Shown piece by piece: positions 1 to 64,000 of a stretch of 64,000 nucleotides of DNA. The notes beneath the pieces are model-generated. The model was not told the origin of the DNA. It saw nothing but the letters and a program-made list of their open reading frames with translations, and did not search any database. The position numbers and the translations under genes are program-made. Positions within the stretch are counted from its first letter, which is position 1, and each line of letters opens with the position of its first letter. The DNA is from Rhynchobatus australiae (Eukaryota): NCBI GenBank assembly GCA_034780895.1, contig JAUZTB010000098.1:38835796-38899795 (forward strand). Reading direction: 5' to 3'.

Positions 1-429
1 TGCTGCGGTCAGAAGTAATGGCAAAATGCAAAGGATCAGGTCATGGCAGTATTTAAATTCAATTTGCATACAGCTGCCAGTAACGGAGTGCTCGCTTCCA
101 AGCACCCTGACTCACTTCTGGAGGAAATGTTTGTAGTATATTTTAGAAATGAGTAGATCACATTTTCACCACAATTTCAACTTTTCTGAAATTGCTTAAT
201 ATTGCTTGAAACCAGAAGAACATCTAACCAATTGTACGCCATGCAAGAAGTGGGCATGCAGATACATTTTGCTGTGCTGTGAATTAACTATGCTCCAAGC
301 CTATCAAATGAGTAATTAAAGACACAAAATGCTGTATTGCTGCTCAGTGTTTAATTAAATCTAGAATCAAATCTCATGAAGCAAAACTTGGTACATTCCA
401 GAAATAATAGAAACCAGCAGACAACTTGT

Positions 430-1750
430 CACCATCTTCATAGGTTCATAAAGTTACACAATTCAGAAACAGGCCTTTCGGCCTATCTTGTCCATGCCAA
501 CCAACACTCTACCTAAGCTGAATCCGTTTGCCTGCATTTGGCCCAAATCCCTCTGAACTTCTCTTGCCCATGTACCTGCCCAAATGCCTTTCAAATATTA
601 TAATTGTACTTGTCTCTNNNNNNNNNNNNNNNNNNNNNNNNNNNNNNNNNNNNNNNNNNNNNNNNNNNNNNNNNNNNNNNNNNNNNNNNNNNNNNNNNNN
701 NNNNNNNNNNNNNNNNNTATGCTAATTCCCTTTGCCCCCATTTAGTCTATAACCCTTTCAGCTTTTCTTATCCATGTACCTGTCCCAATGCCTTCTGAAT
801 GTTGTAATTGTACCCTTCTCTGCCACTTCCTCTGGCAGCTCATTTCATTCTGCCCAACACCCTCTGTGTGGAAAAACGTGCCCCTCAGATTCTCTTTAAA
901 TCTTTCCCCTCTTACCTTAAACCTGTGCCTTCGAGTTTCAGACTCCCCTACCATGGGAGAAAGACTGCAGCTATCTATCCTATCTATGGCCTCATAATTT
1001 TATAAATTTTATAAGGTCACCCCTTGGCCTCCTTTACTCCAGGGAAAGAAGTCCCATCCTATCCAGTCTCTCTTTATAATTTAAGACCCGCAGTCCAGGC
1101 AGCATCTTTATGAATCTTTTCTGCACCCTCCCTAGCTTATCCACATCCTTTCTATAGTCTGGCAAGCAGAACTACACACATTACTCCAAGTGCAGTCTAA
1201 CTAACATTTTGTACAACTGTGCCATGAAGTCCCAACTCTGGTACACAATGCCCCAGCTGTTAAAGACAAGAATGTCAGATGCCTTCTTCACCACCCTGTT
1301 TACCTGTGTTGCCACTTTCAGGTAACTGTGCACAAGTACCCCTAGGTTTCTCTGTTCAACAACATTCCCAGGGCTCTGCCGTTCACTGTGCATGTTTTGG
1401 CCTGGTTTAACTTCCCAAAATGCATCACTTTGCACTTGTCTGTTCCATCAGCCATTCCCATGCCACTTTCCCAGTTGACTTAGATCCTGTTATAACCTTA
1501 GATGACCTTCTTCAATGTCCACTCTACCACCAATTTTGGTGTCATCTGCAAACTTACTAATCATGCCACCTATGTTCTCATCCAAAACATTAATATGTAT
1601 GAAAAACAACAGGTGACCCAGTACTAATCCCTGCAACACACCACTGATCATAGACATCCATTCTGAAAATCAGCCCTTCCCCACCACCCTCTGCCTTCTA
1701 CAGCCAAGTTAATTTTGCATCCAATTGGCCAGCTCACCCTGGACCCCATG
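430..1750 (-). mobile_element. Degenerate CR1-like (HER1-type) LINE 3' fragments, split by an N gap
   Basis: Minus-strand translation VEQRNLGVLVHSYLKVATQVNRVVKKASDILVF...LYKMLVRLHLE is the CR1 ORF2 C-terminal region (consensus DLGV.VH.SLK...QV..VVKKA.G.L.FI / LY..LVRPHLEY). CR1-type 3' tails lie at ~430-617 and ~720-1000. Confidence 0.9.
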
Positions 1751-2084
1751 TGTTCAATTCAATAATGCACAGGAATCCAAACTAGGTCCTGTTGTCATGA
1801 GGATGTGTACTCTCAGTACAAAAGTTTACCCAGGATGGATACACATTTTATCAACATTTAAAATGTCAACAATCTGATTTACTTATTTTTTCCCTTCTGT
1901 TCCCTCCCTATGTCTATCTTCTCTTCAGTATGATGATTTATGTTGTTGCCAATTCTATGGCCACGCCAATGGTACCATGGTACATTCCTGTATGATTGGT
2001 CTGGAGATTTAACTTCTTGTGGTTTATGAGGTCAGACAACTACACAATTGTTTCCAACCTGCTGGGAAAGGTAGTTGGGATTCT

Positions 2085-2200
2085 TTAGTGCTGTGGCAGG
2101 GCCCATGGGTACCATGTTGGCCTCATCAGCCACCTCAGACCCACAGAACTGGAGTAAGAAGCAAGGCGTCCTCGATCCCAAGTAATTTCCCAGGAAGAAG
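2085..2200 (+). mobile_element. RTE-clade LINE 3' end fragment
   Basis: ggcctcatcagccacctcagacccacagaactggagt (GLISHLR.HRTGV) followed by a gaagaag tail. The same motif recurs at ~6630-6720, ~20350-20430 and ~27620-27720. Confidence 0.7.
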
Positions 2201-3750
2201 TAAAAGCAGAATAGTTGTTTCTACAAATGATATGTTTGAAAGCTAGGTCAAGTTTTGCGTTTTTATCTGAAGCAATTTTTATAAAACCTGCAAGGCATTT
2301 GCACAAATTACAGGAGAACCAGGTAACTTCTGAATTTCATTTAGTATATGATAAGCAGCTCAGTGTCACTTCACCAAGTCTATTGTGAAAATCTCCTGAG
2401 TTCATTAGTTCTAATGTATCCAGTTCATGACAGCACAATGACCAAAGGACATTGCCAAAACAACAATAAAGGAAGTAAACCGATTTAACACCTCGCTTTA
2501 GTCAGAGAAAATTAGCTTTAGTGATTCATTTCAAGATGATTGGTATTTTATGTATCTCAAACATCTTTTATTGAAGATAATGTAATTAATAATAATGAAA
2601 TATATTCATTTACCACCACTCCAATCAGTTGAAATATTATGTGCAGTTGCGTACATCCCATTATAGAAATATGTTGGAGCTATTCTAAAGGTGCAGTAAT
2701 GATTATCAGGAGTGAGATATAGAGCTGAGTCTTTGCTCCCAAGAACATGTAGGGAGTTGTGTTAAAGGTTAAACTGGAAAATTCTGAAATATAAACTGAA
2801 CCTGTGCCCCTCTGGTTTTAATGCGGGTGAAGCAAAGTGTGGGCGGCTAGTCTACTCATGTGAAACAGATTAAATATTATAAAGCAGCAACACGATTTCA
2901 TTTCAACGTCTTTCTGTGTTAAACACTGGTGAAGTGTTTTTCCAGATGGTGGAAATGCCAACAACTGAAAGCAGACAAGAAGGGTCAAATCCATGATGCA
3001 ATTACATTTATTGTGTGTGGGACCCAAAGGCTCAGTTCTTCCCTCAGGCCCAACAAGTTACCCATAGACTAAACCCATCTGCTGACTGCTTCACCTCCAA
3101 CCCCCACCCCAATCGCAATTGGAAGCTCCCAATATCATCTGGGAGACCCCGATCTCCAACTCTCTGATCCCCCATCTTCTACTTCTTTTCATAACCTTTA
3201 GTCTTCCACCCAAAGACCTTCAACATACCAGCCATACCAAGTGACTATGTCAATCTCATTTAAAGGTGCCTTCAATTAAATTCTGTAGGACGTTTGGGAA
3301 AGCCTTCATCTGCATTTCTCAATCTCATAACAGCCATCCATTTTCCCATCGATCTCACCCCATCCTCACACACACCCCAGGGCATCACCTCAAACCATAA
3401 TTATAAACACAGACTTGAATTATCCTCATTGGCAGGTAAAGTTCCAGGATGTATTTTGTAGAAATTCCTGACACAAAGAAAAGTTTTGAAAGAACAAACA
3501 ACAAATTGCTGTTTGCAATATTTGGATTCATGATGGTNNNNNNNNNNNNNNNNNNNNNNNNNNNNNNNNNNNNNNNNNNNNNNNNNNNNNNNNNNNNNNN
3601 NNNNNNNNNNNNNNNNNNNNNNNNNNNNNNNNNNNNNNNNNNNNNNNNNNNNNNNNNNNNNNNNNNNNNNNNNNNNNNNNNNNNNNNNNNNNNNNNNNNN
3701 NNNNNNNNNNNNNNNNNNNNNNNNNNNNNNNNNNNNNNNNNNNNNNNNNN

Positions 3751-6140
3751 AGCCCCAGAGACTGAACACTGGAGATGCTTTGGCTATGAAGGGACCTTCA
3801 GAAATGTGGTACGGAAACAAATTCAAACCATTGTTCTGGTTTTCTTCTCCTCAGGGAAAAGATCAAAAACATGGAAGACCTGCTCCTGCTGCAGTCAGGA
3901 GGATTTGATGTTGAGGAAGAGCCTCAGTCTTTGCCTCAGAATCCTCCAAGATCATTTTCTGATCCAGAGTTTGCTCCAGAAGGCAGGATATGGTCACACT
4001 TCCTCTTCCAAGTTGTTCACAGGAATATTTCTTTCATAAGCATCCTTAAGAAAGAGGCTCAATAAAGTCCTTGCAACCGGACATATTGAGGATCTGCAAA
4101 TTCTTCTATGCCAGGCCATACAGGCCAGCTGGACCTCTTAGAACTTCCTGTCTTCTGTCTTATAGCAAGCAGGAGAGTATGGACCATCCCTGACCTCTGG
4201 ATGACCTGACAAAGTCCACCTAGTCCTTCAAAATGAAGTGGTGGCTTGCTGGCTCAGCTGTGCTTTCCTTTGTGTACAACACTATGTTTTGTCAGAAGCA
4301 GCAAGGGGAGAGGAAAGAGACAGGAAACTAGCAATCCATCTCACTGTTTAATGTGGTTTNNNNNNNNNNNNNNNNNNNNNNNNNNNNNNNNNNNNNNNNN
4401 NNNNNNNNNNNNNNNNNNNNNNNNNNNNNNNNNNNNNNNNNNNNNNNNNNNNNNNNNNNACTGTTTAATGTGGTTTGCAATGATCTGTCCAAAGATCACT
4501 GCTAAATGAGTCAAATCTGCTCTTGAGCTAGTGATACACGCAGGATAGATTGGCACCAAATCAGCAAGAAATTCTCTGACACCCTTGCACTGTTCACTAA
4601 GTCTTTTGTCAAATTCATCTGCGGTATTGTGGGTTTAATAGGAATGGTGATCCCAGGCAGCAGAGGCACTTGGATCAACTTCTCTCTGTAGGTGGTCAAT
4701 TTCGCCACCTTCTGCTCAGATTCAAATTTGATCCCCAGACTCGTCAGCATCTGAGACCAGTTTGAACTGGATTTGGGGGGGGAAGGGTGCAGAGTAAATC
4801 GTAAGGCCACCTTCTTTGTCAAGTGATCCTTTGACTCCTTTACTGTCAGCAATCAGCTGAAGATGCCGTTTATATCATGTGCAGGAGCCAGGGCATGCAT
4901 CAAGGACTGGGCGCCATAGACAGTCAAGTGAGGTAGACACTAGGATTGTGGGAGGGCGATACCTCTTGGTTGTGAGGAAGAAGCTCGTCATCAGGTGCAA
5001 GGTGCTCTTGGTATCGCTGTCCATGGAGGATGTAGTCCTTACCTCACTCCTGTGCTGCATCTATCACCCAAGCTACTTTCTATTTTATCTGGAGATTGCA
5101 AATGGAACACGTGTGCAGGGACTTGATGTATGAATCTCCAGAATAAAGTGGGATGCAGAGATAAACATTATCAATGAGGCGCACATATTCAAGACTAACT
5201 TTTTGTGTGGTTGTGTATTGTCCCTGGGATGCAAATTCCAAACATCCTGAGATATCTGGACATATCATGGCTTGGTATGGCAACTGCTCTGCCCGGGACT
5301 GCAAGAAACTACAAAGAGTTGTGGACACAGCTCAGCACATCATGGAAACCAGCCTCCCCTCCATGGACTCTTTCTATACTTCTCGCTACCTTGGTAAAGC
5401 AGCCAGCATAATCAAAGAACTCTCTCATCCAGACATTCTCTCTTCTTCTCTCTTCCATTGGGCAGAAGATACAAAAACCTGAAAGCACGTATCACCAGGC
5501 TCAAGGACAGCTTCTATCCCACTGTTATAAGACTATTGAATGGTTCTCAAGTACAATAAGATGGACTCTTGAACTCACAATCTACCTCGTTGTGATCTTG
5601 CACCTTATTATCTACCTGCACCGCACTTTCTCTGTATCTGTTACACTTTATTCTGCGTTCTGTTGTTGTTTTACCATGTTCTACCTCAATGCACAGTGTA
5701 ATGAATTGATCTGTAGGAATGGTATGCAAGACAGGTTTTTCATTGTACCTCGGTACATGTGACAATAATACACCAATTCCTATTCGAATTCTAACAGTCC
5801 AGATGTTTTTGCAAAGGATGGCTCTAGTTATATTGCCCTGGAACATTCACTTCAACTAGATTATCCTGTATCACCAATCCCTCATGGGAAAGATTACATA
5901 GGAAACCACTTTTAAGCAAGCAATGATCAATGTGGAATGCCTTTGAAACCTTGTCAGTAAAGGAAATAGTGGATCTTGTCAGATGGTTTCCTCAAGAAGA
6001 GTATCAAAGCCTTTTGCAGAATGCCTAATCACCTGAATATTCGCCAGGAACTTGCTTAGGTTATGGTGAGAAGGAATCCCTTGAGTCAGGTCCTTCATGC
6101 ACAGGCAGAGTCCCAGTGCCAACACATTCCACCTTCAAGG
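3751..6140 (+). mobile_element. Degenerate Tx1/L1-clade LINE ORF2, interrupted by a Rex/Babar insertion
   Basis: Plus-strand frames with stops and frameshifts give IPGSRGTWINFSL*V (cf. IPGSGG.QVKASLYMDD), LVSI*DQFEL..RVNRK, YFIWRLQMEHVCRDLMYESPE, and after 5800 RWFPQ..QNA*SPE..QELA*VMVRR..VRSFMH. All match fish Tx1 ORF2 motifs in the correct order. Confidence 0.8.
5245..5795 (+). mobile_element. Rex/Babar LINE 3' fragment nested in the Tx1 relic
   Basis: ISGHIMAWYGNCSARDCKKLQRVV (Rex1/Babar consensus ITAWYGNCSA.DRKKLQRVV). The 3' UTR ends ...ttttcattgtacctcggtacatgtgacaataata. Confidence 0.88.
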
Positions 6141-8599
6141 TGGCTGCAAATACATTTTTAGGGAAAAAGAACAAAATAGATTTTTTATTTACAGAGTGAT
6201 GTTCACAACCTCAGGATGTTCCCATTTGATGTACCTTTGAAGTGTGCAAATGACAATAACTAGAGAATATGAAATTCAATAATTGATTGAAATTTAAATG
6301 TTGGCCTGGATTCCAGGGATATTCCCCCAAGAAACTGAGTTGAATCATACTGAGATTATTTTGCTAGCAGTTTGGAATGGAAATACTGGCTGAGGGTTTG
6401 TTGCGGATTAGTGTGCTTGTGACTTCCATACATGTACATTGAAGTACAGATCAAATGCCAAGTCCAGGTGTGGTTACACATCAACCTGATCTGAGGGCCC
6501 AGATTCTCTTTCTGTCTTGTCATCACTGGCATTTCTAGTGCCCTTGTGCCCCACCCAACCACCCAACTGCCCCAACAGCCCCCCACCCCCCCTANNNNNN
6601 NNNNNNNNNNNNNNNNCAGTTCCCATTTGGCCACATTAGCCACCTCAGAACCCCCAGAAGTGAAGTAGGTGCGAGTCATCCTTGATCCCATATGGCTGTC
6701 TATAAAGAAGAGGAATCCAATGTCATCCCCTTTCATTTGAATGGAGGCACCAACCTTTGTTAAAAAAATATTAGCTAAGTTTTATATTTACTTTTCTTCA
6801 GTGGACTGCGTATTAATGTTTTCAAATCTTTCATAGCAGATAATATGTTTTGTAAATATCTAATACTTTTAATTGTGTAAATGAGGTTTAATTGGCATCA
6901 AAGACATTTAGAAATGATTGAAAATGCCTTTGACAGTACAACAAAAGGCCATCAGGATGGTCTGGAGATTGGGCTTCAGGTTCTCCCACCCGAAACCTAG
7001 GCGCTGCTCATGAACTTTTCTGTTTCATGAGATGGACACAGCAAGAAGACATCAAGAGTCATGTGGTTGCAGAAATTTGAAGCCAGTTCAATATAATGCT
7101 TCAGAGCAGACTCAAGGCAGGGGCCTTGCTAATACAATTCAGAAAATGGGATCCTTTATTTCTAACTGTGAAGATATATAGCCTGATTTTTAGCATCTCA
7201 CAATATAGTGCTGGCATGTCTCTACATTTTCTTTTATTCAAATGTCTGGAGTAATACTTGAACCTAAAGTTAAGAATGCTACCAGAAAGCCACGACTGAC
7301 ATTGAGTGTACCAAATAATATAGCTGAACCTTTTAAAATGTAGAGTCAATTAAATGCCACTTCCTTGAAGACTTTTCTCCCATTGCCTCACCAGGCTCAG
7401 CCCCTGCCTTTNNNNNNNNNNNNNNNNNNNNNNNNNNNATGAATCCTTACCAAGAAGGTAAGCAGAAATTTTCAGACGGTTAATATCAAGAGCTGTAACT
7501 GTGAGTCTGGCTAAAATTTAATGCACAAGTACTTTAGACGTTTAGACCTTTTAAAGGTAAAATCAATAAAAGTTGGGAGAAACAAACTCAAAGCAAGTGA
7601 CTTTCCCAAAGTGTTGCCCAATCTACTTTATAATATACATACTTTAATCAATTGTGAAAGAAGTTGGATAGGCTTGAAAAAAAATTGTTTTGTTGATTGT
7701 GTAAAAGGAAAGCTAGTGGATTGCACCGATTATGTGGCTCTTGTAATACTCCTGCTTCTTGTTAATTGCAATAACTATAGAAAGTGACTAAACAGAAATC
7801 CTCAGTCCTGGCATTGAAATTTGTTACATCATTTGAAATTACATGCCAGGTGTTATATGTGGAGTGGTGATAAATGTCACAAGAATATGATCATATTCCT
7901 CACTTTGCTGTTTCTTGCAAAAGTGTGCCTATTCACAACTTCCAAATGTAGTGCCGCTATCTCAGCTCTGGCCTTTCACAGAATTTATTCCCATTTANNN
8001 NNNNNNNNNNNNNNNNNNNNNNNNNNNNNNNNNNNNNNNNNNNNNNNNNNNNNNNNNNNNNNNNNNNNNNNNNNNNNNNNNNNNNNNNNNNNNNNNNTTT
8101 ATTCCCATTTAATTTCCTTCCATGGTTGCAAGTCTTCTGCTGCACAGTAAACACTTCCCACTCATTTCAGTTTTCTTGCCTTACACATCTTTTGAACATG
8201 AGCAGTATTTCTGATCGTCCAACATAAACCCGAATCAGCAATGATTAGTGTGTTTAATTTGCCATCTATTATCAGTTTATATGACAATTCACATCTTGCT
8301 TTTGGAAAAGGATGTGCAAAGTGGAAACAGAACCAACTAAAGAAAGCCACTTTGTTATTCCTGATATCCGAAAGGGAACTGCAACAAGGGGCTTGTGCGG
8401 GAATTCAAATTCGTCAGCTTATATGAAATAAACATGTACAAAGTACATGACAACATTTTGATGGTTATTAGGGAAACCTGCACCTTTTCCTCCTCCTCTT
8501 CATCCCTGCAGCTCTCAATCTCCCCTCTCCCCCACCGGCCCCCCACCACAACTCGGCACCCATGCACACTTCTGACTTTAACCAATGTTCTGAGAAATC

Positions 8600-8950
8600 A
8601 CTCAGAGGTTCAAGAACTGGAGTTGTCAAAATTTAGAAACAAAGTTAGTAAGAAACAGGTATTCTGACCCTTAAATTTAAAAAAGCTGCCATTATTTAGA
8701 CACACGCATAAAAAAAACAAGAGAAATTTTCTGAGAAATTTCATCTCTGGGTTTTGAATCTTTGTAATTCACTACTCCGAGAGCTATAGATGCTGAGTAA
8801 TTGGTATATTGTAGGCTGAGATAGATAAACTATTAGACTAATGGGGAATCAGAATAATAGGCATCAAGTAGGAAAGTGGATCTGAGACCAAGAACAGATC
8901 AGCTGTGATCTCGAGGAGCTGCATGCCTTCTTTCTTATCTTCTTACATAC
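8600..8950 (+). mobile_element. CR1-like LINE 3' fragment
   Basis: aggctgagatagataaactattag...gtaggaaagtgga...gatcagctgtgatc matches the CR1 3' end seen elsewhere in this window. Confidence 0.6.
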
Positions 8951-9399
8951 AGAAACCATTGATTTTGACTCACATTAATTGCAGTGTAGAATTCATCACT
9001 CTGGAAGAGCAGCTTGCAGAAGGAGTACATGGAATAATTGAAGGTGTCCCCGAAGGAATGTTATTTGGAGGCTCTGAAAGTGTGGCAAATGAAGTATGGC
9101 AGAGATGGGGGAGTAATGGGCTATGCCCAGGAGAACTGATCATCTGAGTGAATACTTAATTAAGGATACAAAAATGATAGAGGATACAGAAGGAGGATTC
9201 AACAAGGTCATGGACAATGATGCATGTCGAGGTTAAGCATGATTGGTGAATGTGGACAGAATAGGTGTCAGCCAATAGATGGCCAATAATGGTTCAACTA
9301 TTTCGGTATTATTTTTAAAAGCAAGTACAGTGGCTGTTGAAGTATTTTCCACTGAAAGAGGATGGTTGTTTGTAGTCTTGATTTAAGATATGTCATTTA

Positions 9400-9861
9400 T
9401 TACAAACTTACAAATTAGGAAATGGAGAAAGCCACTAAGATTATGATCTGATTCAAACATCAACTCTGCATTCTCAGTTATCCCCAGTAACCTTTCACCT
9501 CCTTCTTTGCTTATCAAGAATCTATCTACCTCTGCCTTAAAAATAGTCAAACACTTTGCTTCCACCACCCTTTGAGGAAAAGATTTCCAAAGACTTGTGA
9601 CCTTCTAAGAGAAAAACATTCACTTCATCTGCTAAATTGGTGACCCCTTACTTTTAAACAGTGACTCTTGGTTCTAGAATTGTTTCTACATTCGCTCTGT
9701 TATACCCTCTAAGGATCTATTTTTGTTTTGTTTCAATCTTCTTATCTCCAGCAGATACAAGCCCAGCTTTCCAATCTTCCCTCATAAGACAACCAGACCA
9801 TTACAGGCATCGGTCTAATAAACCCTCCTTGAATTGCTTCCAATGCAATAACATCTTTCCT
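9400..9861 (-). mobile_element. CR1-like LINE 3' fragment
   Basis: Minus translation VVEAKCLTIFKAEVDRFL is the CR1 ORF2 terminal motif. Confidence 0.8.
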
Positions 9862-11879
9862 NNNNNNNNNNATTAAACCAATGGTTTTCCCAATTCTGCT
9901 TCATTAATTGACTTTGATCTTGAAATGGCCATTAATGTTAATAGTTCAAAATCTATTATATTTTGATGTGTTCCGCATAATGTCCCGCCATTGGCAATTG
10001 CAAAAGAAAACTTGATTCAATATCCAGTGGTACCTAAACCTCAAACTTTAGCCATCAGAAAGTTCATTTCATGAGATTCAAAATATATTGCGGATCCATC
10101 ACGGTTTCAGCAGAGTAAATATGGCACAGTATTGTAATGTTAACCTCTCTTTCCTTTTTACCAGTTTTCACAGATCTGCTATTTCTAGACCTTTCTGTTT
10201 AACTTCAAACATAAGAAACCTGAAACTTTTCTTATCACTTTCAAGATTGTCATTCTGAAATATTAGATTATGGCCAGAAATTACAGTTCTTTAATAAAAG
10301 CTCTACTGGCTGCCTTGTTTATTATGATATATGTTAGATTAGCTGATCAACTTTTTACCCTATTTCATTCCTGAATTATAAGCAATTCACAGCTATATGA
10401 AGTTTAACTGATCTCCATGAAGGATCAACTAAACCTTGTAAAATTGCACTCTTGAGCATCCAGTAGGCTTTATATTTATTGGAATGTTAGCCCCATTATT
10501 CAGTGAAATTATTTTGAAATCTATTCTGTTGTAACAGAATTATAAATCAAACTGATCAAATACAAAGAAAAATATAAACCACAAAAGAAGAGAATCTGTC
10601 TATGGTTATTAATAACTTAAATTTGTTTTGGTTGCTGAATTTATGATGACAGTTCTAAATTATGGCTGGTGGAAATTTCCTTCCAGGGCCCATTTATATC
10701 AGCTTCTTCCCTTATGGAAACAACAGTAGCCTTTATATGTACTGAAGGTAAATACATTACTTTAATATTTATGTATACTGAGGTAGATATTCAGAGAATC
10801 ATGGAAATGTTTGGCACAGAAGGACTCCATTCAGTCCGCAGATCCCTGCACATCAAAAATGGAACAAGTTGCACTCACTTCCCAGATGATGTTCCATCAC
10901 CCTGCAAGTTACAACTTTTCAGGTATTCATTCACACAGCTTTTAGCTGTGCTGAGGGGTTCTGTCTCCACCATTCTTTAAGGTAATGAGTTCCAGACCTT
11001 TACTACTCATTGACTGAAACAGGTTTTTCTCAACTCCCATCTAATCCTTTGACCAATTTACTTATATCTATAGCCCCTGTTAATGACTTCGTCTGAGGCC
11101 TTTGTTGTTTAATACACACCAATTAAATTAAAATGTTAACTGCCAGATTTATTGAGGCTAGAGAAACCCTACCCAAAGTAGATACAAATAAAATGTTTGT
11201 TTAATAAAGGCATCTCCATAATAGGTTTCAATAACAGTGATTCCTCTCCTGATTTAAAATTGGAGGTGGCACGTAGACTCTACTGGTTGGCTCGTGTTAG
11301 AAATTTATAACATTTTCCCCATCCCCCACCCTAAGTTCACTTGTGCACCTTTAGATTCAGTCTAGATTCTGCATTGTGGCAGGTGGCCCTGAGATTTCAT
11401 AGTGATTGTTTTGCCCTGCGTTGCAAGGCCAAGACCTCTGCCTGCTGATCCATTCCAAAGACGACTGCACTGTAAATTGCAGGGATAAATCAATTTGGAA
11501 AGGTGCTGGCATTGGCTGAGTACTCTTCACTCACTGCCAACTGCAGATAAGCAATGAGAACAGTGCAATGATTTGTTTGGGCCATGTACTGTAAAGACAA
11601 CACTCCCTTTTCCTCCTGACCTATCTGGGCATGAAACACACCGTTTGGTCTCTAAAATCAGCCTGCACACTGGACTCTAGTTAAGGACGTCAACAATGTA
11701 AAATTTGTATTGTACAATATGAATTGCCATGTTCTTAAAGGGAAATATTTGAATGCAGTACTTTATAATCCTCTCCATTGTAAGATGGTGAAGTGAGCAG
11801 ATCTATTTCTTTAACTGTCTTGTCAGCCTCAGACATAAGCATTAACCCCTGACTAATCATGGCAATTAAACCTTATCGC

Positions 11880-13445
11880 AGAGTCATAGAATGATGAGCA
11901 CAGAAGGAGGCCGTCAGGCCCATTGACCCTCCACTCAGTTCCTTGATGGCTATCCACTTAATCCCAGTCCTCTGACATTTTGCCAAAGCCTGGCAAATCT
12001 TTTTTCCATTATATGTATCCAGATGCCCCTTGAAGACTACTATTGAATCTGATCTCCCACCTTTCAAGCAGTGCTTTCTAACTGACAGCAATTTGCATTG
12101 AAAAAAAAAGTTTCCCTATGTTATTTCTGATTCTTTTGCCAATCATCTTAAATCTGTGTCCCTTGGTTACTGACCCTTCTGCCTCTGGAAACAATTTCTT
12201 CTTATTTATTCTATCAAAATTAATCATGATTTTGAACACTTCTGTTAAATCTTAATCTTCCCTGCTCCAAGGACAACAACAATAGTTCTCCAGTTTCTCC
12301 AGGCAACAGTAAAGTTTTTCATCCTTGGATCATTCAAGTAAATCTTTTCTAATTCTTTTCCAAGTCCTTGCCATCTTTCCTAAAGTGCAGTTTTCATATT
12401 TGCACACAATACTCAAGCCCCTCAGGTGCCAAGCAGCATTTTGCATCACTTCCTTGCTTTTATACCCTTTTCCTTATCTGTTCCCCAGCTTCAAGGATTT
12501 ATATATTTATACCCCAGGTTTCTCTGTTCCTGCATTGATTTATAATTTTATTGGTTAGCTCTCTATATTTTACTGACAAAGGGTCTTTGACCTGAAACAT
12601 TAACAGTATTTCCCTTTCCTGATTGATTTGCTGAGTCTTTCCAGAATTTGCTGTTCTTTTCTCGTATTACCAGCATCTGCAGTTTTTAAATTTTTTTTAT
12701 ATATCCTGTTGAATGCTTTTCTTATTATTAGCTCCATTTCCAAGGTTTGCATCAAATGCAAAGTTTGATATTATTATCCTCTATATCCATATCCAGATCA
12801 TNNNNNNNNNNAACATATCTCCTGAGCAATGAATCAAACCCACTTTATCATACCTTTCAGTCTGAAAAATATACATTTACCACCACTTTCCACTTTCTTT
12901 CCTTTAGTTAATTCTGCATGTGTGTTGCAACTATCTGTTTTAATCTGGTGGGCTTCAGTTTTTTTCATTCTTATTATATGTTAGCTTTTCAAATGCTTCT
13001 TCAAGACCACGGTAGCGTAGTGGTTAGCATGATGCTATTACAGCACCAGCGATCGGGATTCGATTCCCATCTCTGTCTGTAAGGAGTTTGTACGTTCTCC
13101 CGTGTCTGCGTGGGTTTCCTCCGGGTGCTCCAGTTTTCTCCCACATTGCAAAGATGTCCAGGTAGGTTAACATGGGTTTAAAATGGACTCATTGGGCCGG
13201 AAGGGCCTGTTACCACGCTGTAAATAAAATTTAAATAAATAAATAAATAAGACCACATGCTTAAATCTATGCACTAGCATCATCAATTCTGTCACTTCAT
13301 CAAAAATGCAATTAAGTTAGAGAAACATGATTTGTTTCTCACAAGTCCATGATAACTCACATTTATTAGCTCATAGTTTTTCAAATGCCGAGTATTTTTT
13401 CCAGGGGTTTGCCTGTAAGGTTTCCCTACCATTGAATCCAAGCAG
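11880..13445 (-). mobile_element. Decayed CR1-like LINE carrying nested short insertions
   Basis: CR1 3' tail at 11880-11990 (gtcatagaatgatgagcacagaaggaggcc...) and SDSIVVFKGHLD on the minus strand. A Penelope-type short repeat at ~12570-12690 and the SINE at 13011 interrupt it. Confidence 0.7.
13011..13250 (+). mobile_element. tRNA-derived V-SINE (HE1-like) with CR1-type tail and 8-bp TSD
   Basis: A-box ggtagcgtagtggttagc, B-box gggattcgattccc, V-domain gagtttgtacgttctcccgtgtctgcgtgggtttcctccgggtgctcc, tail gggccggaagggcctgttacc + (TAAA)n. Direct repeat aagaccac at 13003-13010 and 13249-13256. Confidence 0.92.
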
Positions 13446-13989
13446 CCTACAACACCTTCAGTTATAATGTAATGAAAACTTCAGTGTGGAGAGATTAAGA
13501 AACTGTAGGTCCATAGTCACAAGTGTTCCTCTCAATTGATCACACTTTATAAGTCATGTATTCTGTTACTCACTTATCATTTCCCATGTTTACTTTCTGA
13601 AAGAAACCCACTTAAATTGCATTTAAATAAACTGCTTCCATAGTCTATCTGAGGAGCTTGCCCATATATTTATCTGTAGTCATCTTCAGTGCTGGGTGTT
13701 GGTGACGGTTGAGGGAAATGGCTGGCAGAATTAGAAGAAGAAATCTAAGAAAGGGAAACTGGATATGATCAGGGAGAATGGTGGATATAGAGCAAGGAAG
13801 CATTCAGATTGAAAGATGGTTCACTGCAATCAGAAGCAGGAGGCACAGGTATTTCCCCAGCAACAGAGAGGAAAGAAACCATGGAAATAGGGCCAAGAAG
13901 GGCAGCAGGAATGCTGTCGGGACAGACAAGATCATTAATTCCAGTGCTTTAAGCACCTAATCACTTCCTTTCACATTGCCCTGCTAATG

Positions 13990-15560
13990 TCCTTCATGAT
14001 ATTCACAATTCTGAGAACCTTTGACAGGGTAGATATCTAGAGGATGTTGCCCTCATCTGAGGAGTGTCAGTCTCAAATATGAGGTATGCCATTTAGGATT
14101 GAAATGAGAACAATTTCATCATGCGAAGTTTGGAAAACCTGTGGAATTTGCGACCTCAGAAGGCTAATCTCAGTCATTGGTTTCGTTCAAAATGGGGATT
14201 GCTAGAATTTTGAATATTGGAGGCAATATAGAACAAAGGATACTGTTCTAGAAGAACTGCAGGAGCAGAGAGATCTAGTGGGATGTATACACAAATCATT
14301 GAAAGTGGCAAGGAGAGCAATTAAAAGGCAAACTGTGCTTTATCACTTAAGCTATAGAGTATAAAAGCAGGGAAGGTATACTGAAACTTCATAAAACCAC
14401 CACTCTGGCCTCATCTGATGTTGCCTTGACATAGGAAGGATATGAGGACATTAGGAAGAGTCCCGAAACAAGTTCCCAGAATTGGTTCTGAGAGGAGGAA
14501 TTACGGTTACCAGGATAGATTTGAGAGTCTTGGACTGGTTTCTTTGGAGAACAGAAAGAATACGAGAGATTTGATAGAAGTGTATAAGATCCTTAGGGGT
14601 TTGGAGAGAGTCGATAGTGGGAGGTATTGGTATTGGTTTATTATTGTCAATTGCACCGAGGTACAGTGAAAAACTTGTCTTGCATACCGATCGTACAGGT
14701 CAATTCATTACACAGTGCAGTTATATTGAGTTAGNNNNNNNNNNNNNNNNNNNNNNNNNNNNNNNNNNNNNNNNNNNNNNNNNNNNNNNNNNNNNNNNNN
14801 NNNNNNNNNNNNNNNNNNNNNNNNNNNNNNNNNNAGCTGTGATGCATCTGGATAAGATGCTTTCTATGGTGCATCAATAAAAATTGGTGGCAGTCAAAGG
14901 GAACATGCCAAATTCCTTTACCTTCCTGAGAATAATTGTGCTGGAGGTGTTGCTACCTATCCTCACTGATTGTGGTCTGTTGGTTAGAAAGTCAAGGATC
15001 CAATTGCAAAGGGAGATGTTGAGTCCCAGGTCTCGGAGTTTGGAGATGAGTTTATTTAGAATTATTGCATTGAAGGCAGAGCTGTAGTCAATAAACAATA
15101 GTCTAATGTAGGTGACTTTACTGTCCAGATGCTCCAGAGCTGAATGTAGGGCCAGGGAGATGGCGTCCGCTGTGGACCTGTTTCGGCGATAGGAGAATTG
15201 CAGTGGATCAAGATTGCCTGGGAGGCTGGAGTTGATGCGTGCCATGGCTGTTTCCTTTTGTGGAAGTGTTGAGGACAAGAGGTCACAAGTATAAACAAAA
15301 GGTAAAAAATTAAGGCTGACTTGAAGAAAAGTCTTTTTACACTGTATGTAGTTGGAATATGGAAAACACTGCCTGCAGGTTCCATTCTGGTCTTCAGACT
15401 GAATTGGATAAATAAATAGTGGAGAAAAAATTACAAGGCTACTGAGAAGGGGCTAGTGGGTGGAACTAAAGAGTTGCTTTGATTGAGTGTCAGCATAAAC
15501 ATGATGGGCTGAATGGCCTGCTTCTGTGCTGTAAGCATTTTATGATTCCACACCTTGAAA
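13990..15560 (+). mobile_element. CR1-like LINE fragments, host of the Rex/Babar insertion
   Basis: YQDRFESLGLVSLENR..RDLIEVYKILRGLERVDSGR, resuming after 15247 with ctgtttcct (LFP) and a CR1 tail at ~15500-15550. Confidence 0.85.
14625..15247 (-). mobile_element. Rex/Babar LINE fragment with RT N-terminal part and an internal deletion
   Basis: LDPLQFSYRRNRSTADAISLALHSALEHLDSKVTYIRLLFIDYSSAFNAII...CNWILDFLTNRPQSVRIG is joined directly to LRKVKEFGM...TNFY, so the YADD region is deleted. The 3' UTR lies at 14625-14735. Confidence 0.92.
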
Positions 15561-15939
15561 GAGGCAACAAAAGCTAGGGGGATAAGACAGGAAAACGTGT
15601 TGAGATAGAAGTTCAGCTATGGTTTTGTTGAATTTCCGAACAAGCTCCTATTTTTAATGTTCATGTGTTATTATTTTATCACATCACTTCTTACACTCGC
15701 TTTCAGCAATATCCAGCATTCCTACTCTGTGCACTGCATAATTTTCCTACTTTATGTATCCATCCACCTGGAACCTCACCCCATTTCTTAAGCAATGTCT
15801 CATAACATCCTCACTGGAAGCACTGCTTATGTCAATGGCTTGGTGACCTTTGCTCCCACATAAATCTGTGCTTTCTTTCCTTTGAAGAGAAGAGAGAGAA
15901 AAGGCATATGAGAAAGTGAGGGACACTGAAGATCTTATT

Positions 15940-17555
15940 CTCTCTGGAGATCCGTGACAACTGGTGTTCCAGAGGGATCAATATAGGGACCTCTGCTGTT
16001 TGTGGTATATATAAATGACTTGGATCAAAACGTGGATGGGTGGATAAGTTTACAAATGACATAAACACTGGTGGCCTTGTGGATAGTGTAGAAGATTGCC
16101 AAAGGATACAGCGGGATATAGATCATTTACAGATAAGGGCAGAGAAATGGCAGATTAAGTTTAATCTGGGTAAGTGTGTGGTGTTGCACTTTGGGAGATT
16201 AAATGTAAAGGGAACGTACATAACTAATGGCAGGACCCTTAACAGTATTGATGTACAGAAGTCCATAGCTCCCTGAAAGTGGCTCCACGTTGATAGGGTG
16301 GTAAAGACGACATATGCCTTTATTAGTCAAGGCATTGAGTTTAAGAGTCAGGAAGTTGTGTTGCAGCTTTATAAAACTCAGTTTAGACCCCATCTGGAGT
16401 ATTGCATTCAATTCTGGTCGCCCCATTATAGGAAGGATGTGGAAGCTCTGGAGAGGGTGCAGAAGAGGTTTACCAGATTGCTGCTTAGATTGGAGGCCAT
16501 GTGCTATAAGGAGAGGTTGGACTAACTTGGGTTATTTTCTCTGGAGTGATAGGGGAAAGCTGACAAATTTATAAAATTATGGAAGGCAAGGATAGAGTAG
16601 ACAGCCGGTATCTTTTGCTCAGGGTTGAAATATCTAATACTGGAGGGCATGCAATTAAAGTGAGGGGGAGTTCAAGAAGTGTGCAGGGCAAAATTTTAAC
16701 ACAGGTAGTGGTGGGAGCCTAGAATGCACTATCAAGGCTGGTGGTGGAGGCAGATACGATAGAGGCATTTAAAAGGCTCTTAGATAGGCACATGAATATG
16801 CAGAGAATAGAGGTTGTGGGGGCAGATACGTTAGGGACATTTATAAGACTCTTAGATAGCCACATGAATGATAGAAGAATGGAGAGAGAAGAAGGGTTAG
16901 ATAGATTTTAGAGCAGGATAGAATGTCGGTACAACATTGTGGGCCAAGGGCCTGTACTGTAAGGTATATGTTCTATGCTCTATAATATGGACCATGTGCA
17001 GGCAGAAGGAATTAGTTTAATTAGGCATCATTAGCTATGCCATCTTCTCGCAGCTACTATCAGGCAAGAGGTACAAAACCCCAAAGTCCCGCACCACCAG
17101 NNNNNNNNNNNNNNNNNNNNNNNNNNNNNNNNNNNNNNNNNNNNNNNNNNNNNNNNNNNNNNNNNNNNNNNNNNNNNNNNNNNNNNNNNNNNNNNNNNNN
17201 ACCACCAGGTTAAAGAACAGTTACTTCCCTTCAACTATTTAGTTCTTGAACCGACCAGCTCAACCCTAATCACTACCTCAGTAACAATATGATCACTTTG
17301 ACCACTTTGCATTTCAATAGACCTTTTTTTTGTTCCAGTTGTGTTCTTTCTTATATAATTTTGGATAATTTACATTTAAGTTGTGTTTTTCTTGTGAATG
17401 TTGTGTCTCCAATGCTATGTGCATGTGATGCTGCTGCAAGTACTCATTGCACCTCTGCATACATATACTAATGCATATGACAATAAAGTGAACTTTGACT
17501 TTTTTAGTTTGGCACAACATTGTGGGCCGAAGGGCCTGTTCCTGTGTTCTATGGC
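15940..17555 (+). mobile_element. CR1-like LINE RT/C-terminal region with a nested second CR1 tail and a Rex/Babar insertion
   Basis: KFTNDINTGGLVDSVEDCQRIQRDID..AEKWQIKFNLGKCVVLHFGR and RPHLEYCIQFWSPHYRKDVEALERVQKRFTR. The tail is completed at 17505-17555 (ggcacaacattgtgggccgaagggcctgttcc). Confidence 0.93.
17035..17500 (+). mobile_element. Rex/Babar LINE 3' end
   Basis: caggcaagaggtacaaaacc...caccaggttaaagaacagttacttccc (GRRY...TTRLKNSYFP) followed by a 3' UTR ending gacaataaagtgaactttgact. Confidence 0.8.
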
Positions 17556-17744
17556 TGGAGATGGATTGCCACAAATAACACAGTTTGCAGATGCAGAGGA
17601 GGATGCCATGGTGATAATTGACATATCTATGTTCTATCAAAGCCAGATATGGACAAAGGCTCTCTGGTCGCTGGTGGCAGAATTACAAATATCTTTGACA
17701 CTCATGTAAAGGAAAGAAGAACCTGGAGTGAGGCAATGTCTTTC

Positions 17745-18125
17745 AAATTCTAAAGACTACCTTACAGCCAGTGAAATTCTTTTGAAATGTGGTCACTTCA
17801 CTATTGTAATAGGAAATGCTGCTGCCAGTTTGCAGAAAGCAAGCTCCTACAAACAGCAATGAGAAAATTAGATCATTACTTTTACTAATGCTGAATGAAG
17901 AATAAAGTTTGGTCAGGACATGGTGAGGATTTCTTCTGCTCGAGTGGCATATTTTACATTTGCCATAAAGAACAAATAGAACATTGGTTTAACATCTTAT
18001 CCAGAAGTCTGCAATTCTGAGGATGCATCACTCTCTCAATTCTGTCATTTTTAAAAATATTTTGTGCTGAAATGGGAGTTGAACCTACAGTCTTTAAATA
18101 CACTAACCACTGTACCAGCCATACA
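17745..18125 (-). mobile_element. Deu-domain SINE (SacSINE1/AmnSINE-like)
   Basis: Reverse complement reads ...attgctgtttgtaggagcttgctttctgcaaactggcagcagcatttcctattacaatag...cactggctgtaa, resembling the recalled Deu-domain/3' consensus. Related fragments lie at ~6190-6340 and ~7140-7380. Confidence 0.7.
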
Positions 18126-19344
18126 GTGACTTTATTTCATCATTCGCTGAATTATAAGAAGAATGTGTTCAGTTTTATCAATATGGTAAGTTTGCCACAA
18201 CTAAATCAAAAACACATCAGCAGTCAGGGTAATGTTCTGACCTCTGCCCATATCACACAGTATCCACCATTTGGAAGTATTAGGAAGAGTAACTTGAAGA
18301 ACTGGTAAATGATAAAAGGTGTCCTCGTAGGAGGTAGACAAAATGCTCTCTGCTATTTTGTTGTCCTTAGCTCCTGGAAGTTTAAAATGTGATACTGACA
18401 AATCTAAACTTTTGGAGAAATTGATTCCTGCATGTAAATCCCTATGTTTCTGTGCAATATAAAGGATGAGTGCAGAAAAGATTTGAAGGTGGACAGAATG
18501 AGCAGAAANNNNNNNNNNNNNNNNNNNNNNNNNNNNNNNNNNNNNNNNNNNNNNNNNNNNNNNNNNNNNNNNNNNNNNNNNNNNNNNNNNNNNNNNNNNN
18601 NNNNNNNNNNNNNNNNNNNNNNNNNNNNNNNNNNNNNNNNNNNNNNNNNNNNNNNNNNNNNNNNNNNNNNNNNNNNNNNNNNNNNNNNNNNNNNNNNNNN
18701 NNNNNNNNNNNNNNNNNNNNNNNNNNNNNNNNNNNNNNNNNNNNNNNNNNNNNNNNNNNNNNNNNNNNNNNNNNNNNNNNNNNNNNNNNNNNNNNNNNNN
18801 NNNNNNNNNNNNNNNNNNNNNNNNNNNNNNNNNNNNNNNNNNNNNNNNNNNNNNNNNNNNNNNNNNNNNNNNNNNNNNNNNNNNNNNNNNNNNNNNNNNN
18901 NNNNNNNNNNNNNNNNNNNNNNNNNNNNNNNNNNNNNNNNNGAGATTGGTGTTGATGATGTTAGTAGTCTTACTTACATCTTAGCAGCTCTTCCCGATGC
19001 AAAATCTAATCATGCTCAAATGATTCACTTTCCAATGGAATCTGCAAAGTAAAGTAAATATAAGAACTAGGAGCAAGAGTACATTGGGTGGCCCCACAAG
19101 CCTGTTCCATCATTCAGTAAGCTCATGGCTGATGCAATCAATGCTTCACATCACTTTCCTGCCCACTCCTCATACCCTTTGATTTCATTTAATCTAAATG
19201 TCAGTCCATCTTGGCCTTAAAAATATTCAAGAACCCTGTCTCCTCTGTTGATTTCTAGAGATTGGTAGGGTTCCCACAAGCCTAGGGAAAACCAACTAGC
19301 CTCATGCGTTGTCGATAGCATTAAACACACCATATAATAATGGT

Positions 19345-19495
19345 GACACAAGAGATTCTGCCGATGCCAGAATCTGGAGCAATATTCCCTTTCCATTCCT
19401 GATGAAGGGTCTCAACCTGAAATGTTGACTGTTTATTTCCCTCTGTAGATGCTCCCTCACCTGTTGAGTTCCTCCAGCATTTTGTATATGGCAGT
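19345..19495 (-). repeat. Short Penelope-associated non-autonomous repeat
   Basis: ctgatgaagggtctcaacctgaaatgttgactg...ctgttgagttcctccagcattttgt is homologous to the terminal region of the Penelope element at 62975. Further copies lie at ~12570, ~30700, ~32590, ~39030, ~43735, ~49900 and ~53335. Confidence 0.7.
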
Positions 19496-20039
19496 NNNNN
19501 NNNNNGTGTTCTACCTGCTCCCAAAATTTGGTTCCATTGACTTCCATTTTAATAGCCTTTTTATTTTTAACTCAAGAAGGCTAAGATTCAGAAATTTTAA
19601 TAGGTAAAGGAAGCAGAACATGCAGATGATCCTTTCTAACATGTTTAACACTGCACACTGATTCCCACAAACTAACCTTGGCTGCTCAGGGGATAAACAA
19701 TGGGTAGCGAATTTGATCCTCCTACATTGAGGTCACTTCTGTCTTCATGAAGTGCTCCCCATAGTTTCCTGTCTTTCTTAATGTTAAAGGGTGCCACCTG
19801 CAAATAATCTATCGATAGGCTAATGCAGCAATACTTGTCAATGTGGGGGAAGTCGGCTTGAGAGAGGACACTGACCTCTGTTCACTTATTTTGCCTGCTG
19901 ATTTGGAAGCTTTTGTGGAGACAGTGTTGGTGGCATCTCTGCAGTGCTTTGAGGTGCCCGCTTTAGGTCATCTGTAAATCACCACTGAGGCCTTAATTAC
20001 ATTTTGTCATCTCTAATGGGAAGGCTGCATTGTTTATTT

Positions 20040-20440
20040 GCCTGACACCAAACTGCTAAGTTCCACTGTGGCAAAAAAATTACCAGGTGGATAGAGGAAT
20101 TGATTGAAGGATATTCTCAGAGCATCTTTCAAGCAATGTAACATCTCCATTGACATGTGGGAATCTCTGGCCCACGAAAGCTTAAGGCGAAGATTGAGCG
20201 TATTGGGAACCTTGAGTCCTTTCACTGGGATCACACAGAGGCCCAGGTTAAACTGCAGAAGGAATGACCCACCTTGAAAACCACCTACCTGCCCCCCGCC
20301 CCCCGCCCCCCCTCATCAACTGCCTCCTGCCTGACCTATGGCAGAGTCTGTGGTTCCCACATTAGCCTCACCAACTGCCTCAGAACTCACTGAACTGGGG
20401 TGGAAGTGAGTCATTCTCAAACCCAAGGGACTAGAAAATA
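20040..20440 (+). mobile_element. RTE-clade LINE 3' fragment
   Basis: cctgacaccaaactg...ccaggtggatagagg...aaggatattctcagagcatct...acatgtgggaatctctggcccacg (PDT.L..GGQ..FKD.LKASL..WESLA) and a terminal C..CGSHISL.NCLRTH motif. Confidence 0.8.
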
Positions 20441-22279
20441 CACTGGAAATGAGTGCTTNNNNNNNNNNNNNNNNNNNNNNNNNNNNNNNNNNNNNNNNNN
20501 NNNNNNNNNNNNNNNNNNNNNNNNNNNNNNNNNNNNNNNNNNNNNNNNNNNNNNNNNNNNNNNNNNNNNNNNNNNNNNNNNNNNNNNNNNNNNNNNNNNN
20601 NNNNNNNNNNNNNNNNNNNNNNNNNNNNNNNNNNNNNNNNNNNNNNNNNNNNNNNNNNNNNNNNNNNCCCTTGTCTTAATCAAGTATTTTACAGGCTGTA
20701 TCATCTAAGATACTTAAGCCAGCAGAAACTGCTGGAGTTATGCAACCAGACACTATCAGAGTATGAAAGAGAATGTACTGCATACACTCCAGATAAATAT
20801 GTTCCTGGGCATGGAAAACAATGTTGATGTCAAGAACTAAATGTAATCACGTGTGACTGGACTTTAGGAACAAAATGCTTGTAACGTCTGTACTTGCAGG
20901 CTTTGAACTTCAAGCTGAGCAAAAAAAAAATTCTTTACTTACAAAACAAGTACAATTACTCTCCCTTGTTCTGTTACCAACAGGCCCATGTCTGTAGGGG
21001 GCCACAAGGAATCCAGCTTATTTATAGTTTCATATTATTAGTAGTCTCATTAGAGAAGCATAATGTCATTATTGGTGTTGAGCATAGACTCTGGGAGGCC
21101 ANNNNNNNNNNACTGGATAGCTGCAACAATTGCTCTAGAAGATACCACTGAACTTTGTCCAAGCTTCTAATGCTTGGTGCTGCAAATACCTACTAGATAA
21201 CCACATACTTTTAGTTTTATATGTCATGATATAGGTACTTCACATGTTGCTGTTTCATTCAGTGGACTCTGGCTACCACCATATCAACTATGTGCATAGA
21301 AACCATATTTACTCATGACATCCCATACTCCCAATCATTGTACTTTTGAAGACCAATAACATCTAAGTGTCTAGACTCAAAGCACTCAATTATTTATCCT
21401 CTAGTTAGNNNNNNNNNNNNNNNNNNNNNNNNNNNNNNNATATCAAGTTTACTGAGGAGGAAATGTATGCACATTAAAATTTGGATGAGCATTGGCAAAG
21501 GCAAAGAAATTTGGCAAGCAGTACCCACATCTTAAACAAGCTTTGATTATTTACATATGCAAACAAGGGTCTTACGTCCAACTGAGGCGCACATGTAAGA
21601 ATGGCTTATCATGTAGCAACCAGCCGCAATACCAGCTGCACTCAGGACAAAAAAACAGACTCTCTTGCTACTTAACAAAAAGTCCTTAAACTGATAGGAT
21701 GTAGGCAGTTTTAATTGATAGCCACATGAATGTTCAGTCAGGAGGAACAGCACTGCTCTTCCCGAACCCACAGTGAGAGAATGCAGATTGCCATCCTGTC
21801 ACTGTTGCAGCTACAAACTCCCACAGGGCAGCCTATAGTACATCACCTCCCTCACATCTCCTCTTCCCCTTCAGTCTATCCTCCCTCCCTGCTCACCTCA
21901 GGGCTCCTGGTAGCCAAACTTCAAAGAACTTCTCATGCAGACCACATTCAGGCAGATGGGATTAGTTTAAATTGACATAATTATTGGCAAAGANNNNNNN
22001 NNNNNNNNNNNNNNNNNNNNNNNNNNNNNNNNNNNNNNNNNNNNNNNNNNNNNNNNNNNNNNNNNNNNNNNNNNNNNNNNNNNNNNNNNNNNNGACGATG
22101 TGGACGGAAGGGCCTGTTCCTGTGCTGTACTGTTTTACATTTTATGTTCTTAAACTACCCCTTCTTGTTCTGGCTTTGTATCTACTATAAAAGATGGTGG
22201 CCATTTCATATGTCCTTTCTCTCTTTTTTTTTAAATCAAACCCAGCATTGATTGGTGTATGTGAACTCTTACACCGGAC

Positions 22280-22500
22280 CAGTGTGCATTCTGCTATTGA
22301 TAGAACCCCACACAGAAATTACCAGCTTCAAGTTCGACAGAAAACTATGGGTTACTTTTAATCTTGTTTGAACAACGCAAGCTATTCCTTCACAAATGGA
22401 AAATTAAAATGTCACCCTTTTGCCAATGTGAAGTGCAACATGTCCATCACATAACACACTACAGTCCATTAAATGCTCTATATCAGGTAACTCCTAATGC
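22280..22500 (+). mobile_element. RTE-X-like LINE C-terminal (CCHC) relic
   Basis: FKFDRKLWVTFNLV*T...FLHKWKIKMSPFCQCEVQHVHHITHYSPL resembles the recalled consensus PGFDLPR..W.TLNR.RT...LHKWG...SP.C.CG..QTM.HI...CP. Confidence 0.6.
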
Positions 22501-24119
22501 CATTGAATAGATTGCCAAGCTCAACAATCAGTTATGACATGTTGTCATTTTGTTTTTCAATCAATAACATGGGACCTTGGCAGAGTCTAAGATGGCTGCC
22601 AGAAGGATTTCAGTTTCAGTTCTGGCAGGGCTTGCTCAGCTTTTCATCCTCTGGAGGTGAGTGAAATGAATGCCACTATACTCCAGCCAGTCATGAAAAT
22701 AGCAATTGCAAGCTTGGTTTTAATAGCTGTCTCGTTGTCCAAGTGCTGCTTTCAGTGCAGCTGCAATAGAAACAAAGTTCACTACCACCTCATGCCACCA
22801 TCTGGTGGTAATCAGATAAATTTGTCCTAACACTGACACTTTATCCTAACTTGTTCAAAAAGAGGTGATATGAATGCCAATAATGTTTGTAGGTGAAGAC
22901 AGGAAGAGGGATACCACAATTCCATGGTCCCAAATATTCCTATTTCAATTGTTCATGCCAATCAGAAGAGCTTATGTTTACATGCTCCTGCAGAATGGAA
23001 AGCTAAAACAGCCAAATATACCATACCTTGTGGGAAAGAATAGGGTTTGAAGGTGTTTTTTTTTCCCCTGTTCTTCCCATTTAAATATCTATATTACCCT
23101 AGAGGTATTTAATTTAATCAAATGGCAGACAAAATTTTAATGGTTCTTGAAGCTCTTTTTGCACAGCTCAAAATAATGTCTTCATATGGCATGGAATATT
23201 ATCCAAAATTTGCAATGTGACTGCATTTATTCCTTGGGTTCAACTATTTTTACCAATTGCATGAAATCTCTCTGGCCTTCTGCTTTACTGATGATTAGAA
23301 TTTTTCCCTTAAGATTGCCAACAATTGTATTGAAAATACTATTTTAACAAAATGGCAAAATAGCTATTTCAATTTGCAAATTAATAAAGTTAAATTGTCA
23401 CCTTGTCCTAGCACTGTTTTCTCTGATTTTGTTTGTGAGTTTGGCCTATGGGAAATTATTTTTTTTGATTCAAGATTGTGACAAAATAAAAAAAAAGAAT
23501 ATATGTATCTACTCTACACTAAGATATTGAATTCTCTCTGCTTGTCGAGATAAATAAAGACCAGATGCAGAAATAGGAATTGATTCAGCTTGTTTTGATG
23601 CAATGGGGGAGAATTCGAGGCCTCCAGGCTGGTGGAAATGAGATAGATCCATTAAAAGAAAGTCATTAGAAAGGACTTGCCTACCCCTTCACACTATTGA
23701 AGTGACTGTTGTTGCAATTTTCCCAGAGTTTTTGGAATAGGCAGTCCAAACAGCTGTCTGAAGCACACACACATGGATAATTTAGACATTTTAATCAGAA
23801 TCATGCAATTTAAATGGGATCTGGATTCTGGTTGTTCAGCTCAAGAGGACCAGAAATGTTCTTCAGCCTCCACAAAATTAAACTTAAGCATTGGTACACC
23901 ACATTACTCCACTCTTCCTCATCCGTCCTACATTAATGAAGACAAGACAGACGTAAAATCTTTCAAAATATGTCTGGAGATAGATAATGTGTATGTTTAA
24001 CAGGGCCAAGCCATTCAATTTGAATGTAAGTATTATGCACATTCGCACCCTTGATATCCTACTGGACTCCAGATTGAGCTTCTAACCTCATATTCTCACT
24101 ACTACAAGGACACCTATGG

Positions 24120-24400
24120 CTATCTCCATATCATTGCCTATCTCTTCCTTATGTTAACCCATTTGTTGTTGAAATCTCCATCCAGGCCTTTCTCACCTTC
24201 AGACTTAACTAACAAAAATAGTCTCCAGCTGGCCTGCACTCCATCGGTTTCCACTCAACCAGACTGCTGCTCATATTGATTTTGTCTGCACCGCTGCCCC
24301 ATGTTGGCTTGCAGTACCTGAACCATATAAATTTACATTTCTATTCCTCATGTTTAAATCTCTTCCCTCTGCCCCTCTCTCTGTAACTAACATCAGTCCA
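24120..24400 (+). mobile_element. L2 LINE fragment
   Basis: atccaggcctttctcaccttcagacttaactaa (IQAFLTFRLN*), cf. the L2 motif IHAFVTSRLDY. Confidence 0.6.
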
Positions 24401-24539
24401 GCACGGCCTCAACTCCAAGGACACCAAACAGTATAGCACCAGAAAATAAGGCTTGGCAATCACATTGCATGATTAACCTGTGCCCTATTTGACCCAGTAA
24501 GGGCAGAACCTACCCCCTCTCCTGTTTTTTTTATCAGGA

Positions 24540-27500
24540 TATCAGTGCCCAGGAAGCAATAACTATATTGTTGACTGCTTCTACAAACTCCACTAAATCC
24601 ACAGGTGGTATTGGCGATCCAATGTCAGCATCCTCTCCCAGGCCAACATCCCCTGCATTGAGGCTCTGATCACACTCAACTGGTTTCAATGGATGGCCCC
24701 TATTTTCTGAATGCATGACACCAGACTCCAAAGGCAAGCCTTCTATTAGAGCTGTTATGACAAGCAACCTCCCATTGGACAGAGAAACAGTTTAAAGGAC
24801 TTCCTCACAGCCACGTTGAAAGAACATACCATTCTCAGCAACTGAGGGAAATCCATGCCCCATTTGTTGAACATATGGCAGGCACTGAGCAAGTATCTCC
24901 AACGGCAGTACATGGAGGCCAAACAGAAGGGGTGTACAACATTTCAAGTAATCTATCCACTCATCCCATCAAGTTCCACCTGCTCCACCTGTGACAGAAT
25001 CTGTAACAAGATCAAAGTCAAAGCTCTCAAGCAGCCCACGAAGCTAGCTCTTCTCTAGCAGTGTCTCACGGACAACCTGTCACCCCAGGTGTCACAGAGT
25101 GTCCACAGTACATGGGTTGCCCTGAGTTCCATAATAATTTACACCTGTGAAGAAACACTTGGATCGTCTATCATGAGGAGCTAGGACTGGTTTGATGATA
25201 ATGACCAGGAGATCAAGGAACTAATTAATCACAAGTGTAAGGCATTCTTGGATCAGAAGATNNNNNNNNNNNNNNNNNNNNNNNNNNNNNNNNNNNNNNN
25301 NNNNNNNNNNNNNNNNNNNNNNNNNNNNNNNNNNNNNNNNNNNNNNNNNNNNNNNNNNNNNNNNNNNNNNNNNNNNNNNNNNNNNNNNNNNNNNNNNNNN
25401 NNNNNNNNNNNNNNNNNNNNNNNNNNNNNNNNNNNNNNNNNNNNNNNNNNNNNNNNNNNNNNNNNNNNNNNNNNNNNNNNNNNNNNNNNNNNNNNNNNNN
25501 NNNNNNNNNNNNNNNNNNNNNNNNNNNNNNNNNNNNNNNNNNNNNNNNNNNNNNNNNNNNNNNNNNNNNNNNNNNNNNNNNNNNNNNNNNNNNNNNNNNN
25601 NNNNNNNNNNNNNNNNNNNNNNNNNNNNNNNNNNNNNNNNNNNNNNNNNNNNNNNNNNNNNNNNNNNNNNNNNNNNNNNNNNNNNNNNNNNNNNNNNNNN
25701 NNNNNNNNNNNNNNNNNNNNNNNNNNNNNNNNNNNNNNNNNNNNNNNAGGAAGAGGTGGTAATACCTAGGGACCTCAAAGATGCCATAAGCATAACCATC
25801 TTCAAGAAACGAGATAGGTCTGTCCATTACAGGAAAAGTCATCGCCAGGGTATGCCATAAGGAGGTTCCTGCAGTGACTGAAGAGCTGCTCCCTAAATCA
25901 CAGTGTGGATTCTATCCATCCAGAGGCACTGTGGAAATGATCTTGTCCATGTGACAACTCCAAGAGAAATGCATGGCATTGTTTTACCTCAAAGCCTTTG
26001 ACTTTATCAGCTGGGGGGAGAGTAAAGCACTCTTATCAAATTCTGCTACCCATAGAAATTCATCTTCATTTTATATTCGTTTCATAATGATGACCTATCT
26101 GTATTTCTCTGTAGACTCTCCACATCCTCTGCTACATCTATTTCTTGGTTTATTGCCTGTGCCACTGTAATATTATTATCTGTTGGCCTATAGACAACTC
26201 CCGCCGGTTATCTTTTTCCCTTTACTATTCCTAAGGGCAGGCACGGTAGTGTAGTGGTTAACGTAACTCTATTACAGTGCCAGCAACCCAGGTTCAATTC
26301 CGGCCACCGTCTGTAAAGAGTTAGTACTTTCTCCCCGTGACAGCATGGGTTTCCTCCAGGTGCTCTGGTTTCCTCCCACATTCCCAAGACGTATAGGTTA
26401 GGAAGTTGTGGGCATGCTATGTTGGCACCAGAGAGTGGTGGCATTTGCGGGTTGCCCCCAGAACACTCTACACAAAAGATGCATTTCACTGTGTGTTTTG
26501 AAGTATATGTGACTAAAAAAGATGTCATGTCTTGTCTTGTCTTGCAAACAATGATCCTAATCAACGGGTCTCCAAATGAACCAATCTCAGTGAAGACCTG
26601 AATCAAAGGAGGCTGCTGCATTGCCATAAAACTTTTCTAACTTTTTTCTTGCTGCACTGTTGTACCTCACCTCCAATAACCTCTGACAGAAATGATTTTC
26701 AGATCTAATGGAAAACTGTTCAACTTATATCAACTCCAAAATGAAGGTCACCCAAACCTCAGTAGTTGTGGTACAGAATGGAGAAGAAACTTGCATATGC
26801 ATGTGCTTGGAGCTTGAAGACATCATCAACCCACTCTCTGAAGCATACAGAAGGATGAGCCTTACATTTAATATCAGCAGGAACAAGGTCCTCTACCAAC
26901 TTGTCTCCACTGCACAACACCACCTACTGACAACAAAAGTTCACAGTGTGATCTTGGAAAACATGGACCACTTACTATATCTTGGAGCCACCTCTTAATG
27001 ATGATAAAATTTGCTATCACCTTCAATGTGCCAGCACAATTTTTGGCCAATTAAGAAAAATGGTATTTGGATATCAAGGCCTCAGACTTGGCACCAAACT
27101 CATGATCTAAGGGGCAGCAGTATTTCCTGCTCTTCTATATGTTTCTGAAATATGGACTACCTATTGCAGGTGCCTCAAGGCACGGGCAAGATACCACCAA
27201 CACAGTGCTGCAGAGTTCAATGGAAGGTAAAGCAACCTAATGTCAGTGTCCTTTCCCAGGCCAGCTTAAGGCCCTAGTTACATTCAGACATTGGACAGGT
27301 CATATTGTTGGCATGCCTGGCAGCAGACTCCAAGCAGACATTCTATACAGAGTTCTATCACAAGAAGAAATTATGAGGTGGACAGTGGAAAGGGTTCAGG
27401 GATTTGCTCAAAACTTTCTTGGAAAATTACAACATCGCTATTGCCTTGAGAATTCTTGGCCTCGATCGTCAGAGTGGCAAAGATGCATTCCAGATGCATT

Positions 27501-27720
27501 GAGGACTGTGAGTCCATGCATCCTCAATACCAGAAGACCAGTGTAACTGAAGGTAAATGCACACTCCCTCACAAACTACACCTGTCCCATCAGGAACATT
27601 CTACCTTATCTGTGGAAGAGTCTGCAGTTCTCACATTGGCCCCATCAATCACCTCAGAACTCACAAAATTGGAGTGGAAGCAAATCATCCTTATCCTAGG
27701 AACTGCTTAAGAGGAAGATA
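24540..27720 (+). mobile_element. RTE-clade LINE remnants (at least two pieces), with a gap and a SINE insertion
   Basis: DWFDDNDQEIKELI (25185), DAISITIFKKRDR, ELLPKSQCGFYPSRGTVEMI, ISVKT*IKGGCCIA (GVKQGCV.AP), ENMDHLLYLG, and the RTE terminal CGRVCSSHIG..NHLRTH with a gaggaag tail at ~27710. Confidence 0.85.
26235..26544 (+). mobile_element. tRNA-derived V-SINE with Rex/Babar-like tail
   Basis: ggcacggtagtgtagtggttaac (A-box), ggttcaattcc (B-box), V-domain, tail gcatttcactgtgtgttttgaagtatatgtgactaaaaaagat + (tcttg)n. Confidence 0.9.
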
Positions 27721-29429
27721 TTGTTTAGTTTAATCATTTTTTTGAAAAAAAAAATTTCAGTCAATATTGTTAAAATTGATTACTGTGTCTGAAGGCTTCA
27801 GGGAAACAAATTAAAGAAAGACTTTGTTGCTAAACAGTAAGAAACCTTATAATATTCAGGGACATTTTTGTGCAACTGTTATAAATCTCTAGGATGCCAT
27901 TGCTTCTGTCCATTTATTGTTCAATAAATCTGTTTGCCAGTTTATAGCATTGGCCCTAAACTAGTGCATTGTTTGTTGTGCCAGCTTCCAAAGTGAGGAA
28001 TTTCACACAAGTGCAATTCCACACGAGCACTTGAATCACCTAGGCATTGAAGGCTATGGGTCAAATGCTGGAAATGGAATTAATGTGGATGTGTGCCTGC
28101 TGGTTGGTGTGGAATTGGTGAGCAAAATGGCCTGCTTCCATGCTCTACGACTCCATGACTTTGTGTAAGAGCCAAAGTACCTTATTCGTGATTTTCTTAT
28201 GATTGGTCGAGCAGACCACAAATTGCCCAGAAACTGCAGAAAAATCACATTTCAGACAGTAAAAACCCTTGATAGAGTGAAATCATGCTGTAATTTTCAG
28301 TTTTTATTCTCCTTGCATCTTAGATTACCAACAAAAGGTTTTACTGTCTGCTTACGTTGCTTCTTACATTGTGTTCTTCCGCAAGTTTTGATGCACTTCT
28401 TCCAAGTGGAATGACGGGTGAGTTTTGGGCTGCTGCCCTGCACCATGATAGAATCATTGTAGAGTTTCCTCAGATTTCTTTTGTTACACAACTTTAAAGG
28501 TGNNNNNNNNNNNNNNNNNNNNNNNNNNNNNNNNNNNNNNNNNNNNNNNNNNNNNNNATAGTAGTGTGAACTCCTCTTCCCAACATGAAACATACATTTT
28601 ATTCAGAACCTAGCCAGGCATATGGACATTTGAAATTAATGGGTGGAAAATGACCAGTTTTTGATAACGTACCCTACTGACTAGGCCATCATAACCAGGC
28701 GCATTTTTCCTCTACAATCTCCCAAGTGAAGAAAATGGGCCAATAAGGGAAAAAATAATAATTTGGAAAATTCTTCTCTGAATCTCTCAGCCAATTAAAA
28801 GCATTTCGAGAGATTACATGGATCAAATGGTTTCTCTAAAGGCACTTGCCTTCGATATAATGCAATCCCTGCTTCAGCTGAAAACTGGCCCAGTTCCCTC
28901 CTGTAGGCATTTACATAATCATTATCCACCACACCAGCTGGCAAGGTATTCCAGAGGCTCACAACTCTTTAGCAAAGGTAGAGCTGCCCACCTATCATTC
29001 CTTTCCTATTCAATTAGTTTAAACTATGTCCTCGAAATTTCCGCATTCCATATCAATAAGCATACCATCCAATCTTCTAATTATTCAGNNNNNNNNNNNN
29101 NNNNNNNNNNNNNNNNNNNNNNNNNNNNNNNNNNNNNNNNNNNNNNNNNNNNNNNNNNNNNNNNNNNNNNNNNNNNNNNNNNNNNNNNATCTTCTAATTA
29201 TTCAGACTACCACTGAATATACAATGATCTAAAATAAATAGAACAAAGTCCCTAAGCATAATTAATTAACTAAGTAACTCTAGCATTCCTGTAGCTCTTC
29301 CCTAAATTACTCACAAAAAAAGGACTAAAACTGTACTGAGTATTCCAGGAGATATCTGCAGTAGCTAGCACAGTGGTAAAACTGTGCTTTTTATTTATAT
29401 TTTGCAGATCTATCATTACAGTAAAATCT

Positions 29430-29750
29430 CAAGAATGCCTCAAGAAGGTGGCATCCATTATTAAGGACCCTCACCACCCAGGACATGTCCCTTTCACTTT
29501 ACTACCATTGGGGAGCAGGTACAGGAGCCTGATACCCACACTCAATGATTTAGAAACAGCTTCTTTCCCTCCACCACCAGATTTCTGAATGATCCATGAA
29601 GCCTTGAACACTACCTTGTCAGTCTTCTTTTGCATTATTTATTTATTTTTGTGACTTATAGTAATATTTATGTCTTTATATCTTGTACTGTACTGCTGCC
29701 ACAAAACAACAAATTTCATGACATATGTCAGTGATAATAAACCTGATTCT
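29430..29750 (+). mobile_element. Rex/Babar LINE 3' fragment
   Basis: CLKKVASIIKDPHHPGHVPFTLLPLGSRYRSL is the typical Rex/Babar terminal motif. Confidence 0.88.
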
Positions 29751-31589
29751 GAAACTTCTTAAGTGAGCCACAGCTTCTCTGCTTTGGTTGTGTCCTTCAG
29801 TAATCCGTACTCAATCACGTAAGTACTTTCTCTCACATGTCCCTGCTCACTATGTCATTGTGAACTGAAGTACCATGAGCCAACAAGAATATTGAAGAAA
29901 AAGAATTGGTAACATAATGTTAAAAGGAATATAAAATTAAAAAGAGATCCCTGAAACAAGCAAGTATTGTACTGTGTATCATGCATATAGACATGCTGGA
30001 GATGGATAAAAAAGTTTTCCTCTTATAGGGATTTCCATTTCCATTTCCTTTTGCAAAGGCTTGTTTGGACCAAACAAGGATCCTGGGGTGGTTATTTGAA
30101 AAGGACAGGCTGTGAATTTGGGCAAAGGTCCACATGTACAGGGAAATGAACTCATGGAAGTGCTGGTGGGATGATGAACATGTATGGCTCCAAGTCTGAT
30201 TTCTTTCCCTACCCTCAGCTTCTTGTGACGTGGCATGTAAGTTACTTCCCTGATGTTTGCAATNNNNNNNNNNNNNNNNNNNNNNNNNNNNNNNNNNNNN
30301 NNNNNNNNNNNNNNNNNNNNNNNNNNNNNNNNNNNNNNNNNNNNNNNNNNNNNNNNNNNNNNNAGTTACTTCCCTGATGTTTGCAATGTTGGAAGGAAAG
30401 ATCCACTCTGGTGAATTCAGTGATTTTCTTGTGAACTTGGGATTAAGGAACATTGAGGTGCATGACATTGGATAAAAGAAGAGAAAGTTTTCTTTTTCAC
30501 TTTTGAGGTTCATTATATTGGTCTAGGATTATTTGATATTTATACAGACAACTATTTTGCTTGTTTCCCACATTAGCATTTTTTTTCTTTAATGAACAGA
30601 AGCATTCAGCAACATGCAGAGATCAAATAAAAAATGAAAAACAGCTATGGAATTAAAAATGTTTTCTGATAAAGTGACTTCCTCCATTAATAACATGCAT
30701 TATGAATATTCTTTCATCAGATCTAAATCATTAACTCTGTTTTTCTCTCCAAATATACTACCTGTTCTGCTGAATATTTTCAGTATTTTCTATTTTTATT
30801 TCAGATTTCCTGTATCTATAGTATTTTGCTTTTACGCCATAAATATATTTTGAAAGGAAATCCACTGAATAAGTAAAATCTTATTGTTTAGGGCAGTGTG
30901 CAACAACTGTTTTCACTAGCGTAAAAGATAGTGATAACTCTCTAAGTTTCTTATAATGTAGGTGTATTTTGCACTTACGCAAGATTACTAGTGTACTTAT
31001 CAAATTACTCATGTTATGTTCCTTCCTGTTTTATTTGTCCATTCAGGAAAACTAAAGCCTCTTTGATTAACTTTTACATGCCTTGATGTCCCTACTAAAT
31101 CAAACTGAGTCCAGTAATCCATACTTCATCATGCTCTTTAATTCAGAACTGAGAATCTTGGTCTACTTTCCTCCATCTTGCTTAGGTAGTCAGTTTTTAC
31201 ACATGACTGCTGGTAATGAAAACCAGCAAGAAAATGGATACATTTCAGAAAAATCTATATGAGTACATAAAAGGAAAATGAGTACACTAGGTTTCACATA
31301 GCACTCAGGCTGTGTCCCTGGACACAAAAGTGTTAAGTGAATCAGCTCTGAAAGTGGTCAGTATACCATTATAAATGGAGATGTATTACTGACAGCATTA
31401 TTTTTCTACCCGTGAACAATAAATGAAGGATTTGGTGAGGTTAAACATATGGTATTACAGTATTATTTATTAAATAGTGAATATACAATGAGACTTAGTA
31501 CAAAATACAATGTAAATTAACTTGTGAACACATCAGAGCAGCAGTAGGAATAGGAAATGAAGTGGAAAAAGCTGCAGGTGGAGGTGGGG

Positions 31590-32010
31590 AGGATGGGAAT
31601 CTGGTGGTGGTACATGAACATGGTGTTATTCCAATTCTTGCAGTTCTTCGTAGTTAGGCTGTTCCCATAGCTCCACCACGCCAACAGCTTCATCCATTCC
31701 TGCAAGCTGAATGACGTCACTGGTGATCGCCAGCTCCCCCTCCGCAAATCATGCAACATTGTCACATACCCTCAGGCATATCTTCTGCCAAGCCCCCTTC
31801 ATGCAAATGCTGCTGACTTGTATTCAGGATGCACTGTTATCAATGGTTTTCATGAAGTTGCACAACTTCCAGAATTCCCTTTTCAACTGTTTATCTCAAC
31901 CATCCATCTCTGTTTGAAGGTGCATTAGAGGTAATATGCATTAAAACCAGATAAGGGATATCGTTTTTGAGGAAAGGTACATCATCTTTGCGTGACTTGG
32001 TTCTGGAGTG
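31590..32010 (-). mobile_element. Tigger/pogo (TcMar) transposase relic
   Basis: Minus-strand frames give KMMYLSSKTISLI..FNAYYL*CTF (cf. VVYLPPNTTSLIQPMDQG..FKAYYLR.TF), then KREFWKLCNFMKTIDN...CMKGAWQKI...EELQELE (cf. Tigger REFWK..NI..AI.NI...CM.GVW.KL...EDL.ELE). Confidence 0.72.
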
Positions 32011-34724
32011 GAGGCCATATAGATTGAACAGTTTCTTTAGGCCCAGGTTCAGCCCTCTGACATGGCATAACCNNNNNNNNNNNNNNNNNNNNNNNNNNNN
32101 NNNNNNNNNNNNNNNNNNNNAAATCAGGTAATGAACAGGATAATTTCTGACCTAGTTTTGCTGATTTCTACAACAGTATCCCTCAGACTTCTTAAGATAA
32201 CCAATAATCAGATAAACCATATTAGTATGAAAAAATGAATTTGGCAAAAGATGAATGTAATTGATGAACCAATCTTCTTAATAACATGAGCTACCTCTTA
32301 CCCTTATAACTCTCTTCAACTTAGACTTTGTTTCTCTGCTTGGTTCAGTGGATCAGCTGTACAGAATTATTATGACATAACATACCTAATTGAAAGATGA
32401 AGTACATTAATTAAGGTGAGTAGTGAATATGTTTGTAAGATTTGGCACTCTGGTAAGCTCTGTCCCGAGCTCAGCTTATCCTACACATTTGACTACTCTA
32501 GTGCTGTCCTTGCCCATTATTAATGTTCTATTCTGAAACTCCAGTTTACATAAAAATCTGCCGTATCTGTCCAGATCTGCACTTATGTTTTGATAAAAGG
32601 TTCATAAAGCTGTTTTGATGAAGCACTATTAATTTGAGTTGTTACTCTTTCCACAGATGCGACCTGGCCTGCTGAGTATTTCCATCATTTTCAGCAGTTA
32701 CTTCAGATTTCCACTCGCCCAGTAATTTTGCTCCTGGACGAAACCCCAAGAGCCCCTCGCTTTTGCTTTCATTGATCTTTAGTGGTTTCCTTTGTCTATG
32801 TATCAAATTCAAAGCCTTTGTCTAAATCTTTATGATTGCCCCCCACCCCCCATCTCAGCAACGTCTAATAAATCCTCATTTACTATCCCACCTTGTGCGT
32901 CTCACTAATTTATCCCCATTGCTGCTGACAAATTTCGGTAACTGTGATCTTAATCTGATTTTTCTTCTATAAACCTCCCTGTCTCCTCTCTTCCTTTAAA
33001 ACCTCAGATAAAATGGATGGGCAACCCAATGAGATTAGTTTTGAATTACTGTAACCAATGGAATAGATCTGCCGTTTAATTACTACTTTTCTATCTGTCC
33101 ATTAATTTTCAGTGGTTTATGTAAACAGCACTTTGGGACATTTGTGATTATTGATGACATTTTATAATACAAGTTGTTGCCCTGTTAACCTTAAGATTGC
33201 TGACCCATTACTGCTCCTTCAGCAGTGCCACGCTCTTTTTGAAATATAATACTTCAATCATGTGATTTCACAATTTTTTTTCATCGTGATACATGTTCAA
33301 CCTTCAAGACACCTGGTTCCTAATTAATTCCCTTTGATGGTCCGGTTCACGTCCCGTTCAGGCAGCGTTAAAAATGTGCATATTTTAAAAATCTGGCTAC
33401 AGGTCCGTGTATTTGGCTACTTGTGAAATCGAAGACCAAGTTCCATCTACCTCGACATCGGGGAAAGGCAAATAAATGCCCCGCCGTCTGACTGGAGAGA
33501 GAAGGGATCCACGCGACGCGGCTCATCAATCTCCTGCTCAACTCGCATAAAGGAGGGGAAACTTAGAGTGGAAAAGAGAGGGTGGCAACAACACGCGGAG
33601 ACATTTTGTGCTTGAGTATCATCGCTTTAGTTCGGGACGCGAATACACGAATCGGAAACCACTCTAGTGTAGCCTGTAGCATGACCCAAATCAACAAAAC
33701 TAGAATCTCTCGTACCCCCGACCTGCAGCCGGTATCCTTATCCCTTTGTCTCGCTCATTTCAAGGGAAATCGCTGAATTTATGGAAAGTGTTTCGCGCTG
33801 TTTGTCTGAACAGTTATTTCCCGTTGATTGCCTGACAGGGCGTGAACCAGACTATGTTGAATATTTGCGAATATTTAAATCTAGGGAGCGGTCCCCACAT
33901 TTGGCTACTCCTGTACAGTTATCTCTGCGGAATGATTTTAGAATGTCTCAGTATTGGAAAAATCTCGTAAATCCGTAATACCATTTTACAATATTTTATT
34001 GCAAATTTCGATGAGTAGATTGACAAATGCCTGATAGCGAAATTCTCAACCCAAGCTGCCAGCTACATATTCTTCAGTTCTCACTTTATTCAACACCGCC
34101 TTCCAACGCCGAGCCAACTGAACTGGAGAACTGTTATGTGTCTGAAAATCAAATTCCATTACGAAGATTATCCCGTGATCCGCAGAATAAATGTGGGCGA
34201 GGAAGGGATGGTGTTGGAAGGGTAAAAGAATTGCGCACAGTGCTTTCCCAGTCAAGTTTCTATGTGGGAGATTTTATATCAATATTTTGAAAAGCAAGCT
34301 GACTCCGTAATTCAATACGATGCCCAATACGCACAAAGTGATTTGGTTCTCAGTTACTGACTACTAATCGTGTCGTTTCAGACCGGCGTACAGATCATTC
34401 GCCGAATCTCTGCACGCCTGACTGAAATGTGAAGGTAAAATAGAGTTCAGAGCGGCTCTAATCTCTCACTCTTGTTTACTATTTATTCAGATGTATTCTT
34501 GCAATACTTATTAAGACTTAGAAGGAGGCCATTCAGCCCAATGCCAGATGCCTGCTTCCAGCAGAGCAATCCCATCGGTCCCATTCTCCTCGCTCATTTA
34601 CTGNNNNNNNNNNNNCACACGAGAGAATCAACTCTTCTTGCCACCATTGTACTCGAGGGGTAATTTACAGAAACCAGATCCGGGATGTGAGAGGCAACCA
34701 AAGGAAAGGATCACAGGATAAACT

Positions 34725-34725
<1 letters not shown>

Positions 34726-34767
<42 letters not shown>
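34726..34767. repeat. (CA)21 microsatellite upstream of the CpG island
   Basis: Perfect CA dinucleotide run read directly from the sequence. Confidence 0.98.
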
Positions 34768-34772
<5 letters not shown>

Positions 34773-34992
34773 CTGGAACTACTGTGTCGCCCGTGCAGAA
34801 TTTAAGTTCTAAAGCAGCAATGGTCGGATTTGAGCTTGTGTCCCCAGAGTTAGTCCAGGTCTCTGGCTTACAAGTCCGGTGACTTGATCACAGCACCACC
34901 AGCGTACCCCTATTGTCTTGTTGTTCACCCACCTCTTAACACTTTAAACAATAATGTTTCCTTTGTGGGAAGAAGTGTTGCTGATCTACCTC

Positions 34993-35027
34993 TGTGTGTC
35001 TGTGTGTGTGTGTGTGTGTGTGCGCGC
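34993..35027. repeat. (TG)n microsatellite running into CGCGC
   Basis: tgtgtgtc(tg)11cgcgc read directly from the sequence. Confidence 0.97.
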
Positions 35028-35910
35028 CTCGGCAACACAGAAAAGTCGGGAGGATGAGGTGATGAGGGTGGTTTGGAGTTCTTCCTTGACACTGGACGCG
35101 AAGTGTGAAGTTAAGCCGAGCCGCTGGGGATGGGGATGGGTTGCTTGGTGTTTCGGGGGCTGTCNNNNNNNNNNNNNNNNNNNNNNNNNNNNCCCCACCC
35201 CGGTGGTCATGTGATGCGCCCGCCCGCCCGCCCGCCCCGTCGTCTCCTTTGTTGTTTCGGTGGCTCAGTCCCCGAATTCGCCCCTGTGAGGAGGGGAGGA
35301 CAGCGGAGAGGGGCGGCCGAGGAGGCGGACACTGGCAGGGAGCGGGAAGGAGAGGGACTGAACCATTCATCGCCAGCGTCCACTTCAACCGGGGGAGGGG
35401 AGGGGAGGGGGGGAAAGAGGGTCCGAGGAGCTGTTTGGAAGAATTAGGATTGAAGAAGCAGCGCCGTGTCCTGAGCACGCAGGGGGAGCGAAGAGGCAGC
35501 GGGAGGGGATGGATGGTGCGGGGACGAGCGCTTCTTCCCGTTGGCTGAGGAGGAGCCGCCGCCGCCGCCTGTTCCGCGTTACCGTCTCCCACCCCCGACC
35601 GTTCGCCGCGGGCTTGTTCGCCTTCAGCCGGCGGCTCTCCTCCGCTCCGGCCATGGTGGTGTCAGAGTTGTTCGCCCCTTCCCAGCGCGCCTCAGCCGGA
35701 CCCTCGGTGTGTTGTTGCCTCTGGTTATTCGCCGTGCTGCTGCTCGGCAGCCTGCCCGCCGGGCTGCCCGCCAGCCCGCTCTCCAGCGCCGAGTGTCAGA
35801 GCGGCAGAGGCAGAGGAGCCAACTGCTCAGGTGGGTGAGACACAAAGAAACCGAAACATTTTGCTTTCCCCCCCCCCCTCCTCGTTGCTTAAAACGGCTC
35901 GGCGCCGGNN
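35020..35910. promoter_or_regulatory. CpG island spanning the TMEFF1 promoter, 5' UTR and exon 1
   Basis: Abrupt rise in GC and CpG content versus the AT-rich, CpG-depleted flanks. CACCC box at 35193-35201, E/M-box GTCATGTGA at 35206-35214, tandem GC boxes (cccgccc) at ~35218-35238. Continues into the N gap at 35909. Confidence 0.9.
35653..35830 (+). CDS. TMEFF1: TMEFF1 (tomoregulin-1) first coding exon: signal peptide and N-terminus; phase-1 intron follows
   Basis: Strong Kozak ggccATGG. The peptide MVVSELFAPSQRASAGPSVCCCLWLFAVLLLGSLPAGLPASPLSSAECQSGRGRGANCS has a hydrophobic signal peptide and matches human TMEFF1 as recalled (AFCC..VLLLFAFSLPG...DCPGGKGKSINCS) better than TMEFF2 (DCQTPTGWNCS). 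Donor CAG|GTGGGT follows 35830 (178 nt, phase 1). Confidence 0.85.
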
Positions 35911-38299
35911 NNNNNNNNNNNNNNNNNNNNNNNNNNNNNNNNNNNNNNNNNNNNNNNNNNNNNNNNNNNNNNNNNNNNNNNNNNNNNNNNNNNNNNNNNN
36001 NNNNNNNNNNNNNNNNNNNNNNNNNNNNNNNNNNNNNNNNNNNNNNNNNNNNNNNNNNNNNNNNNNNNNNNNNNNNNNNNNNNNNNNNNNNNNNNNNNNN
36101 NNNNNNNNNNNNNNNNNNNNNNNNNNNNNNNNNNNNNNNNNNNNNNNNNNNNNNNNNNNNNNNNNNNNNNNNNNNNNNNNNNNNNNNNNNNNNNNNNNNN
36201 NNNNNNNNNNNNNNNNNNNNNNNNNNNNNNNNNNNNNNNNNNNNNNNNNNNNNNNNNNNNNNNNNNNNNNNNNNNNNNNNNNNNNNNNNNNNNNNNNNNN
36301 NNNNNNNNNNNNNNNNNNNNNNNNNNNNNNNNNNNNNNNNNNNNNNNNNNNNNNNNNNNNNNNNNNNNNNNNNNNNNNNNNTATAGATTTAGTGATCGCA
36401 CGCATTTATGGAAAGGGACTTTCTACTTGTCATTGTTCAACTTGAGCATCTATTTTTTTCTGTCTGCAGAGTGTGAACGAGTTCTCTGTCGGCCCATCGT
36501 GGGTTAATTTTACGCACAGACCCTTTTAAAGACCCTTTCCCCACCCCACCCCCAAGCCCCGTGGTGAGGTGATCTGTGGCGAACCAGCCGGACAGTCTTG
36601 TCTTTAGGATGAGAGGCACAATGCAATTGATAGCAAGATGGGTTCATATGCAGTCCGTTTCAACTGTCTACTGTTAAGGATCAATGAAATAGACATACAA
36701 AGATGAAATCATTGTTCAGAGTATTGTGTGCAAACGTCGTGTTGCTTTATGACTTGAGAATGTGTTCAATTTAACGTGTGTTGCTCTTTCTGTTGCTTTT
36801 GATATGCTTATATAGAACAGCATATATATGGGAAGAAACATTTTGCTATGTTAAAGTAAGTAGAGTAAAGGGCAGCCCCATGTTAAGAGGCAAAGACATA
36901 TACTAATTAATTGTGCAGCATTTAGTTTCCACGCATCATTAGTGCAAATATTTTAAGGGTCCATCATATTCCATAGAGCTAGTAAAAGCAAACCTCTAAA
37001 GCCATGCCGCGAGTGAACCTTGTTTTGAAACCGAACTTCTATCAGATGCGAATGCATTGCTCTTAGACACAAGGATTGTTGAAAAAAATAAACATCGGTA
37101 AACTCCAGTTTAATAACTTTTCGCAAACCTTTCTCGGCAATGGATGTCAGCTTTTGCCTCCAGCGTTGAACAATTTATGTCCCATCATACCACTAGGTCA
37201 TCTGAGTAGTCGCCCCCCCCCAGGTACTCTGCCACATTTAACTCGTATCTTTCATGAAGTAAAGACCCACACCGCTCTAGGAAAATAACAAATTGGAAGA
37301 ATAGAGATTAGGCGTAAATATCTGTTGCTACCAGTACTTTAACAATTGCCAGAGGCCTTTCTTTGTTCCTTTACGAATTTCAATACTCCTTATTTGCAGG
37401 CAGTCCAGGAATACATTCTTCCTGAAGCCATTTTTTTCTAAAAAGTAACAATAACCAATAAATTGACTTTTAATCAACAGTCAGTCAGTAAATTGATTTA
37501 GGTACTTACAGCAACCTTGATCTGGTGGATGCATTTCGTAATGAATTAATAATGAATATTTAGGGCTAGGTGTGTATCAGAAAGTTAGGTTAGTTCTATA
37601 TGAATTTGATATATTTTCTTATTATGAAAACCAGGTTATTATCAAGATCGAAATAGTAAAAGGACAGTAAAACAGGAAGGAGTGAATAGATGACATCAAG
37701 TCTGAGTTTCAAAAGGACCTTTTTTGTGACATGCCATTAATTTAAGAGGGAGAGGAGGCAGAAGTAGGAAGGATTTTCAAAGTTCAGAACCAAGGGCAAA
37801 TTAGCTGAAATAGTAACCAGCAATAGGTTCTGATTTCAAGAAACGAGAAGAAACCACACATAGGCGTTAACATGTTAGCAGTTCAGAGAGAAAAAGTGAG
37901 GAGAGATTAGAAGAACAGTTATTATAATTGTATTGATGAAATGCAGACTGAAATGAAAAGGCTAGGGGGAAAAGATGGTCCGCTCCTGAAACAGCAAGAT
38001 TTTCCACCTTGAAATAGTTTCTCAATGTTGTCAACCTTTTCATGTCTAGGACATAAATTTTCCAGAGATTTAGTAAGGAAACACTTTGATGGCAAATTGA
38101 AAACTACATTCTTGAACACAGTTTAGGAAAAGGATTGGTCCATGTAAAGACAGAAAAATTAAAAAGGCCATCTGTGCTAGAATGACAAATAGAATTATAA
38201 CAAGCTTTCATTTTTATTTTTTGATCTAAGAAGAAAGGTAACTTTCCAAAAAAATCACATGGCTACTCTTTCTGAGCTGGAACTCCAGTATAGAATTTA

Positions 38300-38530
38300 A
38301 TAAATATCCCTTTCTATTGAGATGCTTAACCAAAGCCCTGTGTGCTCTATCTACTGGGTGTAAAATAGTCCTACAGAAGGGTAGTTTTCTCCAATACTGT
38401 GGTCAATATTTATCCTTTATTCAGCAACACAAATAAATGATTGCCTCAATATCACATTGCTTTCAGTGTTTTGATGGGAGCTTGCTGTACAAATTGGCTA
38501 CTTTGTTTCCTACTCTATAACAGTGACCAG
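38300..38530 (+). mobile_element. Deu-domain SINE
   Basis: ggtcaatatttatcc...atcacattgc...tgggagcttgctgtacaaattggctactttgtttcctactctataacagtgac closely follows the recalled Deu-SINE consensus. Confidence 0.75.
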
Positions 38531-38750
38531 TATTAGAATTGATTGGGATTTGTTTATTATTGTCTCATGTACTGAAGTACAGTGGAAAGCATTTGTTTGC
38601 ATGCCATCCAGATAGATCATTTCATGCAATAAGTACATCGAGGTAGTAAAAAGGAAAACAGGATGCAAAATATAGTGTTACAGTTGTTACAGAGAAAGTG
38701 CAGTGCAGGTAGACAAATAAAATTCAAGGGCCACGACAAGGTAGATTGGA
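38531..38750 (-). mobile_element. Rex/Babar 3' UTR fragment
   Basis: Reverse complement of the tail seen at 5570-5790 (tttattattgtctcatgtactgaagtacagtg...gagaaagtgcagtgcaggtagac). Confidence 0.85.
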
Positions 38751-40699
38751 ACTAAAGATACTCTATGATTGCAAGTTTTTCTTTCTCTTAATTCTCCCAT
38801 CTACATTTTATTTGGTCTCTACTTGGGTGACTGAGGTGCCCAGCTGTTTGGGGTAGATCTATTCATATTGGAATCCCATGCATCTAATACAGTTTTGAAG
38901 AACCAGTGCACATGCTCCTCTCATTGCCATAGCTTGAATAGCCGTCATGGCTTTAACCAGACTACGCAAACATTCAAAACAAGGAACAGATCTTGCGAGA
39001 AACGGTTGATGTTTTAGGTTATTGGCCTCTCATCAGAATAAATGAAATGTCATCAACCTGAAATGGCACTTCTGTTTCTCTCTTTCCACAGATAGTGCCT
39101 GACCTACTGAGTATTTGCAGTTTTTTTTAATTTCTGATTTCCATTATCTAAATATTTTGCTTTTGCAGCTTTAGTTCTTTTTCTCAGTTATTGAAGAACT
39201 AGAATGAACTACTCCTTGCCCATTATACTCTCAGGGTAAAAACCAGCCCCATAAAATTTATTGCTTATTCAGTCTATTGTGCCTCTGCTAGTGCTAGCTA
39301 TTAAACTAAATCTGTCTAATCCTATTTGCCTGCCATTTCTCTACATGCTTTCATATATTCTTATTAAAAATGTTGGGTAGACTTGTGAAAGTCATGAGGA
39401 AAATGTGGCTTTGAAGAACTGGAAGAAAGAAGATATAGCTTTCAGATCTGAATTGCTAAACCTTGCATAGGTCCGCTGGGGAAATAATGCACAAATTATT
39501 GATGTGAGATCCATGCAAAGTAGTTTTCAGACCAAAAACATTTTTAAAATTCAAATATCTGATTTGCAAAACCAAGTAGTTATCATATGATTCTTGCTGA
39601 AGATAGATTACCGTAGTATTAATGACAATATTTATATGAATTAATCAATTCTGTGCAGTGGTGTTAACTTGGATTATATAAAAAAATGCTTTTATTTAAA
39701 GCTATGCAGGCATTATGCAATTATGTTGCATTTCTGTAGTGCAGATAAACAGCGTAATGTAATTGAAGCCTTTGAAAGAAAGAGGCCTTAGTGGCTGACA
39801 GCTTCCCCCCTAAAAGAAGCAAAAGGCAGAGGAGGATAGGGAGAGAAGACAAAAGAATAAGGGGAGAGATGGAGACGAAAAGAGAAAGAAAGAAAGGAGT
39901 GAAAAACAGAGAATTAATACTAGAGAGACAACAGGGATATGTAAGAGTTAGAACATTCTATTCCTTAAAATGTGGAGCAACAAACAATATTGACTAAAAT
40001 TAGTAGTTTTACCACACAGGGGACAGCAATAATAATCTGTACAGTAATGTCTTAAAATCCTAAGCCTCCATTACATTAAATTAAGACCCATTTCTGTCCA
40101 ACCACAGGATTATGAGATTTTCTGCCCCAGGTCTTTATTTGGCTCAGTATGTCTAGCTAAAATAGCTTGTTTGTATAAGGCATCTTTAACATAACAAACA
40201 TCCTAAGGCACTCCCAAGGAACTTTCTGAAAGCGAATTTGACACTGAGCCTCAGCACCGGTTCAAAGCAGTCAGGATGTATTGGTACCAGACAAAGTAAA
40301 TGAGACGGTCTTTGAAGGTGATGCCCTGCAGTTGAATGTTAGGACTCAGATGTAAGGGCACTCTCATTGCCAATGGAGACTGCCAATCAGAAGACCCTAA
40401 TTAGATTTTGGTCTCGCTTTGGATGTAATGTAATTGCAACCACTCTTCATCAATAATTGTTGACCTGCCCCCTTGATCAGGATACAGAGCTGTTCTCTTC
40501 AACCTATTTAGTTGTATTTCAACAGCATGTCTCCTAATTACCTAATTTTACTACAGATGTCTAATTTTGCAATCCCCTCAAAGCAGCATAAAAGGTGAAA
40601 AGAACTGGTAATCCAAATTGTTGGCCCATTTTTACAAAACACAGATTGTACCTGGGGGAGCAGCAAGGGTGGAAACTCCAGTAATCTGCCAACAATCTT

Positions 40700-42390
40700 N
40701 NNNNNNNNNNNNNNNNNNTAATCCAGTATAGTGGTGTCAGAGGATTGGAAGACTGCTTATCTTGTATCATTTTAAAAAATGGGAAGGAGTAAACTAGTAA
40801 TTGCATGCCAGTTGGTTTAACTTAGATAAAGAGCAAATTACTGGAATCCATTCTCAGGGATAGTCCAAACTTTCACTTAGAAATGCACAGATCAAACAAG
40901 GACATTCTTTGTGGATTTATTAAGGGAAGGTTGAGACTAACTAACTTTTATTGAGTAGGTAACAAGATGTGTTGATGAAGGTAGTGCATTTGATGTAGTC
41001 CACATAAACTTTCGCAAAAGTTCCACACAGTATAGTGGTCAAAAAAGTAAAAGCCTATGGGATACAAAGGAGAATGGCAAACTGAATCCAAATTGGCTGA
41101 AATACAGGAAGCAAAGAGTAATGGTTGACGAGTATTTCTGTAATTGGAAACCATTGGGATCCCAATAGGGCTCAGTCATTTCTCCCTTGCTTTTTGTAAT
41201 ATATATTAATGATTTAGTCCTAGCTGTAGGGTCATGATGAAGAATTTTGAAGATGATACAAAAATTGGCCTTACGTTTGACATTGAGAAGAGATTTAGAC
41301 TGCAGTAAAATATATATGGTGTGGCCATTTGGGCAGAAATTTGGAAAATGGAATTTAATCCAGAGAAACGTGAAACGATGCACTTGGGGAGGGGAAACAA
41401 AGTGAGAGTATATATACATCACATGGAAGATATTGGGTGGAATAATAGAGATCGTATCAGAAGTTGATGAGATGGCTAAAATAGCATTCGTGATGTCTTC
41501 CTTTATTAACTGAGGTATAGAATACAAGAGCAGGGAGATTATGCTGGAATGCCAGTTTGAAAGCTGCACACAGTTTTTTTTCTCCACATCACAGAAAAGG
41601 TGTGATTGCACTGGAGAGTGTGAGGAAGAGATTTGTGAAGATGTTGTTAGGACTGGAAAATTTCAGCTAGGTTGATGGATTGGATGGGCTGGGGTTGCTT
41701 TCTTTGGCAATAAAGAAGGCCGAGGGGAGATGTAATGGAGGTATATAAAATTGTCAGGGCCTAGACAGGGTAAAGAGGAAGGACCTATTTCTTTCAGCAG
41801 AGGGTTAAAAAATCATAGGCATAGGTTTAAATGGTAGTGTAGTGGTTAGTGTAATGCTATTGCAGCGCCAGTGACCCGGGTTCAATTCCCGCCACTGTCT
41901 ATAAGGAGTTTGTACGTTCTCCCTGTTTCTGTGTGGGCTTTCTCTGGGTGCTCCCGTTTTCTCCCACATTCCAAAAGACGTATGGGTTAGGAAGTTTTGG
42001 GCGTGCTATGTTGGCTCCAGAAGCATGGCAACACTTGCAGGCTGCCCCCAGAACACTCTACGCAAAAGATGCATCTCACTATGTGTTTCAATGTACATGT
42101 GACTAATAAAGATATCTTATCTTAAATGATTAGAAGAGATAGCTGAGGAAAGATTATTTCATCTGAAGGTGACAGGTGTCTGGAACTCACGGACTAAAGG
42201 TGTGATAGAGGCAGAGACTCTTACCACACTTAAAAAGTACTTTTTACTAGTGTACTTGAAGAGCTGTGACCTTCAGGAATATGGACCTAGCATGGCATAG
42301 TTGGATTAGGTTGGATAGCTCATTTTTGACTGGCAGAGACACAATGGGCTGAAAGTTCTCCTATGTCTTAAATTTCCTACAATTCTGTGA
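40700..42390 (+). mobile_element. CR1-like LINE ORF2 (RT through 3' tail), SINE-interrupted
   Basis: RT motifs in decayed frames (GFIKGRLRLTN, YINDLV, FEDDTKIG, WKMEFNPEKRETMHLG, GDVMEVYKIV). The tail lies at ~42330-42390. Confidence 0.88.
41834..42121 (+). mobile_element. tRNA-derived V-SINE with Rex/Babar-like tail and 7-bp TSD
   Basis: Same family as the copy at 26235. Direct repeat ttaaatg at 41827-41833 and 42122-42128. Confidence 0.92.
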
Positions 42391-42519
42391 AAATACACTT
42401 CCCTTTTAGTAAATATTAGAGCATAATAAAGTTGTTTAAAGCAAAGTTACTTTGGGCAACATAACAGGAAATTCACTATTAACATATAATGCATTGAAAT
42501 TATGGTGGTGTAATAACGT

Positions 42520-42973
42520 CAATGAATAATCTCCCCCTCAATGTCAGCAAAACAAAAGAGCTTTGATTTCAGGAAGCAGGGCAGAGTACGCACCCCTGTC
42601 TATATCAATGGTGCTGAGTTGGAGATGGTTGAGAGCTTCAAGTTCCAAGGCGTAAATATCATTGACAATTTGTCCTGGTCTAGCTATGTGGATGCTGTGG
42701 GTAAACAAGCATATCAATGAGTCTACTTCATCAGAAGGCTAAGGAAATTCAGCATGTCCCTGATGACTCTCACCAATTTTTACAGATGCACCAAAGAGCG
42801 CATTCTACCTGGAAGCATCACAGCTTGGTATGGCAACTGCTTTGCCAAAGACTGCAAGAAGTTGCAGAGAGCTGTGAATGCAACCCAGTTCATAACAAAA
42901 ACCCCAGCCTCCCCTCCATTGACTCTGTCTATTCTTCCTGCTGCCTCGGGAAAGCAGTCAACATATTCAAGGA
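42520..42973 (+). mobile_element. Rex/Babar LINE fragment
   Basis: LNVSKTKE..DFRK, SFKFQGVNI, TLTNFYRCTKERILPGSITAWYGNCFAKDCKKLQRAV. Confidence 0.9.
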
Positions 42974-43849
42974 NNNNNNNNNNNNNNNNNNNNNNNNNNN
43001 NNNNNNNNNNNNNNNNNNNNNNNNNNNNNNNNNNNNNNNNNNNNNNNNNNNNNNNNNNNNNNNNNNNNNNNNNNNNNNNNNNNNNNNNNNNNNNNNNNNN
43101 NNNNNNNNNNNNNNNNNNNNNNNNNNNNNNNNNNNNNNNNNNNNNNNNNNNNNNNNNNNNNNNNNNNNNNNNNNNNNNNNNNNNNNNNNNNNNNNNNNNN
43201 NNNNNNNNNNNNNNNNNNNNNNNNNNNNNNNNNNNNNNNNNNNNNNNNNNNNNNNNNNNNNNNNNNNNNNNNNNNNNNNNNNNNNNNNNNNNNNNNNNNN
43301 NNNNNNNNNNNNNNNNNNNNNNNNNNNNNNNNNNNNNNNNNNNNNNNNNNNNNNNNNNNNNNNNNNNNNNNNNNNNNNNNNNNNNNNNNNNNNNNNNNNN
43401 NNNNNNNNNNNNNNNNNNNNNNNNNNNNNNNNNNNNNNNNNNNNNNNNNNNNNNNNNNNNNNNNNNNNNNNNNNNNNNNNNNNNNNNNNNNNNNNNNNNN
43501 NNNNNNNNNNNNNNNNNNNNNNNNNNNNNNNNNNNNNNNNNNNNNNNNNNNNNNNNNNNNNNNNNNNNNNNNNNNNNNNNNNNNNNNNNNNNNNNNNNNN
43601 NNNNNNNNNNNNNNNNNNNNNNNNNNNNNNNNNNNNNNNNNNNNNNNNNNNNNNNNNNNNNNNNNNNNNNGGTTCGCTTCTAGTTCTCCATGTAAAGGGA
43701 AAAGGAGATTACTCAACATACTGGAGAAACAAATAGCAGTAGAAACAGAAAATGCTGTAAACACTTAGCAGGGCAGGCAGCATCTGTGGAAAGTGAATCA
43801 GTTAACATTTCAATTCATCAGAACAGAAAGAAGTAGAATTGTTGAGAAA

Positions 43850-44200
43850 TAGGGGAGAAAGTTTTCGGAAAATGTAGGAAGTACTAGACAAGAAAACAGA
43901 AAGGCAGAATGTCCAAAGAAAGAAAGAAAGAGAGAGAGAGAGAGGAGAGTAAATAGAGAGAAAGAAAAATTCTCAGGGGAGGACACATAATGGAAACATT
44001 TGAAGAGGCATCATGAGGAAAATAGACGAGAATATTGGGAGAATTAATTAATAGGAGAAAGAATGAGTCAAGGACGAACCAAAGGATAAGAAATAGTCCC
44101 AAAGATATGTGAGATGGTTATGAAGAAAGACTGAAACAAAGTGAGCAAAAGGAGAATGTAGGTAGAGGGAGACAAAGAAAGAGAAAATTACAGGATGAAA
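43850..44200. repeat. Purine-rich (GA/AAAG) low-complexity tract
   Basis: Strong A/G strand bias with aaag and ga repeats. A similar tract lies at ~39775-39940. Confidence 0.8.
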
Positions 44201-47200
44201 CATAATCTTTCTTTCTAATTTTAATCCTGTTTAAAACCTAGATAGATCACCTGGATTATAGTCATGTATGGTGTGTTATTAGTAAACAGAGGGCTCAGTT
44301 TGAAATTGTAATTCCTGATGTTAGTAGGGCTACAACTTCAGGATGAGTACCCTTTACAACCTTGTTCTCACCACAGTGAAGTTGCTGTAATTTTGAATAG
44401 GACATCTCAACTGCACCTGAAGCAATTTGTTGTTTCATATGATAGGCAATTTCAATGAATAAATCACATCCTACAACCTCATTTGCTACTTTACATCAGA
44501 AGTGTCAGAAATTGCATTGTGTACAGTTTCATCATTTCTATGGAAAGAAAGAGATCGGAATTAATTTTTGTGGAAGTTGTGTCTCTGAGTTTCACAGCAA
44601 TAATCCAGGTTGCTGCTGATCTAATACCTCTCCAGCAGAAAGCAGGCTCCCCTCCTTCCTTGCATTTGTTGGATGCTGTGGCCAATATTAAAAGGCTTTA
44701 ATCTAGTGATCAGCATTAAAACAATTGTTTTATTCCCACAGCTTGCCAATCAGTATCAATGGGCCTGCAGTTGAAAATCAAGCCTGTTTCTTCCCAGGAA
44801 TGGCATTTACCTGTGCCTTCCATTGGGGTGCCCTAAACTCAAACTGGCCCCACTGTGCAACAAGCAATGCAATTGGAACCCTACTCTATTATATGAAGCA
44901 ACATCTCGCACAAAATAGGATAAATATTGTAACCTAGCCACAGGAATCAATTGTTACTTACAAATCTTATGAATATCATTTCCACAATTCATGATTTATT
45001 TGAAACTCCCAATTCACTTATAGGATCAATTACTCTGTGTAAACATTTTGTCAGTTTTTAGATTTCTTTGTGTCATGTACAAGGTGAACATCGGGCAGTG
45101 TTTCATTCCATTAGCAGGAGGTCACCAGACCATGCTACACATTGAATGAAATTCATTAACCTCCCTTCTGTGATGCATTATTCACCTCTCATTTCAGTGG
45201 TGCACATATGTAATAAATGCATGCAAGATCAAATCCCATGTTAGTTAAAAGATTTTCATGTTGAAATCATTCACTCCAATGTAATTTATTATAGATAAAT
45301 GTATTTGATCAAATATTCTTTAAGATGCATCTTAAATAATATACCATAATATTTGTGTGTGATAGCTGTTCTTGGAAAGTGAATTATTCTGAATCTAATC
45401 CATTTTATATTAATTTTCTAGCTTCTGCCCTCCATCACNNNNNNNNNNNNNNNNNNNNNNNNNNNNNNNNNNNNNNNNNNNNNNNNNNNNNNNNNNNNNN
45501 NNNNNNNNNNNNNNNNNNNNNNNNNNNNNNNNNNNNNNNNNNNNNNNNNNNNNNNNNNNNNNNNNNNNNNNNNNNNNNNNNNNNNNNNNNNNNNNNNNNN
45601 NNNNNNNNNNNNNNNNNNNNNNNNNNNNNNNNNNNNNNNNNNNNNNNNNNNNNNNNNNNNNNNNNNNNNNNNNNNNNNNNNNNNNNNNNNNNNNNNNNNN
45701 NNNNNNNNNNNNNNNNNNNNNNNNNNNNNNNNNNNNNNNNNNNNNNNNNTGGGAACATTGCAGGGTTCCATCTTTTTCTAGATTTCTGTGCATGAATATT
45801 TGGTTAAAACCTGACTTCAATGAATGAGCTAGTTGTAAAAGTTATGTTAACCATACATTTGAGTAGGACATCCATGTACAATCATCTGTAATTCCCTGCC
45901 AAAGACAAAAAATTACCTACTTCTCTTATCTGCTTGTGATGGAAAATTTAATTACTTGACAATCTGGTGAGAGCCTGTTTTGGAAATTTATTTTTATGCT
46001 GGATGTCAAAATCAAATGCAATATTTTCCTTATAAACAATAACACATTCATGAACCAGTGTTATAAAACTGGTAGTTTAATGAAAAATATCCTGTATTGT
46101 TTTGACTATGGTTGTGTGTAAGCTTCCAGTTACAAGTAAATTTGCCACAAAATGCACTTGGTAAACAGTGATAAAGCTTTCCAAGGATTACTCACTACTG
46201 TTTGCTTGTAAAATACCACGATGCAATGTAGAAACACCAGTAATATCCACATGTTTTTCCTTTTGTGGTTGAATTAAAGATCTCCCTTTTGATATTTTTT
46301 TCTTTGAAATTGCTGGCTGTGAAACTATGAGTATCTTGAAAATACCAATTTCAAGTTGTGCCCTAAATACACAGATTTTGTCTGTGGCAAAATATATATT
46401 TTATCAAATTGCATCTTTTGATGTACAGTTACCAGAATATACATCAACGTCAAAGCAGTAATAACTAAAGTAAAAAGATAAAGCATACATGGAAAGTTGC
46501 CTCAAAGTGAAAAACGTTATCACAAGATCTGTGGTCCTGTATTAATGTTGAGGGATTTAGTTATGCTGCTGGAGGAACCTGGTCCCCACCTATCTCTAGC
46601 TGTGTTGTGAACGGCCATCTGGTTCTTGTTTTTCATCATCTCTAATGATGGAATAGAATGTTTTAGGAAAAATCAGTACAGATTAACCAACCTTGAATTG
46701 TTTATCTGATAATTTTGCTCTTGGATGTAATTATCATCAAAAAATATATCTTCCCCCCCACCCACCCACCCAATTCTTTCTACAGCTTAATGGTCTGCAT
46801 TATGCTTGATCAGGTCTTCCACCTCCATCCCCACCCTCCGACACCCTCTCCCAACAACTATTCCCATGGCTATGCTTCCTTTCTGTGCCTCTTTGGATTC
46901 TTTTGTTCTGGGGTCCTTGCTACCATGGCTGTCCCATGAGGCGGAGTGCTCCATGTATAGTGACTACGCTCTAGTTATCACATCTTAAGGCCCTGTCTCC
47001 AAAATGCCCCAATGTCTTTTAACAGCTCGTCCCTGTCAAAAGCCTTTCTATTTGATCATCAGTGTCATTTAGAAGCCGTTCAATAGAATTTAAATAATTG
47101 AAAAAAGTAACAAAAATGAAGTAAGTTAATTAGAGACATTAAGATAAATAAAATAAAAAATATAAGTGGTCAGTGACCCGTTCAAATGAATGAGATTGTG

Positions 47201-47820
47201 ATACATACATCAGCCATCTATGGTGTAAGGCTGAGAGGTTGGAAATGAAGTGCACCTGGTCTTTTAGCTCAGGACATTTCTGCTCTATGCCTGGAATCAT
47301 TGCTGAAGCAGGAGATAAGGTGCATTGATCTCCAGAGTCTATCTGACTTTGTGCACTACAGTGTATAGCTATGAACTCAGAGATAGTTGACCAGTGAAGA
47401 TCACCTTGGCAACAGTCATTTGTAGAATCACTGATTATAGACAAATAGATCTTGGGCCAATAATTCCGGTGATCACATGCAGGACCTTATTTTTCTATGC
47501 ACTTATGATTTGGTTGCATCACCATGGATGTTATAAAGGGCATTGGTGAGATCACATCTGGAGTTCTGTGTAGTATCGTTCTCCTTATTTAAAGAAGGAC
47601 ATTAATGCATCGGAAGCAATTGAGAGTAGGTTTACCTGGAATGGGCAGATTGTCCTGTAAGGAAAGATTGAATGTTAGGCTTGTATCTACTGGGGTTTAG
47701 CTTGTGAGAGAGGACCTGACTGAAACGTATTAGGGTGAGAGTGGAGAGGATGTTTAATTTTGTGGGAGAATCTAGAACTAGGTGTCATTGTTTAAAAATA
47801 ACAGGTCACCCACTTAAAAC

Positions 47821-48190
47821 TGGCTGCAATGTTACTATACCTTTTTTAGGTAAGAGGATGAAAAATGTACACAATAATCGAGGTGAGACCTCACTAATAC
47901 CCTGTACAGTTGCAACAAAACCTCCCTATTTCTAATTGCCAACTCCTTTGCAATGAAGGCCAAAATGCTGTTTGCCTTTATTATTACTTGTTGGACCTGC
48001 CTGCTAGCTTTTTGGAATTTATGTGCTGGAACACCTAGATCCCTCTACATGTCACTCACTTGTTGTCTTTCTCCGTTCAGATAATAATCAGCCTTTTGAT
48101 TTTTTTTTACCAGAAGTGCATGACCTCACACTTTCCCGCATGAAACTTTTACCCAGTCACTCAATCTGTCTATATCCCATTGTAGTCACT
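47821..48190 (-). mobile_element. Second CR1-like fragment in opposite orientation, adjacent to the TRPN1-like exon
   Basis: Reverse complement gives DLGVPAHKFQKASRQVQQVIIKANSILAFIAKG...LYRVLVRSHLDY. Confidence 0.85.
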
Positions 48191-48278
48191 TATTTTCTTT
48201 ATAGCACATCCTGGAAATAAAGTGCTGGATCCTGGTTCCAGTTTGTGTTGTTCAGAGTTTTGATCTTCCACCACTTAC

Positions 48279-48411
48279 TTTGCGGTCCTCTGTCAGTTTT
48301 AGGGTTATGTTATTCTTTCGGATTAAAAAGCTCACCACCTCTTGGTGGTGGTCAGCTGCTGCATACTGAATGGGCGTCTTTCCTTCCTTACATTCCAACT
48401 TGGGAGAAGCT
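48279..48411 (-). other. TRPN1: Isolated exon fragment encoding an ankyrin repeat and linker of TRPN1/NompC (5' end lost in gap); functional status unknown
   Basis: Stop-free ASPKLECKEGKTPIQYAAADHHQEVVSFLIRKNNITLKLTEDRK ends at a perfect phase-0 donor AAA|GTAAGT (48278-48273). It contains the ankyrin motif G.TP..YAA..H..VV.FL and aligns with the recalled Drosophila NompC GASPKSETNYGCAAIWFAASEGHNEVLRYLMNKEHDTYGLMEDKR. Confidence 0.78.
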
Positions 48412-50009
48412 NNNNNNNNNNNNNNNNNNNNNNNNNNNNNNNNNNNNNNNNNNNNNNNNNNNNNNNNNNNNNNNNNNNNNNNNNNNNNNNNNNNNNNNNN
48501 NNNNNNNNNNNTCCCCAAATGGCCTTGGAAGCAGAATCTTTGAATATTTTTAAGGCTGAGGTAGATAGATTTTTAAAATGCAAGGTGGCAAACGGTTACC
48601 ATGGGTAGATGGGAATCCAGAGTTGAGGTTACAATCAGATACAATCAATCTCATTTAATGGTGAAACAGGCTTGAGTGGTCAAATGGCCAACATTTGCTC
48701 CTAATTCATATGTACAAGAATTTGTATTATAAACGTTTTATCTTGGCTGTGAGAAAAACGTTTTTACTGTTCACTAGCTTCAATAATTTGTGTGATTGAA
48801 TTCTCAAAATCTCTTTGCTGCTTTACCTTCCCAATATTTCACATTTAAAATGTGCTGTGATTTATCTTTCTTGTATCCACAGCAGATGATCTCTCACTTC
48901 CCTGTGCTGAAATTGATTTGTCATTGAATGGATGAAACATGTTTATGAGTGGCAGGTGGCATGTTTTTTTCAGCCACAATAAACTTTTATATATACATGA
49001 ATTAGGAGTATGTTTAGGCCACTCAAGTCTGCTTCACCACTTCATAAGATCCTGGCTCATCAGGAGATTTGCAGAACCTCCAATGAAATAGCAAAAATAT
49101 ACTCATGGTAGATGATCTGGGGATCCCCGTAGACATTTAATGCCTTTGCTTTTATAGTTAATTTTGTTCCTCTTTTGAAGCTGCTTACTCAGGCTTACTC
49201 TGAAGCTGCAATTCTTATTATTCTCTCCAGGCATGACCTGAATTTTAATTATTGCATCCATTTCATTTGCTGACTGCCTAGTTTTAAGTGTGACACCTCT
49301 CATCTGCAGTCTTTACTCACCCCATTGTTGATAACGCTAACATACTCATCAACTCAGAGGTGTTCTGTGATAATCTCTGTTTAAAAAAATTCACCTTGAA
49401 CAAGCATACACGAGAGTGGGAAAGACCAATTGGTCCATCTAGTCTGTTTCATACAGGCTTGATGCCTGGTGGATTACAAATAATGCACTCCCACCTACAT
49501 GGAGATACATAATCTTCTGGAAGAGGCCGAAAACACAATTGGTGGGGAAAAAATCCCTGACATGTCAGCAACTGGTTCAATAACTCCACTCTTCTCTGGG
49601 AACAGAAGTTTCAAGTCTTCAACCTTTCCTGCCCTATCCCATTGAATTAATTTTTGTGTGTAAGCATAATTTAATCCCTTTGTTATTTCATGAGCCTTAA
49701 TCAAGTCATACTCAGACTATGCTTCTAACCCTCCACTTTGAGAATTAGAAGTGAAGACAGTTTTGGACAGTTTTCTAAATCAGAATAAGACAGGATATTT
49801 TGTCTCGTAGTTACTGAGGAGAGGAGCTGTGATATATTTCCAGGTCAGAATGATGTGTGACTTGGAGGGGAGCCTTAAGGTGATGGTTGGAAAACAAAAC
49901 TTGTGGATCTGAAACTAAAGCAGAAAATGCTAGAAATAATCAGTACATGAAATAGAGAAACAGAGTTAAAATTTCAGATGGATAAAATTTATCAGAACTA
50001 TTTCTACCA

Positions 50010-50790
50010 TACCTTCTGGTGTCTGCATGTGCATGCGCCCTTCTCTTTCTTGGTGGTGGAGATCCTGGGCTTGGAAGGTGCTCTCAGAATAGCCAAGACC
50101 ATTTTGTAGATCGTCCACAGTATAGCCATGCTGTATTAATGATGGAGAAAATGGGATACCAGTCAGAGGTGTTTTGTCCTGGATGATGTTGAGCTTATTA
50201 AATTTTGTTAGATCTGCACTCCTCCAGGCAAGTGGCGAGTATCCTTTACAATCTTTGTAGTTGATAAAAGTCTTTTGGGTAACAGGAGGTGAAACACATA
50301 TTGCAGAATACCCAGACTCTGACTGGGTCTTGTAGCTACAGTGTCTAATGTAGCTAGTCCAGACATTGATGACCCCTCTGGATGTACGTAATTGGATTTT
50401 GACAGATGTCAAGAACACACAGTTAGACTCTCTCTTGCTTGAAATGGTTGTTCCCTGGTATTTTTGAGGCACCCCATACCTGCGTGTCATTAGGTCTTGC
50501 TGCATTGCATGCAGGTGTGGGCTATTTCATTTTCTGAGGAATTGGAAATGAAGTAAATATTGTGTAATCATTAGGGAACAAACTCACTTCTGACATTATG
50601 ATGGAATGAAGGTCATAAATGAAGCAACTGAAACTGGTTGAACCGACATATTGCCCTGCAGAGCTGCAGCAGCAATGTTGTGGGAATGGGATGGTCGACC
50701 TCCATAACCAATTGGAGGTGACCAAAGTATGGAGCAGGATTTCAGCACCAAATGTGCTGAGATAGGGCAAGAGACAGCAAGTGGTCAGAG
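50010..50790 (-). mobile_element. Decayed L2/CR1-group LINE fragments
   Basis: YSPLAWRSADLTKFNKLNIIQDK and EVSLFPNDYTIF (degenerate FADD) form one element. PYLSTFGAEILLHTLVTS (L2 motif) lies at ~50715-50775. Confidence 0.7.
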
Positions 50791-51119
50791 TCNNNNNNNN
50801 NNNNNNNNNNNNNNNNNNNNNNNNNNNNNNNNNNNNNNNNNNNNNNNNNNNNNNNNNNNNNNNNNNNNNNNNNNNNNNNNNNNNNNNNNNNNGTGGTCAG
50901 AGTCAGCGACCATTAAAGGAATGGAAGTTCAGTTTCCTCATAAAATATACTGCCAAGGATATCCAGTATCTTTAACAAAGTAGAAAATAATATTATTGAA
51001 TTTGCTAATTGCATATCGTAGTATCTTAAAACATTTGTAAATGCATCAAGGTTTGACAAACCTTTGTCAGTTTGTTGATAAAGCTTATTTTTCTCCTGAA
51101 AATAAAAAAACCCATAGAT

Positions 51120-51570
51120 ATTGAAAAGCTGAAACAAAAACAGAAAATGCTGGAAACATTCAGAAGGTTGTGTTGCACCTGTGGAATGTTTCAGATCCAA
51201 AACCCTTTGTCAGAATTGGGAAAGAGAGAATATAAGCTAGTTTTCAGTTGCAGAGAAGTTGGGGCAATGGGTGGGTTGAACAGAGACCAAAAGGGTTAAT
51301 GTGGCATTGATGATTCTTTGAGTTATGTGTTGTGATGAGCAAGGGTTTAGGGGCATGACCAGCAGGCTAGACTATAGTAATAGCAAAAATAACTGAGCCA
51401 AAATCATAGATGAATGACAGGCAGAAATGGCCATTTCTGATGCAGATAACAAGGAAGAAAAGTTATCTAAAGCTGGAGAATTTAATATTGAGTCTACAAG
51501 GCTGCAACAAGCCCAGACAGTAGATGAGTGATGTTCCTCAAGCTTGCATTGGTCCTTGTTATTACAGTTT
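51120..51570 (-). mobile_element. Penelope-like element fragment
   Basis: Homologous to 62975-63660, including aatattgagtctacaaggctgcaacaagcccagacagtagatgagtgatgttcctcaagcttgcattgg (minus: QCKLEEH..LGLLQP..LNI). Confidence 0.75.
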
Positions 51571-53569
51571 TTCTTGAATTCCTTGTGCCATTCACTTTCA
51601 AGGAAGAAATATCTCCCAGTCTGTTGTGTTCGTTTGTGTTTACCCTCAGCTTGGCAGTAAACCCTTGAACCTTATTTTAATATTCTCACAGGTGTAAATA
51701 TTCCATTCATTCTTCCAATTTGCTCCATTCATTTGCAATTTCAACAATTCTAAACTCTCACATTCCACAAAGTTTAAATTAAATTTACATTGAAAATCTT
51801 TCTAAAGTCATATTTTCGTAGCACATTGCATGGCCACTGAAGTATTACTCCATTTTATCACATTTTCAGAGATTTCTCTCAGCATGCCACCACCCTGGTG
51901 GTTATAAACTTTCAGTCTTGTTTCAACACCATAACATTTAAAGAGTGTTGATACAGTAATCACAAAGTTAACTTTTCTTGGTCAAAATTACAAGGAAAGT
52001 ATTTTATAATAGAATTTTTGACAGATACATTTATTTATTGTCAGGATCTGACCTTTGATTAGACTTTCCAATGTAAAGTATTTATTCAAGGGAAAATTAT
52101 TGGGCTGGATAATCCAAGACCTGGCTTGCTGCCTGAAATCACTGCCTGTGTTCTCACCCATCTGGACTTTCTTTTTCTGTAAGCTGAGGGTTGGATGAGC
52201 TCACCCTCCTGACTTAAGAGGCATCCCATGAGGTGATGTTTGTTGTGTGCTTTGAGCTGACCTCAGACAATGCACTGCTGACGCCCCACCACCAGGACAC
52301 CCATATGGCTTTGGAGAGTACACCATTGTCAAAGGCTCTTGAATTTCTTTTAACCAGCAAGAAACATTCTTTAAAAACTTTTCAAATTTACAATTAAACA
52401 AAAATAAGTTTAATTGAAAACACATTAAAATACCAACAATTAATTAGTATGATCTGGTCATGTCACAATTTCTGCAGCTGGCCAAGCCCTTCACAACTTA
52501 TTACTTCAAAAAGGATTAGATACAACATTGCTGGTGAAGGGGACCTTTTGTTTTTGGATCCTATATAGATTAAAAGTGGTTCCTATATTCAGCCCAAGCA
52601 GTTTACAGTAGTCTTTATCCTTTCCTGGGCATCACAAGGAATTCTTGAACCTCCATTTCCCTGAGCTTCTCTTAAGTCTTTACCACAATCAAACGTCTTC
52701 AATNNNNNNNNNNNNNNNTATCACAATCTGTATTTATAAAGCACCTTTCTATGTAGTGACATTCTGCAGATGATTATCAAACATCACCAGCCTTTCCAGA
52801 TTTTCACGTTCTTTGGAGTTCAATCACTAAGCACCCACTCAACCCATTTAGCCTTCCAATAGTAGAGGAGGACAAGCTAAAAGGATGCTTATGCTGTACT
52901 TTCTGCCACAACTACTAATTCTAGAAATGAATTCTGAAAGCCTTTAAATCCATAGTAAGAAGCATCTTGTTGAGCTCTAAGTGACAGATCAAGTATTGCA
53001 TGCGATGCTCTGAGCTCCTACTGCAGTTTATATAACTCATGCTTACCTCTTGGCTTTTATACTCCAAACGTCAAAACAGCCATAACATTCTGAGTGCTGT
53101 TTTTAAAGTGCTGAATCCCACTGCCCTTCCACCTCACTAAGCCTGATTTCATTCAGAATATAATTGTTTTTAATACCAAAGTGTATCACTTAATACCCAC
53201 TGTTACTGAATTCTAACAATTTCTTTATCTTAACCATGTATAACTTTTAATTTTTGAAGTATTTAACTATTGTTTTGTATCATGTTCAAATAACATCAAT
53301 TGCTTTAAACCAATATCCAAATAATTGGGAGTAAAAAAACAAGCTGCTGGAGGAACTCAGGGGGTTGAATGGCATCTGTGAGGGGAGAGGGATTGTTGAG
53401 ATCTAAATAATTGGGCTCAGCTTTAATGCTCAGCAGATTTTGGGGGGGGTGACAAGCAAAAAATACTTAGTATTCAGGCCTGCAATATTCTAATTCCTAT
53501 CCTAACCTTCTATTATTTATGACACAATTGAAAGTGGGCCTGTCGATCTTTATTTCTAGTTTTTGAGAA

Positions 53570-53790
53570 ATGAGTCAGATGCATGCCTCCTTGTTCTCAG
53601 AGGCTGACTGTAGAGCTCCAGGCAGTGGGAATAAGGAAGTTCTATTTCCCGGGGATGGGAAGAAGAATGTGAAGGATGACACACTTCAAGCCTGGATTGA
53701 GGTTGTGGAAACAATGCTCTGCAGTGGCATCATATTCAGGACCCGGATGCATTGCAGGTAATGGTTCAATGACTTTCTAAAGCCAGTAAT
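53570..53790 (+). pseudogene. Harbinger-type Myb/SANT-like DNA-binding domain relic
   Basis: LFSEAD...KEVLFPGDGKK....TLQAWIEVV.....IIFRTRMHCR*WFNDF matches the recalled consensus RFS..E...REVLFP.DG......AW.EVA......RT..QCRKRFNDL, with one in-frame stop. Confidence 0.8.
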
Positions 53791-55394
53791 GGTGAACTCG
53801 GTTTTTATCTTTCCATCTTTCTGAATGAGACCTGACAACAGGCATTCCCATTCTTTTCTACCAGCAAGCTGAACAATTTCTTCCTGTACAACTTTGCTTA
53901 CAAGGGTACAGTATTGCCTATCATTCTAACATACCTTTAAGAGGCACTTTATAGCTGCCAACAACGTTCTCTTGTCATGTGATAGATTCTACAGAATCAG
54001 CACCACTCCTTTACTTCCACCACTTCCTTTCCACTCAAAAATGCTCCAATTTGTTTATGTTTTTCGCATTTCCATCCTCAGTTTAGACACTACACCCATA
54101 ATTTGAGTGGACCCTCAACAGCTCTTGCTCTCCTTCTTCAGAGAAATCAGAGCACCATACCACAGAGAGCAGGAGTAGAGGAAGAACACCTAAGTTGATG
54201 ATCCTCCAGAGATGGGGCTTTCACTGTACGGAAAAATGCACATCCCAGCATCTTGACAACATAAAGTTGCATTGCTGAGGCTGTCATCTGCTATTGGGCA
54301 GCACGCCATCGTCATTCTAACTGCTGTATCTTTTCACTTTCTTAGGTGTTTCTCATCATCAGAACCCTGCAGGTTTTCTCTGAGAAGAGAACAGTTGTCT
54401 CGACGATGTCCTCCATTCCTCCAAGGAAGCAGCACTGAGAATGTCACCTCAGCTGCTGCATAGAGGAGACTAGAGGAGGCACAGTCAAGCATCTAGCTTG
54501 AGTAGGCGAAGGAAGGCAGTCATGGTACATCCATGCCTGGAGAGTTGAGGTCATTCCGGCTCCACAGAGCAGCACAGAGTTGTGGACTACATGAGCCCAG
54601 ACTTGAAAATAAAGCTGCTGTTCTGTTCCCGTAGGAGTTCCTGAAAACCCTGCCAAGGGGTTTCAGCATCATGGTTGCAAGTACTGAGACTTTGCTTAAG
54701 TACGGAAGGTGTCACCAACATTCTGTGGTTCTTTTTTGGAGCATGTTGCATCTACAGTTATGTTGCAGCAGGACTGTGCAGTGGAGGCTCACATGGCCAG
54801 CTTTCCTCACTTTTGAGGAAGTTTAAATAGTTGCTGTCCAGGTTCTGGGCTCCACCTTGGAGGAACTGGGTGGAGAAATGTATCACTCATCTCCTGCAGT
54901 CTGTTCTCACAGATCAGTGGAATTGATGAGCCCTGAGGGAAGGGCTGTGATGCAATGGGAAAGACATGTAGTGTCCTCCACAGCACAACTGCTGTTTTGC
55001 CAAGCCCTCAGCCTACAACCACACATGGTGCCAGAAACACAGCTATGTTTGACTGCCATGTTTATTGAAAGTTCTGTAGGAGCATCACGTATGTGTGGTA
55101 TATATAGTAAATCTACAAACATGTAGGTTTACTATATTGATACATGTATAAAAAATGAATTTGGGGAGTTATATTTTGTGTTCACTTTCTGTTGTTGCAC
55201 TTTGTTACTTTGGGTGCTCCGCCATTCCATTGCAGATTCTATATCAGCATTCTCAGTCTGTCACCGAGATGAGTGGCAAGGTAGGGAGGAGATCTGTGGG
55301 AAAACAAAGACAGATTTTCAACCTCTTTTAGGGTGCAGGATGTTTTTGCTGTACCTGTTTTAAATTTATAAAATGGACACAAATAATTTCTACC

Positions 55395-55670
55395 CTATTG
55401 TGTAAGACGTCAAAGAAAACCTAGAGACCAATCCAAGCACCTGAACCTTAGCTTTAATGGATCAATGAGATCCCTGGTGCTCCAGGGCTCCTTATTCATT
55501 TGTGGTAGTGTTGGACATTACCAAATGTAACTATCCGGTATGTTCCTGAAATATTAGATATTACGCGACTGTGGAGGTTGTAGGTGTTGTGACAGCTTCT
55601 TACGATATTGCATGCTCCTTCTGTTATGAACACAGATGAGCAGCACATTAATTGACCATTGGCAAAAGTA
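55395..55670 (-). pseudogene. Harbinger (HARBI1-like) DDE transposase relic
   Basis: Minus-strand pieces SINVLLICVHNRRSMQ...SCHN (cf. SINVQLVCDH...YPGSCHD), LKLRFRCLDWS (cf. LKMRFRCLDRSG) and VLHN (cf. CC.LHN) occur in the correct order. Confidence 0.75.
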
Positions 55671-57859
55671 GAATTTTGTTATGGGTGTGTGCCGCTGAGG
55701 AGCAGTTGCATTTTCATACTGTTAGCCTTTCAATTTATTGATGGGTATTTAATTTTGATTTCCCTACAATGCAATACTCTATGGTCAGAACAACTGCTAA
55801 AAGCAGTAGATGATATAATAAATAAAATTTCTTAAGATAAATTTCCCCCTTAAGAANNNNNNNNNNNNNNNNNNNNNNNNNNNNNNNNNNNNNNNNNNNN
55901 NNNNNNNNNNNNNNNNNNNNNNNNNNNNNNNNNNNNNNNNNNNNNNNNNNNNNNNNNNNNNNNNNNNNNNNNNNNNNNNNNNNNNNNNNNNNNNNNNNNN
56001 NNNNNNNNNNNNNNNNNNNNNNNNNNNNNNNNNNNNNNNNNNNNNNNNNNNNNNNNNNNNNNNNNNNNNNNNNNNNNNNNNNNNNNNNNNNNNNNNNNNN
56101 NNNNNNNNNNNNNNNNNNNNNNNNNNNNNNNNNNNNNNNNNNNNNNNNNNNNNNNNNNNNNNNNNNNNNNNNNNNNNNNNNNNNNNNNNNNNNNNNNNAG
56201 AGCAGGGTGGATAAATGGAAACCAGTAGATGTGGTGTACTTGTATTTCTAGAAGATATGGGATCTGAAGCCATAACTGGTGGCAGGCTCAAGGAGTGAAG
56301 TGACTAATTCCTCCTGCTCTTATTCATTACATCTTATGCTTGCAGACTCCCTGTTCAAGGAGTGTTAAACAGCCAGATTCCAAGGTAGCAAAAAAAATTA
56401 CAAACTTCCTGAAAGCAACATATTTTCCAGGGAGCAAAGGAATGGGGCCAGTTTTTTATGTAGGATGAGGATTATTTTTGGGTCCAGATCCTTCAATTTA
56501 TATAACTAAAAATGACATTTTGACCTTGTTAAAATTGTTTCATGCCTCCACTATCAGGTAATTCAATATGGCTAAATTCCATATTATTCACAAGTGCATA
56601 TTATCTTGCCTGCCTCAACCCAGCTATTCAAGATATCAAGTACATTTTAAATCATTGATTCCCCTAAGGTTAGAAGCAAAATATAATACTGGGATAGATC
56701 AAAATGACTTACTCCTAAAGGAGGAGAATAGAAGGAATGCACCTGGAATTGAAGTGACTGAAGTGATTAATGTGCAACTAACCGTTTTTGTTTTCCAATG
56801 AAGAATTATATCAAAGATCATGTAGTCTGTGTGATGTTGTGATCTGTGGTCCTGATAATCATAGAGCAGTCTGTTTTGTGACATGGGGCCAAGTCACTTT
56901 ATTGCATGGGTCGCAATGAAACTGTACCATTCAACCACTCTCCTATATTTCCCTGCCCCCCAAATATTCCCCTTTCCCTTCGGTTTTGACCTCTGTTTTG
57001 GTTTCTTTTTCTGTTTTCCTGCTTTGTTTACACTCCATCCCCACAGTTTCTCCATAACGGGCCCTGTGACTGTCACAGATCACTTTAACAGCGCTGACCT
57101 GCTTCCTGGGTCAAGTCGACTTCTGATATTCTTAAATGGGGGAGAAGCATTAGCATTAGTGATTTCTTGAAATAGATATGAGGGAGGAGATTGTTGAACT
57201 GCTGGTAAGGATCTTTGAGTCCTTGTTGTCCAAGGGGCTGGTACCAGAGGATTGGAAGGTGGCNNNNNNNNNNNNNNNNNNNNNNNNNNNNNNNNNNNNN
57301 NNNNNNNNNNNNNNNNNNNNNNNNNNNNNNNNNNNNNNNNNNNNNNNNNNNNNNNNNNNNNNNCATTTATGCCTGTTAAATAATTAAATTAGTCTGGTTG
57401 TAGTTGCAAGGTTATGTGTATATATCGAGTATTTATATTACTTTAAAAATTAAATAACATAACCAGATTTTTATGGCTAATTTTACCAAATCACTTTCTA
57501 CCAGTGACATGTATAAAATAATTCACAGTAATACATACTTTTCGCTCTACAGTAACTTTTCTTATTTCTTGAGTGACTAGGAAAGCGCCAGGTAAACCTC
57601 TCATATTTGGTGAACTAATTCACAAAATAAGCTGATACTTTATATATTAATCTAAGAGTGGTCGGGGAGAATTGTCGACTTTCAACTTTAGTCCGAGACA
57701 CTTGTTAGGTGTGAAAACACAAAAGCTGCAAGTTCCAAAAGACAGGGCATTAAAGTAATTGGGGGTGTAGGGCAGGGTTCAGGTGACAGAAATTTTAATA
57801 AATCAAAAATCTAATTAGTTTTGCACAACATTGTGGGCCACAGGGCCTATTCCTGTGCT

Positions 57860-60190
57860 GTACTGTTCAAATTTCTGAAATGAAATGAGAGCAGTGTTAC
57901 AGGATAGTGAAGGGGTGGCTGACAAGGGAGGGGCAAAGCTTATAAGCAGAAGTATGCTTCAGAATTTGAATCTGAAGTAAGTAACAAAGATAAAAAATAA
58001 AAGATTAAGCCTTTTCAACTGAAACATGCAACATTTCTAACAAGATAGATGAGTTGTTGGCACATGTAGAAGTAATTGAGTTTGATTTAATGGCTATTTC
58101 AGAGACATGGTTTCAGGGCTTACCAGGACTGGGAATTTAATATTCCAGGTTATTTGATGTTCCAAATGAATAGACAAAAAGAAAAACATTGTGGGTGGTA
58201 TTATTCATTAAAGAAGGTATCAGTGCAGTGGTAAATAGCATTATAGATGCAGTGAATTGTGATGTTGAATCGGTTTGGATGGAAATAATAGCAGGAGAAA
58301 GATAACATGGGTGGGAGTAGACTATGGGCCTCCAACACAGCTGGGGAATTAAGAAAAGAAAACAAAGAAATGGTAGATAATTTAAATCAATACTTTGCAT
58401 CAGTATTCACAGCGAAGGGTACTGCAGATATCCCAAAGAAAACAGATGGTGTTGTTTCAAATAGCATGGAAGAGCTTGTAATACTCCGTATCATGAGGGA
58501 CAAAGTATTTGAAAAGTAATGGGATTTAAGGCAGACAAGTCATCTGGACCCAGTGGTCTGCATCTAAGGGTTTTACAGGAAGTGACTGCAGAGACAGTAG
58601 AACATGTATTTGAAGTTTTTCAGAAGTCACTGAGTTCGAGGAGTGTAATAGCAGATTAAAAAAAACACAAATGTGATTTCCTTGTTCATGAAGTGAAGGA
58701 AACAGCACAGATAGATAAGGTGGTAAAGAAGACCAATGGGATACTTGCCTCCATTAGCTGGGTCATAGAATATAAGAGCAGGAAGGATAAGTACAAATTT
58801 AATAAACATTGGTTCCACCACAGCTGGAGTAGAGTGTGCATTTCTGGTTGCCACAGTATAGGAAGGATATGATTATACTGTAGAGGGTGCAGGGCAGATT
58901 CACCAGGATATTGCTTGGGATCGAGTGCTTCATTAGAAGAGACTAGATAGGATAGGTTCATTTTTCTTGGAACAGAGAAACTGATAGGTGTGTGGGGGGT
59001 GGGGTAGGGGAGGAGGGGTACTCGGAGAGGTATGAAAATTTGGAGGGTCGTAAATTGAGTAGATTGGAGGAAACTTCTCCCCATGGCAAAAGCGTCTAAA
59101 ACTAGAGGGCATGGGTTTACGTTAAGGTGTAAGAGGTTTTGAGAGGTTCCGAGGAGGATTTTTTTCACCCAGAGGGTGGTTGGAATCTGGAACACACTGT
59201 CTGAGTGGGTGCAGGAGGCAGGTATGCTAACAACCGTTATGATGTATCCAGTCGATCACTTGAATCACCAAGTCATAGAAGGCTATTAACCAAGTGCTGG
59301 TAAATGGAATTAGCACAGATGGTCAGCATGCTCATGGAGATCTGAAGGGCCTGTTTCTGTGTTCTATAACTCTATGACTCTGTGAAAAAGTGGGAATCTA
59401 TAGGCCAGTTATCTTAACATCTGATTTTGTGTAGATGTCAAAGTCTATAATCAAGGAAGAAATAACTAGTCATTTAGAGAATGTTAATGCAATTAAAGCA
59501 AATCACCATAGTTTTATGAAAGGAAAATCACATTTGACAGATTTTCTGGAGTTCTTTGAGGATATGATAAACAGGGTCAACAGAGGGTGACCTGCAGAAG
59601 TAATGTATTTGGATTTCCAGAAGGCATGTGACAAGATGCCACATAAAAGGCCAGTGCACAAAATAAGACTCATGGTACTGGGGAAGGTATGCAAAGTGGA
59701 TTGAAGNNNNNNNNNNNNNNNNNNNNNNNNNNNNNNAATGGGTGTCTTTTTCAGATTGGAAAGTTGTAACTAGTGGAGCATCCAATAGATCAGTTCCTGG
59801 CCCTGCATTATTTGCTGTCTCTATTAATGACTTGGAAGAGTGTAAAGAATACAAATTTGCTGATGATGTAAAAATAGGTGGGAGGTCATGCTGCGATGCT
59901 TGGACTCTGCAACTGGATATCAATAGGCTGGGTGAGTGGGTGGAAATTTGGTCAACTGAGTTTAATGTAAGAAGTTGCGAGGTCATGCACTTTGATTGGA
60001 GGCAAAATATTAAAATCAAAAGGCAAATTATTATCCAAAGGAAAGATTCTGCTAATAAATGGAGAACAGAGAATCAAGGTGTCCTTGTGCATGTATCACA
60101 AAAATATAGCCTGCAGAAGCAGCAAGCTATTAAGAAGGCAAATGGCATATTGGTCTTTATTGGTAGGGGGTTGGAGTATAGCTCATTGGT
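57860..60190 (+). mobile_element. CR1-like LINE ORF2 (endonuclease through RT), internally deleted and interrupted
   Basis: FDLMAISETWFQ (EN domain), NLNQYFASVFT, DKSSGPSGLHLRVL, YRPVILTS, MYLDFQKACDKMPH, FSDWKVVTSG..SVPGPALFAVSINDL..YKFADDVKIGG. Confidence 0.9.
58705..59385 (+). mobile_element. Second CR1 3' fragment nested in the CR1 at 57860-60190
   Basis: IDKVVKKTNGILASI...KTRGHGFTLR...FFTQRVVGIWNTL with its own (ctctatga)n tail at ~59365-59385. The host CR1 then resumes with GNL/YRPV. Confidence 0.88.
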
Positions 60191-60399
60191 CTTGGATGTC
60201 AGAAAATGTCCCAACTTCTTTGTTGAACCAGTAAGCTAAAAGGCAGGACTTGTTTAGGAACAGAATATAAAAAAGAATTCTCTGGACACAGTTGGGGGTG
60301 GAGTGCTGAACTCACAGAGAAAAAAATAAGAAGAGAACAACAACAGCCATCACCATTTGTAAAGATCCTTCATGTGGCAAACATGATTTCAAATGTTGA

Positions 60400-62100
60400 C
60401 AGGAGCCCTATCAAACCAAACAATTAATGACTAACTAAATATCCAGTTAGGGGGCTAAGTTTTAAGAAGAGCCTTAAAAGAAAGAAAAGAGGTAAAGTGT
60501 TCTAGGCAGGGATTTATGGATCTTAGAGTCTTAGCACCTTAAAACGTTGCTGGCAATGATATGGAGATTAAATTCAGGGAAAATCAAGGTATCAGAATTG
60601 GAAGAGCACATGTCTTCCAGAGATTTGTGAGGCTGGATGTTGTTATAAAGATAGAGATGGGGGAAGACCACGGACAGATTTGAAAACCAGGATCAGAATT
60701 TTTAATTTGAGGCAACGCTCAGCAGTGGCCCAATGGAGGTGAGCAAACAGAAGGGGAGAAGATTGATGTACAGGGCTTTTCATGAACAGGGGAGCTAGAA
60801 GAGCACAAGCTAGAAGAGAGCTGGTGAGATATGTGCTGGCAAAATCAAGTCTAGAGTGAAGAAGTGCCTGGATTTCAGCAGCAAAATTACTGAAATGGAC
60901 AATGTTACAGAGGGAAAATGATGCCTTGATGAAGGTCAGAAATGCAGCATGGGGTCAAAGATGACAACAAGGTTGAGATTAGTGTAGTTCAGTTTTGCAT
61001 TGTTGCTAGGGAGGCAGATGGAATATATACCAAAGAGGAAATTTCTGCTCATCCAATACAGTCTGATAACATAAAGACGATGGAGGGGCTGAGAGGTGGT
61101 GGTGAGGTAAATCCAAGTATATGTGGACAGTGACATTGTATTTTCACAAGAATATAAGAAATAGGAGCAGGTGTACGACATACAACCCTTTGAGCCTGCT
61201 CCATCATTGACCAAACAGATCTTGATCTCAGCCGCACTTCCCTGGCTCCCCTATTGTCCAAAAACCCATTCAGCCTTGAATATACTAAATGACTTGGTCT
61301 CCACATCTCTCTGCAGTAGTGAATTCCAAAGGTCCATGATGTTCAAGAAAATAAATCCCACTTTATCTTGTCTTAAGTGGGCCACCCTTTTTTCTAAAAC
61401 TACACTACCCTGCTTTAGGCTCCTCGATGAAGACAAACATCCTCTTAATATTTATCCTATCAAGCTCCCTCAGAATCATATATGAATAAATCTTTTTATG
61501 TTTCTTCTAAAAGGATAGTTTGCAGTTGACAAAGAAGGTGAGTGTCATCTCAGCAATCCAGGATAACCTGGAATAATGAGCAGTTTGGCAAATGAGATCT
61601 AATGGTGCTCAACGTGGTCCACCCAGATCTGATCATGAATGGCTGCAACATCATAATAGCCTGTGCTTCTTGGATTTAAGGGAGCGCCACTGAGGGCTGT
61701 ACCAAGGGAGATCCTGTGGTGAGAGTGGATAATGGTTTTAATGTAGATTAGGCATCAAAGGCTACAGTTTGATTGATTTCATCAGTAGCAGCAGCAGGTT
61801 TAAACAGCTGAGAATTTTGAGGATACAGGGGTAAGTGAACTGGGAGGGAGCTTTTTCTCAGGGTTGATGCAGAATTTTTGAAGGGGGATAGGAACAATGA
61901 TCAATACAAGGAAGTGATTAGCTTGGCTCTGCCCTGTGGTTGTGCTAATGGAAGTAGCAAAGGCACATGAGCGAATATGGTCCAATGGTTGATTGGGAAG
62001 TATGGGAAGGGAAGTTTACATGGAAGAAGAGATTAAGAGAGGAATGGAGGGCAATGCAGAGAAAGCAAAGTGAATAGAAATAGAAAACATCAAGGATGAA
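60400..62100 (-). mobile_element. Highly decayed L2-like LINE with a CR1 3' fragment inserted at ~61150-61485
   Basis: L2-like GA-rich plus-strand pattern and the reverse-strand motif tctagacttga (SRLD). The inserted CR1 reads MDLWNSLLQRDVETKSFSIFKAE. Confidence 0.55.
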
Positions 62101-62974
62101 TAATTGCTCTGTGCATCTGCTGAAGGGGAAAAGCCGTGATGAAAATGTGGTTAGAAAAATGACTCTACTTTGTAGGGCCATAAAGAACAAGGATTTTAAT
62201 TGAAATGAAAGATGAATGGGACAAGTTGAGCTGCTCAAAGGAAGTTAAATGCCAGGGAAGTAGGGGGTTAGACCACCACAATGGCCTTGGTACAGCAATA
62301 CCCAAAAACCCCATCATTTTATTTTTCAAGGAGCATAGCTGGCTGTTTAATAATGGTCAGCAGTACACTCATGTGTTCACTCATCTGGACACTAAAATTG
62401 CAATTGCTATCTTACAAATAATTTACTTTGGGCAGGATTTTTATTTTGGTTGTTTATGGAATGTAGGTATCCCTAATAAGGCCCCAGTTCATTCAGTTAG
62501 ATAGTTAAGTGCATATCTTGGGTGCACACTTGTTTTTTCTTAATGACCACCATTAATGGAAATGAAAAATTGGTATCCAGCCTTTGGATTTGTTTGGTGT
62601 ACTGAGCAAAGCTGGGTGTAGTATTTTTCATTTGAATAATGTCTTGTGCCAAAAGCTCGCCTTTCTCTGTTCAGCTGTCACATTTGGAATTGCGAAAACA
62701 AAACTGGAAAGCATGATTGAAATTGTTTAGTGCCAATGGTGGTGATGATGGAGATGGGGGAGAGCTTAACTGTTGCATTGACTTGGTTGGAAATGCATCG
62801 TTCTCACTCTACAGTTAGCCTTGCAGTTAGCAGGAAGATTACTGTTTTGTTTTCTCTCTTTCCACATTGTCCTACATTAAATCACGATACCCTATGTTGA
62901 AGCATCATTTTGTGATCAACATCACAGTCAACACAAAAGCTTAGACCTTCTTCCAAGGTACTCTGCCATTATCA

Positions 62975-64000
62975 AAATACTGCAGCTGCTGGAAATCTGA
63001 AATAAAAACTGAAAATGCTAGAAACACTCAACAGGTCAGGCAACATCTGTGGAAAGAGAAAGGGTTAATGCTTCAGGTCAAAAACCATTTATCAGAGCTA
63101 GGGANNNNNNNNNNNNNNNNNNNNNNNNNNNNNNNNNNNNNNNNNNNNNNNNNNNNNNNNNNNNNNNNNNNNNNNNNNNNNNNNNNNNNNNNNNNNNNNN
63201 NNNNAGAGAAAACACATTTGTCTTATGCTGCAGAGAGGGTGGGAAAAGGATGGATAAGACAAAGGGAATATCTCTGATAATGTAGGGTTGCTGCAGGTAT
63301 AAGCTGTAATCAAATCCATCCAGCTGAGGGGTTAATGGGGCAGCTGGAGGAGAAAAAAATACATGAACAAAAGGGACATGGATGTTATGAAATAAAGGCA
63401 GTTGAAGAGTGAGAGAACATAAACAATGAAACTTAAAAGTTGCAAAATGTAGAGCAGTAAGACATATCCATTATGTTGGACTATGGTAATAGAGAGAGTA
63501 AAAGCTGAGCCACTGTCACAGATGGACTTGCCAGTTCTGGTACAGAGAAAGTGAATTATGTAAAGTTGGAGGTTTCAGTAATGAGTGCTGCAGGCTCCAA
63601 TATGCCCAGATGAAAGACACGATACTATTCCACAAGCTTGCATTGGGCTTTGTACAGGAGGCCACAGACAGATCAGAGTAGGAGTGGGATGTAGAATTAA
63701 AATGGTGGGCATCAGGAAGCTCAGGACCATGCTTGTGGTCTGAATGCAGCTGCTTCACAAAGCAGTCACCCAGTCTGCCTTTGGTTTTTCCACTGTAGAG
63801 GAAACCGCATTGTGAACACCAAAAGAATTTTACTAGATTGGAAGAAGTACAAATGAATCACTGCTTCGTCTGACCGACTGGTTCCTTGAATTGTGGGAAG
63901 GAAAGAGATAATTGGAGGTGTTGCAGTTCCTGCGGTTGCATGGGGAAGTGCAGTAAGAATGGGAGGGGTTGGTGCAGATGAAAGAGTGGACCAGGCAGTC
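62975..64000 (-). mobile_element. Penelope-like retroelement (GIY-YIG endonuclease C-terminus and terminal repeat), continuing beyond the window
   Basis: ELPDAHHFNSTSHSYSDLSV matches the Penelope motif LPVA.HFNS..HS.SDL.V. Upstream, atttgtacttcttccaatctagta..ttggtgttcacaatgcggtttcctctacagtgga gives CTSSNLV...CSQCGFLYSG (GIY-YIG). Confidence 0.88.

Follow-up and report, generated by a model that had tools for sequence, protein, structure and literature searches.

Chimeric contig ends mediated by repeats are known in short-read scaffolds. Chimeric contigs and gaps of fixed size have been discussed for a bird assembly, in passages that deal with the problem in general and not with the exact failure described here (PMC7757076), and class 2 templated insertion polymorphisms, in which a few hundred bases derive from a distant locus, are described in human (PMC5110952). 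As for the gene concerned, TRPN1/NompC has about 28 ankyrin repeats and TRPN is reported to be single-copy in bilaterians except amniotes, sharks being unmentioned in the part of that paper covering its distribution (PMC4494053). Our literature search found no paper on TRPN1 in sharks or elasmobranchs, and the sections of PMC7306681 bearing on the question contain nothing on the TMEFF1/TRPN1 locus. Shark and ray TRPN1 is nevertheless already annotated in many NCBI genomes, so a TRPN1 exon in itself is unsurprising.

We analysed a 64-kb stretch of Rhynchobatus australiae DNA (the window), where a block with a piece of a TRPN1 exon sits 12.4 kb into intron 1 of TMEFF1, antisense to the host gene (Table 1). 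We favour, with a probability of about 0.88, the reading that an assembly switch between repeat copies at ~47760–47801 joined the block to TMEFF1 intron 1; the exon fragment is real, its position most likely false. Read thus, the locus shares with repeat-mediated chimeric contig ends of short-read scaffolds a switch in a high-copy LINE, a short foreign overhang and a 100-N spacer (with 34 gaps in the 64 kb), but differs in that the overhang contains a recognisable coding exon. Its size, the lack of poly(A) and the homology at the one visible join also recall a class 2 templated sequence insertion, which, however, as defined in PMC5110952, requires a second copy and two sequenced junctions, neither of which was found here. 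The initial annotation had put capture of genomic DNA from the true TRPN1 locus first and a repeat-mediated assembly chimera second; it is this second option that now reads best, with capture reduced to an unlikely rival.

Table 1. Features of the block, its flanks and the host gene (positions in the window).
Feature	Position	Strand	Evidence
TMEFF1 (tomoregulin-1) coding exon 1, host gene	35509..35830	+	protein match to Pristis pectinata tomoregulin-1-like
Left flank, mostly single-copy, part of TMEFF1 intron	45750..47507		exact X1 contigs and 97–98% X2 contigs, single-copy depth
Decayed CR1-type LINE 3' part, native to TMEFF1 locus	47508..47801	+	X1 record 3, X2 record 12; aligns with copy at 9633–9859
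Putative switch zone between two LINE copies	47760..47801	+	window-specific letters end at 47759; fit of X2 record 12 ends at 47801
End of second plus-strand LINE copy (GHPLKT) and junction with minus-strand piece	47802..47824	+	spanned by X1 record 4
Minus-strand CR1-type LINE piece, TRPN1 intron	47825..48189	-	translation LYRVLVRSHLDYCVHF; 66% to copy at 59959–60174
TRPN1 intron start, GTAAGT donor 48278–48273	48190..48278	-	sequence; exon end same in skate genomic ORFs P0012/P0046
TRPN1 exon, 3' 44 codons (and one base) of 69-codon exon	48279..48411	-	last ankyrin repeat and linker, Pristis residues 1029–1072
Placeholder gap, exactly 100 N, cutting TRPN1 exon	48412..48511		one of 12 such gaps
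Plus-strand LINE remainder (PQMALEAES and tail)	48512..48724	+	75% to copy at 9439–9578; X1 record 5 exact from 48539

The exon piece is a genuine, unchanged fragment of TRPN1. As first described, 44 codons run without a stop on the minus strand (48279–48410) and are followed directly 3' by an intact GTAAGT donor (48278–48273), a hexamer that occurs 19 times per 118,618 strand positions in the window and here coincides exactly with the exon end in relatives. All 44 encoded residues are shared with the annotated TRPN1 proteins of Pristis, Carcharodon and Mustelus and with two further isoforms; a peptide search gave 11 matches among 23 candidates (E 6.7e-32 to 4.1e-21), with TRPN1 and not another ankyrin protein as best match, bearing out the proposed assignment to the last ankyrin repeat and linker of TRPN1. 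These 11 proteins, from sharks, rays, a chimaera, a frog and coelacanth, comprise five annotated as TRPN1 and six with the same flanking residues, and the matches exclude a different ankyrin gene as source, such as inversin, a neighbour of TMEFF1 in human. Among the 60 structure matches listed, the longest was Drosophila NompC (5vkq), whose residues 1101–1143 align with query residues 1–43. The terminal LTEDRK, earlier attributed to drift in a non-functional copy, proved to be the normal string, present in 38 of the 41 proteins that could be aligned to the piece (46 fetched), and no amino-acid change, stop or broken donor was found in the 44 codons.

What the window lacks is the rest of the gene. 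Compared with Pristis pectinata TRPN1 (XP_051879417.1), the fragment shares all 44 residues, the exon end and the position at the last ankyrin repeat/linker, but represents 44 of 1,643 codons, with neither acceptor, other exons nor channel domain. LTEDRK is followed by GT both in the window and in the skate genomic ORFs P0012 and P0046, and the next TRPN1 exon begins with FIFDL (P0043–P0045); the exon start, NGW or NSW in skate genomic ORFs and two exon-skipping isoforms, lies 25 codons upstream, giving an exon of 69 codons. The 44 codons initially taken for an exon are therefore its 3' part, 25 of the 69 codons and the acceptor being absent, and the point of truncation is the 100-N gap itself. 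The other side of the fragment agrees well with the original description of ~85 bp of its own intron next to a minus-strand CR1 piece, since a non-repeat intron stretch of ~88 nt (48190–48278) adjoins LINE sequence at ~47825–48189; as exon plus intron, the block is indeed genomic DNA and not cDNA. The search found no short genomic ORFs containing both the exon and the window's intron start, and an exact 24-base scan of metagenome contigs gave 0 matches.

Some minor features emerged from the protein comparison. At position 31 of P0001, all fetched stingray and devil-ray TRPN1 proteins covering the site have Q, against R in sharks, skates, Pristis and the window; the window codon is CGA, and a CpG change would account for the difference. 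Cross-species contamination, considered over this Q/R difference, was rejected: the TRPN1 piece (44/44) and TMEFF1 exon 1 (105/107) each agree with Pristis, and with both fitting a ray near Pristis, DNA from a foreign species need not be invoked. Several TRPN1 entries carry other names (P0008, P0010, P0011, P0018 and P0040: ankyrin-1-like, short TRP channel 1-like, phosphatase 6 ankyrin subunit-like), and Leucoraja TRPN1 is apparently divided between two models.

Placement in TMEFF1 intron 1, as initially annotated, holds for the scaffold as assembled. Of the 107 aligned residues of exon 1, 105 are shared with Pristis pectinata and 95–96 with stingrays and devil rays, and no later TMEFF1 exon occurs within the 64-kb window. 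In relatives the two genes are apart: separate chromosome-scale contigs carry TRPN1 and TMEFF1 in all 13 named sharks and rays present in both lists (Pristis, two Mobula, Hypanus, Hemitrygon, Narcine, three skates, Heterodontus, Scyliorhinus canicula, Mustelus and Carcharodon), by an indirect test in which unequal sequence sizes denote distinct sequences (102.5 versus 116.6 Mb for TRPN1 and TMEFF1 in Pristis). Two further pairs are concordant if species are read from the accession series.

The block is embedded in LINE sequence, which we assume to be CR1 from C-terminal motifs of the reverse transcriptase; Pfam, run on another of the LINE copies, returned only RVT_1 (E 0.062), and the matches of an Atlas search were unnamed eukaryotic clusters. 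The pieces are high-copy, with summed depth of up to 4,449 against ~5 typical in X1, one of the public runs considered below, and the minus-strand piece at 47825–48189 has very high summed contig depth. The plus-strand element had been described as split by the block, its reading frame stopping at GHPLKT and resuming at PQMALEAES. The two halves are there (GHPLKT up to 47821, PQMALEAES from 48513) and both flanks of the gap belong to one LINE element; the halves are not flush, however, lacking between them 54 nt present in the window copy at 9430–9861, and the element carries stops and frameshifts, its reading frame being only local. It also has a deletion near 47732. The short plus-strand end at 47802–47824, with its junction, is likely native to the TRPN1 intron.

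The gap that cuts the exon is one of a suspect kind. The window has 34 runs of N, 12 of them of exactly 100 N, and six of these 12 have flanks that overlap by 8–24 nt and are probably adjacent in reality; the 100-N spacers thus give no true distance. These six lie at 4360, 7998, 17101, 29089, 30264 and 50793, where the scaffold is slightly inflated. At 48412–48511, where the LINE halves are 54 nt apart in the 9430–9861 copy and 595 nt apart as assembled (from the aligned end to the gap), the implied distance is −541 nt, a value undecisive on its own since a real insertion would yield the same arithmetic. A comparable foreign overhang was not seen at the other five non-overlapping 100-N gaps, and this failure is thus known from one case. 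With 610 nt, the overhang is similar in length to the largest sized gaps of the window (473–697 N), which would fit an extension limited by insert size.

Fourteen public runs from seven studies, none recorded as RNA, match part of the stretch, and four (X1, X2, X3 and X5) were compared by aligning their short contigs to 45750–50792 at 88% likeness, the results resting on the contigs listed. X1 is possibly the source sample and gauges how faithful the assembly is, not serving as independent support. Seven of its eight listed contigs are exact (0 differences over 3,708 nt), including record 3 (47607–47777). The eighth, record 4 (47734–47931), is the only listed contig across 47820/47821; it differs at seven letters and continues left of 47734 with 79 letters that do not fit the window, orientation being taken from X2 record 9 and X5 record 25, which overrun the left end of the stretch. 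Between 47734 and 47759, the window differs by eye from the consensus of LINE loose ends at six positions; these window-specific positions would explain six of the seven differences, whose own positions are not printed, and the deletion near 47732 would explain where the fit of record 4 stops. The 47820/47821 junction is therefore real DNA, its left neighbour being most probably a different LINE copy. It had been singled out as the place to look for a mis-join; as record 4 spans it and misfits farther left, the suspect join moves 20–60 nt further left, inside the repeat.

X2 comes from another organism, ~97.5% alike, whose orthologous LINE does not enter the block: its record 12 fits 47492–47801 (10 differences), beyond which its next 115 letters do not resemble the block. 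A joint from 47801 to 48512, with a side of 44, occurs in three X2 contigs among those listed; subtracting the ~69 LINE letters missing between these positions from the 115 leaves 46, near the joint side of 44, although such a joint could arise from any intact LINE copy. Among the listed contigs of the window's own species, none gives an exact match leading from the left flank past 47801 and on to 48512 (X1 record 3 ends at 47777). No listed contig has the window's exact left join, the right join being a gap, and none connects 48189 with the exon.

After correction for the 42 N in its bin, the exon had a depth of 6.4 versus 5.4±1.4 for other contigs (n=7) in X1, 5.8 versus 6.2±1.2 (n=8) in X2 and 11.8 versus 11.7±3.3 (n=8) in X5. 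It thus looks single-copy-like in all three runs that cover the exon, with no sign of a second copy, summed contig depth, low in these runs, being a rough measure that gives no copy number and in which a heterozygous insertion (~1.5x) would lie within the noise. At 47839, X1 has a depth of 14.3, of which record 4 accounts for 8.0; the residual may stem from other LINE copies or from a second copy of the junction.

Together, these data argue for a misjoin. The one X1 contig across the block's left end contrasts with seven exact ones, the orthologous X2 LINE leaves the block at 47801, and X1, X2 and X5 all show an exon depth resembling that of single-copy sequence. Moreover, the exon, identical over 44 residues to that of relatives, ends exactly at a placeholder gap without its 25 codons and acceptor, half of the 100-N gaps join overlapping flanks while the exon gap implies a negative distance, and the two genes are on separate contigs in every one of the 13 species. 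The identity of the exon, its cut at the gap and the contig fits are direct observations.

How the misjoin may have come about can be sketched as follows. The TMEFF1 and TRPN1 introns would each carry an old CR1-type LINE copy, the two being near-identical over ~40 nt (47760–47801). Contig extension or gap filling could then have passed from the TMEFF1 LINE to that of the TRPN1 intron, running 610 nt into TRPN1 intron and exon and ending mid-exon. Read pairs would have kept the true flanks linked, and the negative gap computed from them would have been replaced by a fixed 100-N spacer. The true TMEFF1 LINE would accordingly have ~69 nt more between 47801 and 48512, and TRPN1 would lie elsewhere as a normal single gene. 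The switch point, the behaviour of the assembler and the place of the remaining TRPN1 in this species are the parts of this scheme that we infer. Such an artefact serves as a warning: next to at least one placeholder gap, this scaffold would carry sequence that belongs elsewhere, and this exon may be missing from the true TRPN1 model of the assembly.

A real, recent capture is the best of the other explanations, albeit an unlikely one. Sequence copied from the TRPN1 locus would have patched a break in the TMEFF1 LINE, or recombined with it through LINE homology, and this species or individual would now carry a dead exon fragment in TMEFF1 intron 1. The genomic nature of the block suits this, as does a left join inside LINE homology, expected from homology-primed repair; templated insertions are known in human (PMC5110952), a young copy would carry no drift, and the X1 depth at 47839 has room for a second contig. 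Against it speak the single-copy-like exon depth of X1, X2 and X5, an orthologous X2 LINE that stays out of the block, and a right edge formed by an assembly gap instead of a sequenced junction. X1 record 4 is, moreover, unbroken at the would-be meeting point of two copies, where, judging from how k-mer contigs form, a shared path should split. Capture further requires that a second copy exist and that the event be younger than the divergence from the organism of X2. There is a slim chance of a very young inter-chromosomal transfer, possibly still polymorphic, in which a cartilaginous fish would show LINE-guided exon capture at its very beginning; as an example of templated insertion outside mammals it would be modest and probably of little consequence, the piece being antisense and without a visible acceptor. 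A class 1 (LINE-mediated) templated insertion finds no support: the visible edge, the other being unsequenced, has no poly(A), and 54 nt of the target are missing and not duplicated.

Quite improbable is a second join near 48200, by which the LINE piece and the exon would come from two different places. X3 (~99% alike) record 22 fits 48078–48200 with two differences and then departs with 264 non-fitting letters, X3 has no depth at the exon, and no listed contig bridges 48189 and the exon. X3 is shallow, however (depth 2–3, 21 of 30 bins covered), several bins are uncovered in X3 and X5 and such holes were not used as evidence, and the placement of the exon would still be an artefact. The break itself, at 48200/48201, is located at a T-rich site 11 nt into the non-repeat intron, and a lineage-specific insertion there is a simple alternative to a second join.

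The initial annotation had already rated a nested antisense TRPN1 gene the less likely outcome, and had found no other TRPN1 exon in the 64 kb. On both counts the searches agree. In tblastn of the fetched proteins of >1,300 aa against the window, only the exon at 48279–48410 was found (next-best E 0.11), a profile from 33 full-length TRPN1 proteins matched one of 3,214 six-frame segments (E 1.4e-24; next best 0.75), and colinear exons for the ankyrin array and channel domain of a functional or nested gene are absent from the window. An actual TRPN1 gene in antisense orientation, nested in TMEFF1 or overlapping it, with its remaining exons in the gap of undefined size or beyond the window, is thus very unlikely, scarcely to be credited despite the undamaged exon and donor, since the next exon would have to lie >48 kb away, past TMEFF1 exon 1, the LINE halves flanking the block match one element, and the 13 named relatives all keep the two genes on separate chromosome-scale contigs.

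Two observations concern the remainder of the window. TMEFF1 exon 1 is surrounded by a GC-rich island (35193–35908) and has two in-frame ATGs, at 35509 and 35653, the first being the start in annotated rays such as Pristis and Mobula and the second in skates and sharks. At 3752–4062 there are overlapping stop-free stretches of 91–95 codons, one of them rather acidic; they have no Pfam match and may represent an exon of some gene upstream or mere chance.
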